A stretch of 64,000 bases of DNA, taken from positions 63,487 through 127,486 of the forward strand of contig CAKPDM010000002.1 of assembly GCA_934148995.1 (NCBI GenBank), written 5' to 3'. Positions 1-64,000 of this stretch are shown here, one piece after another. The position numbers and the translations under genes were made by a program. The notes beneath the pieces are model-generated. The model was given only the letters and a program-made list of their open reading frames with translations, was not told where the DNA came from and searched no databases. How positions within the stretch are numbered: position 1 is the stretch's first letter; every line of letters begins with the position of its first letter. The DNA comes from an uncultured Bacilli bacterium. GTDB taxonomy: Bacteria; Bacillota_I; Bacilli_A; RF39; UBA660.

Positions 1-265
1 TAGAAACATCACTCTTTATGAAATTCATTGTATCATAAATGGCAAAGCCAGAAGTAACATTGCCTCCCGGAGAATTAATATAAATAGAAATATCATCATG
101 ACTTAATGAATCAAGATATAGTAATTCTGCTACTACAGTATTAGCTAGATTATCATCGATTTCTCCTGATAAAAGAATAATTCTATTTTTTAATAATCTA
201 GAAAATATATCATAACTTCGCTCTCCACCAACTTCTTTATCTACTATCATAGGAATTAAACTCAT
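1..265 (-). CDS. clpP: ATP-dependent Clp protease proteolytic subunit, N-terminal part (3' end lies outside the window)
   Basis: Not in the ORF track because there is no stop in the window. My reverse-strand translation from the ATG at 265-263 is [99 protein letters not shown] and YINSPGG are ClpP hallmarks. Confidence 0.85.
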
Positions 266-369
266 TATTATCATTTCCTTTCCAATATTGCTATCTAAAA
301 TTACTATATCCAGTTATAGAAATAAATATTCTCTAAATTAAACTTTATATTTTGCGAATAATTTACAAA

Positions 370-398
370 TTTACATTATAAACTTAAAATGATATAAT
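370..398 (+). promoter_or_regulatory. candidate sigma-A promoter for the 424-2079 gene
   Basis: TTTACA (370-375), 17-nt spacer, TG-n-TATAAT (390-398). An AGGTGG Shine-Dalgarno follows just before the ATG at 424. Confidence 0.45.
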
Positions 399-423
399 GA
401 ATTAAGAATAAGAAGGTGGATTA

Positions 424-2079
424 ATGATAGAAGATGTTAAAGTTGTTATAAATGGAAAAAAAACAAAAGTTCCGATGGGAACAACTTTATTACAACTTAG
501 TAAAAATTATACAAGTGACTATAGATTTCCTATCATAATAGCAAGAGTAGATAATACTTATCGTGAGCTTAGTTATGCTATTCATGATGAATGTAATATT
601 GAATTTTTTGATTTGAATTCAAGAGTTGGAAATAGAACGCATATAGCAGGTTTAACTTTTTTACTATTGGTTGCTGTTAAAGAATTATATGGTGAGAAAG
701 CAAATATTATAGTACAACACTCTTTAGATAAAGGTATCTATATAGAAACAACATTTCCAATTAGTGAAACATTAGTAAAATCAATTGCTAAAAAAATGGT
801 TCAATTAGTAGAACAGAATTTAGATATAACTAAAGTTAGTGTTGAAAGAATAAGTGCCATTAAATATTTTGAAGCAATTAAAGATGAAGCAAAAGCCAAT
901 ATCATGAAATATAATACTAATACCTATATAACCTTATATAGACTTGGTAGTTACTATAATTATTTTTATCATTATATGCCAACCTCAACGGGACTTTTAA
1001 AAGATTTTAAATTAACTTATTTAAATGATAATGGTTTTATTTTACAATTTCCAACGGTGTACTCTAAAAATATGATAACTGAATATCAACATCATCCCAA
1101 TATGTTCAAAGTCTTTAAGGAATGTCATGATTGGGCAAAACTTATGCACGTTTCTAATCTTTCAGAGTTAAATAGTATCGTTTCAAAAGGACAAGTAGAG
1201 GACTTAATAAGAATAGATGAAACATTGCAAAGTAATAGATTATTAGAAGTTGCTAAGACAATAGTTGCTAATAAAAAAGATAAAAAAATTATTTTACTAG
1301 CAGGACCTTCATCAAGTGGAAAGACAACAACTACTAGAAAGTTATGTATGTTCTTAAGAAGTTTTGGATTGAATCCTAAAATGTTAAGTATGGATGATTA
1401 CTTTGTGGAAAGAGATGAAACACCAGTAGATGAAAATGGTGAAAAAGATTATGAATGTTTTGAAGCAGTTGATCATCAATTACTTACCGAACAAGTAGCT
1501 TTATTATTAAAAGGAGAAACAGTAAAAACACCGGTATATAGTTTTGTTGAAGGAAGTAAAGAATTTATTCGCGAATTGAAACTTGAAAAAAATGATATTC
1601 TTTTGATAGAAGGAATACATGCATTAAATCCAAAAGTGTTAGATACAATTCCTGCTAAGAATAAATATAAAATATACTTATCTGCTTTAACAGAACTTAA
1701 TATAGATTCTCATAATCGTTTTTCTACCACAGATAATCGCCTTTTAAGACGAATAATTCGGGATAGTAGAACTAGGGGATATGATGTAGTTGATACTATT
1801 GCTATTTGGCCTAAAGTAAGAGCAGGAGAAGAAAAATACATTTTTCCATACCAAGATGAAGCAGATTCTACAATTAATACAGCACTTATCTATGAGCTTG
1901 GTGTGTTAAAAACTTACGTTGAACCATTACTATATTCAGTAGATGAAGATTCTATTTACTATGATGAAGCTAAAAGATTATTAAATTTATTTAGATTAAT
2001 ATTACCAATACCAAGTGAAGCAATACCAGCAGACTCTATCTTAAGAGAATTTGTTGGTGGAAGTTGCTTTCATGAATAA
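424..2079 (+). CDS. uridine/nucleoside kinase family P-loop protein fused to a ThrRS-N-terminal-like (TGS-like) region
   Basis: 551 aa. Walker A is LLAGPSSSGKTTTTRKL in the C-terminal half, with LIEGIHALNP and RRIIRDSRTRG typical of the Udk/PRK family. The N-terminal ~270 aa resembles the TGS/second-additional-domain region of threonyl-tRNA synthetase. Confidence 0.7.
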   Translation: MIEDVKVVINGKKTKVPMGTTLLQLSKNYTSDYRFPIIIARVDNTYRELSYAIHDECNIEFFDLNSRVGNRTHIAGLTFLLLVAVKELYGEKANIIVQHSLDKGIYIETTFPISETLVKSIAKKMVQLVEQNLDITKVSVERISAIKYFEAIKDEAKANIMKYNTNTYITLYRLGSYYNYFYHYMPTSTGLLKDFKLTYLNDNGFILQFPTVYSKNMITEYQHHPNMFKVFKECHDWAKLMHVSNLSELNSIVSKGQVEDLIRIDETLQSNRLLEVAKTIVANKKDKKIILLAGPSSSGKTTTTRKLCMFLRSFGLNPKMLSMDDYFVERDETPVDENGEKDYECFEAVDHQLLTEQVALLLKGETVKTPVYSFVEGSKEFIRELKLEKNDILLIEGIHALNPKVLDTIPAKNKYKIYLSALTELNIDSHNRFSTTDNRLLRRIIRDSRTRGYDVVDTIAIWPKVRAGEEKYIFPYQDEADSTINTALIYELGVLKTYVEPLLYSVDEDSIYYDEAKRLLNLFRLILPIPSEAIPADSILREFVGGSCFHE

Positions 2080-2122
2080 AAAATCTATTAGGGAAAGACT
2101 TATTCTCTAATAGATTTTTCTT
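2078..2122. terminator. bidirectional intrinsic terminator between convergent genes
   Basis: Arms AAATCTATTAG (2081-2091) and CTAATAGATTT (2107-2117), with an A-run upstream and a T-run downstream. Confidence 0.6.
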
Positions 2123-4480
2123 TTAAAATAATACTTCAATTTCTTTATCAATATCATGCCAAGTAAAGTTTCTAACTTCTTTCATGTCTTCGCCGTATTC
2201 TCTAATGTAGTTATTATGTTTAATTAACATATCTTTGCACCATTCGTATAATGGAGTAGCTCTATTACCTAGTTGGGGTAAGTATTTTAAAGCATCCATT
2301 ACTAAATGATATCTATCTATTTTGTTTTGAACGCGCATATCGAATGGAGTAGTAATAGTTCCTTCTTCGATATAGCCGTGAACATGAAGATTGTCATTTT
2401 CTCTTTTATAAGTTAATTGATGAATTAAAGATGGGTATCCATGGAAAGCAAAGATAATAGGTTTATCTTTGGTAAATAACATATTGTAATCTTGATTAGT
2501 TAATCCATGTGGATGTTCTAAATTAGATTGAAGTTTCATTAAATCAACTACATTTACACAGCGGATTTTAATTTCTGGGAAGAATTGATGTAGAATAGAA
2601 ATCGCTGCTAAAGTTTCAAGAGTTGGTGTATCACCACAACAAGCCATTACAATATCAGGACTGGCGCCTTTATCATTACTGGCCCAAGTAAATATTCCAA
2701 TACCTTTACTACAGTGATTTATAGCTTCATCCATATTTAACCACTGGATACTTGGATGTTTAGAAGCAACAATAACATTTATATAATTTTTACTCTTAAT
2801 ACAATGGTTGCAAGTAGAAAGTAAACAGTTAGCATCTGGAGGTAAATAAATTCTAGCAATATCAGCTTTTTTTGTAGCAATATGATTCAAAAAACCAGGG
2901 TCTTGATGTGTATAACCGTTATGGTCTTGTTGCCAAATATGAGAAGCTAATAAATAGTTAAGAGATGATATATTTCTACGCCAATCAAGTTGTTTACAGA
3001 CTTTTAACCATTTGGCATGTTGACTAGTCATCGAATCAACGATTCTAACGAAGGCTTCATAAGTATCAAAAATTCCATGTCTTCCAGTTAAAATGTAACC
3101 TTCTAGCATTCCTTCGCAGACATGCTCTGATAAGAAGGAATCAATTACTTGACCATTATGATTTAAATATTCATCATTTGCTAATATTTTAGCATTAAAT
3201 TGGCGATTAGTAGTTTCAAATACAGCATTTAAACGATTAGATAAAGCTTCATCAGGACCAAATATTCTAAAGTTTTTATTCTTTTTAATAACATCTTCTA
3301 AGAAATAACCTAAGACCTTTGTATCTTGTTCTTTTACTTCACCATGATTTTTGATGTCAACTTTATAATTTCTGAAATCAGGTAAGTTTAGTTCTTTTAA
3401 TAAAAGACCTCCATTGGCATATGGGTTAGCCCCCATTCTTCTATTACCTTTAGGCGCCATTTCCTTTAATTCATCTTTAATAGAACCATCTTCATTAAAA
3501 ATTTCTTCCGGTTTATAACTTTTTAGCCAGTTTTCTAGGATATCAATGTGTTCCATATGATCTTGATCTATTGGAACTGGTACTTGGTGAGCTCTAAATG
3601 TTCCTTCAATTTGTGCACCTTGAAACATTTTAGGACCAGTCCAACCTTTAGGAGTTTTTAGAATAATCATTGGCCATTTTTGATTGTCTGTTGATTTTTC
3701 ATTTTTAATTTTTTTAATCTTCCTAATAGTTTTATCTAAAGCTTTAGCCATTTCATCATGAAGTACCATTGAATCGTTTCCTTCAATATAAATTGGGTCG
3801 TATCCATAACCATCAAAGAGATTAAATAACTCATCTTTTGGAATTCTATCAAGAATAGTAGGATTAGCTATTTTATAACCATTTAAATTTAAAATTGGCA
3901 AAACTACTCCATCAGTTTCGGGATTAATAAGTTTATTACAATGCCAAGAAGTAGCCAAAGGACCAGTTTCAGCTTCGCCGTCACCAACAACGACAGCAGC
4001 AATTAAATCAGGATTATCTAAAACTGCTCCAAAGGCATGAGCAAGACTGTAACCTAATTCACCACCTTCATTGATGGATCCAGGTGTTTCTGGGGCAACG
4101 TGTGAAGAAATTCCTCCGGGGAAACTAAATTGTTTAAATAATCTTTTTAAACCTTCTTCATCTTGAGAAATATTAGGATATATTTCAGAATAAGTTCCTT
4201 CTAAATATACATTAGAAACAATAGCATTACCACCATGACCTGGTCCTGAGATATAAATCATATTTAAATCGTATTTTTTGATAATTCTATTTAAATGTGT
4301 ATAAATAAAATTTTGAGTTGGCACTGTGCCCCAATGACCAACTACTTTCTTTTTTAAGTCATTTTTTTCAAGTGGTCTTTTTAGTAGAGGATTGTTCTTT
4401 AAATAAAGTTGTCCAACTGATAAATAATTTGCTGCATTAAAATATCTATTTATTAAATCTTTTTCTCTTTCTGTAAGCAT
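2123..4480 (-). CDS. xfp: xylulose-5-phosphate/fructose-6-phosphate phosphoketolase
   Basis: 785 aa. Contains [41 protein letters not shown] and [17 protein letters not shown], the TPP-dependent phosphoketolase signatures. Length is typical for the family. Confidence 0.93.
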
Positions 4481-4603
4481 TTATAAGCCTCCTATTCTTC
4501 TTAATTATAAGATAAATAATTATCTTTTTCAATAATTAATAGGAAAAGAAAATAAAGTATGATATACTCACAGTATAGATAAAAAGAATAAGTTGGTGAT
4601 AGT

Positions 4604-7600
4604 GTGAAAGTATTTATTTTAGATGATTATAAAGTTAATTCTTATAAATTACCACATAAAGTAGAAGATTCTTATTTGATTAATTATACTTATAATAATG
4701 AAGAAAAAAATATTAGCGTCCAATCTGTCAATGGAATCTGGTACATACAAAGTAATGAAAGTATTTCTATCATAGATAATGGTCGAACTGTAGATTCATG
4801 TCAATTAACAAACTATAAAATTGTAAGACTGTTATTTACTGATTCAGATTCTAGTGTGATCTTAGTTTGTGTTCCTTCAACCATTACTAATAAAAAAGAC
4901 TATTCACTAACAAATATTAAAGACTTAAAGATTGGTTCAAGCCAAAATAATAACATAATTTTTCCAATTCTTGATCCTGAACATATGGTGATTACAAAAG
5001 AGAATAATATATGGCAACTAACTGTTAAAAATAATAATATACCGATTTATGTAAATAAAAAAAGAGTAGCAACAACTAATTTAGTGTTTGGTGATGAAAT
5101 ATTTATTCTTGGTTTAAAGATAATTTGGCTTAATAGTTGTATTAGAATTAATGATATTGACAACTTAGTAATGATTAATGGACTTGGACAAACAACTTTA
5201 CATAATGAAGATAATAGTAGTTATACAAAAGTAACAATGAGAGAAAAAAAGATAAACTTATATAAAGAAAATGAGTATTTTTTTCATACCCCAAACCTAA
5301 AACCAGTAATAGAAGAAGTTATTATTGAAATAGAAAATCCTCCTCTTAAAGACAAAGATATGCAATTGCCATTATTCTTAAGCATAGGAGCTTCTGCCGT
5401 ATTTTCTATTTCATCATTAGCTACTTGTCTTTTTTCATATATAAGTATTGTGCAAGGAAAAAGTACTTGGGATGAAGAAGCAATGAACTTTATAATTGGT
5501 ATTTCTTTACTAATTGGTAGTTTACTATTTCCAATATTGACTCACTATTATGAGAAAAACGCTAATAGAAAAAGAGAAGTTAAACGTCAAAAAAAATACA
5601 GTCAATATCTTGAAGAAAAGAAGAAACTAATTGAAACAACCATTAATAATCAAAAAACGATATTAAAAGAATTATATTTAGGAGCAGAAGAATGTCAAAG
5701 AATATTAGAGACTAAGAATTCTAATTTATGGAGTAGAGAGATAAATGATAAAGATTTTTTGATGGTAAGACTTGGTATTGGTAAAAAGAAAGCAAATATA
5801 GTTATAGATGCACCCAAAAAACAATTTTCAATAGATGATGACAATTTGAAAGATCAAGCAAGTGAAATTATTAACTCTGATTTATCTATGACTGATGTAC
5901 CAATAACCGTTTCTTTGGTAGAATATCCAATTTTTCCAATAATACTAAATACTAATAAAAGAAAAGCTTGTGTAGAAGCTATTATGTTACAGTTAATGAC
6001 CTATTATAGTAGTTCTGACTTAAAGCTTGTTTTCTTAGTAAGTGAAAAAAATAGTGAGATTTGGAATCAATTTAAATATTTATCCCATTGTCTTGATGAA
6101 CAAGGAAAGACTAGATTGTTTGCTTATAATGAAGAAGAAGCAAAAGCTATATCTTACTATCTAGAATCAAAATATCAGGAGAGATTAAACTTTATTAAAG
6201 ATATTCCTAGTAATTCTGATATAGATAAAGTTGATAATAAAAAAGATTTTTATCAGATGTTTCCTAATTATTACTTAATAATTACTGATAACATCTTAAA
6301 ATATCGAAACTTAGAAATAATAGAGGAAATATTTAAATCAAATTCTAATTACGGATTTTCTGTTTTAATTTTTGAAAATGCAATGAGAAATTTACCAAGT
6401 AAATGTAATTATTTTAGTAATATCTCTGATAACGAAGCTGGCTTATTTAGTAAAGATGTAAGTAGTAATAGTTTATCTGTATTTTCACCAGAGTTTTTTT
6501 TAGGCGATATGAAACCATATATTAATATTGTTTCTAATATTCCTACTGAAAACTGTGATGAAACTGCAAGTTTACCGCAAACTTTAGAATTTTTAGAAAT
6601 GTATAAAGTTGGCAAAATAGAACAGTTAAATATTGCCACTAAGTGGCAAGAAAATGACCCAACATTATCATTAACAGCCCCAGTTGGTGTCCATTCAAAT
6701 GGAAATTTATTTGAACTTAATTTACATGAAAAAGAACATGGACCACATGGTTTAATAGCTGGTTCAACTGGTAGTGGTAAAAGTGAATTTATTATAACTT
6801 ATATCCTTTCTATGTGTATAAACTATAGTCCAAAAGAAGTCCAATTTGTCTTAATAGACTATAAAGGTGGCGGACTCGCTGGCGCTTTTGAAAATCGTGA
6901 GAAAGGTTTAAGAGTACCTCATATAGTTGGAACAATAACTAACTTAGATACTTCAGAAATGAATAGAACACTAGTATCTATTAGAAGTGAACTAAAAAGA
7001 AGACAAAGAATTTTCAATGAAGCTCGAGACATGCTTGGAGAAAGTACAATTGATATTTATAAATATCAAAAATATTATCGAGAAGGTCAAGTGAAAGAAC
7101 CTATTGCCCATTTATTTATTATATCTGATGAGTTTGCCGAACTAAAGAGTCAACAACCAGACTTTATGGACGAGCTTGTTTCAACTGCTCGTATTGGTCG
7201 TTCACTTGGCGTTCATTTAATATTAGCAACACAAAAGCCAAGCGGTGTAGTTGATGATCAAATTTGGTCAAATGCTAGATTTAAAGTCTGCTTGAAGGTT
7301 CAATCAGAAGCTGATAGTCAAGAAATGTTACGAAGATCAGAAGCTGCTACTATTAAAGAAACAGGTAGATTTTATTTACAAGTTGGTTATAATGAAATAT
7401 TTGAAATAGGTCAATCTGCTTGGAGCGGTGCTAAATATATACCATCAGATGTTGTGGAGAAAAAAATAGATGATTCTATAAACTTTATTAATAACAATGG
7501 AACAGTTATAAAGAGTATTAATAATACAATAAGAAAAGATGAACAAAAAGATTATGGTGAACAATTAACTAATATAGTAAAATATTTGATTAATATGGCG

Positions 7601-9184
7601 CTTAAAGAAAATATTTCTACTAATCAATTATGGTTGCCATCTATACCTAATGAGATATATTTGGGTAATATTGTCAATAAGTATAATTTTAAGGCTTCTA
7701 GTTATGATTATAAAGTAATAGTTGGAGAATATGATGATCCAGAAAACCAGGAACAAGGTCTTTTAACATTAGATGTAGCAAATAGTGGTAATATTCTAAT
7801 ATATGGTATAACTGGAAGTGGTAAAGAAAACCAACTAGCTACCATGCTTTATTCACTCTGTATTTATCATTCTCCCGAAGAAGTTAATATCTATGTAATG
7901 GATTTTGGTGCTGAGGTATTGAAAGTATTCAATAGAATGCCACAAGTCGGTGATTATGCTTCTTCTTATGATAATGAAAAGGTAGAGAACCTTTTACAGA
8001 TGCTTGAAAGAGAATTAAATAAAAGAAGGACAATTTTGTCTGACTATGGTGGTAGTTTTATTGCTTATAATAATAAAGATACAGATAAACTTCCATTAAT
8101 ATTTATTGTCATCAATGGTTATGAATCTTTTCTTGAAACGTATGCTGGCCTTGAAGATGAATTTAACAAATTATTTAGAGAAGGAAATAAATATGGAATA
8201 ATTTTTGCAGTAACTGCTTCTGCAACTAATGCAATGGCCACTAGAGTATCGCAAAACTTTACCACAATTTATGCTCTAAGATTTAATGATGATTTTGAAT
8301 TTAGATATATTCTAAATGCACCAGTGAATTTTGTGCCTAAGAAAGTCTTTGGTAGAGGTTTAACTAATTTTAAAGAGAAAGTTGTTGAATACCAAACTGC
8401 TTATATAAATTTATTTGACATGATAAATGACACTGTTAAAGAAAGTGCAGCTAGGTTAGCCTCTTATTATAATATTAAAGTAAAATCAATTCCTACTATT
8501 CCTAGTAAAGTCAATGCTGAAACAATGGCAAAATATATAGAAAATTTAACAAATCTACCGGTTGGTGTTAACTTTGAAGATGCAACTATTTCCACTTTTG
8601 ATTTCAAGAAAAATAAAATAACCCCAATAGTGGGAAATGATTTATTAATTAATACAGGTTTCTTAAATGAACTTTATAAAGAGTTTGTTCGGTTACCAAA
8701 TACAATAGTATTGATGCTTGATCTTTTATACACTGTGTCTATACCGAGTGAGGTTACTTTCACTAGTGATCTGGTAGAATTTGTTACAACAATTAAAGAA
8801 ATCTTAAATAAAGAGGATCAGCCCGTGGATGACAGGGTAATAATAATAGCTGGTCTATCGAAAGTTTTTAATGATTCTAATATTGAAGAACAAATAAAAA
8901 AGGATTTATCTAATATTTTAAAAGAAGCGGATAGATTTACAACAACTAGTTTTATCATTATTGAAGAGTATCAAAAATATCGTAATTTAATGGTAGAAGA
9001 ATGGTATCAGGACAGAGTGTCTTCAGCAAACGGAATATGGATTGGTGAAGGTTTTGAAAATCAAATAGCATTTCAGATAGATTCTGTAGGAGATATAAAT
9101 ATGCAAGAATACTCAACGGATGTTGGTTATGTTATTAGGAATGGTAAATTTGAAGTTATTAAAACAATTAGTGGAGATGAATAA
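4604..9184 (+). CDS. essC: type VIIb secretion FtsK/SpoIIIE-family ATPase EssC (YukB-like)
   Basis: 1526 aa with a GTG start. Two N-terminal FHA-like segments are followed by two TM helices (LPLFLSIGASAVFSISSLATCLF and FIIGISLLIGSLLFPIL). Three ATPase modules follow. D1 has Walker A GSTGSGKSEF and Walker B LFIISDEFAEL plus LILATQKPSGVVDDQIWSN. D2 has GITGSGKENQ. D3 has no P-loop. Confidence 0.92.
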   Translation: MKVFILDDYKVNSYKLPHKVEDSYLINYTYNNEEKNISVQSVNGIWYIQSNESISIIDNGRTVDSCQLTNYKIVRLLFTDSDSSVILVCVPSTITNKKDYSLTNIKDLKIGSSQNNNIIFPILDPEHMVITKENNIWQLTVKNNNIPIYVNKKRVATTNLVFGDEIFILGLKIIWLNSCIRINDIDNLVMINGLGQTTLHNEDNSSYTKVTMREKKINLYKENEYFFHTPNLKPVIEEVIIEIENPPLKDKDMQLPLFLSIGASAVFSISSLATCLFSYISIVQGKSTWDEEAMNFIIGISLLIGSLLFPILTHYYEKNANRKREVKRQKKYSQYLEEKKKLIETTINNQKTILKELYLGAEECQRILETKNSNLWSREINDKDFLMVRLGIGKKKANIVIDAPKKQFSIDDDNLKDQASEIINSDLSMTDVPITVSLVEYPIFPIILNTNKRKACVEAIMLQLMTYYSSSDLKLVFLVSEKNSEIWNQFKYLSHCLDEQGKTRLFAYNEEEAKAISYYLESKYQERLNFIKDIPSNSDIDKVDNKKDFYQMFPNYYLIITDNILKYRNLEIIEEIFKSNSNYGFSVLIFENAMRNLPSKCNYFSNISDNEAGLFSKDVSSNSLSVFSPEFFLGDMKPYINIVSNIPTENCDETASLPQTLEFLEMYKVGKIEQLNIATKWQENDPTLSLTAPVGVHSNGNLFELNLHEKEHGPHGLIAGSTGSGKSEFIITYILSMCINYSPKEVQFVLIDYKGGGLAGAFENREKGLRVPHIVGTITNLDTSEMNRTLVSIRSELKRRQRIFNEARDMLGESTIDIYKYQKYYREGQVKEPIAHLFIISDEFAELKSQQPDFMDELVSTARIGRSLGVHLILATQKPSGVVDDQIWSNARFKVCLKVQSEADSQEMLRRSEAATIKETGRFYLQVGYNEIFEIGQSAWSGAKYIPSDVVEKKIDDSINFINNNGTVIKSINNTIRKDEQKDYGEQLTNIVKYLINMALKENISTNQLWLPSIPNEIYLGNIVNKYNFKASSYDYKVIVGEYDDPENQEQGLLTLDVANSGNILIYGITGSGKENQLATMLYSLCIYHSPEEVNIYVMDFGAEVLKVFNRMPQVGDYASSYDNEKVENLLQMLERELNKRRTILSDYGGSFIAYNNKDTDKLPLIFIVINGYESFLETYAGLEDEFNKLFREGNKYGIIFAVTASATNAMATRVSQNFTTIYALRFNDDFEFRYILNAPVNFVPKKVFGRGLTNFKEKVVEYQTAYINLFDMINDTVKESAARLASYYNIKVKSIPTIPSKVNAETMAKYIENLTNLPVGVNFEDATISTFDFKKNKITPIVGNDLLINTGFLNELYKEFVRLPNTIVLMLDLLYTVSIPSEVTFTSDLVEFVTTIKEILNKEDQPVDDRVIIIAGLSKVFNDSNIEEQIKKDLSNILKEADRFTTTSFIIIEEYQKYRNLMVEEWYQDRVSSANGIWIGEGFENQIAFQIDSVGDINMQEYSTDVGYVIRNGKFEVIKTISGDE

Positions 9185-9187
9185 TAT

Positions 9188-9445
9188 ATGAAAAACAAAG
9201 TTTTAGTAGATTTAATCGTTCCTGAAATAGATGAAGAATATTCTGTGTATCTACCTATAAATAAGAAAATAGGGAATATTATAATATTACTAAATAAAGC
9301 TATTTCAGAAATGACAAATGGTGATTTTAAATTATCTTCGACTAATTCGTTATATAATAAAGATACATGTGAACAATATAGTTTTGATTCTTTATTATTT
9401 AATACGAATATTAGAAATGGAACTAGGTTGATACTGTTGTCGTAG
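9188..9445 (+). CDS. esaB: YukD/EsaB-like ubiquitin-fold T7SS accessory protein
   Basis: 85 aa, starting 3 nt after the essC stop. The size and beta-grasp-like pattern fit: the N-terminal strand VLVDLIVPEIDEEYSVYLP and a C-terminus NIRNGTRLILLS with no GG. The position directly after essC is also typical. Confidence 0.7.
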   Translation: MKNKVLVDLIVPEIDEEYSVYLPINKKIGNIIILLNKAISEMTNGDFKLSSTNSLYNKDTCEQYSFDSLLFNTNIRNGTRLILLS

Positions 9446-9450
9446 TATTT

Positions 9451-9470
9451 GGAACTTAGTTCCTTTTTTT
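9451..9470 (+). terminator. short hairpin plus T-run after esaB (weak terminator or attenuator)
   Basis: GGAAC-TTA-GTTCC followed by TTTTTTT. Confidence 0.4.
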
Positions 9471-9581
9471 GATGTTAAAATCTGTAAAATTATTTTGTTT
9501 ATCTTGAGAAAACTAGGATAGTGTGACATACTTAATATAGTAGAAGGTAACTTTTACTATGATGGTGAGAGAGGTAAAAAT

Positions 9582-9875
9582 ATGGCTGATGTTTCAGGAA
9601 TTAATAGAGAAGAACTGCTTGTTTTAAGTAAGATGTTTTTGAAGTATCATGACGATATTAAAGATCTTTTTCTAGAGTATAAAAAAACGATTGGCGATAC
9701 TTCTAAATATTATCAAGGTGAAACAGCAGAGGCCTTCAGAAATAAGTTTAATGATTTTAACTTGAATCTAGAGCTTGTTTTAAAAAGTTTTCTTGACTAT
9801 AGTGAAGCATTAACTAAAATAGTTAAAAACTATGACGAATTAACCTTAAACTCATCTATGGGCAAATATCAATAA
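9582..9875 (+). CDS. small helical WXG100-like protein (turn motif YQG), candidate T7SS substrate
   Basis: 97 aa with no TM segment and a good SD (GAGAGAGG). Central YYQGETAEAFRNKF sits where W-x-G is expected. The N-terminal DVSGIN motif is shared with the next two ORFs. Confidence 0.6.
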   Translation: MADVSGINREELLVLSKMFLKYHDDIKDLFLEYKKTIGDTSKYYQGETAEAFRNKFNDFNLNLELVLKSFLDYSEALTKIVKNYDELTLNSSMGKYQ

Positions 9876-9894
9876 GGATGGAGGAGGTGAAACA

Positions 9895-10227
9895 ATGGCA
9901 TTAACTATGAAAAAAGCAGATGTTGCTGTATCTACTTCAGGAATCAATGACTTAGAAAAAGCAATTTTAAAAGAAGTACAAGAGGCTAGTGAAGTATGTT
10001 CAGTTAATAGTAAAGAATATAAGGCTTTAGTTGCAACTCTTAGACAATATTGGAGTGGTGAAGACTGCAATAATTATATTGCTGACTTAAACCAAGCAGT
10101 AAAAGATCTTAATACTTCAGTTAGTTATATTAATACATCTATCAAAGGTGGATTAGAAAAGTATAAAAATGAATTTGCTGCTTTCCAACAAAGTAACTAT
10201 AAACAAGGTACTACTAAAATTAAATAG
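9895..10227 (+). CDS. small helical WXG100-like protein (WSG), candidate T7SS substrate
   Basis: 110 aa with a strong SD (GGAGGAGGTGA). Has a central QYWSGEDCNNY and an N-terminal AVSTSGIN. Confidence 0.65.
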   Translation: MALTMKKADVAVSTSGINDLEKAILKEVQEASEVCSVNSKEYKALVATLRQYWSGEDCNNYIADLNQAVKDLNTSVSYINTSIKGGLEKYKNEFAAFQQSNYKQGTTKIK

Positions 10228-10244
10228 GTAAGGATGGTGATATT

Positions 10245-10559
10245 ATGGCAATTAATATAAGAGGAATTGATGTATCTGGAATAAACAACATGAAAAATGC
10301 TATAGAGTCATATAGAAAAGAATTAGTTAAAAAAGTAAATGATGTTTCCCGTATAGATGAGGGAGTACTTAATCGTGCTATCAAGGGAACATCAGCAAAA
10401 ACTGAATATAACGCTATGGTAAAAAGAACTAATGATAATGCAAAAAAATTAATTAATAAATTGACAGAATTTGAAACAGTTCTTAATAATATGAAAAGTA
10501 AATATACATCTTCTGATCAAGTTTCAGGTAAAACAAGTTTTAGTACAGTTGCTAAGTAA
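10245..10559 (+). CDS. small helical Esx-like protein, paralogue of the two preceding ORFs
   Basis: 104 aa with SD AAGGATGGTGA. The N-terminal IDVSGINNMKNAI matches the neighbours. The turn position reads AIKGTSAKTEY (W lost). Confidence 0.5.
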   Translation: MAINIRGIDVSGINNMKNAIESYRKELVKKVNDVSRIDEGVLNRAIKGTSAKTEYNAMVKRTNDNAKKLINKLTEFETVLNNMKSKYTSSDQVSGKTSFSTVAK

Positions 10560-10561
10560 TC

Positions 10562-10816
10562 ATGTTTGATAATTATAACTTGAGAAAAAATTATGCTATT
10601 TTACGTGAGAAACTTGGTTTTATAAGTAAATCATTAGAAAAAAGTCTAGAAGAAATTGATAATATTAATAAAAAATTTGATAATGCCTATGTTGTAAATA
10701 ATAATAATTATAGAGCTTTATCTAAATTAGAAAATGATATATTAGAACTTGATAATCATATAAATAGAGTTTTACTTGTTGAAGTTGATAATCAACTTAA
10801 ATTAATGAATAAGTAG
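10562..10816 (+). CDS. small helical protein, translationally coupled to the upstream ORF (T7SS partner or chaperone candidate)
   Basis: 84 aa. The ATG is 2 nt after the preceding stop and there is no SD. Heptad-like, charged and Asn-rich, with no TM segment. Confidence 0.45.
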   Translation: MFDNYNLRKNYAILREKLGFISKSLEKSLEEIDNINKKFDNAYVVNNNNYRALSKLENDILELDNHINRVLLVEVDNQLKLMNK

Positions 10817-10829
10817 AGGGAAGATAAAA

Positions 10830-11108
10830 ATGAGTTTGATTCAAACTGATATTACTAAAATGAAAGAAGATGGAAAGTTATTGTTTATACTTGCAAATAG
10901 GTATAATCAATATATAAATCAATTAAAAAAAATAACTGTTAAAGATGACTATTGGAAAGGTATAGATGCTGATAATTTTAGAAAAGATCTAATTTCTAGT
11001 TGTGAAGTTTATGACGAAGTGGGTTCGATTTTAAAAGAATATGCTATGTTTTTAGAGACTAATGCAAAGGAGATAGAACGGATCACACAGAAAGACTTTA
11101 TAGAATGA
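10830..11108 (+). CDS. small helical WXG100-like protein (WKG), candidate T7SS substrate
   Basis: 92 aa with SD AGAGGGAAG. Has a central DDYWKGIDADNFRKD. Confidence 0.6.
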   Translation: MSLIQTDITKMKEDGKLLFILANRYNQYINQLKKITVKDDYWKGIDADNFRKDLISSCEVYDEVGSILKEYAMFLETNAKEIERITQKDFIE

Positions 11109-11404
11109 ACAATAAAATAAGAGTAGATACAGAATATCTACAAAGAAATATATTATCATCACTTATAACGACTAATAGTTATCTTGATAAAGCTGTTAAT
11201 ACTAGTAAAGAAATTGTTGTTCCTAATAACTTTATTTATAAAAAAAATTTAGATGAGATTGAATTTTTGCTCGAAAGGTATATCAGTGTTGTTAAAGATT
11301 ATCAAGAACTTGTAGAAAAAAATATTAATGATTTTAACAATTATAGTAATAAAACTCTTATTGATATAAAAGATATAACAGATATTACTATAGAAACGAA
11401 ATAA
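11105..11404 (+). CDS. small helical protein, ATGA-overlapped with the preceding WXG-like ORF
   Basis: 99 aa. The start overlaps the upstream TGA stop (ATGA). No TM segment and no recognisable motif. Confidence 0.45.
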   Translation: MNNKIRVDTEYLQRNILSSLITTNSYLDKAVNTSKEIVVPNNFIYKKNLDEIEFLLERYISVVKDYQELVEKNINDFNNYSNKTLIDIKDITDITIETK

Positions 11405-11427
11405 ATGCTTATTGTGAGCATTTTTTC
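11403..11427 (+). terminator. intrinsic terminator ending the T7SS substrate operon
   Basis: AAATGCT-TATTGTG-AGCATTT followed by a T-run. Confidence 0.6.
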
Positions 11428-11446
11428 TATTGTTTAAAAAATATGT

Positions 11447-11475
11447 TTGACAAAGCTATAATCTGATGTTATATT
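11447..11475 (+). promoter_or_regulatory. str operon promoter
   Basis: TTGACA (11447-11452), 17-nt spacer, TATATT (11470-11475). Confidence 0.55.
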
Positions 11476-11575
11476 ATAACTGCTGATTAAATTTAATTTT
11501 GTTGAGAGACAAAATTTTATTTAAAAGTTAAAATGATACACCCGGATATGTGTAAAGAAAGGAGATATATTTTAT

Positions 11576-11986
11576 ATGCCTACAGTTCAACAATTGGTAC
11601 GTAAAGGAAGAGGAAATAAAGTTCGCAAGAGTAAAGCCCCAGTATTAGGTGTTGGTGTTAATACTATTCGTAGAAAATCAACAAGTAATCCATCACCACA
11701 AAAACGTGGAGTATGTACTCGTGTAGGAACTAAAACACCAAAGAAACCAAACTCAGCTTTAAGAAAATATGCTCGTGTTCGTTTATCAAATGGAAAAGAA
11801 GTAGATACTTATATTCCAGGTATTGGACATAACTTACAAGAGCACAGTGTTGTACTAGTACGTGGAGGACGTGTTAAGGACTTAATCGGAGTTCGTTATC
11901 ACATCGTTCGTGGTACACTAGATACTGCTGGAGTAAAAGATAGAAAACAAGGTCGTAGTAAATATGGTGCTAAACGTCCTAAGTAG
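11576..11986 (+). CDS. rpsL: 30S ribosomal protein S12
   Basis: [12 protein letters not shown]... and [19 protein letters not shown]. 136 aa, first gene of the str operon. Confidence 0.97.
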
Positions 11987-12019
11987 AATTAATATTAGTA
12001 TTGAAAGGAGGAAGTCAAT

Positions 12020-12487
12020 ATGCGTAAAAGACGCGCTGTAAAAAGAGATGTTTTACCAGATCCTATATATAAATCTAAAACAGTAGCAAAATTAACAAAT
12101 ACTATTATGCTAGATGGTAAAAAAGGAACTGCTCAAACAATTCTTTATGAAGCATTTGATATAGTAAAAGAAAAAACTGGTCGTGATCCACTTGAAGTAT
12201 TTAATGAAGCAATGGATAATATCAGACCAGCACTAGAAGTTAAGTCACGTCGTGTTGGAGGAGCTAACTATCAAGTACCTCAAGAAGTAACACCTCGTCG
12301 TGCTGAAGCTTTAGCACTTCGTTGGTTGGTTAAATATTCTCGTCTTCGTGGAGGACGTGGAATGGCTGATAATCTAGCTAACGAAATAATTGATGCTGCA
12401 AATGGAACAGGAGCAGCTGTTAAGAAAAAAGAAGATACTCACAGAATGGCAGAAGCCAACAAAGCTTATGCACATTATCGTTGGTAG
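12020..12487 (+). CDS. rpsG: 30S ribosomal protein S7
   Basis: 155 aa with [14 protein letters not shown], in str operon order. Confidence 0.97.
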
Positions 12488-12499
12488 AAAGGATAATAT

Positions 12500-14569
12500 A
12501 TGGCAAGAGATACGTCTTTAGATAAGACAAGAAATTTTGGAATTATGGCACATATTGATGCCGGAAAAACAACTACTACAGAACGTATATTATTCCATGG
12601 TGGAAATATCCATAAAATTGGAGAAACTCACGATGGAGCTAGCCAAATGGACTGGATGGAGCAAGAAAAAGAACGTGGTATTACTATCACTTCTGCTGCT
12701 ACAACAGTTCACTGGAAAGGATATCGTTACAATATCATCGATACTCCAGGACACGTAGACTTCACTATTGAAGTTAGCCGTAGTTTAAGAGTACTTGATG
12801 GATCAGTTGCTTTGTTAGATGCTCAAGCTGGTGTTGAACCACAAATGGAAACAGTTTGGCGTCAAGCTGATGAATTTATGGTACCTAGAATTATTTTTGC
12901 TAACAAAATGGGTAAAATGGGCGCAGACTTTAGCTACAGTCTTAAATCTATTAAAGATCGTTTAGGAGTTAATGCAAAGCCTATTGAATGGCCAATTGGA
13001 GCAGAAGATGATTTTAGAGGTGTTATTGATTTAGTTACTAAAAAAGCAATTGAATTTGATGGAAAACCAGAAGAAGATGCTAAGGAAATAGAAATTCCTG
13101 CTGATTTAAAAGATTTAGTTGAAGAAAAGCATGCCGAACTTATCGATGCAGTAGCTGAATTCGATGATGAAATGATGGAAACTTACCTTGATGGTGGAGA
13201 AGTTACAGAAGAAATGATTAAAAGAGCTATCCGTAAAGGTTGCCTTGCTACTAAATTCTTCCCAGTTATGTGTGGAGATGCTTTAGGAAACAAAGGTATT
13301 AAACCATTGATGGATGCTGTTATCGATTATTTACCTAGTCCATTAGATATTGCTTCTATTAAAGGACATAATTTAAAAGGAGAAGAAGAAACTCGTCATC
13401 CAAGTGATTCTGAACCTTTCAGTGCTTTAGCATTTAAGGTTATGACAGATCCATTTGTTGGACGTTTAACATTCTTCCGTGTTTATTCAGGACATCTATC
13501 AAGTGGTAGTTATGTATTAAACTCTACAAAAGATAGTAAAGAAAGAATTGGTCGTATTTTACAAATGCATGCTAATACTCGTAAAGAGATTACTGATGTA
13601 TATACAGGAGATATTGCTGCTGTTGTAGGACTTAAGAATACAACAACTGGTGATACTTTATGTGATGAAAAGAAACCAATTATTCTTGAAAAATTATCAG
13701 TTCCTGAACCAGTTATTCAATTAGCTGTTGAACCTAAGAGTAAAGCAGATCAAGATAAAATGGCTTTAGCTTTACAAAAATTAGCTGAAGAAGATCCTAC
13801 ATTTAAAGTTCATACAGATCATGAAACAGGACAAACTGTTATTGCTGGTATGGGTGAATTACACTTAGATGTATTAGTTGATCGTATGAAACGTGAATTC
13901 CACGTTGAAGCTAATGTAGGTGCTCCGCAAGTTGCTTATCGTGAAACAATTAAGCAAGCTGCTGATTGTGAAGGTAAATATATTAAACAATCTGGTGGTC
14001 GTGGACAATATGGACACGTTTGGGTTAAGTTTGAACCAAATCCAGATAAAGGATATGAATTTGTTGACCAAATCGTTGGTGGAGTTGTTCCTCGTGAATA
14101 CATTCCAGTAGTAGATAAAGGTTTACAAGAAGCTATGCAAACAGGTATTTTAGCAGGATATCCTATGATTGATGTTAAAGCTACATTATTTGATGGTTCT
14201 TACCATGATGTAGACTCTAACGAAATGGCTTTCAAAATTGCTGCATCTATGGCATTAAAAGAAGCTAAGAATAAATGTAATGCTGTTTTATTAGAACCAA
14301 TTATGAAAGTTGATGTAACGACACCAGATGAATATTTTGGTAACGTTATGGGTGATTTAACTAGTCGCCGTGGTCGTCCATTAGGACAAGAAAGTACTGG
14401 AAATGCAGTAAAATTATCTGCTATGGTACCACTTTCTGAAATGTTTGGTTATGCTACTAACTTACGTAGTAATACTCAAGGAAGAGGAAACTTTGTTATG
14501 ACATTTGATCATTATGAAGAAGTTCCAAGAAACATTGCAGAAGAAATTATTAAAAAGAGTGGAAATTAA
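12500..14569 (+). CDS. fusA: elongation factor G
   Basis: 689 aa with the GTPase motifs [20 protein letters not shown] and NKMD. Confidence 0.97.
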
Positions 14570-14598
14570 GATAAACTCTAAAAAATAGTTCTAAACAG

Positions 14599-14627
14599 TT
14601 GCAAATTTGTAAATTGTTAGATAAAAT
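14599..14627 (+). promoter_or_regulatory. candidate internal promoter for tuf
   Basis: TTGCAA (14599-14604), 17-nt spacer, TAAAAT (14622-14627), in the fusA-tuf spacer. Confidence 0.45.
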
Positions 14628-14660
14628 AAATATTGAACAAAAAAAGGAGGAAATTTAATT

Positions 14661-15851
14661 ATGGCAAAACAAAAATTTGATCGTTCAAAACCACATGTTA
14701 ACATTGGTACAATTGGACACGTAGATCATGGTAAAACTACTTTAACTGCAGCTATTACTAAATGTTTACATGATAAGAACCCTGAATGGGCTGATTTTAC
14801 TGATTATGCAAACATTGATAAAGCTCCAGAAGAAAGAGAACGTGGAATTACTATCAATACTTCACACGTTGAATATCAAACTGAAAATCGTCACTATGCA
14901 CACGTTGACTGCCCAGGACATGCTGACTATGTTAAAAACATGATTACTGGTGCTGCTCAAATGGATGGAGCAATCTTAGTTATTGCTGCTACTGATGGTG
15001 CTATGGCTCAAACTCGTGAACATATCTTATTATCACGTCAAGTTGGAGTACCTCGCATGGTTGTATTCTTAAACAAATGTGATATGGTTGATGATCCTGA
15101 GTTAATCGACTTAGTAGAAATGGAAGTTCGTGACTTATTAAATGAATATGGTTACGAAGGAGATGAAACTCCAATCATTAAAGGTTCAGCTCTTAAAGCT
15201 CTTGAAGGTGAACAAAAGTATGTTGATGCTATCTATGAATTAATGGATGCTGTTGATACTTGGATTCCTACTCCTGAAAGAGATAATGACAAACCATTCT
15301 TAATGAGTATTGAAGACGTATTCACAATCACTGGTCGTGGTACAGTTGTTACTGGACGTGTTGAACGTGGACAATTAAAACTTAATGATGAAGTTGAAAT
15401 CGTTGGTATTAAACCAACTCAAAAGACTGTTGTTACAGGAATTGAAATGTTCCGTAAGCAATTAGACTTCGCTGAAGCAGGAGATAATGCTGGTGTATTA
15501 TTACGTGGTATTTCTCGTGAACAAGTTGAACGTGGACAAGTTCTTGCTAAACCAGGAAGTGTTCATCCACATCACCAATTCAAAGCTGAAGTATATGTAC
15601 TAAGCAAAGAAGAAGGTGGACGTCATACACCATTCTTCTCAAATTATCGTCCTCAATTCTATTTCAGAACTACAGACGTAACTGGTGTTATTACATTACC
15701 TGAAGGTGTTGAAATGGTTATGCCAGGGGACAACGTTTCAATGGATGTTGAGTTAATTCACCCAATTGCTATTGAAAAAGGTACTAAGTTCTCTATCCGT
15801 GAAGGTGGACGTACTGTTGGTGCTGGTGTTGTTTCTGAAATCGAAGGATAA
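14661..15851 (+). CDS. tuf: elongation factor Tu
   Basis: 396 aa with [23 protein letters not shown] and NKCD. Confidence 0.98.
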
Positions 15852-15865
15852 TAACAACATAAATA

Positions 15866-15908
15866 AAAACTGTAAAATCAAGCAATTTGATTTTTACAGT
15901 TTTTTTTG
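15866..15908 (+). terminator. intrinsic terminator after tuf
   Basis: CTGTAAAATCAA-GCAA-TTTGATTTTTACAG followed by eight T. Confidence 0.8.
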
Positions 15909-15938
15909 TTATTATTAACTATACTAGGGTGTGATGAT

Positions 15939-16568
15939 ATGAAAAATATTAAACATAAAAAAGAAATATTATTAGTATTATTGGGAGTAATTTTGATATT
16001 AGCTGGTGCGTATCTTACTGCTAAAGCTTCTAATAAGGAAATTGCAAGACCAGTTTCTAAAAAAGAAGAAACTTTAAAAGTTAACGGTCAGGAGATAAAT
16101 TTAAAGTTATATCGTGTTGATAAATCATTCTTTTTGCAGATTCCTGATGATTTTGTAGCAGTAACTGGAGATGCTTTAAATCAAAAATATGGTACTAGTG
16201 CAAGGGCAGAACTTATTTTTGAAAGTAAAGATGATTTAACGCATATTTCTGTTACTAGAGGGAAAGATGATGTAGCAGAGGAATCATTAGCTAGTTATAT
16301 AGAAACCTTTAAAAACAATATGGTTGGTTATACCGATGTTAAATTTGAAACATATCAAAAATATGGAAAAAACTTTGCAAGAATAGTAGCAACGAGTACT
16401 GATGAAGCATCTAAATATTATGATATAAGATATTTTATATTAGATAATAAACTAGTAACAGTAGAATTTTATACAACAATTAATCAAAAAAAAGAATGGG
16501 AAAAAGTTAGTAAAAAAATTCTAGATAGTATTTGTTTTGATGAAGAAGATATTAAAGATAAGAATTAA
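15939..16568 (+). CDS. membrane-anchored hypothetical protein
   Basis: I moved the start to the ATG at 15939 (MKNIKHKKE...). The ORF-track start at 15906 lies inside the tuf terminator T-run. It has one N-terminal TM helix (ILLVLLGVILILAGAYL) and no recognisable motif. Confidence 0.55.
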   Translation: MKNIKHKKEILLVLLGVILILAGAYLTAKASNKEIARPVSKKEETLKVNGQEINLKLYRVDKSFFLQIPDDFVAVTGDALNQKYGTSARAELIFESKDDLTHISVTRGKDDVAEESLASYIETFKNNMVGYTDVKFETYQKYGKNFARIVATSTDEASKYYDIRYFILDNKLVTVEFYTTINQKKEWEKVSKKILDSICFDEEDIKDKN

Positions 16569-16594
16569 ATCTTGTCTTTTTAATTTTTAGAAAA

Positions 16595-16628
16595 GAAAAA
16601 AATGTAATACTCTAAATTACACTTTTTA
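16595..16628. terminator. bidirectional terminator between convergent genes
   Basis: TGTAAT-ACTCTAA-ATTACA (16603-16621), flanked by an A-run and a T-run. Confidence 0.45.
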
Positions 16629-16633
16629 TTAAA

Positions 16634-17884
16634 TTACTTTTCCTTCTTTTTATCTTTGTTTAAGTTTCGATATAAGTTGTATGGTAATTGATTTATAACA
16701 AAATCAAATTCTCCAACATACTCACTAATGATTGGATTGAAACCAAGTTTCATTTCATTTAAACCAGAATATTCTGTTATATGTTCAAAGTCTCCACTTA
16801 CAGCATTAAAATTAATATATTTTAAATTCATCTTTTTATAGGTAGAAATTAATTCCCATTTCATAAGATAACTTGGATTTAAAGATTTGAATTTAGAATT
16901 TAGACCTTCAATGATTAAAAAAGCAGAACGGTCATATCTTAATACAAGAGATGATGCAATTAGAATACCGTTTGGATTTTCTTTTAATAAATTAGTAGCC
17001 CATACCAAATTTTTCTTATAAGTATTTATTAGTTTATCTGACTCGATTTTTTCGTTTATTAATTTCTTTCTGGTATTAGCATTCTTTGCTTGTTGAATCT
17101 TGTAAGCAAGATTATCATTTATTTCCATTTCTCTTTCATATAATTTTTTACTATTGATAACGAAAGTTTCCGTATTTAATTTAGCAAAGTATAAATCAAT
17201 ATCACCCTTAAAATTTTTATAAAATTCTTGATAATATTCAATTGGCCTTGAATACTTTTTCTTAACAAAATCGTAAAAGAGAGGAAGATTTTGTTCGTTA
17301 CCTTTAATAATTTCCACACCACTACGCATTGCTTTTTTAATTTTATAACGAACACGCTTTTCGAAAGTATTATAGATAGCATCAATATCTTTATTAAGAG
17401 AGATGACAGCTTCAAATCTTGGCTTTTCTGTTTCAAAGAAAAGCGTAGGTCCATGATATTCCCAGTGACTAGCTTTTAAATTTTCTACGATAATGTTTGA
17501 TTCTGGATTAATATTTAATATTTTTCCGTTAGCATTGTGTAGTGCTACAGGAACAACTGGATCAATTTTTAATAACATAAATCCTTGTTTCGCTAGAAGC
17601 TTTTTTAATCTTTCTGTAAATTCTTTTAACAAAGCGCCATTACTATAATCAAATAATAATCCTCTAGGGGCATAGGCGATTTTGTAGTTCATAAAGACTT
17701 CTTTATAGAGTAATAAAGATGCTCCAATAAGATTTTCCATCTCATCAATAATACCGAGATAGTGTATATCATAGCCAAACTTTTTCATAATTTTGCCATA
17801 TGAACTAGATTGATAATAACTACGATACTTATGTTTTAGCGCATATTTATCAAATTCTTTTTCTTCTAGTGTGATTATTTTCAT
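16634..17884 (-). CDS. FemAB-family peptidoglycan interpeptide-bridge aminoacyltransferase (FemX/MurM-like)
   Basis: 416 aa. Two GNAT-like halves are separated by a helical insertion (KLYEREMEINDNLAYKIQQAKNANTRKKLINEKIESDKL). The N-terminus FDKYALKHKYRSYYQSSSYG is typical of the family. Confidence 0.8.
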   Translation of the reverse strand: MKIITLEEKEFDKYALKHKYRSYYQSSSYGKIMKKFGYDIHYLGIIDEMENLIGASLLLYKEVFMNYKIAYAPRGLLFDYSNGALLKEFTERLKKLLAKQGFMLLKIDPVVPVALHNANGKILNINPESNIIVENLKASHWEYHGPTLFFETEKPRFEAVISLNKDIDAIYNTFEKRVRYKIKKAMRSGVEIIKGNEQNLPLFYDFVKKKYSRPIEYYQEFYKNFKGDIDLYFAKLNTETFVINSKKLYEREMEINDNLAYKIQQAKNANTRKKLINEKIESDKLINTYKKNLVWATNLLKENPNGILIASSLVLRYDRSAFLIIEGLNSKFKSLNPSYLMKWELISTYKKMNLKYINFNAVSGDFEHITEYSGLNEMKLGFNPIISEYVGEFDFVINQLPYNLYRNLNKDKKKEK

Positions 17885-17993
17885 GGAATTCCTCCTTAAT
17901 CCCTTATATTATATCAGTCATTTGTTTAATTTTCAATGAAAGGTAGTTCAAAGATTTGTAAAATTTAGTATAATGTAAGGAGGAGGGAACAAT

Positions 17994-19346
17994 ATGTTTG
18001 AAAATAAAAAAATATTAGTTCTTGGTATGGCAAGAAGTGGTTATGAAGCAGCAAAGTACTTAGTTAAACGTGGTAATACAGTTATCTTAAATGATGGCGG
18101 AAGTGCTGAAAAACAAAAAAAAGAACAAATCGAAGAATTAGAAAAATTAGGTGTCACTTTAATATTTGGAAGTCATCCAGATGATTTGTTAGATGACACA
18201 TTTGATTATTTAATAAAGAATCCTGGAATTCCAATTGATCATAAATATGTTTTAAAAGCTCGTGAGCTCAATATAGAAGTTATTAATGCAGCAGAAATGG
18301 CTTATCGATTATTGCCAGATGACGTTACATTAATTGGAATAACTGGTACTAATGGAAAAACAACTACAACAACTTTAACTTATGAAATGATAAAAGCTAG
18401 TGGTAAACGTGTTCATTTAGCAGGAAATATTGGTTATCCATTAATCAGCTTTTTAGATAAATTAGAAGCAAATGACATTATAGTAATGGAAGTTTCTTGT
18501 CAACAATTAGAAAATATGAGTGAGTTTAAACCACATATCGCTTTGATGACTAATCTTAGTGTAGCACATATAGACTTTTTAAAAAGCTATGAGAACTATA
18601 AAAGAGTAAAACTTAAATTATTTAAAAATCAAACGCAAGATGATATAGCTATACTAAATATTGAAAATGAAGAAGTAATGGCAGGAACCAAAAACATAAA
18701 AGCAGTAACTAAATATTTTTCTAGTAAACGTGAAATAAATGGGGCTTATTATAAAGATGGTGCATTATGGTATTATGGTGAGAAAATATTAGATAGGGAT
18801 AAGTTCTTGTTAGCTGGTATGCATAATGTTGAAAATGCTTTAGGAGCAATGATGATTGCTAAAGAAGTAGGCGTAGATAATGAGTCTATTGTGAAAGTAT
18901 TAACTACCTTTAAAGGAGTTGCTCATCGTTTGGAATTTGTTGATGAAATAGCCGGAGTAAAATATTATAATGATACAGAAGCTACTAATACAAAGTGTAC
19001 ACAAATCGCTTTAAATTCATTTAATTGTGATACAATTCTTATTTTGGGAGGTTTAGAAAGAGGACAAGACTTTCATGACTTAGATAATTATATTAAAAAT
19101 GTTAGAACAATAGTAGGAATAGGTCAATGTCGTGATAGAGTTAAGACTTATGGTGAAGAATTAAATATAAATACAGAAATTTTTGAAACTTTAAGCGAAG
19201 CAATGAAATATATAGAAACAATAGCTACAAGTGGTGAAGTTGTATTATTAAGTCCTGCTTCTGCTTCTTGGGATCAATATAAACAATGTGAAGATCGTGG
19301 AGATGAATTTAAAGAAATAGTCAAAAAACTTAGAAAAAAATCTTAG
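17994..19346 (+). CDS. murD: UDP-N-acetylmuramoyl-L-alanine--D-glutamate ligase
   Basis: 450 aa. Has VLGMARSG at the N-terminus, the P-loop GITGTNGKTTTT and GVAHRLE. Confidence 0.92.
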   Translation: MFENKKILVLGMARSGYEAAKYLVKRGNTVILNDGGSAEKQKKEQIEELEKLGVTLIFGSHPDDLLDDTFDYLIKNPGIPIDHKYVLKARELNIEVINAAEMAYRLLPDDVTLIGITGTNGKTTTTTLTYEMIKASGKRVHLAGNIGYPLISFLDKLEANDIIVMEVSCQQLENMSEFKPHIALMTNLSVAHIDFLKSYENYKRVKLKLFKNQTQDDIAILNIENEEVMAGTKNIKAVTKYFSSKREINGAYYKDGALWYYGEKILDRDKFLLAGMHNVENALGAMMIAKEVGVDNESIVKVLTTFKGVAHRLEFVDEIAGVKYYNDTEATNTKCTQIALNSFNCDTILILGGLERGQDFHDLDNYIKNVRTIVGIGQCRDRVKTYGEELNINTEIFETLSEAMKYIETIATSGEVVLLSPASASWDQYKQCEDRGDEFKEIVKKLRKKS

Positions 19347-19438
19347 AATTATTAATAAATTTATCTAAAAATGTGGTATAATCTCAAAAGACTGTGTCAA
19401 TAAATTAACTTTGATTCAGTAGAATTAGAAATTATTGA

Positions 19439-20707
<1,269 letters not shown>

Positions 20708-20719
20708 TTATAATTTAAG

Positions 20720-20759
20720 AGAAATGCTTGAGGATAAGTATCTTGCATTTCTTTTTTTT
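20720..20759 (+). terminator. intrinsic terminator after eno
   Basis: AGAAATGC (20720-20727) pairs with GCATTTCT (20745-20752), followed by a T-run. Confidence 0.6.
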
Positions 20760-20800
20760 ATATGATAGTATATTGTTGTTTATTTATGGAGGTGTAATTT

Positions 20801-21016
20801 ATGAAAATTGCATTAGTTATAGTATCAATTTTGTTAATTATAATCGTTTTATTACAGAGCAGTAAAGCTGAAGGTGGAGCTCAAATCTTGTCAGGCAATA
20901 CTACTGATTTATTTAAAAATCGTAAAGAAAGAGGAGCGGAATTAGTTGTTACTAGAATTACTATGCTTTTAGGATTAGCTTTCTTTATTATTTGTTTAGT
21001 AGAATCTTTTATTTAA
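20801..21016 (+). CDS. secG: preprotein translocase subunit SecG
   Basis: 71 aa with two TM helices and the central LLQSSKAEGG...F motif typical of SecG. Confidence 0.8.
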   Translation: MKIALVIVSILLIIIVLLQSSKAEGGAQILSGNTTDLFKNRKERGAELVVTRITMLLGLAFFIICLVESFI

Positions 21017-21019
21017 CAA

Positions 21020-21048
21020 TTGACAAAGTAAGTAACTTATGGTATTTT
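21020..21048 (+). promoter_or_regulatory. candidate promoter for secE-nusG
   Basis: TTGACA (21020-21025), 17-nt spacer, TG-g-TATTTT (21040-21048). Confidence 0.4.
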
Positions 21049-21104
21049 ACAAGTAAGCACTGATTAGGTGTTTTTCTTTTGATGAAAAGAAGGGAAGATA
21101 AAAA

Positions 21105-21359
21105 ATGGCAAAGAATGAAAAAAACTTAGAAGTAAAAGAGAAAACTGCTAAGAAAAAAGAAGAAAAAAAAGAAGGATTATGGACTAGAATCGTTTTATTC
21201 TTTAAAGGAGTAAAATCTGAGTGGAAGAGAGTAAAGTGGCCTACTAAAAAAGAAATGGTAAAATATTCAGTAGCTACTATCGTACTTATCATAGGATGTT
21301 CAGTATTTTTCTATTTAATTGATATTTTATTAGCATTTTTACACAGTTTAGGTAAATAG
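21105..21359 (+). CDS. secE: preprotein translocase subunit SecE
   Basis: 84 aa. Lys-rich N-terminus, then FFKGVKSEWKRVKWPTKKE and one TM helix. It sits directly upstream of nusG. Confidence 0.88.
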   Translation: MAKNEKNLEVKEKTAKKKEEKKEGLWTRIVLFFKGVKSEWKRVKWPTKKEMVKYSVATIVLIIGCSVFFYLIDILLAFLHSLGK

Positions 21360-21373
21360 AGGAGGGTTAAATA

Positions 21374-21907
21374 ATGGAAAAAGAATGGTTTGTAGTTAAT
21401 ACTTATTCTGGACACGAAAACAAAGTTAAAGAAAAATTATTAATGCGTGCTGAATCTATGGGAATGCAAGATTATATTTTTCGTGTTATTGTGCCAGAAC
21501 AAGAAGAAACAGAAATAAAAGATGGTGTTACTAAGAAAAGAATTAAAAAGTTATTTCCAGGTTATATATTAGTAGAAATGATTATGACAGATGAAGCTTG
21601 GTATGTTGTTCGTAATACTCCAGGTGTTACAGGATTTATTGGTTCGAGTGGAAAAGGAGCAAAACCAACTCCATTACCACCTCAAGAAGTAGATAATGTT
21701 TTAAAAGTTATGGGAATGTCTCGTATTGATGTTGATAAGGAATTATCTATTGGTACAAAAGTAAAGATTATTGGCGGACCATTTACAGGCATGTTTGGTA
21801 CTATTGAAGAAATTGATAATGATAATCAAAAATTTGTTTTAAATGTAGATTTATTTGGACAAGAAACTCAAGTAGAAGTTGATTTTGAACAAATTTCTAA
21901 GGCTTAA
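21374..21907 (+). CDS. nusG: transcription termination/antitermination factor NusG
   Basis: 177 aa with WFVVNTYSGHENKVKE, FPGYILVEM and a KOW region (VKIIGGPFTGMFGTIEEID). Confidence 0.95.
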   Translation: MEKEWFVVNTYSGHENKVKEKLLMRAESMGMQDYIFRVIVPEQEETEIKDGVTKKRIKKLFPGYILVEMIMTDEAWYVVRNTPGVTGFIGSSGKGAKPTPLPPQEVDNVLKVMGMSRIDVDKELSIGTKVKIIGGPFTGMFGTIEEIDNDNQKFVLNVDLFGQETQVEVDFEQISKA

Positions 21908-22084
21908 TTATGCAAACACTAGATTAGAAGACAATAATTTTTAATTGATTATTGATGTTTCTAACTATTGTGTTAAACTAATCATTTGATTATAAAAACA
22001 ATTGTTATAATCAAAAAAAGTTGTCAAAAAATGGTTGTAAACAGAAAAAAATTAGTAAAAATAAAGATACAATTCAATAAATGA

Positions 22085-22113
22085 TTGATAAATAGAAAAA
22101 AATATGATATTAT
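22085..22113 (+). promoter_or_regulatory. candidate L11 operon promoter
   Basis: TTGATA (22085-22090), 17-nt spacer, TATTAT (22108-22113). Confidence 0.5.
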
Positions 22114-22119
22114 TTAAGA

Positions 22120-22215
22120 GCTATATTAAATTAATATAGATAAATTAAGTGGGAAGCAAACGTAAAAGCTATTAAGACCACTCGCGAAAACGAGGGAAGA
22201 AAGGATGTGTTTTTC
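22120..22215 (+). promoter_or_regulatory. structured rplK 5' leader (possible L1-binding mimic)
   Basis: A hairpin CTATATTAAATTAATATAG is followed by AGTGG-GAAGC..GCT-ATTAAGA-CCACT. This shares a GTGGGA(A/G)G ... TAAG core with the rplA leader. Confidence 0.3.
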
Positions 22216-22650
22216 GTGGCAAAGAAAGAAGTTGTAAAAAAGGTAGGTTTACAAATTCAAGCAGGAAAGGCTAACCCAGCTCCACCAGTTGGTACTGTAC
22301 TTGGACCTTTAGGAATTAATTTACAAGAATTTTGTACTAAGTACAATGATGCAACTAGAGATAAAATGGGAGATGTTGTACCTGTTGAAATTTCAGTTTA
22401 TGATGATCGTAGTTTTGATTTTGTAATTAAAACACCACCTACAAGTTTCTTAATTAAAAAGTATGCTAAAATTCAAAAAGGTTCTGTAAAAGGAAAGAAT
22501 GAAGTGGTAGCTACATTAACAAAAGAACAACTTAAAGAAATAGCAGAAATCAAATTACCAGATTTAAACTGCTATGATGTTGAAGAAGCTAAGAAAATTG
22601 TTGCAGGAACTGCTCAAAATATGGGTGTTGCTGTAGAAGAAGATAAGTAA
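22216..22650 (+). CDS. rplK: 50S ribosomal protein L11
   Basis: I moved the start to the GTG at 22216 (MAKKEVVKKVGLQIQAGKANPAPPVGTVLGP). The SD GGAAGAAAGGA lies about 11 nt upstream, whereas the ORF-track start at 22207 has no spacing to it. Confidence 0.95.
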   Translation: MAKKEVVKKVGLQIQAGKANPAPPVGTVLGPLGINLQEFCTKYNDATRDKMGDVVPVEISVYDDRSFDFVIKTPPTSFLIKKYAKIQKGSVKGKNEVVATLTKEQLKEIAEIKLPDLNCYDVEEAKKIVAGTAQNMGVAVEEDK

Positions 22651-22728
22651 TAACATATAGGTTTAAAACCTATGTGGGAGGAATTTAAGCTTTGCTTACC
22701 CCGTAAAACCACATAAGGAGGAATAAAA
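22651..22728 (+). promoter_or_regulatory. structured rplK-rplA spacer, candidate L1 autoregulatory site
   Basis: A perfect 7-bp helix TATGTGG (22671-22677)/CCACATA (22709-22715) encloses GAGGAATT, a TAAGC-TTT-GCTTA hairpin and CCCCGTAAAA. An upstream hairpin (22654-22676) competes for the 5' arm. Confidence 0.4.
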
Positions 22729-23427
22729 ATGAAGAAGAGAAGCAAAAAATATTGTGAAGCTCTTAAAAAAGTAGAAAAAGGTAAAATCTACATAAAAGAA
22801 GAAGCTGTTAAATTAGTAAAAGAGACAAGTATTACATCTTTTGATGCTTCAATTGAAATTGCTATGAGACTTAATCTTGATACTAAAAAAGCAGATCAAC
22901 AACTAAGAGGAGCAATTGTTTTACCAAAAGGAACAGGAAAAACTACTAAAGTATTAGTTATTGCTAAAGGAGATCAAGCTAAAGCTGCACTTGAAGCTGG
23001 AGCTGATTATGTTGGAGATACAGATATGTTAGAAAAAATCGAAAAAGAAAATTGGTTCGATTTTGATACTATGATTGCTACTCCAGATATGATGCCTTTA
23101 CTTGGTAGATTAGGTCGTGTTTTAGGACCTAAAGGATTAATGCCTAACCCTAAAACTGGTACTGTTACTACTGATGTTGCAAAAGCTGTAACTGATGCAA
23201 AAGCAGGACGTGTAGAATACCGTACTGATAGTTTTGGAAATATTCATGCTATCATTGGTAAGGCTTCATTCAGTGATGAAGATTTATTATCTAATATGAA
23301 TGCTTTTGTAGCTCAAATCGTTAAGATTAAACCAGCAACTGCAAAAGGTGAATATATTAAAAATATTTCAGTTTCATCAACAATGGGTCCTGGAATAAAA
23401 ATTGATACAAATAGTTTTGACAAATAG
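22729..23427 (+). CDS. rplA: 50S ribosomal protein L1
   Basis: 232 aa with [25 protein letters not shown] and [16 protein letters not shown]. Confidence 0.96.
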
Positions 23428-23572
23428 TAATTTATAATATATAATAGTGTTAATTTGTTGGTGCCAAAGACAGTAGGTATAAAAATAAATCCTACCGAGG
23501 ACAACGTTCGTTAGAAAGTTCTCGAGTCTTTTGAGAACTTTTTTGCACCTTCAAACTAGATAGGAGGATGTT
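23428..23572 (+). promoter_or_regulatory. L10 (rplJ) leader with an intrinsic terminator/attenuator
   Basis: A GTAGG...CCTAC hairpin is followed by a 9-bp stem AAAGTTCTC (23515-23523)/GAGAACTTT (23533-23541) and a T-run, immediately upstream of rplJ. This matches the Firmicute L10-leader architecture. Confidence 0.6.
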
Positions 23573-24073
23573 ATGGCAAATAAGAAAATCTTAGAGAAAA
23601 AGCAATCAGTAATCGATGAAATCAAAGATAAAGTTAATGATAGCTCTAGTTTTGTATTATTCGATTATCGTGGTTTAACAGATGCTGAAATCAAAGAATT
23701 AAGATGTGCTTTAAGAAATGCTGATGCTAATTATAAAGTTTATAAAAACACTTTAATGGCAAGAGCATTCAATGATCTTGATATTGATTTATCATCATCT
23801 TTAGAAGGACCAAGCGCATTTGCTTATAGTAAGGATCAAATAGCACCTATTAAAGTATTATCAGATTTTGCAAAAGATCATGAAGCTTTAGTATTAAAAG
23901 TTGGTGTAGTTGATGGAGAAATCGCTGATTCTGAAAAATTAAAAGAATATGCAACTATCCCATCAAGAGATGGATTACTTACTATGCTTGCTGGTGGTAT
24001 GATAGGACTTGTTCGCGACCTATCAATCTGCTTAAATTTATATGGTGAACAAAAAGAAGAAAGTGAAAAATAA
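23573..24073 (+). CDS. rplJ: 50S ribosomal protein L10
   Basis: 166 aa with [17 protein letters not shown], in operon order. Confidence 0.95.
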
Positions 24074-24086
24074 GGAGGAATATAAA

Positions 24087-24455
24087 ATGGCAAAATTAAC
24101 AAGAGATGAATTTATTAGCTCATTAAAAGAAATGAATCTTTTAGAAATTAAAGAATTAGTAGACGCAATGAAGGAGGAATTTGGTGTAGATCCATCTGCT
24201 GTAGCTGTTGCTGCTGCTCCAGCTGCTCAAGAAGATCAAGGACCTGCTACAGTTACAGTATCTATTTCTGATGCTGGAGCTGCTAAAGTAGCTGTTATCA
24301 AAGTAGTTCGTGAAATTACTGGTCTTGGATTAAAAGAATCTAAGGATTTAGTTGATAACGCTGGTTCTCCAATCAAAGAAAACATTTCTATGGAAGAAGC
24401 TAATGAAATTAAAGCTAAGCTTGAAGAAGCTGGAGCTACTGTTGAAGTTAAGTAA
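24087..24455 (+). CDS. rplL: 50S ribosomal protein L7/L12
   Basis: I moved the start to the ATG at 24087 ([16 protein letters not shown]), behind SD AAGGAGGAA. It has the Ala-rich hinge [10 protein letters not shown] and the C-terminus [14 protein letters not shown]. Confidence 0.96.
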
Positions 24456-24494
24456 TTGATGTAAAACAGACTTTAAATTTCAAATTAATAAGAT

Positions 24495-24522
24495 AAAAGG
24501 TAGCAATCTGCTATCTTTTTTG
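24495..24522 (+). terminator. terminator after rplL
   Basis: GGTAGCA-ATC-TGCTATC (one G-U pair), with an A-run before and TTTTTT after. Confidence 0.5.
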
Positions 24523-24552
24523 TTATTCTAGTAATAGTAGGAGGCAATTATT

Positions 24553-25131
24553 ATGGTATGCGGAAAGTGTAAAAAGAATATAGATACATATCCTTGCTAT
24601 GTATGTGGGTATGAAGGAAAGGAAGGAGAAAAACAAGTATCAAATTTTTCTTTTTCAGATTGTATTGATCAAGTATTTCACGTTCCTTATGCGGAAGATG
24701 TAAAAAAAGAAGCAATAATCATCCTAATATCGTGTATATTTGCATTTATTTTCTTTTTACTAAATATCCAATTTTTTAAAGGAAAAGATATAACAGTGCC
24801 GATAGCCTTTGGAGTTAATCCGTTTGCACAATTACTAGTTTGTATATTTTTTGGAATATTTTTGTACTACCATAGAAAAACTTCACTTTTAACTTCTTTT
24901 GTTGGTTGTGTTGTAATAGCATCATTTAACTTTTTTATTACAGCCTTGATGTTATTTAGGCAAACTTATTCCTTTGTTTATGTGATATTGTTATTTTACC
25001 TTTTGATAAGAGTAATAACTTCAATATTTATGAATAAGATATCAAGTTATTGGTTGTTATCAACTATATTTGTATCATTTGCAACAGTTTACAGTTTACT
25101 TGCTTGCACAATGATGATAATTTGCAGTTAA
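24553..25131 (+). CDS. zinc-ribbon polytopic membrane protein, function unknown
   Basis: 192 aa. The N-terminus has CGKC-x10-CYVC, followed by about 4-5 TM helices. Confidence 0.55.
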   Translation: MVCGKCKKNIDTYPCYVCGYEGKEGEKQVSNFSFSDCIDQVFHVPYAEDVKKEAIIILISCIFAFIFFLLNIQFFKGKDITVPIAFGVNPFAQLLVCIFFGIFLYYHRKTSLLTSFVGCVVIASFNFFITALMLFRQTYSFVYVILLFYLLIRVITSIFMNKISSYWLLSTIFVSFATVYSLLACTMMIICS

Positions 25132-25144
25132 TGAGAAAAAAGTG

Positions 25145-25173
25145 TTGACGGTTAAGAAAAAATATTGTATTAT
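25145..25173 (+). promoter_or_regulatory. candidate promoter for the methyltransferase-rpoBC unit
   Basis: TTGACG (25145-25150), 17-nt spacer, TATTAT (25168-25173). Confidence 0.5.
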
Positions 25174-25245
25174 AACGATACGAAAGGAGACAACTATTTA
25201 TCTTTATTGATGAAGAGTTGTCTTTTTCTTGTTTGGAGTGGGAAA

Positions 25246-25839
25246 ATGCCTCAATATTTTGAAAACGATAAAAATTTAAAAAGTCAGTTAAAAAAGATAA
25301 ATTATTCAATATTTAATAAAAATTTTACATTTTATACCGATAATGGTGTGTTTGCTAAAAATGGTGTAGATTATGGTAGCAAATTATTACTTGAAACAGT
25401 TGTAGATTCATCATTTTCTTATCATTCAATTTTAGATGTAGGGTGTGGTTATGGAACTTTAGGAATTATTTTAAATAAAGTATATGATTGTCCTACTACG
25501 ATGATTGATATTAATAAACGAGCTTTACATTTAACTAAAAGAAATATTTTAGAAAATAAATGTAATGATATATTGGTATTTGAAAGTGATGCTTATGAAA
25601 AGGTAGAGGCTAAATATGATTTAATTGTAACTAATCCGCCAATTCATGCAGGTAAGAAAAAGGTTTATGAAATACTTTTAGAAGCTAAAAATCATTTGTC
25701 AGAAAATGGGAAACTCTTTTTTGTAATTCATAAAGATCAAGGTGCTAAATCAGTGTCTCGTGATTTAAGTGAAAAATATAAAATAGAAGTTTTGAGAAAA
25801 GAAAAAGGTTTTTTCATAATTCTAGCGCAAAACTGTTGA
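25246..25839 (+). CDS. class I SAM-dependent (RsmC/RsmD-like) methyltransferase, positional equivalent of B. subtilis ybxB
   Basis: I moved the start to the ATG at 25246 (MPQYFENDK), behind SD GGAGTGGG. Motif I is ILDVGCGYGTLG and motif IV is VTNPPIHAG. It lies between rplL and rpoB. Confidence 0.8.
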   Translation: MPQYFENDKNLKSQLKKINYSIFNKNFTFYTDNGVFAKNGVDYGSKLLLETVVDSSFSYHSILDVGCGYGTLGIILNKVYDCPTTMIDINKRALHLTKRNILENKCNDILVFESDAYEKVEAKYDLIVTNPPIHAGKKKVYEILLEAKNHLSENGKLFFVIHKDQGAKSVSRDLSEKYKIEVLRKEKGFFIILAQNC

Positions 25840-25934
25840 CTTGTTGCTAGAAGTGTGTTAATAATATAAATTGGCAACGTGTTATTTTCAGAGTAACATT
25901 TGTACGAAAAATTTGTGTATAGGGGTGAAGATGA

Positions 25935-28900
25935 GTGGCATATAAAATAGTAAAATATGGAAAACATCGCGAAAGAAGAAATTATTCAAAAATAAGAAAT
26001 ACTTATGAGTTAAAGGATTTATTAGAAATTCAAAAGAAATCATATGATTGGTTTATCACTACTGGAATTAAGGAAGTATTCGAGGATTTATTTCCTGTGG
26101 AAAACTTTTCTGGTACACTATCTTTAGAATTTGGAGATTATCATTTTGATACACCAAGATATACTATTAAAGAAAGTAAAGACAGAGAAACTACATATGC
26201 ATCTCCTTTAAAAGTAGAAGTTCGTTTATTTAATAGGGAAACTGGAGAAGTAAAAGAACAAGAAATCTTTATGGGTGATATGCCTACTATGACTGATAGT
26301 GGTACATTTGTAATTAATGGTGCAGAACGTGTTATAGTATCACAATTAGTACGTAGTCCTAGTGTTTATTACAATAGAGAAATAGATAAAAATGGGCGTG
26401 AATTAATTACATCTCAAATCATCCCTACACGTGGTACTTGGTTGGAATTTGAAACCGATGCAAGAGATGTTTTATATGTAAGAATTGATAGAACAAGAAA
26501 AGTAACTCTTACTACTCTTTTACGTGCTTTTGGACTTTCTTCTGATGAAGAAATCTTAAAGATGTTTGGAGAAGATGATTACTTAAAAAATACAATTCAA
26601 AAAGATTCAACTAAAAATACAGATGAAGCTTTAATTGAAATTTATGAAAAATTAAGACCAGGTGAACCAGCTACTCTTGATTCATCTAAGAACCAAATCA
26701 TTACTAGATTTTTTGATGAATTCCGTTATGATTTAGCAAAAGTTGGTCGTTATAAGTTCAATAGAAAATTAAATATTTTAGATCGTTTATTAAATCAAAC
26801 ATTAGCTGAAGATATTAAAATTAATGGTGAAGTTAAATTTGCTAAAGGTACTAAAATTGATAAAGATGTATTATTAGAATTAAAAGATATATTTGCTGAT
26901 GGTTATGGTGTGATTGAAGCAAAAATTAATGAAGACTTAGACACTTATAATAAAGTTCAAGAAATTAAGATTGTTAATCCAGAAGATAAGAAGAAAACAT
27001 TAACAGTTATTGGTAATGATCAAACTTTAGATGTTAAGAGATTAACTATTTCTGATGTATATGCTTCAGTATCTTACTACTTAAACTTATTACATGGTGT
27101 TGGTAACTTTGATGAAATTGATCATTTGGGAAATAGACGTATTCGTCAAGTAGGAGAACTTTTACAAAACCAATTCCGTATAGGTGTTTCAAGAATGGAA
27201 CGTGTTATTCGTGAAAGAATGACTACACAAGAAATGGAAGAAGTAACTCCTAAAACATTAATTAATATTCGTCCAGTAACAGCTGCAATGAAAGAATTCT
27301 TTGGTAGCAGTCAATTATCACAATTTATGGACCAAACAAACCCAGTTGCAGAACTTACTAATAAAAGACGTTTATCTGCTTTAGGACCAGGTGGACTTTC
27401 TCGTGATAGAGCGGGTGTTGAAGTTCGTGACGTTAATGCTTCTCACTATGGTAGAATTTGCCCAATTGAGTCACCAGAAGGACCAAACATTGGACTTATT
27501 ACTTCACTTGCAAGTTATGCTAAAATTGATGAGTATGGTTTCATAATGACTCCATATCGTAAAGTTGAAAATTGTAAAATAACAGATCAAGTTGATTATT
27601 TAACAGCTGATGAAGAACAAGACTATATAATCAGTCAATCAACAGTAAATACAGATGAAGATAACGTAATTATAGATAAACAAGTATCTGCAAGATTCCG
27701 TGATGAAAATATTCTTGCTAAACCAGAACAAGTTGATTATATTGATGTATCACCTCAACAAGTTGTATCTGTAACAACAAGTTGTATTCCATTCCTAGAA
27801 CATGATGATGCACATAGAGCATTAATGGGTGCTAACATGCAACGTCAAGCAATGCCACTTTTAAAAACAGAAGCTCCTTACATTGGAACTGGTGTTGAAC
27901 ATATTGCAGCAAAAGATTCAGGTGTTTGTGTTGTAGCTAAAGCTGATGGTATTGTTTCTTATGTAGATGCTAAGAAGGTTAAAGTTAAAACTAAAAATGG
28001 TGAAGATACTTACTACTTAGCTAACTTTGAATTAGCAAACTCAGGAATTTGTAATCATCAACGTCCAATTGTTCAAGTTGGTGAAGAAGTAGTTGCTGGA
28101 AAAACTATTATTGCTGATGGTAATAGTACTGATATGGGTGAATTAGCTCTTGGTAAAAACGTTACTGTAGCATTTATGACATTTAATGGTTATAACTATG
28201 AGGATGCTGTAATACTTAATGAAAACTTAGTAAAAGATGATAAATATACTTCTCTACATTTGGAAGACTACGAAATGCAATGTAGAGAAACTAAACTTGG
28301 ACCAGAAGAAATTACTAGAGATATTCCAAACGTTAGTGAAGAAGCAAGAAGAAACCTTGATGAAAATGGTATTGTTACTATTGGTACAGAAGTTAAAGAA
28401 GGAGATATTCTTGTTGGAAAAGTTACTCCAAAAGGAATGGCTGAATTAACTAGTGAAGAAAAATTATTACATGCTATCTTTGGTGAAAAAACTCGTGAAG
28501 TTCGTGACACTTCATTAAGAGTTCCACATGGTGGAGATGGTATTGTTCATGATATTAAGATTTATTCAAGAAAAGATAATGATGAATTACCAGCTGGTGT
28601 TTCTAAAGTAATTAGAGTATATATTATTCAAAAGAGAAAGATTCAAGTAGGAGACAAGATGTCTGGTCGTCATGGTAATAAGGGTGTTATTTCTCTTATT
28701 CTTCCACAAGAAGATATGCCATATTTACCAGATGGTCGTCCAGTTGATATTATGCTTAACCCACAAGGTGTTCCATCTCGTATGAACTTAGGACAGATTC
28801 TAGAATTACATATGGGAATGGCTGCTAAGAAATTAGGTGAGTATGTAGCAACGCCAGTATTTGATGGAGCACATATTTCTGATATTGAAGAAATGATGGA

Positions 28901-29528
28901 AGAAGCTGGAATGGACAAAGATGGAAAAACAATTCTATATGATGGACGTTCTGGTGAACCGTTTGATAATCGTATTTCTGTAGGTATTATGTATATGATT
29001 AAATTACATCATATGGTTGATGATAAACTACATGCTAGAAGTACTGGACCTTATTCATTAGTAACACAACAACCACTTGGAGGAAAAGCTCAGTTTGGTG
29101 GTCAACGTTTCGGTGAAATGGAAGTTTGGGCATTATATGCTTATGGTGCTGCTTATACATTACAAGAAATGATGACAGTTAAATCAGATGATGTAGTTGG
29201 TCGTGTTAGAGTATTTGAGTCAATCGTTAAAGGACAAGAAATTAACGAAGCAGGTATACCAGAATCATTTAGAGTATTAATGAAAGAATTTCAAGCTTTA
29301 GGACTTGATATTTCAATCATTAATGATGAAGGAAAAGCTTTAGATTTAAAAGAAATAGAAGAAGCTGAAGAAATAGCTGAGGCTGAAGAATTAGATAGAG
29401 CAACAAGAGAAGCACTTCAAGATAATACAAAAGATATGGTAAAAGAAATTAAAGAAGAAATTACTGAAGAAGATTTAGATGATAGTGATTTAATAGAGGG
29501 GGATGACGAAGATGATGGAAGTAAATAG
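25935..29528 (+). CDS. rpoB: DNA-directed RNA polymerase subunit beta
   Basis: 1197 aa with a GTG start behind GGGGTGA. Contains [41 protein letters not shown] and [11 protein letters not shown]. Confidence 0.98.
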
Positions 29529-32500
29529 ATTCGATGGAATTAAGATTGGTATTGCATCTCCAGAAAAGATAAGGGAATGGTCTCATGGCGAAGTTAAAAA
29601 GCCAGAGACTATCAATTATCGTACTTTAAGACCAGAACGTGATGGACTTTTCTGTGAAAAGATTTTTGGACCTACTAAAGACTTTGAATGTGCTTGTGGA
29701 AAATATAAACGAGTTCGTTATAAAAATATTGTTTGTGACCGCTGTGGTGTAGAAGTTACTAAAGCTAAAGTAAGACGTGAGAGAATGGGACATATTGAAC
29801 TTGCTAGTCCTGTTTCTCACATCTGGTTCTTTAAGGGTGTTCCATCTCGTATGGGATTAGTACTTGATATGAGTCCAAGAGATTTGGAAGAAGTATTATA
29901 TTTCGTTAGTTATGTTGTAATTGACAAGGGAAATGCTCCGCTTGAAAATAAACAAACATTATCTGAAAAAGAATATCGTGCTTACTATGAAAAATATGGT
30001 AATGGTTTCAAAGTAGGTATGGGTGCTGAAGCTATTAAAGCTTTATTAAAGAAAGTAGATTTGGAACACGATATCAATGTAATTAATAAAGAACTTGAAA
30101 CTGCCCAAGGACAAAAGAGAGTTCGTTTATTAAAGAGATTAGATGTTTTAAATGCCTTCTATCAATCAGGTCAAAAACCAGAATGGATGATTTTGGATTG
30201 TATTCCAGTTATACCACCTGAGTTACGTCCAATGATTCAATTAGATGGTGGAAGATTTGCTACTAGTGATTTAAATGATTTATATCGTCGTGTTATTAAC
30301 CGTAATAACCGTCTAAAGAAATTAATCGATTTAGGAGCTCCTGGTATCATTATTCAAAATGAAAAGAGAATGCTTCAAGAAGCAGTCGATGCTTTATTTG
30401 ACAATGGTCGTCGTGGTAGAAGTGTTACAGGTGCTGGAAATCGTCCTTTGAAATCACTTTCTAGTATGTTAAAAGGTAAACAAGGGCGTTTCCGTCAGAA
30501 CTTATTAGGTAAACGTGTTGACTATTCTGGCCGTTCAGTTATCGTTGTTGGTCCATCTTTAAAGATGTATCAATGTGGTATTCCAAAGGAAATGGCTCTA
30601 GAATTATTTAAACCACATGTTATCAATGGTTTAGTAAGTAGAGATATTGCCCATAATATTAAAGCTGCTAAGAGATTAATTGAAAATCAAGATCCAGTAG
30701 TTTGGGATATTGTTGAAGATGTAATTAAAGAGCATCCTGTTTTATTAAACCGTGCTCCTACATTGCACCGTTTAGGAATTCAGGCTTTTGAACCAGTTTT
30801 AGTTGGTGGTAAAGCAATTAGATTACATCCATTAGTGTGTCCTGCTTTTAATGCTGATTTCGATGGTGACCAGATGGCTGTTCACGTACCATTATCAGAA
30901 GAAGCACAGGCAGAAGCTAGATTATTAATGTTAGGTTCTAATAACATTCTTCACCCAAAAAGTGGAGACCCAATTGTTACACCAAGCCAGGATATGGTTT
31001 TAGGTAACTACTATATTACAATGGAAAAAGCAGGTGAAGAAGGAGAAGGTCGTGTCTTTAAAGATTGTAATGAAGCTTTAATGGCTTATGAAAGACGTGA
31101 AATTACTCTTCATACTCGTATTGTTATTCCTGTAGATTCATTTAAATATAAATTATTTACTGAAGCTCAAAAAGGTAAATACTTAGTAACTACTGCTGGT
31201 AAAATTAAGTTTAATGAAATCTTACCCGATTCATTCCCTTATATTAATGAACCAACAGATGAGAATATTCAAAATATTACTCCAAATAAGTATTTCTTAC
31301 CACAAGGAGCTAATATCAAAGAAGAAATTAGTAAAATGGACTTAGTTAAACCATTTGCTAAAGGAACTTTAGAAAAGATTATTGCTCAGGTATTCAAACG
31401 TTATAAGACTACTGAAACTTCTGCAATGCTTGATAAAATGAAAGACTTAGGTTTCTATTACTCAACAATTGCAGGTATTACTGTTTCAATGTCAGATATT
31501 GCTACAAGTCGTCATAAACAAGAATTTGTTGATGAAGGACAAGCTATGGTTGATAAAATTAACAAACAATACTCTCGTGGTTTAATTACTGAAGAAGAAC
31601 GTCATGAGAAAGTTATTGAAACTTGGTATGGTGTTAAAGATAAAGTTCAATCAGAACTTGAAGAAATTTCTAAAGAACAAATTGACAATCCAATTTTCAT
31701 GATGATGCATTCTAAAGCTCGTGGTAATATTTCAAACTTTACACAGGTTGCTGGTATGCGTGGTTTAATGCAGAAACCAAATGGAGATCCAATTGAAATT
31801 CCAGTTCTTTCAAACTTTAAAGAAGGTCTTTCAGTATCTGAATTCTTCTTATCTACTCACTCTGCTCGTAAGGGTGATGCTGATACAGCATTAAAGACAG
31901 CTGACTCTGGTTATTTAACACGTCGTCTTGTTGATGTCAGTCAAGATATGATTGTACGTGAAGAAGACTGTGGAACAGAACAAGGAGTAGTAGCCCATGC
32001 CTTTATTAATGAAAAAACAGGTTCAGTTATTGAAAGTTTAAAAGATCGTATTGTTGGACGCTATGCTAGTAAGAAAGTAATAAATCCTAATACAAAAGAA
32101 GTAATAATTGACCGTAATGAATTTATTACTGAAGCTCTTGCTGATAAAGTAGTAGCAGCTGGAGTAGAAGCAGTAGAAATTCGTACAATTTTAACATGTA
32201 ATACTGAAAAAGGTGTATGTCAAAAATGTTATGGTCGTAACTTAGCAACTGGTAACTTAGTAGAAATCGGTGAAGCTATCGGTGTAATGGCAGCTCAATC
32301 TATTGGTGAACCAGGTACTCAGCTTACAATGCGTACATTCCATACTGGTGGTGTTGCCGGTGGAGAAGATATTACTCAAGGTCTTCCTCGTGTTCAAGAA
32401 TTATTTGAAGCTAGAAATCCAAAAGGTAAAGCAACTATTGCAGAAATTGACGGTAAAGTTTCTAAAATTACTGAAGACCATGGTAAATTTAAAATTAGTA

Positions 32501-33144
32501 TTACTAATAAACTAGAAACTAAAGAACATGTTTCTAACTATGGAGCTAAATTAGCAGTAGAAAAAGGACAAGAAGTTCACTGTGGTGATAAACTAACCGA
32601 AGGAGCTATAAGTCCAAAAGAATTATTAGCTGTAACAGATCCAATTACAACACAAGAATATATTTTGAAAGAAGTTCAAAACACATATCGTTCTCAAGGT
32701 GTTGATATTTCTGATAAACATATCGAAGTAATTGCTCGTAGAATGATTAGTAAAATCCGTATTGTTGACGGTGGAGATACTAAATTCTTACCTGGTAGTC
32801 TTGTTAACTTCCGTGAATTTACTGAAGGAAATAAAGAAATTATCATTAGAGGTAAGAAACCAGCTACTGGTCGTCCTATCCTTTTAGGAATTACAAAAGC
32901 ATCTCTTGAAACCGATTCATTCTTATCAGCTGCATCATTCCAAGAAACAACTAGAATTTTAACTGATGCATCTATTCGTGGTAAGGTTGATAAACTAGAA
33001 GGTCTAAAGGAAAATGTTTTACTTGGTAAATTAATTCCTGCAGGTACTGGTTTAAAACATTATCGTGATGTATCATACAACTTAGAAAGTGACTTAATGG
33101 ATGATGAACCATTAGATCAATTAGAAGATGAAATTATGGAGTAG
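29512..33144 (+). CDS. rpoC: DNA-directed RNA polymerase subunit beta'
   Basis: I chose the ATG at 29512 ([23 protein letters not shown]), 9 nt after GAGGGGG. The ORF-track ATG at 29503 abuts the SD. Contains [12 protein letters not shown] and the zinc motif [20 protein letters not shown]. Confidence 0.97.
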
Positions 33145-33167
33145 TTTTTACTACTCTTTTCTTTTTT
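33139..33167 (+). terminator. intrinsic terminator after rpoC
   Basis: GAGTAGT-TTTT-ACTACTC followed by TTTTCTTTTTT. Confidence 0.7.
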
Positions 33168-33208
33168 GGGTTTTTGTGTTATCCTTCTAGAAGAAGAGGT
33201 AAAAGTTT

Positions 33209-33955
33209 ATGAAATATGTTAAAATACTAGTGTTATTGGGGCTAGTCCTTTCAATTTCAATTTTATTCTTATATAAAGATGAAAAAGTAGCCGTTTTAGG
33301 TTATCATTCATTCAGTGAGAATGTAGAAGAAGATATGTTTATTATGCCGATAAGTGAGTTTGAAGAACAATTAAAATATTTAAAGGAACATAATTATACA
33401 ACACTAAGTCTAGATGAATTTTATGATTATTATAAAGGAAAAAAGAAAATACCAAGAAAAAGTGTGTTAATAACGATGGATGATGGTTATCAGTCTAATT
33501 ATGATTTAGCTTTCCCATTATTAAAAAAATATAATATGAAAGCGACAGTTTTCTATATAGGTTCTAATGTTACTGGTGAAAATAAAAACTATATGAATCA
33601 AGAAACATTAGCTAAAATAAAAACAGAATATCCTAATATAGATATAGCATCGCATTCTTATGCCCTTCACTATGATAAATCAATTGATAAAGGAACAAAA
33701 TACATTAAAGATGATTTTGAGAAAATGAGTGAAGTAATAAATACTAAATATTTTGCTTATCCATATGGACATTATAATAATGACATAATTAAAGTACTAA
33801 AAGAAGAAAAATATAAAATGGCTTTTACATTTGGACCAGATAAGGAACATAGAAAAGCAAGTCGTAAAGATAATATCTATAAAATACCACGACTTAATAT
33901 AACAAATGGAATGCCACTATGGAAGTTTTCTTTAAGATTAATTAGTCCTTATTAA
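33209..33955 (+). CDS. polysaccharide deacetylase (NodB homology domain), membrane-anchored
   Basis: 248 aa with an N-terminal TM helix, the TMDDGYQSNYD (TFDDG-type) motif and the SHSYALH (H-S-x-x-H) motif. Confidence 0.8.
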   Translation: MKYVKILVLLGLVLSISILFLYKDEKVAVLGYHSFSENVEEDMFIMPISEFEEQLKYLKEHNYTTLSLDEFYDYYKGKKKIPRKSVLITMDDGYQSNYDLAFPLLKKYNMKATVFYIGSNVTGENKNYMNQETLAKIKTEYPNIDIASHSYALHYDKSIDKGTKYIKDDFEKMSEVINTKYFAYPYGHYNNDIIKVLKEEKYKMAFTFGPDKEHRKASRKDNIYKIPRLNITNGMPLWKFSLRLISPY

Positions 33956-34043
33956 AATGTGAAAAAGTGTCAATAGAAATTTTGATACCTTTTCTTTTGA
34001 AATAATATTTGTTAGAATAAAAGAAGAATAAGAGGGTGTTAAT

Positions 34044-34646
34044 ATGCGTATAGGTGTAGATATAGATGGAGTTTTAAATGATGTAGCTGAATGGCACTTT
34101 GCTTATGGCTCTAAATTTTGTGTAGAACATAATATTAATCGTGGTTTTAACCCGACAGGTTATTATATGGAAGATCAATTCTATTTTACTGCTGAAGAAA
34201 ATAAAGAATTCTGGAGACAATATATTTTTGATTTACTATTAACTATTCCTCCACGTCCTTTTGCTACAGAAGTAATTCATAGATTAAGACAAGATGGACA
34301 TGAGATATTTATTTTAACAGCAAGAGATAATCAATATTTAACTAATCAATATAACGGAATGAGTGATTTCTACGTAAAACATTGGTTAAATAAATATAAT
34401 ATTGAATATGATGGAATAATAACAGGTACTACTAATAAAAAAGAAAAGTGTATAAATGGACGCTTTGATTTAATGGTAGAAGATAAAAAAACTAATGTTG
34501 ATATGATTAGTAAAATTATACCTGTCTTCGTCTTTGATGCTCCTTATAATCAAACTTGTAGTGGAATCAACGTGATAAGAGTTTATTCTTGGTATCAAGT
34601 ATATCAAGAAATAACAGAAAAGTTTGCTCCAGTTGAAATAATTTAG
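34044..34646 (+). CDS. HAD-superfamily 5'(3')-nucleotidase-like hydrolase
   Basis: 200 aa with the DxDxV motif VDIDGVLND at the N-terminus, ILTARD, and MVEDK near the C-terminus. Confidence 0.6.
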   Translation: MRIGVDIDGVLNDVAEWHFAYGSKFCVEHNINRGFNPTGYYMEDQFYFTAEENKEFWRQYIFDLLLTIPPRPFATEVIHRLRQDGHEIFILTARDNQYLTNQYNGMSDFYVKHWLNKYNIEYDGIITGTTNKKEKCINGRFDLMVEDKKTNVDMISKIIPVFVFDAPYNQTCSGINVIRVYSWYQVYQEITEKFAPVEII

Positions 34647-34656
34647 GAGGTTTCAA

Positions 34657-34821
34657 ATGAAATTAAATAATAAAGGATTTGGAATGGGAACTTTAATTTT
34701 CTTTATTTGTTTATTCTTTGTGATACTAATTGCTATTACTTATGTAGCTTATACTAATGGAATAGATAAAAAAGATGAAAATAGAGTTGTACCGGAAATA
34801 AAAGAACAAATTAATGATTAA
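34657..34821 (+). CDS. unlisted 54-aa single-pass membrane mini-protein
   Basis: Below the ORF-track size cutoff. SD GGAGG lies 7 nt upstream of the ATG. Translation: MKLNNKGFGMGTLIFFICLFFVILIAITYVAYTNGIDKKDENRVVPEIKEQIND. Confidence 0.4.
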   Translation: MKLNNKGFGMGTLIFFICLFFVILIAITYVAYTNGIDKKDENRVVPEIKEQIND

Positions 34822-34865
34822 AAAAAGAAATTTAGTAGACATTAATAGTGGAAAGGGAAATGAAA

Positions 34866-35867
34866 ATGAGAGTAGCAATTAATGGTTTTGGAAGAATAGG
34901 AAGACTTATATTTAGAATAATGGACCAAGATAGTGACTTTGAAATAGTTGCTATTAATGACTTAACAGATGCTGAACAATTAGCTTATTTATTAAAATAT
35001 GATACGGCACATCGTCCTTACAGAAAAGAAGAAATATCATTTGAAGGAGATATGCTTGTTGTTGGTGATAAGAAAATTAAAGTACTTAGTGAGAAAGACC
35101 CGGCATTATTACCTTGGAAAGAATTAAATGTTGATTTAGTTTATGAATGTACAGGATTATTTACATCAGAAGAAAAAGCGAAAGCTCATATAGAAGCAGG
35201 AGCTAAAAAAGTAGTTATTTCTGCTCCAGCTAAAGGAAATGTAAAAACAGTTGTTTATAATGTAAATCATGACATCTTAACTAAAGAAGATAAAATAATA
35301 TCAGCAGCAAGTTGTACTACTAACTGTTTAGCACCAGTATTAAATGTTATTGACAAGGAATTTGGAATAACAAGTGGTTATATGACAACAGTTCATGCTT
35401 ATACTAATGACCAAGCAAATTTAGATGTTGCTCATAAAAAAGGTATTTATGCAAGACGTGGTCGTGCTAGTGCTGCTAATATAGTTCCAACTAGTACGGG
35501 AGCAGCTAGTGCAATTGGAAAAGTAATTCCTTCTCTTGATGGTAAGTTATCTGGTATGGCGATGCGTGTTCCTGTAATAACTGGTTCAGTTGTTGATTTA
35601 GTTTTGAAACTAAAAAAAGAAGTTACAAAAGAGGAAATTAATGAAGTATTAAAAAATAATCAGAACGAAACTTTAGGTTATACAACTGACCCAATTGTTT
35701 CAAGTGATGTAATTGGAATGAGTTATGGTTCCTTAGTAGATGGTTTGTTAACTTCTGTCAATAAAACTGAAGATGGTGAATTAGTTAAAATAATCGCTTG
35801 GTACGATAATGAGATGAGTTATTCATATCAAATGGTTAGATGTGCTAAATATTTCTTAAGTTTATAA
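34866..35867 (+). CDS. gap: glyceraldehyde-3-phosphate dehydrogenase
   Basis: I chose the ATG at 34866 (MRVAINGFGRIGR), 8 nt after AAGGGA. Contains the active site SAASCTTNCLAP and WYDNEMSYS. Confidence 0.96.
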   Translation: MRVAINGFGRIGRLIFRIMDQDSDFEIVAINDLTDAEQLAYLLKYDTAHRPYRKEEISFEGDMLVVGDKKIKVLSEKDPALLPWKELNVDLVYECTGLFTSEEKAKAHIEAGAKKVVISAPAKGNVKTVVYNVNHDILTKEDKIISAASCTTNCLAPVLNVIDKEFGITSGYMTTVHAYTNDQANLDVAHKKGIYARRGRASAANIVPTSTGAASAIGKVIPSLDGKLSGMAMRVPVITGSVVDLVLKLKKEVTKEEINEVLKNNQNETLGYTTDPIVSSDVIGMSYGSLVDGLLTSVNKTEDGELVKIIAWYDNEMSYSYQMVRCAKYFLSL

Positions 35868-35874
35868 TTTTTGA

Positions 35875-35899
35875 AGAAAAGCTGGTCTTTTCTTTTTTT
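35875..35899 (+). terminator. hairpin plus T-run between gap and pgk (partial terminator)
   Basis: AGAAAAG-CTGGT-CTTTTCT followed by TTTTTT. Confidence 0.45.
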
Positions 35900-35943
35900 C
35901 TTGTTTAAAAAATGTTATACTGTCCTTAGGGTGAGTTGGCAAT

Positions 35944-37131
35944 ATGAAGAAAACAATAAGAGATTTTAAACTAAACAATAAAAAAGTAATCATAAGATGT
36001 GATTTTAATGTCCCTTTAAAAGATGGGAAAATAATAGATGATACAAGAATTAAGAATAGTTTAAAGACTATTCAGTATGCAATAGATAAAAATGCTAAAG
36101 TGATATTACTAAGTCATTTAGGAAGAATAAAAGAAGATCAAGATAAAATAAAAAACAACTTAAAGATAGTTGCTGATAGGTTAAGTGACTTATTAGCTAA
36201 AAAAGTTATTTTTGTAGATGAAGTAGTTGGCGACAAAGTAAAAACTGCTATCCAGAATATGAAAGTTCAAGATGTGGTTTTATTGCAAAATACTAGATAT
36301 GAAGATTTAGATGGTAAGAAAGAAAGTGGTTGTGACTTAGAATTTGCTAAAGAATTAGCAAGTTATGGTGACATCTTTATTAATGACGCTTTTGGTACTA
36401 TTCATAGAAAACATGCATCTAATTATGGAATAAGTAAATATCTTGAAAGTGGAATTGGTTTCTTAGTAGAAGAAGAATTAGCTAAACTAGCTATTTTAAA
36501 TAAACCAGAAAAACCATTTACAATCATAATGGGTGGTGCTAAAGTAGCCGATAAGATAGGAGTTATAGATAATTTACTTCCTAAATGTGATAAACTATTA
36601 ATTGGTGGTGGAATGGCTTTTACTTTTTTACAAGCTGAAGGCTATGAAATAGGTAACTCTATTTTAGATACAGATTCCTTAGAATACTGTCAAAAACTAC
36701 TTAAAGAATATCCAGAAAAAATTGTATTACCAGTAGATGTAGCTTGTTCAACAGAGTATAAAAATGCAACTAATAGAACAGAAAAAGATATCAATGAAAT
36801 AGATTTTCATGAGATGGGACTAGATATTGGTAGTAAAACATTATCGCTATTTGAAAATTACTTAACTGATTCAAAAACAGTCTTTTGGAATGGACCGCTA
36901 GGTGTTTATGAATTTCCTTTATATGCAGAAAGTACTGATAAACTATTGAAATTTTTAGTAACTAACAATTCAAAAACAGTACTAGGTGGAGGAGATATCG
37001 TAGCTGCTGCTAGTAAACTTTCCTTAACTGATAAATTTTATCACGTATCAACTGGTGGAGGAGCTACATTAGAATATTTAAGTGGTAAAAACTTACCAGG
37101 ACTTGAAAATATTGAGGAAAAAGGGGAATAA
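35944..37131 (+). CDS. pgk: phosphoglycerate kinase
   Basis: 395 aa with RCDFNVPLKDGKIIDDTRI, SHLGR and STGGGATLEYLSGKNLPG. Confidence 0.96.
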   Translation: MKKTIRDFKLNNKKVIIRCDFNVPLKDGKIIDDTRIKNSLKTIQYAIDKNAKVILLSHLGRIKEDQDKIKNNLKIVADRLSDLLAKKVIFVDEVVGDKVKTAIQNMKVQDVVLLQNTRYEDLDGKKESGCDLEFAKELASYGDIFINDAFGTIHRKHASNYGISKYLESGIGFLVEEELAKLAILNKPEKPFTIIMGGAKVADKIGVIDNLLPKCDKLLIGGGMAFTFLQAEGYEIGNSILDTDSLEYCQKLLKEYPEKIVLPVDVACSTEYKNATNRTEKDINEIDFHEMGLDIGSKTLSLFENYLTDSKTVFWNGPLGVYEFPLYAESTDKLLKFLVTNNSKTVLGGGDIVAAASKLSLTDKFYHVSTGGGATLEYLSGKNLPGLENIEEKGE

Positions 37132-37133
37132 AA

Positions 37134-37586
37134 ATGGGCAAGAGATATGTTGAGGTAGTAACTAATAAAGACTTGAATAAAATAGAAGCATTAAATGACT
37201 TTTGTCTTCGTAATGATACAGAAAACGTTAGTAAAAATATTTTAACTAATAAGGAATTATCACCAGTTGTTTTTGAAGACTACTTGGCTTATTTTGATAA
37301 TGAAAAAGTAATAGATTATTGTTTCATTCACGGTGAAACAGATTTAAAGAAAGGTTTTCTTTCTTTTCCTATCACCTTAGAACCAAGAAAAAATCACTTT
37401 TTTGTGGAAACAGCAGTTGATTATGCATTTTCAGCTGGCCTTGATGAAGTATCTATTATGACTAAAGACCAAACATTAAAACCTGTTTTAGAAAAACTTG
37501 GTTTTATATCTTTAGGAATAGATGGAGATGTTGCCTCATATACTCTAGGACTCGAAGATAAAGAGAAGGGAAAAATAAGAATATGA
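37134..37586 (+). CDS. small GNAT-like protein (weak assignment)
   Basis: 150 aa, starting 3 nt after the pgk stop. The C-terminal LKPVLEKLGFISLG resembles the GNAT beta-strand/GF motif, but no clear acetyl-CoA loop is visible. Confidence 0.35.
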   Translation: MGKRYVEVVTNKDLNKIEALNDFCLRNDTENVSKNILTNKELSPVVFEDYLAYFDNEKVIDYCFIHGETDLKKGFLSFPITLEPRKNHFFVETAVDYAFSAGLDEVSIMTKDQTLKPVLEKLGFISLGIDGDVASYTLGLEDKEKGKIRI

Positions 37587-38587
37587 AACATTTGAAAAGA
37601 AATAGTTTTATTATTTTGCTTATAACTTTATTTGTTTTATTTCTTGTGCTTAAAGATAATTTTAAGACAGTTATTAGTACCATAACAACTATGAATATGA
37701 AATTTGTTATCATTGCAATAGTTCTTTACTTTGCATATCTTTTCTTTCATGCATTAGTTAATTATTTATGGGTAAATGAAAAAGAAAAACTATCTCTTAA
37801 AGATGCTTTTCAACATATGATTATTACACAGTTTTTTAATGGCATTACACCTTTTTCTACTGGTGGTCAACCAATGGAAATATATATGTTAAAGAATCAT
37901 GGCTTTCGTTATACAAAAGCGACTAATGTTATTATGCAAAACTTTATTGTTTATCAGTTAGCATTAGTCATCTTTGGTTTATTTGCTGTTATTTATAATT
38001 TTATTACAGGTGTATTAGTTTATAAAAGTGTTTTAACAAGTTTGATAATATTAGGTTTTTTAATAAATACTATTGTAGCAGTAGTTATGCTATTAATAGC
38101 AACAAGTCAGAAATTCACTAATACTTTATTAAATCTAATTACAAGCTTAGGTAAGAAATTACACTTTATTAAAAATCAAGATAAATTTTTAGAAAAATGG
38201 CGTGAGCGATTAGAAGACTTTCATCAGTGTACTAAAGAGGTCAAAGAAAAGAAAGGTTTATTTGTTCTTGGCATAGTTTTAAACTTAATAGCTTTAACTT
38301 GTTATTATGCAATACCTTTGTTCTTAGTTTATAGTTTACATGATTATACTTCAATGTCTTTCTTTACTTCTTTAGTTGCAAGTGCTTATGTTTTAATAAT
38401 TGGTTCTTTTGTTCCTATTCCTGGAGCAACAGGTGGTATAGAATATGCTTTTTTAGAAATATTTTCTGGCTTTTTAGGAAAAAGTAGTGTTAGTGCTGTA
38501 ATGATTGTTTGGCGATTTATAACTTATTATTTGGGAATGGTAGTAGGAGGAGTATTGTTTAGTTTCCATAAGGAAGGAGAAGAATAA
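37583..38587 (+). CDS. UPF0104 / MprF-transmembrane-region-like (flippase-like) integral membrane protein
   Basis: 334 aa with about 8 TM helices. It has the central motif NGITPFSTGGQPMEIYML and a later PIPGATGGIE, typical of the lysyl-PG-synthase TM-domain family. It overlaps the upstream stop by 4 nt. Confidence 0.7.
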   Translation: MKHLKRNSFIILLITLFVLFLVLKDNFKTVISTITTMNMKFVIIAIVLYFAYLFFHALVNYLWVNEKEKLSLKDAFQHMIITQFFNGITPFSTGGQPMEIYMLKNHGFRYTKATNVIMQNFIVYQLALVIFGLFAVIYNFITGVLVYKSVLTSLIILGFLINTIVAVVMLLIATSQKFTNTLLNLITSLGKKLHFIKNQDKFLEKWRERLEDFHQCTKEVKEKKGLFVLGIVLNLIALTCYYAIPLFLVYSLHDYTSMSFFTSLVASAYVLIIGSFVPIPGATGGIEYAFLEIFSGFLGKSSVSAVMIVWRFITYYLGMVVGGVLFSFHKEGEE

Positions 38588-39861
38588 TGAGAATAGGACT
38601 TTTTACTGATAGTTATCCCCCATTTATAAACGGCGTTTCGACTAGTGTTGAAACACTTAAAAATGCTTTAGAAGAAAAAGGACATATCGTTTATGTTGTA
38701 ACAGTCGGACAAGATGCTACTACTTATTCATATGATGAAGAAAAAAGAATTTTAAAAGTACCAGGTTTACCTACTGGCATTTATGATTATAGAGCAGCTA
38801 GTATTTATCCAGTTAAAGTTATCAAGACAATAAAGTCTTGGGAGTTAGATATAATACATTCTCATACCGAAATGTGTATGGGAATATTTGCAAGGCTTCT
38901 TGCTAAGCAATATCATATTCCGTTAGTACATACTTATCATACTATGTATAAAGATTATACATATTATATTTCTAGAAATCATAAATACTTTGATATGGGT
39001 TGTAAGAAAGCAGTGGAGTATTTAAGCAAATTTTATTGTGATGATACAGCTAATGCCTTTATTGTTCCTACTATAAAAACTTATCACTTATTTAGAGATG
39101 AATATCACTATAATAAAGAAATATATATTGTTCCAACAGGAATAGATTCTTCAAGATTTAATAAGGAAAATGTTAATTTACAGAAGGCAAATGAAATAAG
39201 AAAAAAATTAGGTTATAAGAAGAATGATTTTGTTTATTTATTTGTAGGAAGAATGGCTCAAGAGAAAAATATTCTCTTTTTACTAGATGCAATGAGTAAA
39301 ATTAAGAGTAGAAAAAATAATATAAAATTATTGTTAATTGGTGATGGACCAGATAAAGATGAATATGAAAGTAAAATGAAAGAATTGGTCCTTCAAGATT
39401 CAGTCAAATTTTTTGGTTCTGCTCCTTGGAATGATATGCCACTTTATTATCATATGTGTCAAGCCTTTGTAACAGCATCAGTTACAGAAACACAAGGTCT
39501 AACTGTGATAGAAGCTTTAGCAGCCGAAAAACCTGTTTTATGTATTGAGGATGAGGCTTTTCACACAATGGTTGTGGATAAACTTAATGGAATGTTTTTT
39601 AATGATATAGAAAATTGTGCTAGTAAAATGCTTGAATTAGCAGCAGATAAGAAAGAATATAATTCACTTTTAAAGCATACTAAAGGTTCAATTAAGCAAT
39701 ATTCTTTAACTTCTTTTGCCGATAATGTCTTAGAAGTTTATAAGGTAGCGATTGAAAATTTTAATAATAAAAAAGATTTTTCTAATATGGTTCATAATAC
39801 GGTAAAGAAACTTCTTGGTAAAAAGGATGGTAGTGCAGATGAAGGTAGTCTTAAATCATAA
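38587..39861 (+). CDS. GT4-family glycosyltransferase, likely diacylglycerol glycolipid synthase
   Basis: 424 aa. MRIGLFTDSYPPFINGVSTSV is the N-terminus type of monoglucosyl-DAG synthases. The E-x7-E region is TETQGLTVIEALA. The start overlaps the upstream stop (ATAATG). Confidence 0.75.
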   Translation: MRIGLFTDSYPPFINGVSTSVETLKNALEEKGHIVYVVTVGQDATTYSYDEEKRILKVPGLPTGIYDYRAASIYPVKVIKTIKSWELDIIHSHTEMCMGIFARLLAKQYHIPLVHTYHTMYKDYTYYISRNHKYFDMGCKKAVEYLSKFYCDDTANAFIVPTIKTYHLFRDEYHYNKEIYIVPTGIDSSRFNKENVNLQKANEIRKKLGYKKNDFVYLFVGRMAQEKNILFLLDAMSKIKSRKNNIKLLLIGDGPDKDEYESKMKELVLQDSVKFFGSAPWNDMPLYYHMCQAFVTASVTETQGLTVIEALAAEKPVLCIEDEAFHTMVVDKLNGMFFNDIENCASKMLELAADKKEYNSLLKHTKGSIKQYSLTSFADNVLEVYKVAIENFNNKKDFSNMVHNTVKKLLGKKDGSADEGSLKS

Positions 39862-40504
39862 AAGTAATTTAACTTATTCTGAAATAATTGATTATTATAA
39901 TAAAATAGAAGATTTATTTCCCAATGATAATTTGATAGTATGTCCTAGTACTTGTTACTTACCAATATTTAAAGATGTTACACTTGGTAGTCAAGATATT
40001 AGTAGCTATAAAATGGGAAGCTATACAGGAGAAGTATCAGGAGAAGCTTTAAAGTCTTTAGGAGTTAAATATGTTTTTATTAATCATAGTGAGCGAAGGC
40101 ATTTCAAGAATGAAACATTGACTGATGTTAAAGAAAAATTAAAAAGAGCAAAGGAGAATAACTTAATACCAATTCTTTGTATTGGGGAAGAAAAAGCTGA
40201 AAATACTATAGATGTTCTTTCTACTGATTTAGATTATTTACTTTCTGATTTATCATTTGATAAATTATATATTTCTTACGAGCCATGTTATTCTATTGGA
40301 ACAGGTATTATTCCAGGTAAAGATAAGTTAATATCAGTTTTTGAGTTTTTACATAATAAATATAATTATCCGTTGTTTTATGGAGGCAGTGTTTCTAAAG
40401 AAAATATAACAACTTTTAAAGAAATACCTTATTTAGCGGGTGTCCTACTTGGAAAGGCTAGTCTTGATATAGAAGAAATTAAAGAAATCTTAAAACAAAT
40501 ATAG
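39839..40504 (+). CDS. tpiA: triosephosphate isomerase, short divergent form
   Basis: I chose the ATG at 39839 (MKVVLNHKSN); 39827 is an alternative. Catalytic motifs are retained in altered form: LNHK (canonical NWK), NHSERR (GHSERR), YEPCYSIGTG (YEPVWAIGTG) and YGGSV. Confidence 0.8.
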   Translation: MKVVLNHKSNLTYSEIIDYYNKIEDLFPNDNLIVCPSTCYLPIFKDVTLGSQDISSYKMGSYTGEVSGEALKSLGVKYVFINHSERRHFKNETLTDVKEKLKRAKENNLIPILCIGEEKAENTIDVLSTDLDYLLSDLSFDKLYISYEPCYSIGTGIIPGKDKLISVFEFLHNKYNYPLFYGGSVSKENITTFKEIPYLAGVLLGKASLDIEEIKEILKQI

Positions 40505-40531
40505 GAGGTCGACAAAATCTCCTATTTTTTG
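40501..40531 (+). terminator. intrinsic terminator after tpiA
   Basis: ATAGGAG-GTCGACAAAAT-CTCCTAT followed by TTTTTT. Confidence 0.65.
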
Positions 40532-40614
40532 CTCTATCATTTTTCTTTTTAATGTTATATAATTAAAATGCATAGGGTAGTATTGATGCGTGGTAGTATA
40601 TGGAAGGAGAACTT

Positions 40615-41391
40615 ATGGAAAAAACCAACGTATTAATGATTGATGATAACTTTGAATTGATCAAAATGGTAAAGGAGTATTTTAGTAATAGTGAAACTGT
40701 TGCTATTAATTTAACTGCTAATGACGGAGTTGAAGGCTTAGACATAATTTTGAATAAAGAAGATGAGTATGATGTAATTTTACTTGACTTGATAATGCCT
40801 AATAAAGACGGGTTACAAGTACTAAGAGAACTAAGAGAAAGAAATCTTCATAAAAGTGTAATAGTTTTAACTTCTTTTAATGCACAAAATGTAATAAGAG
40901 AGGCTAGTGAACTTGGAATAAGTTATTTTATTCTAAAACCATTTGAATTAACCGAACTTGAAAAAAGGATAGTTGAATGTGGACATAAAGCAAAATATGA
41001 TGGAAAGGTATTTGATATGCGATATAATAATCTACAAATATCAATTACTAATATTCTTCATGAACTTGGTGTTCCTTCACATATAAAAGGATATCAATAT
41101 ATAAGAGAAGGTATAACAGTTTTGTTTGATCACCCTGACGTAATTGGTGGAATAACTAAGGAATTATATCCAGATATAGCTGCTAAATATGATACAACTG
41201 TATCGAGAGTTGAAAGAGCAATAAGACATGCCATAGAAGTTAGTTGGAATAGAGGAAATTGGCAACTAATGGAGGAGATTTTTGGTCATAGTGTAGATAT
41301 AGATAAGGCAAAACCGACAAATTCAGAATTTATTGTAACGGTAGCAGATAAACTTAGATTAGAATTTCACCAGGACCCAGTTAAGAATTAA
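40615..41391 (+). CDS. spo0A: sporulation master response regulator Spo0A
   Basis: I chose the ATG at 40615 ([12 protein letters not shown]), behind GGAAGGAGAA. The receiver domain has [12 protein letters not shown]. The C-terminal domain has [13 protein letters not shown] and [21 protein letters not shown], the Spo0A-specific signature. Confidence 0.9.
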
Positions 41392-41410
41392 TAATATTAA
41401 ATATATAAAA

Positions 41411-41439
41411 AAGCAGATAATGAAGAGTTGTCTGTTTTT
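41411..41439 (+). terminator. terminator after spo0A
   Basis: CAGATAA-TGAAGAG-TTGTCTG (one G-U pair) followed by TTTTT. Confidence 0.5.
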
Positions 41440-41528
41440 AATTATATAAAACTAGCCAAAATGTAAAATATTAATTATAGTAATAATTTAAATTATAAAG
41501 AAATTGTCATTTTTAATGATATTCTATA

Positions 41529-41557
41529 TTGACTTTAAAAATTTAATAAACTATACT
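41529..41557 (+). promoter_or_regulatory. candidate promoter for the AAA ATPase gene
   Basis: TTGACT (41529-41534), 17-nt spacer, TATACT (41552-41557). Confidence 0.5.
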
Positions 41558-41592
41558 TAATCTGTATTAAATATGTGAGGTGAGTACAATTT

Positions 41593-42867
41593 ATGGAACG
41601 AAAAATAGAAAAATTCTTTCAAAGATGGAAGGAAGATAAGGTAAGAAAACCTCTTCTTCTATTTGGACTAAAACAAGTTGGAAAGACATACACAGTCCTA
41701 GAATTTGGAAGAAAAAATTATAAAAATATTGCTTATTTTAATACCTTACATAATGAAGATTTATTGAAAGTTTTAAAAAAAGAACGTTCAATTGCTAGAC
41801 TAGTAAATGTTTTAGCTGATTTAGCAGATGTTCCTATTGAAAAAAATGATACGCTGATAATTTTTGATAATGTAGAAGATGAAGAAATAATTAAAAGCAT
41901 AAAGCTATTTGGTTTTGATAGAAATGACTATCATGTAATTGCCATAACTTCAAGAAGAGAAAATTTAGTTAAATTTAGTAGCGAAGAATTACAATATAAA
42001 TTTATGACTGAAATGGACTTTGAAGAGTATTTGTGGGCAAGAGACGAAAAAGAATTGGCAGACCTTATTAGAAAATCATATCAGAATAAAAAAGTTTGTT
42101 CTAAACATGCTAAGATAATTGACTTATTCTATGATTATCTATTAACAGGTGGTTTTCCAGAAGTTGTTAAAGAATCATTTCAAAACATTAGTAGAGGTTA
42201 CTATGAAAGTGTTAAAGAAAAAATTTCTGAAATACTTAGAACATTCCTAACTGAATGTGATAATCTGATAGATATTCCAAGAGGTTTAGAAGTCTTAGAT
42301 AGTATTCCTAGTCAGTTAGAAAAAGAAAATAAAAAGTTTCAATACGGAGTTTTAGGTTATGGAAGAAGAGCTAAGGAATATGAAAATGTTATTAAATATT
42401 TAGTTAGTAATCAATTACTTTATCGTAGTTATAAAATAAGAACAATAAAATCACCTTTATCAAGTTGTCGTGAATTAGATAGCTTTAAACTATACTATCC
42501 TGATGATGGAATATTGTCAGGTAAATATCATTTAACAAAAAAACAACTATTAGAAAAAACAGACTTAAAGTATGCTCTTTTTGAAAATCATATAGCACAT
42601 ACTTTGTTTGAAGCTGGTTATTCTCTTTATTATTATCAATCAGAAGGAAAAGCAGAAGTTAACTTTGTCATTCAAAATAGAATGGGAAAAGTAATTCCTA
42701 TTGAAATAGTAAAACAAGGTTCTAAGTCTAAGAGTTTGTCAGTATTTATGAAAAAATATGTGGTGACAGATGCCTATCGAATTACAGAAAATAATTTTTC
42801 ACTAAAAAAAGGTGTTTATTATTTACCTATTTATGCGGTATTTTGTTTAAATGAACAGATATATTAG
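41593..42867 (+). CDS. AAA-type ATPase of the COG1373 kind (AAA_14 plus DUF4143-like C-terminus)
   Basis: 424 aa. The P-loop is LFGLKQVGKTYT, the Walker-B-like segment is LIIFDNVEDEE, and the C-terminal EVNFVI...IPIEIV resembles a restriction-endonuclease-like fold segment. Confidence 0.65.
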   Translation: MERKIEKFFQRWKEDKVRKPLLLFGLKQVGKTYTVLEFGRKNYKNIAYFNTLHNEDLLKVLKKERSIARLVNVLADLADVPIEKNDTLIIFDNVEDEEIIKSIKLFGFDRNDYHVIAITSRRENLVKFSSEELQYKFMTEMDFEEYLWARDEKELADLIRKSYQNKKVCSKHAKIIDLFYDYLLTGGFPEVVKESFQNISRGYYESVKEKISEILRTFLTECDNLIDIPRGLEVLDSIPSQLEKENKKFQYGVLGYGRRAKEYENVIKYLVSNQLLYRSYKIRTIKSPLSSCRELDSFKLYYPDDGILSGKYHLTKKQLLEKTDLKYALFENHIAHTLFEAGYSLYYYQSEGKAEVNFVIQNRMGKVIPIEIVKQGSKSKSLSVFMKKYVVTDAYRITENNFSLKKGVYYLPIYAVFCLNEQIY

Positions 42868-42882
42868 AAAGAAGGATATAAA

Positions 42883-44379
42883 TTGAAAAAAGTATTATTG
42901 ACAATCATAGATGGTTTTGGTTATCGTGAAGAAAAGAAAGGAAATGCAGTAATTGCAGCTAATCCAGCAAATATTATCTCTTTATGGAAGGAGTATCCAC
43001 ATACCACTTTACAAGCAAGTGGTGAAGAAGTAGGACTTCCTAAAGGACAAATGGGAAACAGTGAAGTAGGTCACTTAAATATTGGAGCAGGACGTGTTGT
43101 TGATCAACCACTTATGCAAATAAATCATGCTATTGAAGATGGAAGTTTCTTTAAGAATGAAGTGCTTCTTGATGTTATTAATCATTGTAAGAAAAATAAG
43201 TCAGCCCTACATTTATTCTGTTTACTTAGTGATGGTGGTATTCATTCACATATAAATCATTTATTTGCTATGTTAGATTTATGTAAAAAAGAAGAATTTT
43301 CTAATGTTTATGTACATGCTTTTTTAGATGGAAGAGATACTCTACCTAATGTAGCTTTAACTTATTTAGATGAATTAGATAAAAAATTAAAAGAACTAGG
43401 TATTGGTAAACTTCGTGATGTGTCAGGAAGATATTATTCTATGGATAGAGAAAGAATGTGGAATTTAACTAAAGAATATTATGATTTACTAGTACATAAT
43501 GAAGGAGAAAAAATATCATCTTGTAAAGAATATATTAATGCTTCTTATGAAAAAGGTATAATGGATGAGTTTATTGTTCCAGCAAGATTAATGGATGAAG
43601 GGAACTTAAAAGAAAATGATGGTATGGTAATGGTAAACTTTAGACCAGATCGTATTACTCAGTTGTTTACCGCTATAACTAATAAAGAATTTAAAGAATT
43701 TGAACGTGTTGATTTTAAAAATACTAAATTAGTTACAATGATGACACCTGAACATATAGTTATTTCAACACCAGCATTTCCACCAATGCATCTTACTAAT
43801 ACTTTAGGAGAATATGCTGCTTCAAAAGGACTTAAAGTATTAAGAATAGCTGAAGCTAGTAAATATCCACACGTTACTTATTTCTTTGATGGTGGTGAAG
43901 AAAAAGAATTACCAAATACTGATAAAATAATTGTACCTCGTAAAGATGTAGCAACTTATGATTTATATCCAAAAATGAGTGCTTATGAAGTAGCAGATAA
44001 ATTGATTGAAGTAATGGATAATTATGATTTAGTTATTTTAAACTTTGCTAATTGTGATATGGTTGGTCATACTGGTAAATTTGATAAAGTAGAAGAAGCT
44101 GTTCGAGCAGTAGATGAAAATGTTAAAAGATTATATGATGCTTCTTTAGAAAAAGGCTTTACTATGTTTGTAACAGCTGACCATGGTAATTCTGAAGTAA
44201 TGGTTGATGATAAGGATGAGATAATTACTTCTCATACAACTTCACCTGTGCCATTTATTATCACTGATAACAACATTAAAAATATTAAAAGTGGTAAGTT
44301 AGGAGATATTGCTCCAACTATTTTAGAGTATATGGGACTAGATATACCAACAGAAATGACAGGAAATAAATTAATTTAA
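42883..44379 (+). CDS. gpmI: 2,3-bisphosphoglycerate-independent phosphoglycerate mutase
   Basis: 498 aa with a TTG start behind AAGGA. Contains ILDGFGYRE-type (TIIDGFGYREEKKGNA), MGNSEVGHLNIGAGR, DGGIHSH, NFANCDMVGHTG and TADHGN. Confidence 0.95.
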   Translation: MKKVLLTIIDGFGYREEKKGNAVIAANPANIISLWKEYPHTTLQASGEEVGLPKGQMGNSEVGHLNIGAGRVVDQPLMQINHAIEDGSFFKNEVLLDVINHCKKNKSALHLFCLLSDGGIHSHINHLFAMLDLCKKEEFSNVYVHAFLDGRDTLPNVALTYLDELDKKLKELGIGKLRDVSGRYYSMDRERMWNLTKEYYDLLVHNEGEKISSCKEYINASYEKGIMDEFIVPARLMDEGNLKENDGMVMVNFRPDRITQLFTAITNKEFKEFERVDFKNTKLVTMMTPEHIVISTPAFPPMHLTNTLGEYAASKGLKVLRIAEASKYPHVTYFFDGGEEKELPNTDKIIVPRKDVATYDLYPKMSAYEVADKLIEVMDNYDLVILNFANCDMVGHTGKFDKVEEAVRAVDENVKRLYDASLEKGFTMFVTADHGNSEVMVDDKDEIITSHTTSPVPFIITDNNIKNIKSGKLGDIAPTILEYMGLDIPTEMTGNKLI

Positions 44380-44395
44380 TATTTATAGAGGGTTT

Positions 44396-44713
44396 ATGGT
44401 AAGTAAAAATAGTAATCTTATTTTAGAAAAGCAGCAAACTTGTGAACATCTTGCTTGGTATTTGCTAGATAAAACTGTTATTAATGATAAGACATACTTT
44501 GATTGTCAGTGTCTTTCTTGTAGAAAAATTGAAGAAAGAAAAGCGGAATATTTTAATGATAAAAATGTTATTATTGAAAGCGAAAAAGTTAGATGTAAAG
44601 AAAGATATGGTGCAATTGTCTGTCTTTATCTAGATTATTTAGTTAGTAGTGAAATTGATAGTGATGTAGTAAATAAGAGTAAAAAGTTTGTTAAAGTAAT
44701 GAATAGAAAGTAA
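44396..44713 (+). CDS. hypothetical Cys-rich small protein
   Basis: 105 aa containing CQCLSCRK and three further Cys. It has no recognisable family and has its own terminator. Confidence 0.45.
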   Translation: MVSKNSNLILEKQQTCEHLAWYLLDKTVINDKTYFDCQCLSCRKIEERKAEYFNDKNVIIESEKVRCKERYGAIVCLYLDYLVSSEIDSDVVNKSKKFVKVMNRK

Positions 44714-44736
44714 CCAGAAATTGGTTATTTTTTTCT
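44711..44736 (+). terminator. terminator after the 105-aa ORF
   Basis: AACCA-GAAA-TTGGTT followed by ATTTTTTT. Confidence 0.55.
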
Positions 44737-44737
44737 C

Positions 44738-44766
44738 TTGATAATAGAACAACTGTATTATATAAT
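44738..44766 (+). promoter_or_regulatory. promoter of the Y-family polymerase gene with an embedded SOS-box-like element
   Basis: TTGATA (44738-44743), 17-nt spacer, TATAAT (44761-44766). The spacer contains GAACAACTGTAT (44747-44758), to compare with GAAC-N4-GTTC. Confidence 0.5.
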
Positions 44767-44788
44767 ATAGTCACATTTAGGAGGAATT

Positions 44789-45985
44789 ATGGCGAGAATT
44801 ATTTTTCATATAGATGTTAATAATGCATTTTTATCTTGGACAGCTGTTAATCTTTTAGAGAATGGTTATAAAAAAGATATAAGAAAAATACCTGCAGTGA
44901 TTGCGGGAGATGAAAAACTTAGACATGGAATAGTTTTAGCTAAAAGTCCAGTTGCTAAAAAATATGGAATAGTAACAGCAGAGACATTATATAGTGCTAG
45001 AAAAAAATGTAAGTGGATAGAAGTTTTTCCTCCTAATCATACTATTTATATGGAACAATCGAAAAAGCTGTATAACTACTTAGCTACTTACACACCTGAC
45101 ATTGAGCAGTATTCAGTAGATGAGTGTTTTTTAGATATGACAGGAACGACCTTATTATATGGTACTGATTATGTTAAATTAGCACATAAAATGAAAGATG
45201 AAATTAAAGAAAAGTTTGGATTTACAGTTAATGTTGGTATAGGAGAAAATAAGTTATGCGCTAAGATGGCAAGTGATTTTGAAAAACCAGATAAAGTACA
45301 TACTCTTTTTATGAATGAAATAGAAACTAAGATGTGGCCTCTTCCTGTTAGTGATTTGTTTATGTTAGGAAGAAGTTCAGCTAGAAAGTTAGAAAGTCTT
45401 GGGATAAGAACAATTGGTGATTTAGCTAAGTGTCCCAAGCAATTACTTGTAAAGCATTTTAAAAAACAAGGTGAATATTTTCTAGAAGCTTCAAGAGGTA
45501 TTGATAATAGTAAAGTAGTTTCCAAAAGGGAAAAAAATAAGTGTATTAGTATTTCTAAGACTTTACCATATGATTATACAAAGAAAGAAGAATTAGAGAA
45601 AATACTATTTGATGAAGTAGAAAGTGTTACTTTTGAACTTAGAAGAAAAAAGCTTTATGCTAAAACAGTAGCGATTACGTATAGAAATTTTTTATTTAAA
45701 AATTATTCTCATCAGATGACTATAGATAATCCGACTAGTTCTACAAATGATATATATAATTTAGTAATTACTTTATTTGAGCGAAGCTGGAAAGAAGACC
45801 CTATCAGAAATATAGGTGTAAGGTTAGCTGATTTAACTTCTGAACGAAAAGAACAGATGTCAATTTTTGATAATACTGAGAAGGTAGAAACAAATAAGAT
45901 GGAAGAAGTAATGGACGATATAATCAGTAGATTTGGTCGAGATAGTGTTAGATTTGCTAGTAAAAGCAAAATTACCAGGCGTTAA
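44789..45985 (+). CDS. Y-family DNA polymerase (UmuC/YqjW/DinB-like translesion polymerase)
   Basis: 398 aa. It has IFHIDVNNAFLSW (DxNxFxxS type), the catalytic YSVDECFLDMTG, and VGIGENKLCAKMASDFEKP. Confidence 0.85.
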   Translation: MARIIFHIDVNNAFLSWTAVNLLENGYKKDIRKIPAVIAGDEKLRHGIVLAKSPVAKKYGIVTAETLYSARKKCKWIEVFPPNHTIYMEQSKKLYNYLATYTPDIEQYSVDECFLDMTGTTLLYGTDYVKLAHKMKDEIKEKFGFTVNVGIGENKLCAKMASDFEKPDKVHTLFMNEIETKMWPLPVSDLFMLGRSSARKLESLGIRTIGDLAKCPKQLLVKHFKKQGEYFLEASRGIDNSKVVSKREKNKCISISKTLPYDYTKKEELEKILFDEVESVTFELRRKKLYAKTVAITYRNFLFKNYSHQMTIDNPTSSTNDIYNLVITLFERSWKEDPIRNIGVRLADLTSERKEQMSIFDNTEKVETNKMEEVMDDIISRFGRDSVRFASKSKITRR

Positions 45986-46042
45986 CACTGCAACTTTACA
46001 CTTTTCTTCAGAATTTTTTTGAAATTTATCAACAAAAATAGC

Positions 46043-46071
46043 TTGTTTTTCTTGAAATAGTATGCTAAAAT
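46043..46071 (+). promoter_or_regulatory. candidate S10 operon promoter
   Basis: TTGTTT (46043-46048), 17-nt spacer, TG-c-TAAAAT (46063-46071). Confidence 0.4.
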
Positions 46072-46077
46072 TAAATA

Positions 46078-46194
46078 CGTGTGACTGCTTAGATGTGAGA
46101 GGTTGCCGATACGCCAGGTTAAGTTGACAATGGAAATCGGGTTATTCGCACGGAGCAAGTCTATACTAGATATAGGCGAAGGGAGGAAGTTACT
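46078..46194 (+). promoter_or_regulatory. GC-enriched, probably structured 5' leader of the S10 operon
   Basis: About 47% G+C by hand count (46081-46190), against about 21% in 46001-46080. A long-range pairing joins GACTGCTT (46083-46090) to GAGCAAGTC (46153-46161). CCGAT (46106-10) pairs with ATCGG (46136-40). TTCGC (46145-49) pairs with GCGAA (46176-80), next to the SD. Confidence 0.35.
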
Positions 46195-46506
46195 ATGTCA
46201 ACAGAAAAAGTTCGTATCAAATTAAGAGCTTATGATCACAGAGTTCTTGATGATGCTGTAACAAGAATTGTAGAAACTGTTAAAAGAAGTGGAGGAGAGG
46301 TTATTGGACCTGTACCATTACCTACTGAAATTGAAAAGTTCACAATTTTAAGAGCTGTTCACAAATATAAAGATAGTCGTGAACAATTCGAAATGCGTAC
46401 ACATAAACGTTTAATCGATATTAAAAATCCTAATAAGGATACAATCGAAGCTTTAAAACGTTTAGACTTACCAAGCGGTGTAGACATTCAAATCAAAATG
46501 ATTTAA
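46195..46506 (+). CDS. rpsJ: 30S ribosomal protein S10
   Basis: 103 aa with [14 protein letters not shown], first gene of the S10 operon. Confidence 0.97.
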
Positions 46507-46518
46507 TAGGAGGATAAA

Positions 46519-47253
46519 ATGAAAGGAATCTTAGGAAAGAAAGTCGGAATGACACAAATTTTCACAACAGAAGGAAAATTAATTCCTGTAACTGTTGTTT
46601 CTGTTGAGCCTAACGTTGTAACACAAATTAAGACAACAGGAAAAGAAGGATATGACGCAATTCAATTGGGATTTGATACTATTACTGAAAAAAGAAGTAA
46701 TAAGCCTGAAATTGGTCATACCAAAAAAGCAAATACAGAACCTAAGCGCTTCTTAAGAGAAATCAGGGGCGTTAATACAAATGATTATACTTTAGGTCAA
46801 GTAATTGATGCTTCAATTTTCGAAGCTGGAGAAATCGTTGACGTAACAGGTATTAGCAAAGGTAAAGGTTTCCAAGGTGTTATTAAACGTTATAACCAAT
46901 CTCGTGGACCTATGGGACATGGTTCTCAATATCACCGCGGAGTTGGTTCTTTAGGAACAATGAGACCAATGCACGTATTAAAAGGTAAAAAGTTACCTGG
47001 ACAAATGGGTAATGTAAAATCTACTGTTCAAAATCTTGAAATAGTAGCAGTTGATTTAGAAAACAACATTATCTTAATCAAAGGAAACGTACCTGGACCA
47101 AAGAAAGGTCTTGTTCAAATTAGAACAGCCGTTAAAAAGCCAAATCAAAAAAATGATGCAGCTGACTTAATTACTTATCAAAAGGAAACTAAAGAAGTTA
47201 TCGAAGAAGCTGTAGAAGCACCAGTTGAACAAGTAGAAGAAAAGTCAGAATAA
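46519..47253 (+). CDS. rplC: 50S ribosomal protein L3 (with an acidic C-terminal extension)
   Basis: 244 aa with [15 protein letters not shown] and [19 protein letters not shown]. Confidence 0.96.
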
Positions 47254-47295
47254 TCATCACGAAAATAAAAGAAAGTGATTGAAGGAGGAAAAAGC

Positions 47296-47919
47296 ATGAA
47301 AAAGGTAAAACTTATAAACCTTAAGGGTGAAGAAGTTAAAGAATTAAAAGTAAATGAAATTTTTGATATTACCCCAAATGATAAAGTATTATATGATGCG
47401 ATTATTCTTCAACAAGCATCATTACGTCAGGGGACACACTCCACTAAAACTCGTAGTGAAGTAAGTGGTGGAGGAAGAAAACCATGGAGACAAAAAGGTA
47501 CAGGACATGCCCGTCAAGGTTCTATTAGAGCTGTTCAATGGGTAGGTGGTGGACGTTATGGAACACCAGTACCACGTGACTATAGTAAAAAACAAAATCG
47601 TAAAGAACGTCGTTTAGCTTTAAAAAGCGCATTTGCTCATAAATTCTTAGATGGAGAAGTTATGGTAATTGAAGAATTAGTTTTTGGAACTCCTAAAACT
47701 AAAGAAATGACAACTTTACTAAAAAATATGAAACTTGAAGATAAGAAAGTATTATTTGTTGTTGACCAATTCGAAGAAAACGTAATATTAGCTTCAAGAA
47801 ATTTACAAAGCGTTGCATTAATTTCTAGTGACGAAGTAAACGTTCTTGATATTGTAAATAGTGACGTTATGGTTATGACAGAAAAAGCTCTTAAAGACGT
47901 AGAGGAGGTGCTTAAATAA
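47296..47919 (+). CDS. rplD: 50S ribosomal protein L4
   Basis: I moved the start to the ATG at 47296 (MKKVKLINLKGEEV), behind GAAGGAGGAA. Contains GGGRKPWRQKGTGHARQGSIRA. Confidence 0.96.
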   Translation: MKKVKLINLKGEEVKELKVNEIFDITPNDKVLYDAIILQQASLRQGTHSTKTRSEVSGGGRKPWRQKGTGHARQGSIRAVQWVGGGRYGTPVPRDYSKKQNRKERRLALKSAFAHKFLDGEVMVIEELVFGTPKTKEMTTLLKNMKLEDKKVLFVVDQFEENVILASRNLQSVALISSDEVNVLDIVNSDVMVMTEKALKDVEEVLK

Positions 47920-48200
47920 TGGATACTAAGTATTTAGAAATCATTAAAGCTCCCGTTATTACTGAAAAAAGTGGAGTTATAGCACAAAATGGAAAATATG
48001 TTTTCAAAGTTGATTCTAGAGCTAATAAAATAGAAATTAAACAAGCTATTGAAAAAATATTTAATGTTCATGTTAAAGAAATTAGAACAATCAATGTAAA
48101 ACCTAAGAAAAGAAGAGTTGGACGCTATACTGGTCTTACAAATCGTTGTAAGAAAGCTATTGTTAAGTTAGCTGAAGGCGAAGAAATTAATCTTGGTTAG
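47919..48200 (+). CDS. rplW: 50S ribosomal protein L23
   Basis: 93 aa with IIKAPVITEKS. The start overlaps the rplD stop (TAATG). Confidence 0.95.
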   Translation: MDTKYLEIIKAPVITEKSGVIAQNGKYVFKVDSRANKIEIKQAIEKIFNVHVKEIRTINVKPKKRRVGRYTGLTNRCKKAIVKLAEGEEINLG

Positions 48201-48217
48201 AAGGAGGAAAATAAGTT

Positions 48218-49048
48218 ATGGCAATTAAAAAATTTAGACCTACTACACCAGGACAAAGAAATAAAAGTACTCTTGTCAATGAAGAAATAACAAAAAGTAC
48301 ACCAGAAAAGAGTTTAGTTGTAACACTTAATAAGAAAGCTGGTCGTAATAATCAAGGTAAAATAACTGTTCGTCATCAAGGTGGGGGAGTTAAAAGAAAA
48401 TATCGTATCATTGATTTCAAGAGAAATAAATTTGATGTTGAAGGTGTTGTAGCAAGTATTGAATACGATCCAAATCGTAGTGCTAACATTGCATTAATTA
48501 ATTATTTAGATGGTGAAAAAAGATATATTATTGCACCTAAAGGATTAAAAGTAGGAGATAAAATCGTAGCTGGTTCTAATGTTGATATTAAAACTGGTAA
48601 CGCATTACCTATAATGAATATTCCTGTAGGTACTGTTATTCATAATATCGAACTTCGCCCAGGAAAAGGTGGAAGCTTAGCACGTAGTGCTGGAAGTTCT
48701 GCACAAATCCTTGGTCGTGAAGGAAATTATGTAATGATTCGTTTATCAAGTGGAGAACAAAGACGTGTACTTGGAACTTGTATGGCAACTATTGGTGTAG
48801 TTGGTAATGAAGATTCTAATCTAGTAAAGCTTGGAAAAGCTGGAAGAAAACGTCATATGGGAATTCGTCCAACAGTACGTGGTTCTGTTATGAATCCTAA
48901 CGATCACCCTCATGGTGGTGGAGAAGGAAGAGCACCAATCGGACGTAAAGGACCTGTTACTCCTTGGGGTAAACCAGCTCTTGGATATAAAACAAGAAAT
49001 AATAAACGTACGGATAAATTTATTGTTCGTCGTCGTGGAAGTAAATAG
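48218..49048 (+). CDS. rplB: 50S ribosomal protein L2
   Basis: 276 aa with [14 protein letters not shown] and [18 protein letters not shown]. Confidence 0.97.
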
Positions 49049-49059
49049 GGAGGAAAATA

Positions 49060-49329
49060 ATGGCAAGAAGTTCAAAGAAAAAACCTTATGTTTTTGATAG
49101 ATTATTAAAAAAGGTAAAAGAATTAAACAAAAGTGGTAAAAAAGAAGTAATTAAAACTTGGTCACGCCGTTCTACTATTTATCCTGATTTTATTGGTCAT
49201 ACATTTGCTGTACACAATGGACGTGAATTTATTCCTGTTTATGTTACAGAAGATATGGTTGGACACAAATTAGGTGAGTTTGCATTAACTCGTAAATTTG
49301 GTGGACACGGAAGCGACAAGAAGAAGTAG
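49060..49329 (+). CDS. rpsS: 30S ribosomal protein S19
   Basis: 89 aa with [29 protein letters not shown]. Confidence 0.97.
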
Positions 49330-49351
49330 AAGACAAGGGAGGAAAATTTAG

Positions 49352-49696
49352 ATGGAAGAGATAAAACAAGCACAAGCAATTGCTAAAATGCAAAGGATTT
49401 CTCCAATCAAGGCACGTCTTGTAGTTGATATGATTCGTGGTAAAAAAGTTAATGAAGCCCTTGCAATTTTAAGTAATACTAATAAAAAAGCAGCCGTTAT
49501 GGTAAAAAATACATTAAATTCAGCTATTGCAAATGCTACTAACAATCATGATATGAAGTTAGAAAACTTATATGTAAGTGAAGCAAGAGTAGATGCTGGT
49601 CCTGTAATGAAGAGAATTCTATTTGATTCTCGTGGACGTATCGGACATAAAGATAAAAGAACAAGTCACATTGTTATTAAAGTGGCAGAAAAATAA
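49352..49696 (+). CDS. rplV: 50S ribosomal protein L22
   Basis: 114 aa with ISPIKARLVVDMIRGKKVNEA. Confidence 0.96.
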   Translation: MEEIKQAQAIAKMQRISPIKARLVVDMIRGKKVNEALAILSNTNKKAAVMVKNTLNSAIANATNNHDMKLENLYVSEARVDAGPVMKRILFDSRGRIGHKDKRTSHIVIKVAEK

Positions 49697-49711
49697 TAAG
49701 GAGGAGAAAAA

Positions 49712-50365
49712 ATGGGACAAAAAGTTGATCCAATAGGACTAAGACTTGGAATCAATAAAGATTGGGAAGCAAAATGGTATGCTTCAAAAAATGATTTCGC
49801 AAAAGTTTTAGCTAACGATCTTAAAATTCGTGAATATATCAAAAAGAATTTAAAGAATGCAGGAATTGCAAAAGTTGAAATTGATCGTACTAATAAGAAA
49901 TGTGAAGTTACCATTCATACCTCTAAACCTGGTGTTATCATTGGACGCGGAGGAGAAGAAATTACAAAGCTTAGAAAAGATATGACTAAGGAAATTGGTG
50001 AAAATATCAATGTTTCTATCGTAGATATTAAAAAAGCTGATTTAAATGCGCAACTTGTTGCTGATTCAATAGCAAGCCAAATTACTAATCGTGCATCATT
50101 CCGTATGGCACAAAAAAGAGCTATTAGAAATGCTATGAAAGCAGGAGCAAAAGGAATTAAAACACAAGTATCTGGACGTTTAGGTGGAGCAGATATGGCT
50201 CGTAGTGAACATTATATTGAAGGAACTATTCCTTTACATACATTACGTGCTGATGTTGATTATGCTACTAGTGAAGCAGATACAACTTACGGAAAAATCG
50301 GAGTTAAGGTTTGGATCTATAAAGGAGAAATCTTAAACAATAAAAAGGCTAAAGGAGGTAATTAA
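49712..50365 (+). CDS. rpsC: 30S ribosomal protein S3
   Basis: 217 aa with [18 protein letters not shown] and a KH domain ([12 protein letters not shown]). Confidence 0.97.
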
Positions 50366-50366
50366 T

Positions 50367-50798
50367 ATGTTAATACCATCAAGAACTAAATATCGTCGTG
50401 TTCATAGATTACCTTACGAAGGCAGAGCTAAAGGTAACGTAGAACTTCATTTTGGTGAGTATGGTCTTATGGCTAAAGAAGGAGCTTGGATTACAGCTAA
50501 CCAAATTGAAGCAGCTCGTATTGCTATGACACGTTATATGAAACGTGGAGGAAAAGTTTGGATTAATATTTTCCCACACTTACCATTAACTGCTAAAGCT
50601 ATTGGTACTCGTCAAGGAAAAGGTAAAGGTAGCGTAGATAAATGGGTTGCAGTTGTTAAAGAAGGAAAAATTATGTTTGAAATTTCTGGAGTATCAGAGC
50701 CTGTTGCTCGTGAAGCTTTAAGACTTGCAAGTCATAAATTACCTATTCAATGTAAATTTGTAAAAAAAGAGGAAGGTGGTGTTACGAATGAAGATTAG
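50367..50798 (+). CDS. rplP: 50S ribosomal protein L16
   Basis: 143 aa with [14 protein letters not shown] and [21 protein letters not shown]. Confidence 0.97.
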
Positions 50799-50988
50799 TG
50801 AAATCAGAGAATTATCAAATGAAGAAATTAATGCCAAATTAAAAGAATCTAAAGAAGAACTTTTTAACTTACGTTTTCAACAAGCTACAGGTAATCTAGA
50901 AAAACCTTCTCGCATTCGTGATTTAAGACACACCGTTGCTAGATTAAAGACCGTTTTAAGAGAACGTGAATTAAAGGAAGAAGTATAG
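50788..50988 (+). CDS. rpmC: 50S ribosomal protein L29
   Basis: I moved the start to the ATG at 50788 ([20 protein letters not shown]), which overlaps the rplP 3' end. Confidence 0.93.
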
Positions 50989-50998
50989 GAGGGAATTT

Positions 50999-51259
50999 AT
51001 GGATAAGAAGAAAAGCCATGAGTTAGTAGGTAAAGTTGTTAGTGCTAGTAATGATAAAACAATTACTGTACTTGTAGAAACACATAAAATGCACCCACTA
51101 TATCATAAAAGAGTAAAATCATCAAAAAAATATAGTGTTCATGATGAAACAAATAAAGCTAAAGTAGGAGATGTTGTAAGAATCGTTGAAACTAGACCAC
51201 TTTCTAAAACAAAACATTTCTACTTAAAAGAAATCGTAAAAGAAGCTATAGTTTTATAG
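50999..51259 (+). CDS. rpsQ: 30S ribosomal protein S17
   Basis: 86 aa with [17 protein letters not shown] and [15 protein letters not shown]. Confidence 0.96.
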
Positions 51260-51284
51260 TAATAGAAAAAGGAGGATGTAATCG

Positions 51285-51653
51285 ATGTTACAACAGGAAA
51301 GTAGATTAAAAGTTGCTGATAACTCTGGAGCACGTGAATTACTAGTAATTCGTGTACTTGGTGGAAGTCATGTTAAGACTGGAAATATTGGTGATGTAGT
51401 AGTAGGAACTGTGAAAAATGCTATTCCAAACTCCCCATACCCAAAAGGTAAGGTTGTAAAAGCTGTTATTGTTCGTAGTAAACAAGGTCTAAGACGTGAA
51501 GATGGTAGTTATATCAAATTTGATGACAATGCTTGTGTTATCATTCGTGATGATAAAACTCCTGTCGGAACTCGTATTTTTGGACCAGTAGCACGTGAAC
51601 TTCGTGAGAAAGATTATATGAAGATAGTATCCCTTGCAAAAGAGGTATTATAA
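51285..51653 (+). CDS. rplN: 50S ribosomal protein L14
   Basis: 122 aa with [18 protein letters not shown]. Confidence 0.97.
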
Positions 51654-51663
51654 GGAGGTTATT

Positions 51664-51972
51664 ATGAAGTTAAAAGTTGGAGATAAAGTAGAAGTAATTT
51701 CTGGTTCTGATAAAGGAAAAACTGGTAATATTATCAAGACATTAAGAAAAGAAAACAAAGTTATCGTTGAAGGTGTTCATATTGTTAAGAAACATCAAAA
51801 AGGTAATGGTCAAGTAACTGGTGGTATTCTAGAAGTAGAAGCACCAATTGATGCTAGTAATGTTATGATAATTGATCCAAAAACTAAAAAGAGAACAAGA
51901 ATTGGTTATACTAAGGATAAAAACGATAAAAAAGTAAGAATTAGTGTCAAATCAAAAGAGACACTTGATTAG
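51664..51972 (+). CDS. rplX: 50S ribosomal protein L24
   Basis: I moved the start to the ATG at 51664 (MKLKVGDKVEVISGSDKGKTG), behind AAGGAGG. It has a KOW motif. Confidence 0.95.
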   Translation: MKLKVGDKVEVISGSDKGKTGNIIKTLRKENKVIVEGVHIVKKHQKGNGQVTGGILEVEAPIDASNVMIIDPKTKKRTRIGYTKDKNDKKVRISVKSKETLD

Positions 51973-51991
51973 TGGAAGGAGGGTATAACGA

Positions 51992-52531
51992 ATGAACCGC
52001 CTAAAAGAAAAGTACGTAAATGAAATTGTTCCAAGTTTAATGAACAAATATAATTATAAATCAATTATGGAAGTACCTAAGTTAGATAAAGTAGTTATTA
52101 ACATGGGTGTTGGTGATGGAGCTAGCAATGCAAAATTATTAGATGCTGCTGTTAGTGATTTAGCTAAGATTTCTGGACAAAAACCAGTAGTTACAAAGGC
52201 TAAAAAATCAATCGCTGGATTTAAAATCAGAGAAGGACAAAAAATCGGATGTAAGGTAACTCTAAGAGGAGAAAATATGTATAACTTTGTTGATAAGTTA
52301 ATTTCTATCTCTCTTCCTCAAGTACGTGACTTCCGTGGTGTTAGTCCTAAATCATTTGATGGACGTGGAAATTATACTTTAGGTATTAAAGAACAATTAA
52401 TCTTCTCAGAAATCAATTATGATGAAGTTGTAAAAGTACGTGGTATGGATATCGTATTTGTTACCACTGCAAAGACCAATGAAGAAGCTTATGACTTATT
52501 AAATGAACTAGGAATTCCATTTAGAAAGTAA
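51992..52531 (+). CDS. rplE: 50S ribosomal protein L5
   Basis: 179 aa with NRLKEKY and [31 protein letters not shown]. Confidence 0.97.
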
Positions 52532-52544
52532 TTGGAGGGATAAA

Positions 52545-52730
52545 ATGGCAAAAAAAAGTATGATTGTAAAAAATAGTAGAAAGCCAAAATTCAAAGTACG
52601 TGAATATACACGTTGTACACGTTGTGGTAGACCTCACGCTGTTATGAGTAAGTTTGGGATCTGTCGTATATGCTTCCGTGAATTGGCTTCAAAAGGACAA
52701 ATACCAGGCGTTAAGAAATCAAGCTGGTAG
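52545..52730 (+). CDS. rpsN: 30S ribosomal protein S14, zinc-binding type Z
   Basis: 61 aa with [10 protein letters not shown]...CRICFRE (two CxxC motifs). Confidence 0.96.
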
Positions 52731-52747
52731 AAGGAAGGAGGATAAGA

Positions 52748-53155
52748 ATGGCTGTAGTTACAGACGTAGTTGCGGATATGTTAACTCGTATTCGTAATGC
52801 TAATCAAATGCGTTATGAAAAAGTAGTTGTACCTTCATCAAATGTTAAAGTTGAAATTGCAAGAATTTTAAAAGAAGAAGGATTTATTAAAGACTACAAA
52901 GTTGAAAAGAAAGATAATGATGTACAAGGTGAGATTATCCTTACCTTAAAATATGGTGAAAAGAAAGAAAGAGTTCTTACAGGACTTAAAAGAATTTCAA
53001 AACCAGGACTTCGTGTTTATGTTAAAAACGATGAAATTCCTCGTGTTTTAAATGGATTAGGAATTGCAATTATTTCTACATCACAAGGAATTATGACTGA
53101 TAAACAAGCTCGTAAATTAAACATTGGTGGCGAAGTTTTAGCATACATTTGGTAA
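52748..53155 (+). CDS. rpsH: 30S ribosomal protein S8
   Basis: 135 aa with [13 protein letters not shown]. Confidence 0.97.
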
Positions 53156-53170
53156 AAGGAAGGTGAAAAA

Positions 53171-53701
53171 ATGAGCCGTATTGGAAATCGTAAAATTGAA
53201 GTTCCTGAAGGAGTAACAGTTAAGGTAGAAAATGATATCGTAACAGTTACTGGCCCAAAAGGAAGCTTGTCTCAAAAAATGTTAAAAGGTATTTCTTTAG
53301 AGCAAGAAGGAAATACAATCACATTAACTAGAGTTAACGATGCAGCGAAAGCAATGCATGGAACAATGAATGCACTTCTTCATAATATGATCCTTGGAGT
53401 AACTAAGGGATATGAAAAAGGTCTAGAAATCATTGGTGTTGGTTACAGATTTAATGTAGCTGGTAACAAGTTAACAATTAATGCTGGATATTCTCATCCT
53501 GTAGTTATGGATGTCCCTGAAGGACTTACGGTAGAAGCTCCTAGCAATACTGAAATCGTAGTTAAAGGTATTGACAAAGTGTTAGTTGGTGAATTTGCTG
53601 CTAATGTTCGTAAAGTAAGAAAACCTGAACCTTACAAAGGAAAAGGTATTCGTTATAAAGATGAACATATTCAACGTAAAGAAGGAAAGAAAGCTGCTTA
53701 G
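53171..53701 (+). CDS. rplF: 50S ribosomal protein L6
   Basis: 176 aa with MSRIGNRKIEVPEGV and PEPYKGKGIRY. Confidence 0.97.
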   Translation: MSRIGNRKIEVPEGVTVKVENDIVTVTGPKGSLSQKMLKGISLEQEGNTITLTRVNDAAKAMHGTMNALLHNMILGVTKGYEKGLEIIGVGYRFNVAGNKLTINAGYSHPVVMDVPEGLTVEAPSNTEIVVKGIDKVLVGEFAANVRKVRKPEPYKGKGIRYKDEHIQRKEGKKAA

Positions 53702-53719
53702 TAGGAAGGAGAGAAAATT

Positions 53720-54082
53720 ATGGTTAGTAAAAAATCAAGAAATAGTATGAGAGAAGTACGTCATGCTAGAATAAGAAGACAGTTACATGGTACTGAAGCT
53801 GCTCCTCGTCTTAGTGTATTTCGCTCAAATACAGGGGTTTATGCCCAAATTATCGATGACGATAATGGAAAAACATTAGTATCTGCTTCTTCATTAGATA
53901 AAGATTTAAAATTAAAGAATGGTTCTAATATTGAAGCAGCTAGTAAAGTCGGTGAAAGTATTGCTAAGAAAGCAAAAGAAGCTGGCATTACAAAAGTAGT
54001 ATTTGATAGAGGTGGATATCTTTATCATGGACGTGTAAAAGCTTTAGCTGATGCTGCACGTAGTAATGGATTAGAATTCTAA
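53720..54082 (+). CDS. rplR: 50S ribosomal protein L18
   Basis: 120 aa with [18 protein letters not shown] and [20 protein letters not shown]. Confidence 0.96.
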
Positions 54083-54094
54083 GGAGGAAAAAAT

Positions 54095-54604
54095 ATGCAA
54101 AAGCAAACAAGTGAAGCCAAGAACAAAGAATTTGAAGAATTAGTAGTTGAAGTAAAAAGCGTTACTAAAGTTACTAAGGGTGGTAGAAATCGTCGTTTCT
54201 CTGCAATCGTTGTTATTGGTAATAGAAAAGGAAAAGTTGGCTTAGGTACTGGTAAAGCTAGCGAAGTACCTGATGCTATTAAAAAAGCTATTCAAGCTGC
54301 TAATAAAAACCTAATCACTGTTCCTCTTGTAGAGGGAAGAACTATTCCTCATGAAGTTGTTGGACGTAGTGGTGCTGCTAGAGTTATGTTAAAACCTGCT
54401 AAAGAAGGTACTGGAGTTATCGCTGGTGGTAGCGTTCGTGCTATCTTAGATTTAGCTGGAGTTCGTGATGTTGTTTCTAAATCTTTAGGAGCTAGAACTA
54501 AACTAAACATGGCAGAAGCTGCAATGAATGGTTTAAAAAGTATGAGAACAATCGAAGAAGTTGCCCAACTTCGTGGTAAAAAAGAAGAGGAGATTTTAGG
54601 ATAA
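54095..54604 (+). CDS. rpsE: 30S ribosomal protein S5
   Basis: 169 aa with [21 protein letters not shown]. Confidence 0.96.
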
Positions 54605-55047
54605 TGAAGTTACATGAATTAGAAAAAAATATTGGTGCTAAACACTCTAAAAAGCGTGTAGGTCGTGGATCTGGTTCTGGTTTAGGTAAAACATCAGGTC
54701 GTGGACAAAAAGGGCAAAAGGCACGTAGCGGTGGAAGCATAAATCCAGTATTTGAAGGTGGACAATTACCATTATATCGTCGTCTACCTAAAAGAGGATT
54801 TAGTAACTATCCTTTCAAGAAAGAATATGCTGTTATTAATCTTTCAGATTTAAATGTATTTGAAGATGGAACAGTTGTTACTCCTGCTTTATTAAAAGAA
54901 AAAGGAATTGTTAAAAAACAACTTTCAGGAATTAAAGTATTAGGAGAAGGACAATTAGATAAAAAAATTACTGTTCAAGCTCACAAATTTTCTAAGAGTG
55001 CATTGGACAAGATTAACGAATCAGGAAGTAAAGCTGAGGTGATCTAG
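54604..55047 (+). CDS. rplO: 50S ribosomal protein L15
   Basis: 147 aa with [39 protein letters not shown]. The start overlaps the rpsE stop (TAATG), so no rpmD lies between them. Confidence 0.96.
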
Positions 55048-55048
55048 T

Positions 55049-56317
55049 ATGACATCTCTAGTGAAGCAACTATTCAAACCTACTAATAGAGATTTGCTAA
55101 AAAGAATAGGTTTTACAACTTTAGTTCTTGCTATATTTATTATTGGAACAACTATTCAAGTTCCAGGAACAGAAAGTATAACTAAGAATCTTGGATTCCT
55201 AGAATTAATTAATTCGATGGGTGGAGGAGCATTACAAAACTTTTCAATATTTGCTTTAGGTGTTATGCCTTATATTACAGCTACCATTTTAATGCAATTA
55301 TTACAAGAAATAGTTCCTTCCTTACAAGAGTTAAGTAAACAAGGTTATACTGGAAGACAAAAAATTAATAGAATATCTCGTTATTTAGGTATATTATTTG
55401 CTTTCATTGAAGGCTATGCATTTTCTTTTATGTTTTTAGGAAAATCTGCTGCTCCTATGGATTACTTATATGTTTCTCTTATATTAACAGCAGGTACTGC
55501 ATTGCTTCTATGGTTAGGAGATCAGATATCACAAAAAGGTATAGGTAATGGTTTAAGTCTTATAATTATGGCTGGAATCATTGCTACTTTACCACAAATG
55601 TTTATTGATGCTTTTAATGGCTTAGTTACATTTAGTGGTACAACTCAACAAATCGCTTTTGGTTTAGTTAAGTTTATACTTTTTGTTTTAATTTATTTTG
55701 GGATTGTTGTAGGTGTTATTTTTGTTCAAGAAGCAGAAAGAAAAATTCCTATTCAATATGCCAATAAATCTGGAAGTTTTGGAAATCAAGCTTCTAGTTT
55801 CGTACCAATTAAAATAAATAGTGCTAACGTTGTACCAGTTATTTTCGCATCAAGCGTTTTAGCTATTCCAACTATTATTTCAGCACTAGTAAATAAAGAA
55901 AGTGTTACTTTATTTATTCAAAAATACTTGACCTATACTACACCAGTTGGTTTTATGATTTATGTTATTTTAATATTCTTATTTGGTTTTGTTTATACAT
56001 ATATGATATTTAAACCAGAAGAGTTTTCAAAGAATTTAGCAGAGAATGGTGGTTATATTCCAGGAATAAGACCTGGCGAAGAAACTAAGAATTATTTTTC
56101 TAAGGTTTTAATGAGAGTTACTTGCATTGGTAGCGGTTTCTTATGTATTATAGTAGCTTTACCAATAATTTTCTCAAATGTAACTAGTTTACCAAGTAGT
56201 GTTAGTATTGGTGGTACAGGACTTTTAATCGTTGTTGGTGTTGCCCTAGAAACTTATAAACAAATAGAAGGTAGTCTTCTTTCTAGAAATTATAAGAAAG
56301 GATATCACCGTCGATGA
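55049..56317 (+). CDS. secY: preprotein translocase subunit SecY
   Basis: 422 aa with 10 TM helices and FALGVMPYITATILMQLL. Confidence 0.96.
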   Translation: MTSLVKQLFKPTNRDLLKRIGFTTLVLAIFIIGTTIQVPGTESITKNLGFLELINSMGGGALQNFSIFALGVMPYITATILMQLLQEIVPSLQELSKQGYTGRQKINRISRYLGILFAFIEGYAFSFMFLGKSAAPMDYLYVSLILTAGTALLLWLGDQISQKGIGNGLSLIIMAGIIATLPQMFIDAFNGLVTFSGTTQQIAFGLVKFILFVLIYFGIVVGVIFVQEAERKIPIQYANKSGSFGNQASSFVPIKINSANVVPVIFASSVLAIPTIISALVNKESVTLFIQKYLTYTTPVGFMIYVILIFLFGFVYTYMIFKPEEFSKNLAENGGYIPGIRPGEETKNYFSKVLMRVTCIGSGFLCIIVALPIIFSNVTSLPSSVSIGGTGLLIVVGVALETYKQIEGSLLSRNYKKGYHRR

Positions 56318-56970
56318 AAAATATTATATTAATTGCTCCCCCTGCTGCTGGTAAGGGGACACAAAGTTCTTTAATCGAAGAAAAGTATAATCTTCCACAT
56401 ATAAGTACTGGGGATATCTTAAGAGATATCTCCAAGGAAGATTCAGAAATAGGTCGTTATATTTTAGAAACATTATCATCAGGTGGATTGGTAAAAGATG
56501 AAATCATCTATGAATTAATTGAAAAAAGATTAAAACAAGATGATTGTAAAAATGGTTGTATTTTAGATGGTTTTCCAAGAAATTTAGAACAAGCTAAAAA
56601 ATATGATGAAATCTTATCAAGATTAAATCAAAAATTAGATTATGTTTTAGTTCTAGATATTGATTCAAAAATACTAGAAAAGCGTATTACTGGAAGACGT
56701 ATCTGTTCTAATTGTGGTGCTGTTTATAATATAAATACTGAAGCACAAAAACCAAAAGAGGAATCTATTTGTGATAATTGTGGTGGTAGATTAGAACAAA
56801 GAAATGATGATAATGTAGAGTCATTTCAAAATCGATATAAAGTTTATGAAGAAAAAACTGCACCACTTCTTGACTATTACAAACAAAATGGTGTATTATA
56901 TGTAATCAATGGTGTTGGAAGTGTGCAAGAAGTTTTTGAACGTATAGATAAGGTTTTAAAGGGGAGATAG
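56314..56970 (+). CDS. adk: adenylate kinase (zinc-lid type)
   Basis: 218 aa with the P-loop GPPAAGKGTQ-type (APPAAGKGTQS) and the lid CSNCGAVYN...CDNCGGRL. Confidence 0.96.
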   Translation: MKNIILIAPPAAGKGTQSSLIEEKYNLPHISTGDILRDISKEDSEIGRYILETLSSGGLVKDEIIYELIEKRLKQDDCKNGCILDGFPRNLEQAKKYDEILSRLNQKLDYVLVLDIDSKILEKRITGRRICSNCGAVYNINTEAQKPKEESICDNCGGRLEQRNDDNVESFQNRYKVYEEKTAPLLDYYKQNGVLYVINGVGSVQEVFERIDKVLKGR

Positions 56971-56972
56971 TA

Positions 56973-57737
56973 GTGATTACAATCAAAAGTAAAAGAGAAA
57001 TTGAACTTTTAGAAAAAGCTGGTCATATTGTGTATTTAACACATAAATATCTAGAACCCCTTGTTAAACCAGGTATTTCAACTGAAGAATTAAATCGTTT
57101 AGGAGAAGAATTTATCATAAGTCAAGGTGCTACACCTTCATTTAAAGGCTATGAAGGCTTTCCTTATGCATTATGTATAAGTGTTAATGATGAAGTTGTA
57201 CACGGTTTCCCTTCTAAAAGAAAGCTTAAAGATGGAGATATTGTTTCCATTGATATTGGTGCTTGTTATAAGGGATATCATGGTGATTCTGCTTGGTCAT
57301 ATAAGGTTGGTAGTATAACAGATGAAGATAAATATTTACTAGAACATACAGAAAAAGCTTTATATGAAGGAATTAAACAAGTTAAACCAGGTAACCATAT
57401 TGGAGATATATCTAATGCAATAGAAGTTTATGCTACTGCGCATAATCTTGGTATTGTAAAAGAATTAGTTGGTCACGGTGTTGGAACAACTGTTCATGAA
57501 GATCCTGAAGTTCCTAATTATGGAATGGCTGGAAAAGGACCGCGTTTAAGAGAAGGAATGGTTATTGCAATAGAACCAATGCTAACTCTTGGTAGTCCTG
57601 ATATATATGTAGACTCTAATGATTGGACTGTTATTACAGATGATGGAAGTCGTTCTGCTCATTATGAACATACAGTAGCAGTTACAAGTGATGGAGTAAA
57701 AATTCTAACAGGAGATGATAAATATGGCGAAAGATGA
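56973..57737 (+). CDS. map: type I methionine aminopeptidase
   Basis: 254 aa with a GTG start. Contains [23 protein letters not shown] and YEHTVAVT. Confidence 0.95.
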
Positions 57738-57939
57738 TGTAATCGAAGTTGATGGAAAAGTTTTAGAAATTATACCAGGTGGTAAATTTAAAGTTCAATT
57801 AGAAAACGGTCACATTGTTGAAGCTCACGTTTCTGGTAAAATACGAATGAATTACATTCGCATCTTACCGGGGGATACAGTGACAATCGAACTATCACCT
57901 TATGATTTAACACGTGGGCGTATAACCTATCGGAAATAA
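57724..57939 (+). CDS. infA: translation initiation factor IF-1
   Basis: I moved the start to the ATG at 57724 ([15 protein letters not shown]). Contains [17 protein letters not shown]. Confidence 0.96.
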
Positions 57940-57953
57940 TAGGAGGGATAATA

Positions 57954-58067
57954 ATGAAAGTACAAGCATCAGTTAAAAAAAGATGTCCAAAATGTAAAAT
58001 TGTAAAAAGAAAAGGTAAAATTGTTGTTATTTGTGAAAATCCAAAACATAAGCAAAGACAAGGTTAG
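57954..58067 (+). CDS. rpmJ: 50S ribosomal protein L36
   Basis: Not in the ORF track because it is only 37 aa. My translation is [37 protein letters not shown]. It lies behind AGGAGGG and in the conserved infA-rpmJ-rpsM position. Confidence 0.93.
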
Positions 58068-58085
58068 TAAGAAGGAGGATATAGA

Positions 58086-58454
58086 ATGGCACGTATTAAA
58101 GGTGTAGATATTCCAAATGATAAGCATACAGTTATTTCATTAACTTATATCTATGGAATTGGTAGAAATTTAGCAAAAACAATTTGTGAAAATGCAAAAG
58201 TTGAACCTACTAAAAAAGCAGGAGATTTAACTCAAGATGAATTAATTGCATTACGTGATGAAATTAATAAACATCTAACTGAAGGAGATTTACGTCGTGA
58301 AGTTAGCATGAATATTAAAACTAAAATGGAAATTAATTCTTATGAAGGTACACGTCATAAAAAGGGACTTCCTGTAAGAGGTCAAAGAACTTCTCGTAAT
58401 GCTAGAACTCGTAAGGGTAAAGGTAAAACTGTAGCTAATAAGAAGAAAGTATAG
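58086..58454 (+). CDS. rpsM: 30S ribosomal protein S13
   Basis: 122 aa with [14 protein letters not shown]. Confidence 0.97.
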
Positions 58455-58472
58455 AGAAGGAGGTTATGAATT

Positions 58473-58856
58473 ATGGCTTATAAGACAAGAAAGAAAAAAG
58501 TTAAAAAGAATGTTCCTGAAGGTGTTGTACATATTCATGCTACATTCAATAATACTATTGTAACTATTACTGATAAGGATGGAAATGCTATTAGTTGGGC
58601 ATCAAGTGGTGGTTTAGGATTTAAAGGAAGTAAGAAATCAACTCCATTTGCTGCTGGTATGTCAGCAGAACAAGCTGGAAAAGTAGCTTATGATTTAGGA
58701 ATGAGAAAGGTTGAAGTTTTCGTTAAAGGTCTAGGACCTGGACGTGAAACTGCTATTCGTTCTTTACAAACAGCAGGTCTTGAAGTTACTTCAATTACTG
58801 ATGTAACACCAATTCCACATAACGGATGTCGTCCACCAAAGAGACCACGTGGATAA
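58473..58856 (+). CDS. rpsK: 30S ribosomal protein S11
   Basis: 127 aa with [15 protein letters not shown] and [15 protein letters not shown]. Confidence 0.97.
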
Positions 58857-58874
58857 TTAAGGGAGGCGAAAACT

Positions 58875-59825
58875 GTGTTAGAATTTGAAAAACCAGTATA
58901 CAAAATTACAGACTATGTAGAAAGTAATTTCTATGGAAAGTTTGAACTTGAACCATTAGAAAGAGGATTCGGAACTACTTTAGGTAATGCCTTAAGAAGA
59001 GTTATGTTATCATCTTTACCTGGAAGTGCTATTAGTGCTGTTAAAATAGAAGGAGTTCTTCATGAATTCCAAACTATTGAAGGTGTAGTTGAAGATGTAA
59101 CTACAATTATCCTTAATTTAAAAGGAGTAGTTGTTAAAAACTTTACAGCTGATACAAAAATCATCTCTTTAGATGCTGATGAAGAAGGTGTTGTTACAGC
59201 TGGAGATATTGAAACAACTTCTGATGTTGAAATCGTTAACAAAGATCACGTTATCGCTCACTTAGCTAAGGGTGGTAAACTATCTATGGAAATGATTGTT
59301 ACTAACGGTAGAGGATATGTTAAGAGTGAAGATTCAAAATTAAAGAATGAAAATAGAGCTAAAGGATTTATCTTAATGGATTCTATCTATTCTCCAATTG
59401 AACGTGTTTCACCAACTGTTGAAAGCGCTCGTGTAGGACAAGATGAAAGTTATGATAAATTAGTTCTAGAAGTATGGACAAATGGTTCTATTAAACCAGA
59501 AGAATCTATCGCTTTAGCATCAAGAATTTTAATTGAGCACTTTAATTTATTAACCAATTTAAGTGATATAGCAGATATGAGTGGTATGATGATTGAAAAG
59601 ACTGAAGATCCTAAGACTAAGGCTTTAGAAACATCAATTGAAGACTTAGACTTCTCAGTACGTGCTTATAATTGTTTAAAACGTGCTGGTGTTCATACTC
59701 TACAAGATTTAGTAAATAAAAGCGAAAATGATATGATGAAAATCCGTAATTTAGGAAAGAAATCATTAAAAGAAGTTCTTGATAAAATTAAGGAATTAGG
59801 ACTTGATTTAAGAGACGACGATTAG
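58875..59825 (+). CDS. rpoA: DNA-directed RNA polymerase subunit alpha
   Basis: 316 aa with a GTG start. Contains GFGTTLGNALRRVMLSSLPG and the CTD LDFSVRAYNCLKRAG. Confidence 0.97.
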   Translation: MLEFEKPVYKITDYVESNFYGKFELEPLERGFGTTLGNALRRVMLSSLPGSAISAVKIEGVLHEFQTIEGVVEDVTTIILNLKGVVVKNFTADTKIISLDADEEGVVTAGDIETTSDVEIVNKDHVIAHLAKGGKLSMEMIVTNGRGYVKSEDSKLKNENRAKGFILMDSIYSPIERVSPTVESARVGQDESYDKLVLEVWTNGSIKPEESIALASRILIEHFNLLTNLSDIADMSGMMIEKTEDPKTKALETSIEDLDFSVRAYNCLKRAGVHTLQDLVNKSENDMMKIRNLGKKSLKEVLDKIKELGLDLRDDD

Positions 59826-59837
59826 AAGGAGGTAACT

Positions 59838-60188
59838 ATGGCATATAGAAAATTAGGTGTTGATAATAAACATAGACGTAGTATGTTAGCAACTCTTACC
59901 AAACAATTAATTATGAATGAACAAATTGAAACTACTGAAACAAGAGCAAAAGAAGTCAGAAAAATGGCTGAAAGAATGATTACTTGTGGTAAGAAAGGTG
60001 ACCTAGGTTCACGTAGAAGAGCTTTAGCTTTTCTTCACAATGATAAAAAAGTGGTTGACAAAGTGTTCAACGAATTAGCTCCTCGTTATGCTAACCGTAA
60101 CGGTGGATATACACAAATTATTAAGTTGGGTGAACGTCGTGGAGACGGAGCTTTAACTGTTATCTTAAAATTAGTAGAAGAAGCTTAG
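59838..60188 (+). CDS. rplQ: 50S ribosomal protein L17
   Basis: 116 aa with [20 protein letters not shown] and [17 protein letters not shown]. Confidence 0.96.
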
Positions 60189-60201
60189 TCTTCTTTTTTT
60201 T
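60176..60201 (+). terminator. terminator ending the alpha operon
   Basis: AGAAGA-AGCTTAG-TCTTCT followed by TTTTTTT. Confidence 0.55.
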
Positions 60202-60247
60202 GTCTATATTTGTTATACTGTTGTTAGGAATGGTATGGTGATATTGA

Positions 60248-60595
60248 ATGACAGAAGTAATAGTATTTTTATTAACGTTTGTTGTGCTATTTTTAATTTA
60301 TGAATTGATACTTGTTAGAAAATATAAAAAAGGAAAAAGTGATAAGCGACCAGTAGAAGTTACCTATTTACTTAATAGATACAATTTAAATTTAAAGAAA
60401 GTTAACTATAAAAAACTACTTAATATAGTTAGTCTTGTTAGTTCTTTTGATATAGCAGTTGTTGTAACAGTTATGGGACTTACGGATAATTTTCTATTAG
60501 AAATACTAATTGGATGTTTTTTAACTATAATATTAATATTAAGTAGTTATTCTATAGTTGGTAAAATATATCAAAAGAAAGGATATACCAAATAA
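60248..60595 (+). CDS. small membrane protein, function unknown
   Basis: 115 aa with three predicted TM helices and no recognisable motif. Confidence 0.5.
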   Translation: MTEVIVFLLTFVVLFLIYELILVRKYKKGKSDKRPVEVTYLLNRYNLNLKKVNYKKLLNIVSLVSSFDIAVVVTVMGLTDNFLLEILIGCFLTIILILSSYSIVGKIYQKKGYTK

Positions 60596-60624
60596 AATAT
60601 AGACCAGTGTGTCTATATTTTTTG
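60594..60624. terminator. bidirectional terminator (its stem contains the stop codon of the sortase gene)
   Basis: ATATAGAC (60597-60604)-CAGTGT-GTCTATAT (60611-60618), with an A-run before and a T-run after. Confidence 0.7.
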
Positions 60625-61173
60625 GTTATAAATTACTAATTGTTTAGAACTATCATTCTTACTACAGGTAGTTAGAATTAATTGTTCTTCACTAGATTTT
60701 ATGATTTCAATCTTACCAGTTTTATCTTGTTCTTCTATCTTTTTAACTTTATACACTAATTCTTTATTATTGATAGATAATCTAACTTTATCATTTTCTT
60801 TTAACTCATTAAGTCGATTAAAGTAAGCAAGTTTACCATTACCTGAGTGTGCTGCTAGAATAATTAATGATTCATTATTTAACTCTGAGTTATTTAAAAT
60901 AGTTACGTGTTCTTCAACATTATTTCTTTTATCATTGATATCATAAATATTTTCATGTAGATTAATCTTATCAATTGTTAGGGTTGCTAGAATATTGTCA
61001 TTATTGTTATTTTTTACATCTATTTCGTTACTTATTTGTCTAGCAGTATTTTCTACTCTTTCGATATTTTCAGTTTTAATAACTTTAGATTTAGAAATAT
61101 GTACATTCTTTTGATAAATCATAAAACAAAAAATCACATATGCACTAAGAAGAAGTGTTAATTTCTTCTTCAT
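60613..61173 (-). CDS. small membrane-anchored sortase-family transpeptidase (atypical: no Arg after the catalytic Cys)
   Basis: 186 aa with an N-terminal TM helix. It has LTIDKINLHENIY, the His motif IILAAHSG and the Cys motif QLILTTCS. The tail is SKNDSSKQLVIYNQKI. Its ATG overlaps the adhesin stop (TAATG). Confidence 0.75.
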   Translation of the reverse strand: MKKKLTLLLSAYVIFCFMIYQKNVHISKSKVIKTENIERVENTARQISNEIDVKNNNNDNILATLTIDKINLHENIYDINDKRNNVEEHVTILNNSELNNESLIILAAHSGNGKLAYFNRLNELKENDKVRLSINNKELVYKVKKIEEQDKTGKIEIIKSSEEQLILTTCSKNDSSKQLVIYNQKI

Positions 61174-62636
61174 TAAATAGCACTTCCTAGTAAAGCAATG
61201 GGAATATTAATATAAGTATTTGGAACATCAATGATTATAATTTCTTCTTTCTTAGGTTCCTCATTTTTATAGTCATATATTTTATATTTATAATCTTGTT
61301 TTTCTTTAATAAATACTTCAAAAGGTTCTACTTTACTGTAACCTTCAGTAGTGGTTTTTTGTTTGATAGTATAGTGACCATATGGTAATTCAATACTAGC
61401 TAACCCATTTTCATCTGTTGTGATAGTTTTTACTAGTTCCTTATCTTTATTATAAATTTCAAAAGTGACATCTTTTTCACTTTGCATTAATTGTTTGTCA
61501 CCATAACTTTTTTCAATAAGTATTTTACCTTTAATAACTTCATTTTCTAATACTTTGCTTATAGTAGTATTATTTTCATCAAATGTAATTTCATAGAAGG
61601 TATCATCCTTGATGTAACCAGTTCCAGCTTTAGTTTCTTGTAAATAATAAGTACCAAAATCAATAAATGATTTATCACCTTCACCAATTATTTCTGCTTT
61701 TCCTTCATCATTGAATGTTATATCAGTGACTTTTTCTTTTTTATTATTGTATAGAGTAAAGATAGTTCCTTTTAAATCAGCTTCGCCTTGACCTTTGAAT
61801 TCTTTTGTATCTTTATCAACTTTAGTTAGATTTAATTTTAATTGATAAAAACAGAAAGTAACTGGTACTTCCATCGCTTTACTTGAACCAATGCTTACTA
61901 ATCGCTGTGAGATACCATTTGCATAGTATAAAGCTCTTTCTCTTCCTAAACCATAATTACTATAGAAAATTTGAGTATGGCAGACAGAATGATTTCTTTT
62001 AATAGAAAAAGTATTTTCATTTAAATTACTTTCATTATCTTTGATAGTGGTAAAATTCTTTAATATTCCATTAGTATCAGTTATTGTTATTGTTTTTCCA
62101 ATTAATGAATTATACTTGTTATTAGCAAAACTAGGAGTTTTTTTACTATCACTAATCAATCTTTCAATCTCATTCTTTTCTTCAGTAAAAATGTTAACTC
62201 TGGTACCATTTAAAGTATCAGTGAAATAAAATTCATTATTTTTATCTACTGTTTCCCAAATCATCATTTGTGTTATGGCATACCATTTAGGGTCAGTATG
62301 ATTTTTATAAAGGTATCCGAAGTTAACTAAGTCTGTTACTCTCTGCCAAGTATTACTATCATAACTTACTTGTGATATCATTCCATCATAAGTGTTATTG
62401 TTAGGTTGAAAAACTTTAAAAGGCTCTAAGCAATAGGCGATAGAATTATCTGTTGAACTTTTGTAAAATCTAGCTTTCTGGTAATGTTTCATTTTTGTAC
62501 TTTTATCATATCTCACCATATATATGCCATCAATATACTCTCCTTCATAAAAGGTATTTGTTTTGGCATAAACTTTAGTGGTATTACAGATAAAAAATAC
62601 ACTTGTTAATGTTAAGAATAATAATATTTTTTTCAT
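61173..62636 (-). CDS. secreted surface adhesin or pilin-like protein: N-terminal thioester-type (TED-like) domain plus two SpaA/CnaB-like Ig-fold domains
   Basis: 487 aa with a signal peptide (MKKILLFLTLTSVFFICNTTKVYA). It has AYCLEP (Cys69), GYLY and AITQMMIWE (Gln123). Two repeats are of the type GTIFTLYN...GTYYLQETKAGTGY and VTFEIYNKD...DENGLASIELPYGHYTIKQKTTTEGY. The C-terminus is DVPNTY-INIPIALLGSAI. Confidence 0.7.
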   Translation of the reverse strand: MKKILLFLTLTSVFFICNTTKVYAKTNTFYEGEYIDGIYMVRYDKSTKMKHYQKARFYKSSTDNSIAYCLEPFKVFQPNNNTYDGMISQVSYDSNTWQRVTDLVNFGYLYKNHTDPKWYAITQMMIWETVDKNNEFYFTDTLNGTRVNIFTEEKNEIERLISDSKKTPSFANNKYNSLIGKTITITDTNGILKNFTTIKDNESNLNENTFSIKRNHSVCHTQIFYSNYGLGRERALYYANGISQRLVSIGSSKAMEVPVTFCFYQLKLNLTKVDKDTKEFKGQGEADLKGTIFTLYNNKKEKVTDITFNDEGKAEIIGEGDKSFIDFGTYYLQETKAGTGYIKDDTFYEITFDENNTTISKVLENEVIKGKILIEKSYGDKQLMQSEKDVTFEIYNKDKELVKTITTDENGLASIELPYGHYTIKQKTTTEGYSKVEPFEVFIKEKQDYKYKIYDYKNEEPKKEEIIIIDVPNTYINIPIALLGSAI

Positions 62637-62686
62637 AAATTCCCTCCTTTTTCTTAACGGTTTTTACAATAGCACAACTACAATTT

Positions 62687-62810
62687 GAAATGCAAAGGGG
62701 GAAAATTGCAAATTCAGCCCTATTTTTGGCCGAAAATGGTGCTGGCTACCCCTGAAAATGCAAAATTCGGCAATTTTTATGCCTGAATTTGCAAAATTGG
62801 CATAATTTAA
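62687..62810. repeat. cluster of TGCAAA(A)TT(C)GGC-type direct and inverted repeats in a divergent intergenic region
   Basis: Repeat copies are at 62707-62727, 62758-62778 and 62790-62809, with a partial copy at 62691. A perfect 12-bp inverted repeat pairs TTGCAAATTCAG (62706-62717) with CTGAATTTGCAA (62783-62794). G+C is about 41% by hand count. Confidence 0.55.
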
Positions 62811-62834
62811 AAAAATTTATTTTTATGCTACAAT
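62806..62834 (+). promoter_or_regulatory. candidate fhs promoter
   Basis: TTTAAA (62806-62811), 17-nt spacer, TG-c-TACAAT (62826-62834). Confidence 0.45.
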
Positions 62835-62860
62835 AGTTCTGTAAACGGAGAGTGATATTA

Positions 62861-64000
62861 ATGACAGATATAGAAATATGTGACCAATATGAATCTTTAC
62901 CAATTCAAAAAGTAGCAGCAAAGCTAGGCTTAAATGATGGTGATTTAATACTATATGGAAAAGATAAAGCTAAAGTGGTTAAAAATGTTAAGGAAAAGAG
63001 AGGAAAACTAATCTTAGTAACAGCAATGAGTCCCACTCCTTATGGAGAAGGTAAAACAACAGTCAGTATAGGTTTAGCTGATGCTTTTGCTAAGCTAGGA
63101 GAAAATGTTTGCTTAGCATTAAGGGAACCATCACTTGGACCAGTTTTTGGACTTAAAGGAGGAGCTACTGGTGGAGGTTATAGTCAAGTTGTACCTATGA
63201 CTGATATAAACTTACATTTCACTGGGGATTTTCACGCAATAACTTCTTGCAGTAACTTAGTTAGTGCAGCAATATATAATCATATTGAAAAAGGTAATTC
63301 ACTAGGATTTTCAAAGATACTTTTTAAACGTGCTGTTGATATGAATGATAGAAGTTTAAGAAACATTGAATTGACTTGTAATAAAGAAAAATATACTGAC
63401 CATTATACAATTACGTCAGCTAGTGAAATAATGACTATTTTCTGTTTAGCTAAATCTTTTACTGATTTAAAAGAACGACTTGGTAACTTACTACTTGGTC
63501 TTACTAGTGATGATAAACCAATATTAGCTCGTGATTTAAAACTAGAAGGAGCTTTAACTGCTTTGCTAAAAGATGCCTTTCTTCCTAATCTTGTTCAAAC
63601 CTTAGAAGGAACTCCAGCTTTTATTCATGGTGGACCATTCGCTAATATAGCACACGGAACAAGTAGTGTCACTTCTTTAAAACTAGCTCTTTCTTTATCT
63701 GATTATGTAATAACAGAAGCCGGCTTTGGAGCAGATTTAGGTGCTGAAAAGTTTATGAATTTGTTTTGTAATATAGCAGATGAAAAACCAGATGCTATTG
63801 TATTAGTAGTGACGATTAGATCAATACTATATCAGGGAGAAGGAGACTTTACTAAAGGTCTTTCTAATGTAGAAGCCCATCTTGAACATCTTTATAACTA
63901 CAATGTGCCAGTAATAGTTTGTTGTAATCATTTTGCTACTGACGATTCTTCATATGTTGAAAAACTAAAGAACTTTGCGGAAAAAACAAATTATCAATTT
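62861..64000 (+). CDS. fhs: formate--tetrahydrofolate ligase, N-terminal 380 codons (runs off the window)
   Basis: Not in the ORF track because there is no stop in the window. My translation begins MTDIEICDQYESLPIQKVAAKLGL. It contains MSPTPYGEGKTTVSIGL, EPSLGPVFGLKGGATGGGYSQVVPM and FIHGGPFANIAHG. Confidence 0.93.
   Translation, partial: MTDIEICDQYESLPIQKVAAKLGLNDGDLILYGKDKAKVVKNVKEKRGKLILVTAMSPTPYGEGKTTVSIGLADAFAKLGENVCLALREPSLGPVFGLKGGATGGGYSQVVPMTDINLHFTGDFHAITSCSNLVSAAIYNHIEKGNSLGFSKILFKRAVDMNDRSLRNIELTCNKEKYTDHYTITSASEIMTIFCLAKSFTDLKERLGNLLLGLTSDDKPILARDLKLEGALTALLKDAFLPNLVQTLEGTPAFIHGGPFANIAHGTSSVTSLKLALSLSDYVITEAGFGADLGAEKFMNLFCNIADEKPDAIVLVVTIRSILYQGEGDFTKGLSNVEAHLEHLYNYNVPVIVCCNHFATDDSSYVEKLKNFAEKTNYQF

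Follow-up and report, generated by a model that had tools for sequence, protein, structure and literature searches.

A probable reduced type VII secretion variant in uncultured gut Bacilli, encoding an FHA-bearing EssC, a ubiquitin-like partner and six small helical proteins

[quoted passage not shown] Such a locus occurs in an uncultured human-gut bacterium, of which we analysed a 64-kb stretch of DNA (the window). The original prediction had started from the premise that Firmicute T7SSs comprise an EsaA, EssA and EssB set; this is outdated, as the T7SSc to T7SSj variants all lack these three components (Garrett, Higginson & Palmer 2024, PMC11217815), so that lacking them is in itself no longer unexpected. 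Our analysis of the sequence indicates that the locus is probably an uncatalogued reduced T7SS variant, which would export WXG100-type heterodimers.

The eight open reading frames (essC, an 85-aa ORF and six packed ORFs of 84-110 aa) were all found where they had been predicted, bounded by xfp on one side and the rpsL promoter on the other; none of the seven small ORFs contains a hydrophobic segment, in agreement with the earlier view that they lack transmembrane helices. The six-ORF cassette spans 9582 to 11404, its members encoding, in order, 97, 110, 104, 84, 92 and 99 aa. The features are as follows.

2123-4480, minus strand: xfp, left flank of the locus
4604..9184, plus strand: essC/tsxC, FtsK-family membrane T7SS ATPase, 1526 aa, GTG start (TIGR03928, Pfam FtsK_SpoIIIE)
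4901..5158, plus strand: FHA domain 2 in the EssC N-terminal region, aa ~100-185 (Pfam FHA, family profile)
5366..5533, plus strand: EssC transmembrane helices predicted by hydropathy scan, aa 255-273 and 292-310
6761..7144, plus strand: D1 Walker A GSTGSGKSE (aa 720-728) and Walker B IISDEFAEL (aa 839-847), by sequence reading
7805-7831, plus strand: D2 Walker A GITGSGKEN, by sequence reading
9188..9445, plus strand: tsxB/esaB-like ubiquitin-fold protein, 85 aa (AlphaFold2, Foldseek)
9451..9470, plus strand: terminator-like hairpin GGAAC-TTA-GTTCC with T7 run, between essC-tsxB and the cassette
9504..9532, plus strand: promoter-like site TTGAGA-17-CATACT with TG, 9/12 consensus, no better than chance density
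9582..9875, plus strand: ORF97, closest to canonical EsxA/WXG100, turn motif YQG (jackhmmer, hhalign)
9895..10227, plus strand: ORF110, WXG100 superfamily, WSG at aa 53-55 (jackhmmer, 4e-17)
10245..10559, plus strand: ORF104, putative ORF110 partner, turn motif A-I-K-G, C-terminal YTSSD at aa 87-91 (motif, weak WXG100 matches)
10562..10816, plus strand: ORF84, small helical protein, relatives only at the same cassette position (7 loci)
10830..11108, plus strand: ORF92, WXG100-like, WKG at aa 42-44 (jackhmmer, 1.6e-6)
11105..11404, plus strand: ORF99, predicted helical hairpin, helices 9-36 and 46-89 (AlphaFold2, pLDDT 88.3)
11405..11427, plus strand: weak hairpin ATGCT/AGCAT (5 bp) with T-run, by sequence reading, below the terminator-scan threshold
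11447-11475: promoter-like site TTGACA-17-TATATT, ahead of rpsL
11576 onwards: rpsL, right flank of the locus

The hairpin and T-run expected behind the 85-aa ORF, together with the inversion of the cassette relative to essC in one related locus (L004), mark the cassette as a separate unit. A terminator had also been called after the last ORF; a hairpin and T-run are present there, but they are weak and were not reported by the terminator scan. From 10 kb before the window to 10 kb after it, the Pfam families are all housekeeping, with no T7SS accessory among them. FemAB, MurD, sortase and pilin genes were seen, pointing to a wall-bearing host envelope.

By its profile matches the large protein is a genuine EssC-type T7SS ATPase, as predicted: it exceeds the cut-off of NCBIfam TIGR03928 (925.6 bits against 778.4, over aa 226-1520), matches Pfam FtsK_SpoIIIE at E 6.6e-46, and has Bacillus subtilis YukB as its top solved-structure match (9qks, 414 bits). 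That it might instead profile as FtsK/SpoIIIE proper had been raised from the outset; the FtsK model gives 64 bits against a cut-off of 1566. An N-terminal FHA-like region is followed by two transmembrane helices and the ATPase domains, and the helices and Walker motifs described earlier were recovered. The Walker A motifs of D1 and D2 are intact, the Walker B of D2 carries N in place of D, and a Walker A is missing from D3.

Could this be an ordinary but split T7SSb, in which the window EssC assembles with EssB/YukC, EsaA/YueB and EssA made from genes at other places in the genome? The protein passes the NCBIfam 'T7_EssCb_Firm' equivalog, YukB is its best structural match, and it keeps an FHA-like N-terminus that has lost its phosphothreonine (pThr)-binding residues as in T7SSb. 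However, EssC of Listeria and B. mycoides aligns only over aa ~290-1370 (32-33% identity, 550 bits), leaving the N-terminal part with its FHA region, and the C-terminal part, without any match, whereas EssCs from loci with kinase, PP2C, DUF6382 or ParA-like genes align over the full length (36-38% identity, 950-1000 bits). The closest in sequence come from four loci with T7SSe/f/j-type accessory sets (L052, L058, L071 and L076). Over its full length, the window EssC is on these alignments closer to non-b variants of the T7SSc-j kind than to EssC of Listeria or Bacillus; the original label 'type VIIb' is thus correct only in part, and the locus is no stripped T7SSb in the strict sense.

The missing membrane components tell the same way. 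As first noted, none of EssA, EssB and EsaA is encoded in cis: jackhmmer searches with Listeria and B. mycoides queries gave 0 matches among 5110 ORFs of 92 loci and the whole window, and the synteny comparison proposed for relatives found none of the three across the 64-kb window and the 10 kb on either side of it, nor within 10 kb of essC in any of 79 related genomes (0/79), whereas in the two canonical T7SSb loci compared they are all contiguous. T7SSc, the only subtype with a reported genome-wide check, yielded no further T7SSa/b orthologues (PMC11217815). On the alignments and on the ±10 kb around essC in these loci, we consider a split T7SSb improbable. An LXG toxin with its immunity pair, which had also been described as lacking, is likewise not encoded in cis.

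The N-terminal region of EssC bears on a different alternative. Of the two FHA-like segments originally proposed, the second is supported by the family: Pfam FHA just misses its cut-off with the window EssC alone (19.1 bits against 20.7, E 0.002), but is matched by 61/72 EssC family members, and the family profile of this segment finds, at E ~1e-8, FHA domains of GarA and Rv1747. Sequence conservation extends to the other segment, aa 1-95, a putative FHA-like one. Where pThr-binding FHA domains canonically have R,S,H,N,G,T, the window EssC reads S,D,H,I,P,I at the six positions; the host's clade (clade A, uncultured gut Bacilli related to 'Clostridium sp. CAG:451') keeps a mean of 0.96/6, against 5-6/6 in the kinase-linked L058, L071 and L076. 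This loss argues against kinase control. Residues G111, N151 and D164 are nevertheless invariant, which suggests that the domain still binds some partner.

Such a partner might belong to a non-b system of which this locus is the core, with further components in trans: an unknown membrane scaffold, a Ser/Thr kinase and phosphatase, a DUF6382-FHA protein or an envelope-spanning protein. Besides the conserved FHA fold, sister lineages carry Pkinase, PP2C, DUF6382 and ParA-like genes beside essC, and a wall-bearing envelope might need an EsaA- or TsdI-like conduit. In clade A, however, none of kinase, PP2C, DUF6382, ParA-like or DUF4176 genes lies beside essC; across ~25 loci in differing genomic contexts, the sole genes linked to essC are small helical ones and the Ubl gene; T7SS genes are normally clustered. 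No recurring family was found among 52 membrane-protein neighbours. Taken whole, with its several candidates, a larger machine completed in trans seems possible but rather unlikely, and a reduced variant remains our preferred reading.

The 85-aa ORF begins 3 nt after essC, to which it is probably translationally coupled, and adjoins essC in 73/81 loci. Its predicted ubiquitin fold was borne out by structure prediction rather than by Pfam: the AlphaFold2 model (pLDDT 95.2) has as its best Foldseek PDB match the EccD5 Ubl domain of ESX-5 (7np7_D2, E 1.3e-5, TM 0.77), followed by the EccD1 Ubl domain (4kv2, TM 0.75) and ubiquitins. Pfam YukD matches 6/67 family members, jackhmmer with canonical EsaB queries did not retrieve the ORF, and the protein has no C-terminal Gly-Gly.

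None of the seven small proteins reaches the curated cut-off of any Pfam or NCBIfam model, but ORF97, ORF110, ORF104 and ORF92 can be placed in the WXG100 superfamily because jackhmmer and hhalign reach them when started from EsxA and bona fide WXG100 sequences. ORF97 is reached at 7e-25 from Listeria or B. mycoides EsxA and aligns with a bona fide WXG100 family (hhalign, 96.6%; Pfam WXG100, 21.7 bits against a cut-off of 27.3). WxG is kept in 21/21 members of the ORF110 family and 7/7 of the ORF92 family, and ORF92 also matches NCBIfam ESAT6_2 (E 0.007). C-terminal YxxxD/E is kept in 18/20 members of the ORF104 family; ORF104 itself has weak WXG100 matches (Pfam, E 0.0015; TIGR03930, E 6.7e-5) and aligns with the ORF97 family (hhalign, 94%). 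Relatives of ORF110 and ORF104 are paired in ~20 loci, always adjacent. The start of ORF99 overlaps the stop of ORF92 by 4 nt, and the overlap suggests that these two are probably a second pair.

The six were nonetheless not uniformly Esx-like, as first supposed. An HMM of stand-alone ORF99 members matches aa 9-101 of a 438-aa protein (E 3e-11) and aa 2-75 of a 602-aa protein (E 6e-10), both of locus L041; on these matches ORF99 consists solely of a domain that other family members carry at the N-terminus of larger proteins; this family has 7 clusters only among 1.84 billion representatives. ORF84 has no hhalign match and no detectable family or relatives outside the cassette.

Might so small a gene set be the decaying remnant of a larger T7SS that has lost secretion? 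In favour are the missing accessory genes, the degenerate FHA motif, the changes in D2 and D3 described above, and the fast evolution of ORF84 (dN/dS 0.30, the fastest-evolving cassette member) and ORF99. All eight genes are, however, under purifying selection (dN/dS 0.02-0.30 against CAG:451 orthologues); the 4.6-kb essC ORF is intact at dN/dS 0.095, the D1 motifs are intact, and the architecture is kept among EssCs as divergent as 41-47% identity. We regard decay as very improbable. At least 9 further contigs from gut metagenomes carry the identical locus, and its layout is common to dozens of related gut lineages; the only partners that clade A conserves with essC are the Ubl gene and the WxG/YxxxD-E pair (ORF110/ORF104), joined in some loci by another four small helical genes.

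Among known systems, T7SSb (Ess/Yuk; Staphylococcus, Bacillus, Listeria) shares the FHA-like N-terminus without pThr residues, two transmembrane helices, the NCBIfam EssC equivalog match, a small ubiquitin-like protein and WXG100-type small proteins. Beyond the missing membrane and LXG genes and the unalignable EssC termini, it differs in placing its Ubl gene before essB rather than after essC, and in exporting an EsxA homodimer where the core substrates here look like a WxG and YxxxD/E heterodimer. T7SSg (Acetivibrio, Paenibacillus), the simplest variant described, likewise combines an ATPase and a Ubl protein with two WXG100 proteins that are not identical, but its TsgC lacks FHA domains, and it has a beta-propeller protein, TsgL, and always lies beside Tad pilus genes, neither of which is found here (PMC11217815). 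Features shared with T7SSe, T7SSf and T7SSj are the FHA domains of the ATPase, the Ubl protein and the presence of WXG100 proteins, which form a pair in T7SSe; these systems carry a membrane Ser/Thr kinase, PPM phosphatase, DUF6382-FHA protein, large Ig-like envelope protein and/or AAA+/ParA-like ATPase, none present here in cis, and most keep the pThr-binding motif lost here (PMC11217815). Mycobacterial ESX (T7SSa) resembles the cassette core in its EsxA and EsxB, adjacent ~100-aa helical hairpins with WxG in one and C-terminal YxxxD/E in the other, and the cytoplasmic Ubl domain of its EccD is the nearest fold to our Ubl protein; in contrast, the window lacks EccB, EccD, EccE and MycP, its Ubl is a free protein, its FHA-bearing ATPase is one polypeptide chain, and its host is a monoderm of the Bacillota.

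The reduced system that we propose would comprise two transcription units. In the first, essC would supply the motor in the membrane as well as the channel, and the adjoining gene a Ubl assembly factor that binds EssC. The other, a cassette of six helical-hairpin proteins, would have as its core a heterodimer of ORF110, with WxG at the turn, and ORF104, with C-terminal YxxxD/E, the two jointly presenting a composite signal recognised by the EssC/EccC ATPase domain, while ORF97 would be its EsxA-like member; from motifs and gene order we infer both the pairing and the secretion. We know of no experimental demonstration that an ATPase and a Ubl protein alone make a working T7SS. The T7SSb cryo-EM report (PMC12637312) terms YukB 'the central channel component' and has YukD binding YukB extensively. 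In these gut Bacilli, an EssC hexamer with its Ubl protein may be enough for translocation.

The ORF list reproduced the layout of the original prediction exactly, with a divergent phosphoketolase gene on the left of the locus and rpsL on its right.

Features of the locus and its flanks (window positions)
2123-4480, divergent to the locus: xfp, phosphoketolase gene, left flank
4604-9184: essC, 1526-aa ORF
9188-9445: gene for a ubiquitin-like (Ubl) protein, 85-aa ORF, starting 3 nt past essC
9451-9470: GGAAC/GTTCC hairpin and T7 run
9582-11404: cassette of six tightly packed ORFs of 97, 110, 104, 84, 92 and 99 aa (ORF97 to ORF99)
11405-11427: weak 5-bp hairpin and T-run
11447-11475: strong promoter-like site
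from 11576: rpsL, right flank

The window, part of a 157-kb gut metagenome contig, has a G+C content of ~25-30% throughout, and at least nine further human-gut assemblies contain an unchanged copy of the locus. Among named genomes the nearest is 'Clostridium sp. CAG:451' (EssC identity 82%); the remaining relatives are uncultured gut or rumen MAGs labelled 'Bacilli', 'Tenericutes' or 'Erysipelotrichaceae'. In one other strain of this species, also from a metagenome, an IS insertion separates the cassette from rpsL; the inserted stretch (L081:12289-15337; L-numbers denote loci fetched around essC relatives) encodes ORFs of 67 and 240 aa, an HTH regulator and a DDE_Tnp_1 transposase. Upstream of the locus, a 551-aa protein whose sole Pfam match is a PRK (phosphoribulokinase/uridine kinase) domain is encoded at 424-2079, tail-to-tail with xfp, a pairing kept in the CAG:451 group. 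Downstream, gene order is unusual (11576-33144): the str operon (rpsL-rpsG-fusA-tuf) precedes secE-nusG-rplKAJL-rpoBC, with a FemAB gene, murD, eno and secG between them. Just past tuf, a protein of 220 aa, anchored by its N-terminus and unmatched in Pfam (15906-16568), is conserved in the closest relatives only, and we found no link between it and type VII secretion (T7SS). Farther along lie a Spo0A-type response regulator (Response_reg and Spo0A_C; 40600-41391), in what is a reduced-genome gut bacterium, and a SpaA-type pilin or adhesin (TED and SpaA domains) adjoining its sortase (60613-62636, minus strand), which indicates a wall-anchored surface structure.

The large protein had been read as EssC rather than FtsK, and profile scores bear this out: it exceeds the cut-off of the NCBIfam EssC equivalog TIGR03928 (925.6 bits against 778.4, aa 226-1520) and falls far short of that of the FtsK model NF007615 (64.4 bits against 1566), which together dispose of a DNA translocase proper. 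It has two FtsK_SpoIIIE stretches and multiple ATPase domains, not a single motor; of the domains, D1 has intact Walker A and B motifs, D2 has a Walker A motif and D3 is without one. Two hydrophobic helices (aa 255-273 and 292-310) precede them, and the closest solved structure is B. subtilis YukB. It is thus a membrane-bound multi-P-loop EccC/EssC ATPase of the FtsK/SpoIIIE family, as expected in a T7SS of any subtype; a reading as a conjugation ATPase was dropped on model scores.

We found that the T7SSb membrane components absent from the locus are also absent in cis from its relatives. As canonical T7SSb references we used Listeria monocytogenes NCTC7974 'plasmid 5' (L093) and B. mycoides pBMX_1 (L094), each of which carries esxA-esaA-essA-esaB-essB-essC contiguously. 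With their proteins as jackhmmer seeds and every ORF ≥40 aa from the entire window and from 92 loci as targets (5110 ORFs), EssC and EsxA seeds matched everywhere, while the membrane pseudokinase EssB/YukC, the polytopic envelope protein EsaA/YueB and the small membrane protein EssA each had zero matches in cis, in agreement with the original prediction. Pfam context tables spanning window -10 kb to +10 kb likewise held no YukC match and listed housekeeping genes only, and the 52 membrane-protein neighbours of essC in closer relatives included no recurrent family. Single-TM proteins of 380-670 aa that could have been EssB-like (L013, L019, L021, L042, L049, L050, L071) proved to be housekeeping enzymes or to have no Pfam match, none being YukC. 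A 6-7-TM protein encoded directly beside essC in nine loci (L021:9049-9849, minus strand; L045:14907-15647, plus strand; seven others) was rejected as a T7SS part, being a ZIP zinc transporter; its gene is divergent upstream in some loci and co-directional after the Ubl gene in one, and its proximity to essC may be coincidence or a metal link. In several of these small-genome MAGs, essC occurs at two loci or is duplicated in tandem together with the Ubl gene (L044, L072; pairs L013/L045, L021/L044, L022/L068 and L009/L047), and one essC copy in L044 is split into ORFs of 352 and 1156 aa.

The type VIIb label itself stands only in part: EssC passes TIGR03928 but is not orthologous to T7SSb EssC over its full length, FHA domains included. 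In BLASTP, the Listeria and B. mycoides T7SSb EssCs align over aa ~290-1370 only (32-33% identity, 550 bits), with no N-terminal match even at E 10, whereas EssCs of variant loci align over the full length (36-38% identity, 950-1000 bits); by alignment, the window EssC is nearer to the latter. A classical split T7SSb, its missing parts encoded in trans, is very unlikely, as the FHA region of the window EssC is unrelated to its T7SSb counterpart and linkage to T7SSb parts within 10 kb of essC is missing in all 79 loci compared.

The N-terminal 240 aa of EssC alone had no match in the PDB; since the single sequence retrieved nothing, we built a profile from the N-terminal 250 aa of 72 relatives. 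This matched the canonical FHA domains of GarA, Rv1747 and Ki-67 at E ~1e-8 and the EssC FHA structure from Geobacillus at no better than 1e-3. Of the 72 family members, 61 match Pfam FHA, while the window EssC is just below the cut-off. In the second FHA domain (FHA2), the six canonical phosphothreonine-binding positions separate kinase-linked loci (L058, L071 and L076; R,S,H,N,G,T/I/V) from the clade to which the window belongs, where a mean of 0.96 of the six is kept (S,D,H,I,P,I in the window), a residue pattern that would fit loss of kinase control.

This clade, hereafter clade A, comprises the ~25 loci with which the window groups in a neighbour-joining tree built solely from the 79 loci that we fetched; all have the ORF110/ORF104-type pair and none of the accessories. 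Distant relatives (EssC identity 36-40%) carry Pkinase with or without VWA, PP2C, DUF6382, a ParA/CbiA-like ATPase, DUF4176 and WXG-fused proteins. Seeded from L052, L058, L071 and L076, jackhmmer found the kinase, PPM phosphatase, DUF6382-FHA, AAA+/TadZ-like ATPase and large Ig-like proteins in distant loci only; neither clade A nor window 1-22 kb yielded any of them. For the remainder of the window and 10 kb on either side, the Pfam context tables give housekeeping families alone.

Such gene sets have a precedent in the RefSeq survey of Garrett, Higginson & Palmer 2024, which left out MAG lineages and defined T7SSc-j, all with an ATPase (TsxC) and a WXG100 protein (TsxA), most with a Ubl protein (TsxB) and none with EssA, EssB or EsaA, having instead kinases, phosphatases, FHA proteins and other accessories (PMC11217815). 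Compared by published gene sets, none of the described subtypes matches the window. T7SSg is likewise lean, but its ATPase lacks FHA domains, whereas the window EssC has one, and its TsgL DUF5050 beta-propeller and adjacent Tad pilus genes have no equivalent among the neighbours in the window context tables; T7SSe/f/j have a kinase, PPM phosphatase, DUF6382-FHA, AAA+/TadZ-like ATPase or large Ig-like protein beside tsxC, none of which is beside the window essC. In the literature we found no report of such an arrangement in RF39, RFN20 or Erysipelotrichales, nor of a T7SSk, nor any later publication in which such a system is named. We regard the locus as a new, reduced T7SS variant, not a categorically new system. 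The observation behind the original prediction is confirmed and its interpretation partly supported.

The 85-aa protein had been called ubiquitin-fold-like, which structure prediction upheld. It has no Pfam match, Pfam YukD touches only 6 of its 67 relatives, and a Ubl-family profile found no YukD match among PDB sequences, so fold comparison was used instead. An AlphaFold2 model from 65 homologues (pLDDT 95.2) has a beta-grasp fold whose top Foldseek match in the PDB is the EccD5 Ubl domain of the ESX-5 complex (E 1.3e-5, TM 0.77); the EccD1 Ubl domain also ranks ahead of ubiquitins. Its C-terminus is LILLS, without the Gly-Gly that is likewise lacking in the EsaB/YukD/TsxB proteins expected of any T7SS subtype, and its gene adjoins essC in 73 of 81 loci. 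The EccD-like predicted fold, lack of Gly-Gly and adjacency to essC together identify it as the TsxB/EsaB-type component.

The six cassette ORFs, which contain no hydrophobic segments, are under purifying selection (dN/dS 0.07-0.30 against CAG:451). They had been described as Esx-like, a description that holds at family level through WXG100 links for ORF97, ORF110, ORF104 and ORF92, although no small ORF, the Ubl gene included, scores above curated cut-offs alone in Pfam or NCBIfam scans; at that level, WXG100-family proteins are encoded with the ATPase, as in any T7SS subtype. ORF97 is the member closest to canonical EsxA: jackhmmer seeded with EsxA of Listeria or B. mycoides reaches it at 7e-25, and hhalign matches it (96.6%) to a bona fide family passing Pfam WXG100. 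WxG is invariant in ORF110 relatives (21/21) and present in all seven ORF92 relatives. ORF104, always next to an ORF110 relative, has an A-I/F-K-G turn and, in 18 of 20 relatives, a C-terminal YxxxD/E. In mycobacterial substrates, YxxxD/E was defined as the general signal for T7 secretion, acting with the partner's WxG. ORF84 relatives are found only at the same cassette position.

ORF99, whose reading frame overlaps the ORF92 stop codon, belongs to a tiny family (7 clusters among 1.84 billion representatives) and is predicted to be a two-helix hairpin (pLDDT 88); Foldseek of this model returned nothing significant (E > 0.5), ESAT-6-like proteins ranking top. In the distant T7SS locus L041, the N-terminal ~100 residues of a 438-aa (E 3e-11) and a 602-aa (6e-10) protein are matched by an HMM made solely from stand-alone ORF99 relatives; ORF99 is thus a lone-domain representative of an LXG-like targeting module that in such larger proteins forms the N-terminus. 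The two L041 proteins (14876-16192 and 6959-8767) have the ORF99-like hairpin with a P-x-N-F turn motif and C-terminal regions with no significant Pfam match, and are candidate effectors of a related T7SS variant.

The cassette is a unit of its own: in L004 (EssC identity 60%) all six genes keep their order, but the whole block is turned round with respect to essC. Deeper branches (L013, L014, L017 and L023) again show the six-gene layout; other relatives retain only the ORF110/ORF104-type pair. A locus search with ORF110 alone returned only the four known loci, with no close paralogues in trans seen. In the clade-A loci L014 (17097-19271) and L017 (16880-19160), two further genes come after the cassette, one for a protein of 550-584 aa that has a TM segment at its N-terminus and no Pfam match, the other for a 152-aa TM protein; they may represent an effector and its immunity protein, or a component not yet recognised.

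We tentatively propose, as possible rather than probable, that in this clade of reduced-genome gut Bacilli EssC and the Ubl protein are the entire dedicated translocon; in the leanest relatives (four-gene loci include L008 and L020) the system would consist of essC, the Ubl gene and one gene each for a WxG and a YxxxD/E protein. Non-b partners encoded in trans would be an alternative, in our judgement an unlikely one; the FHA-like N-terminus, kept with invariant residues, and the presence of a wall to cross (FemAB, MurD, sortase, pilin) speak for some unseen partner. In the mechanism that we propose, EssC would hexamerise in the membrane to form a channel, consistent with YukB as the central channel component in the B. 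subtilis T7SSb cryo-EM report (PMC12637312); the Ubl protein would bind EssC and stabilise the assembly, as YukD is described there to do for YukB, and the EccD Ubl domain contacts EccC (PMC11217815). ORF110 and ORF104 would pair as a four-helix heterodimer displaying WxG and YxxxD/E to a C-terminal EssC ATPase domain, export would be driven by ATP hydrolysis at D1, and ORF97 and the ORF92/ORF99 pair may be co-substrates or adaptors.

The minimal working T7SS unit and the roles of the non-ATPase membrane subunits are still unsettled in the field. If the proposal is true, this would be the smallest natural T7SS, an EssC hexamer alone would be the export channel across a Gram-positive membrane, and the small helical proteins would be sole cargo or extracellular effectors; should the missing parts prove to lie in trans, the locus would amount only to a new sub-lineage within a known system. 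A naturally pared-down T7SS (four genes in the leanest relatives, eight here) would offer a compact model in which to reconstitute the system, solve its structure and dissect how signals are recognised. T7SS diversity, with T7SSc-j drawn from RefSeq only, would extend to abundant uncultured human-gut Bacilli, small-genome commensals that invest in WXG100-type export with no obvious toxin attached, which suggests a role other than LXG-toxin warfare, for example in host or membrane interaction.

Follow-up and report, generated by a model that had tools for sequence, protein, structure and literature searches.

Two overlapping genes at 60613-62636, on the minus strand of the 64,000-nt stretch of DNA that we analysed as a whole (the window), encode a secreted adhesin and a small sortase. 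[quoted passage not shown] The domain identities, the residue equivalences, the conservation, the co-inheritance of enzyme and motif, and the wall-synthesis genes that this reading draws on were observed or computed and are laid out below.

Adhesin and sortase genes form a conserved unit beside fhs

61173-62636, minus strand: adhesin coding sequence, 487 aa, secreted Class II thioester-domain (TIE-type) protein (ORF, Pfam, AF2, Foldseek)
60613-61173, minus strand: sortase coding sequence, 186 aa (ORF, PF04203, TIGR01076, AF2)
62637-62851, minus strand: divergent intergenic or promoter region between fhs (plus strand) and the adhesin gene (sequence, repeats, conservation across loci L001-L009)

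The two genes meet in TAATG, where the adhesin stop codon TAA (61173-61175) and the sortase ATG (61171-61173) have the final A in common, an overlap already given in a preliminary description of this DNA. In every one of the 58 related loci where both genes were called they overlapped, by 1 to 44 nt, and the same adhesin-sortase pairing occurred in a distant subclade with a 217-aa sortase. The pair is ancient and chromosomal, and it is vertically inherited, since the cassette adjoins fhs in nearly all related loci. An adhesin of a mobile element or of conjugation, like that of pLS20, was rejected because fhs synteny is kept across deep divergence. A 623-aa fusion protein (P0284) prompted us to consider that adhesin and sortase might be fused or joined by a programmed frameshift. 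This was also rejected because the sortase frame extends upstream of its start by just 0-18 open, non-conserved codons.

Upstream of the adhesin, a ribosome-binding site (AAGGAGGG) lies 7 nt from the ATG, and the region shared with fhs holds conserved TTTGCA-containing boxes (L001-L009) and an imperfect inverted repeat of 29 nt. Promoter-like sites did not exceed chance level in a promoter scan, Rfam matched no family within 60100-63000, and no intrinsic terminator fitting the consensus was found at the locus. Scanning for conservation across the locus gave no conserved stretch with a 33-sequence alignment and worked with an alignment of 9 sequences.

The adhesin carries a Class II thioester domain and two stalk domains

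62565-62636, minus strand: Sec signal peptide, residues 1-24 (MKKILLFLTLTSVFFICNTTKVYA), helical at 2-17 in the model, with a putative cleavage site
61842-62564, minus strand: Class II thioester domain (TED) including the beta-sandwich insert, about residues 25-265 (Foldseek, profile match)
62430-62432, minus strand: codon TGC of Cys69 (YCLE), predicted thioester Cys, invariant in 61 of 61 sequences
62256-62273, minus strand: TQMMIW (Thr122-Trp127), the TQxxΦW motif, with Gln123 and Trp127 invariant in 61 sequences
61905-61907, minus strand: Gln244 (GISQRLV), predicted bond-forming Gln, invariant in 61 of 61 sequences (alignment to BaTIE)
61533-61841, minus strand: stalk domain 1 (CnaB/SpaA), about residues 266-368, with a predicted isopeptide triad Lys272/Glu334/Asn365
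61266-61532, minus strand: stalk domain 2 (CnaB/SpaA), about residues 369-457, with Lys376, Asp455 and Gln426

Pfam identified a TED (E 1.2e-8) and two SpaA domains (E 1.5e-19) in the adhesin, and Foldseek matched its AF2 model (pLDDT 90.1) to TIE structures, namely BaTIE (6fwv, E 2e-26) and the TED of SaTIE (6fx6, TM 0.74). The preliminary description had proposed a thioester-type adhesin with two Ig-like repeats behind the TED, to be looked for by HMM and structure prediction; both domain types, TED and SpaA/CnaB, were found. The match to 6fx6 covered 253 Foldseek columns (TMt 0.74), with the profile match spanning positions 54-275. Between helix alpha3 and strand P, Class II TEDs have a beta-sandwich insert of about 75 residues with slipknot topology (PMC6194298), and the fold match to SaTIE-TED indicates that the modelled domain probably contains it. 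At the signal peptide, Ala24 was invariant across the 61 sequences.

Cys69 of AYCLEP, as previously located, stands in Y68-C69-L-E, an instance of the Class II motif [YFL]CΦζ, and aligned on IAFCIEP of SaTIE and IAYCLTP of BaTIE. For its partner the preliminary description had chosen Gln123 of AITQMMIWE, a sequence that is present with the Gln123 codon at 62268-62270. The Gln of TQxxΦW is adjacent to the thioester bond and not essential for it (PMC6194298), and Gln123, which lies inside this motif, is not supported as the bond former; its sequence context marks it as the conserved, non-bonding Gln beside the predicted thioester.

We judged the Cys/Gln pairing by alignment to crystallographically defined residues. 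Gln244 aligned with Gln235 of the BaTIE chain (= Gln266), and Gln266 is the crystallographic thioester partner of Cys71 in BaTIE (PMC6194298). Gln244 also falls in S-Q244-R-L-V, which fits the weak ΦQζΦΦ motif of strand Q after the insert, and its distance of 175 residues from Cys69 lies within the 171-204 of solved Class II TEDs (PMC6194298). We predict a thioester bond between Cys69 and Gln244 in place of the pairing with Gln123.

All three residues of the first stalk triad were invariant in the 61 sequences; Glu334 and Asn365 aligned with BaTIE Glu343 and Asn373, and Lys272 was set to BaTIE Lys297 by position only. In the second stalk domain Lys376 aligned with BaTIE Lys384 and Asp455 is present, with an invariant Gln426 in place of the catalytic Glu443 of BaTIE. 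Divergent substrates had 2 to 6 stalk domains and were all TED+SpaA proteins.

Glutamine occupies the catalytic-arginine column of the sortase

61102-61170, minus strand: N-terminal membrane anchor, residues 2-24, helical in the model (pLDDT 87-95)
60847-60849, minus strand: His109 (AAHSG), predicted catalytic His, invariant in 77 sequences (conservation, alignment)
60715-60723, minus strand: Lys151-x-Gly153, invariant in 77 sequences, start of the beta6/beta7 (substrate-recognition) loop
60664-60666, minus strand: Cys170 (LILTTC), predicted catalytic Cys at the end of beta7 (strand 164-170), invariant in 77 sequences
60640-60642, minus strand: Gln178, in the catalytic-Arg position where beta8 begins, 8 residues past the Cys (conservation, alignment)

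The 186-aa protein matched PF04203 (E 5.9e-16, 58.8 bits against a cut-off of 26.6) and TIGR01076 (49 bits against 39.35), and its AF2 model (pLDDT 85.9) matched more than 50 sortase chains at a Foldseek probability of 1.00, which confirms the fold. The NCBIfam class models all scored below their cut-offs (class C 50.1 against 160, SrtD 44 against 140, class D 40 against 165, class E 29.7 against 160, F 13.8 against 166 and GN 25.2 against 158), and those for class A and class B gave no match (class A at E up to 1).

The best Foldseek and HMMER matches were class C sortases, the sortase gene is clustered with its substrate as in pilus loci, and the substrate consists of pilin-like CnaB/SpaA domains with an E-box-like YYLQETKAGTGY. 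An enzyme of this pilin type would link adhesins head-to-tail or to another pilin, a role that we consider quite unlikely here. The protein has no lid (DP[FWY] is absent from residues 25-60) and no C-terminal membrane helix, ending 8 residues past Gln178, and each of 59 related loci held a single substrate gene with no second sortase or pilin nearby. Pilus polymerisation is further disfavoured by the substrates: the YPK pilin motif occurred in 0 of 120 adhesin homologues, and no conserved Lys is free, the only ones conserved in at least 90% of adhesins being K117, within the TED, and K272 and K376, both predicted isopeptide lysines.

The predicted catalytic residues fit the sortase signature of a His on beta4 (AAH109SG) and a Cys in TLxTC (LILTTC170), and both aligned with their counterparts in solved sortases. 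As the preliminary description had it, the protein has His (LAAHSG) and Cys (LTTCS) and no Arg after the Cys (SKNDSSKQLVIYNQKI). At a threshold of E 1e-30 the family numbered at least 641 cluster representatives, with all sources seen being uncultured gut Bacilli, and we inspected 374 sequences. Position 178 was Gln in 373 of these 374 (120/120, 135/136 and 118/118) and Arg in none; no Arg was invariant anywhere in the family, in which Lys151 is the only invariant basic residue.

The Arg column was assigned with a profile of the sortase C-terminal region only. Gln178 falls without gaps on Arg192 of S. agalactiae (GBS) SrtA and on the catalytic Arg of the B. anthracis sortase 2kw8; the Cys184/Arg192 spacing of 8 in GBS SrtA equals that of Cys170/Gln178, so the alignment runs gapless through beta8. 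Alignments made by hhalign (S. aureus SrtA) and by HMMER (class C sortases) end just past the Cys, which leaves the column unassigned there. The small dedicated sortase without a catalytic Arg that had been proposed is supported across the family, while the accompanying claim of a Lys in the Arg position gives way to Gln178, next to a variable Lys177.

A lysine might still supply the missing charge, as Lys177 or Lys151, in which case the enzyme would be an ordinary sortase with Lys as a conservative replacement for Arg. Lys177 is the residue just before Gln178 and the most frequent one at its position, and Lys151 is invariant inside the substrate-recognition loop. We regard this explanation as improbable. 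Lys177 is conserved at about 75% (90/117 and 85/120), with Y, M, N, L, T, F, E, Q, C, A or W in the other members, and is Thr throughout the 217-aa subclade, and it is unlikely to be catalytic because a catalytic residue would not vary so. It also aligned opposite the residue preceding the Arg (Glu in GBS SrtA, Lys in 2kw8) and not opposite the Arg itself. Lys151-x-Gly153 aligned at Pro163-Gly167 of S. aureus SrtA, which sets Lys151 on the Pro of the canonical VxPxD segment, distant from the Arg in sequence.

Both the Arg and the His of S. aureus SrtA are reported to be indispensable (PMC3166054), and a protein that lacks the Arg could be a dead pseudo-sortase, such as a chaperone or dock, with a pairing that is structural only. 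This seems very improbable, because dead enzymes usually lose the constraints seen here: AAHSG, TTC and Gln178 stay invariant in this large family even among members at about 29% identity, and a cleavable-type P-x-T motif is strictly co-conserved in the substrate.

The sorting motif is conserved and the membrane anchor is lost in one clade

61212-61226, minus strand: sorting motif VPNTY (Val471-Tyr475), conserved, with predicted cleavage after Thr474
61176-61211, minus strand: 12-residue C-terminal remnant INIPIALLGSAI, disordered in the AF2 model

The adhesin ends in ...EEIIIIDVPNTY-INIPIALLGSAI. Its VPNTY differs from the LPXTG pentapeptide, as does the family consensus [VI]P[ND]T-x, and the adhesin matched none of the NCBIfam anchor models. 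Among 61 sequences the motif columns held V in 59, P in 61, N in 51 or D in 9, and T in 61, followed by a variable fifth position (H/Y/S/G/R/K). [VI]P[ND]T was kept in 118 of 120 adhesin homologues (VPNT in 103, VPDT in 11, IPNT in 3) and persisted to identities of about 30%; Gly filled position 5 in 10 of the 118. Across 500 ORFs of at least 150 aa from 59 related loci, a VPNT-type C-terminus was restricted to the gene directly upstream of the sortase and is not due to chance. This retention of the motif, together with the universal gene overlap, agrees with the co-evolved pair of the preliminary description in that the two partners are co-inherited.

Downstream of the motif, the remnant INIPIALLGSAI is too short to span a membrane and contains no Lys or Arg, and hence no basic tail. 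The 13-aa tail (Tyr475 plus 12) is conserved in L001-L009 and P0121-P0132; the longest uncharged run in this short-tail clade is 10 aa, cut to 7 aa by an intervening Lys in L003-L009. Relatives at greater distance retain a complete hydrophobic helix with a basic tail (...LILPTYLIVKKKFS; ...IITLLGIVIIAAGVSYVYKNGKAR), and because they do, the 13-aa tail is, judged from these sequences, the derived state of the window's clade. The VPNTY at this site, the lack of LPXTG and the lack of a basic tail had been correctly described before. As a general account of the signal, non-canonical holds for the motif, whereas the missing anchor is specific to the clade.

With a tail of 13 aa, the classical membrane-retention step cannot work as described. 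A repurposed sortase, above all in the short-tail clade, could act as a C-terminal processing protease that releases the adhesin, or could transfer it to a non-peptidoglycan acceptor such as a lipid, glycopolymer or membrane protein. That would be in keeping with a tail too short to keep the precursor membrane-bound, with the altered set of catalytic residues, and with the remodelled or reduced walls described in related orders (PMC10868615). We think such a change of function unlikely. In distant members the motif and the Gln-type enzyme are the same and the wall-sorting signal is complete in all three parts, and the invariant His and Cys are as expected of an acyl-transfer enzyme. FemAB (E 2e-71) and MurD are both encoded within the window, and MurD orthologues were present in 35 of the 41 closest cassette-bearing assemblies.

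Proposed mechanism

In the favoured reading, that of wall anchoring by a Cys-His-Gln sortase, the adhesin would be exported by Sec, after which the sortase would recognise [VI]P[ND]T and cleave after Thr474, a site that we infer from sortase chemistry. The adhesin would be held as a thioacyl intermediate on Cys170 and passed to an amine of a peptidoglycan precursor; the window also encodes FemAB and MurD. The Gln178 carboxamide may assume the hydrogen bonding of the Arg guanidinium, in substrate positioning or oxyanion stabilisation. On the wall the thioester warhead would be exposed and could bind a host or mucus ligand covalently, with TQxxΦW (Gln123, Trp127) packing against the predicted Cys69-Gln244 thioester.

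Catalytic activity, the acceptor, the role of Gln178 and the retention of the short-tailed substrate near the enzyme are parts of this scheme that we infer. Since that substrate lacks retention elements, it would have to meet the enzyme differently, for example by co-translocational capture or by direct docking aided by translational coupling.

Significance

A wider reading is that the enzymes constitute an undescribed Cys-His-Gln sortase class for Class II thioester adhesins, reading [VI]P[ND]T-x with a near-free P1', which may be the sole sortase system of reduced-genome gut Bacilli orders reported without srtA/B, and whose substrate in the window's clade has neither membrane nor basic retention. 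We hold this tentatively, at somewhat less than even odds. Our literature search found no description of an Arg-less sortase or of VPNT with a sortase. Citrulline substitution of Arg197 has reportedly been the subject of one primary study.

According to reviews, a His-Cys-Arg triad is common to all sortases, and the role of the Arg (oxyanion stabilisation or substrate positioning) is described there only tentatively (PMC3166054). A large, natural and strongly conserved Arg-to-Gln clade is a ready experiment on that role, and protein engineering may gain from it a ligase that recognises a new motif (VPNT-x, permissive P1'). The short-tail variant raises the question of whether a sortase signal must always include membrane retention.

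For the small-genome relatives of Mycoplasmatales among the gut Bacilli, a lack of sortases and, in consequence, a small number of surface proteins has been inferred (PMC10868615). The cassette indicates that at least some such lineages keep a dedicated display of a covalent-binding adhesin. A link between cassette relatives (Ca. Onthousia, CAG:451) and the 'sortase-less' orders RFN20 and ML615J-28 is plausible. Conservation of the cassette beside fhs over deep divergence suggests that host or mucus attachment is central to the lifestyle of cassette-bearing lineages.

Comparison with known systems

The closest relatives of the adhesin are BaTIE (B. anthracis BA5258, 6fwv) and SaTIE/EfmTIE86, which have the same signal peptide, TED with insert, CnaB-type isopeptide stalks and C-terminal sortase signal (Miller, Banfield & Schwarz-Linek 2018, PMC6194298). 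The Cys, the bond-forming Gln, TQxxΦW and the first isopeptide triad align between BaTIE/SaTIE and the adhesin, Lys272 by position only. BaTIE ends in LPATG with a classical anchor and is served by a housekeeping sortase, whereas the adhesin described here has VPNTY, a 12-residue remnant and its own overlapping sortase gene. It also has just two stalk domains, with Gln426 replacing the catalytic Glu of the second.

Among sortases, class A enzymes with short beta7/beta8 loops (S. agalactiae SrtA 3rcc, S. pyogenes SrtA, 2kw8) likewise have an N-terminal helix, an eight-strand barrel and no lid. The present enzyme differs from them in the change of Arg to Gln, in the use of VPNT-x and not LPXTG, and in being clustered, and overlapping, with a single substrate. 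Class C (pilin) sortases (7cg9, 2xwg, 6ixz/7d6t) gave the best fold and HMM matches and are also encoded beside their substrates, but the present enzyme has no lid, C-terminal helix or Arg, and its substrate has no pilin motif.

Class D with LPNTA(TN) (B. anthracis SrtC, 2ln7) and SrtB with NPQTN likewise show an Asn at motif position 3 or a residue other than Gly at position 5. These enzymes are small and dedicated, with few substrates, and the SrtD-type NCBIfam model was the second-best for the sortase described here. The present system differs from both in its Val/Ile at position 1, an essentially free position 5 (S/H/Y/G/R/K/A/N), the absent Arg and scores far below the cut-offs.

TIEpLS20, from plasmid pLS20 (PMC8092201), also combines a Class II TED and CnaB domains without a canonical LPXTG/TM signal. 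It is plasmid-borne, serves conjugative mating-pair formation and has neither a sortase nor sortase dependence, whereas the adhesin of the present locus is chromosomal, syntenic with fhs and always accompanied by its own sortase.

Adhesin and sortase genes in the window

The adhesin and sortase genes lie on the minus strand, and the ORFs, motifs and coordinates of the preliminary description were borne out exactly across 60613-62636. The two genes and the residues discussed below lie at:

61173-62636, minus strand: adhesin ORF, 487 aa, as first described
62430-62432, minus strand: Cys69 codon, in AYCLEP
62268-62270, minus strand: Gln123 codon, in AITQMMIWE
61509-61511, minus strand: Lys376 codon, second stalk domain (CnaB/SpaA)
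61359-61361, minus strand: Gln426 codon, second stalk domain
61272-61274, minus strand: Asp455 codon, second stalk domain
61212-61226, minus strand: VPNTY sorting motif
60613-61173, minus strand: sortase ORF, 186 aa, whose ATG overlaps the adhesin stop by one base (TAATG)

The adhesin ends in ...EEIIIIDVPNTY-INIPIALLGSAI; its motif-region peptide is IIDVPNTYINIPIALLGSAI (shorter span DVPNTYINI). A frameshift fusion of adhesin and sortase was tested and rejected. The earlier interpretation held in outline, but both of its residue assignments had to be replaced. Sequence comparison identifies a large, undescribed clade of Gln-type sortases, each dedicated to a Class II thioester adhesin that bears a VPNT-x signal; catalysis by these enzymes is predicted. 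We place the identity of the parts (Gln-type sortase and Class II thioester adhesin) at a probability of roughly 0.7, and are less confident of the chemistry proposed below (cleavage and acyl transfer).

The adhesin and its predicted thioester

The adhesin is a Class II thioester-domain 'TIE' protein. Pfam assigned it a TED (E 1.2e-8) and two SpaA domains (E 1.5e-19), and phmmer against the PDB matched it to two solved adhesins of this class, SaTIE-TED (6fx6) and BaTIE (6fwv). An AF2 model built from 61 homologues reached a pLDDT of 90.1, with disorder confined to residues 462-487, and Foldseek matched this model to BaTIE along its full length (E 2e-26) and to SaTIE-TED at TM 0.74.

In solved structures, the bond-forming Gln follows the Cys by 171-204 residues and lies on strand Q, which comes after the Class II beta-sandwich insert, giving the pairs Cys71 + Gln266 in BaTIE, Cys296 + Gln467 in SaTIE and Cys88 + Gln292 in EfmTIE86 (PMC6194298). 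Cys69, Gln123, Trp127 and Gln244 are among the invariant residues of the adhesin family alignment. In a profile alignment the Gln244 column (GISQRLV) falls on 6fwv chain Gln235, which is BaTIE Gln266 because BaTIE Cys71 is chain residue 40. Since Gln244 is invariant and aligned with this residue, the thioester is predicted to join Cys69 and Gln244. Gln123, originally proposed as the partner, belongs to the TQxxΦW motif, whose Gln and Trp pack against the thioester bond and are non-essential for it (Miller et al., PMC6194298).

The same alignment to 6fwv places Glu334 and Asn365 on Glu343 and Asn373 of the first BaTIE isopeptide triad and Lys376 on BaTIE Lys384, while Lys272, also invariant, is by position the likely counterpart of BaTIE Lys297. 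In the second stalk domain, the catalytic-Glu position (BaTIE Glu443) is occupied by Gln426, invariant in 61 homologues, and the Lys376/Asp455 pair is kept. Glu387 is likewise invariant in this domain.

A Gln in the catalytic Arg column of the sortase

As modeled (pLDDT 85.9), the 186-aa protein has a genuine sortase fold: residues 2-24 form a membrane helix, 164-170 beta7 and 177-185 beta8, and there is neither a lid nor a C-terminal helix. Its sequence contains His109 (LAAHSG) and Cys170 (LTTCS), and it matched the Sortase family in Pfam (E 5.9e-16). The nearest structural neighbours are of class C first, followed by classes A, E and D; the protein passed the generic sortase model, and all class-specific NCBIfam models fell far under cut-off.

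No Arg is found after Cys170 in the window sortase. In alignments that extend across beta8, Gln178 shares a column with the Arg of B. anthracis sortase 2kw8 (SKRYVV) and with that of S. agalactiae SrtA (TCTDPEATERIIV). An exhaustive profile search gave at least 641 sortase representatives at E <= 1e-30; profile hits number 5,354, and 136 further representatives from the search were inspected. A TTC-x7-Q-L-[VI] motif with this Gln occurs in 120/120 homologues from the first protein search, and the Gln recurs in 135/136 of these further representatives and in 118/118 sequences from a distant 217-aa subclade. Across these 374 family sequences, none has Arg in the catalytic column, and no Arg is invariant at any position of the family. 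The only member without the Gln, P0337, reads …YTCYPNDKSSYLVV, as though the Gln were deleted; a sequencing error or degeneration of this copy may account for it. That the sortase is simply dead is very improbable.

The preliminary description took Lys177 as the surrogate for Arg. A Lys supplying the charge of the missing Arg is unlikely: Lys177, the residue before Gln178, is about 75% conserved but is Thr throughout the distant subclade, and the Arg column itself is Gln178 in 373/374 sequences. The sole invariant basic residue of the family is Lys151, which sits in a K-x-G motif where the beta6/beta7 specificity loop begins.

Conservation of the enzyme-substrate pair

The cassette was compared across 59 loci from reference genomes, all of them uncultured gut 'Bacilli'/'Tenericutes' MAGs, Clostridium sp. 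CAG:451 or Ca. Onthousia. In each of the 58 loci with calls for both genes, the upstream gene runs 1-44 nt into the sortase gene, an overlap that suggests coupled synthesis of adhesin and sortase, and in 57 of these the upstream gene ends in [VI]P[ND]T-x, the exception being VPYT (L057). Among 120 adhesin homologues the motif is VPNT in 103, VPDT in 11, IPNT in 3 and VPHT in 1, with position 5 being S (41), H (27), Y (22), G (10), R (8), K (6), A (3) or N (1). Every divergent substrate (485-896 aa, 2-6 SpaA domains) has a TED. The fetched loci contain 500 ORFs of 150 aa or more, among which we found no other [VI]P[ND]T-type C-terminus, no LPXTG-type tail and no second sortase. A role as a pilin polymerase is improbable, as none of the adhesin homologues has a pilin motif.

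The gene fhs adjoins the cassette in nearly all loci, even where adhesin identity is only 35-40%. Because this neighbourhood is kept across divergence, the cassette is a chromosomal unit of long standing that is inherited vertically, rather than an island.

Several relatives showed further features. P0284, a 623-aa metagenomic protein from the profile search, has a TED, two SpaA domains, VPNTS and a short hydrophobic stretch, with a Gln-type sortase domain directly behind; it is either a fusion that occurs naturally or the product of a frameshift in the assembly. In two loci of the distant subclade (L060 and L061), a signal-peptidase-like (S24/S26) gene, a DUF5305 gene and a serine recombinase gene lie upstream of the cassette (positions 1-2450), and the gene downstream (8681-9880) encodes a 399-aa protein that combines several membrane helices with a long, charged coiled-coil tail. 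The complete circular MAG chromosome of a relative, OZ006970.1 (1,517,539 bp; MurD 75% identical), is absent from the fetched sortase loci.

The short tail after the motif

The distant subclade has the same arrangement, and its substrate ends in EVPVPDTASSSLIITLLGIVIIAAGVSYVYKNGKAR, a complete tripartite signal. Tails in the Onthousia-like relatives read VPNTSTEDNNYHLLSLILPTYLIVKKKFS, and other clades have hydrophobic tails of 17-22 residues in which basic residues are often missing. In the window clade (L001-L009, P0121-P0132; 70-98% identical) the tail is fixed at 13 residues and reads [YH][IL][NGD]IP[IFK][AV]L[LIV]G[SCY][AS][IV]; a Lys interrupts it in most members, which leaves it unable to span a membrane. 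The short tail is derived and particular to this clade, whose substrate has lost its membrane anchor too. Cys residues were also seen near the C-terminus: many members of one large subclade (P0183-P0239), with short hydrophobic tails free of basic residues, end in Cys (…IIC, …ILC, …LLC), and most close relatives of the window adhesin, though not the window itself, have Cys at position -3 (ALIGCSV).

Cell wall and acceptor

Two adjacent genes in the window bear on the acceptor:

16634-17884, minus strand: FemAB-family peptidyltransferase (E 2e-71)
17994-19346, plus strand: MurD, beside the FemAB-family gene

Of the 41 closest assemblies that carry the cassette, 35 have a MurD orthologue. As FemAB and MurD are encoded, peptidoglycan with a cross-bridge is available. 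The side-by-side genes indicate interpeptide-bridged peptidoglycan in an organism with relatives that often go under the label 'Tenericutes'. Release of the adhesin by the sortase, or its transfer to another acceptor, seems unlikely. According to a survey from 2024, srtA/B are inferred to be absent from the orders RFN20 and ML615J-28, though some of their families are walled (PMC10868615); if the window lineage belongs to either, the divergent sortase would be the overlooked sortase of those orders.

Other features of the window

The intergenic region between the divergently oriented fhs (plus strand) and adhesin genes (62637-62851) contains several boxes with TTTGCA in them and an imperfect inverted repeat of 29 nt (62706-62734 / 62766-62794), both conserved across L001-L009, that may be operator sites; the region has no Rfam match. 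Converging on the sortase gene, a 115-aa predicted membrane protein (60248-60595, plus strand) occupies the same position in L001-L009, where identity is 73-98%, and matched no family significantly. Elsewhere, an EssC-like protein of 1,526 aa carries FtsK/SpoIIIE ATPase domains (4604-9184, plus strand); the 110-aa ORF after it (9895-10227, plus strand) has no Pfam match, and the two may form a type VII secretion locus.

Proposed mechanism and comparison with known sortases

In the mechanism we favor, the adhesin would be exported via the Sec system, the sortase would cut after Thr474 using Cys170 and His109 while Gln178 fills the role of Arg, the adhesin would be passed to a wall precursor, and the displayed Cys69-Gln244 thioester would capture its ligand covalently. 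Reviews attribute a His-Cys-Arg triad to all sortases, in which the Arg binds substrate and may stabilise an oxyanion (PMC8225981), and literature searches gave no report of a natural Arg-less sortase. In S. agalactiae SrtA the catalytic Arg is Arg192, eight residues past Cys184 (PMC3166054), and the spacing from Cys170 to Gln178 in the window sortase is the same.
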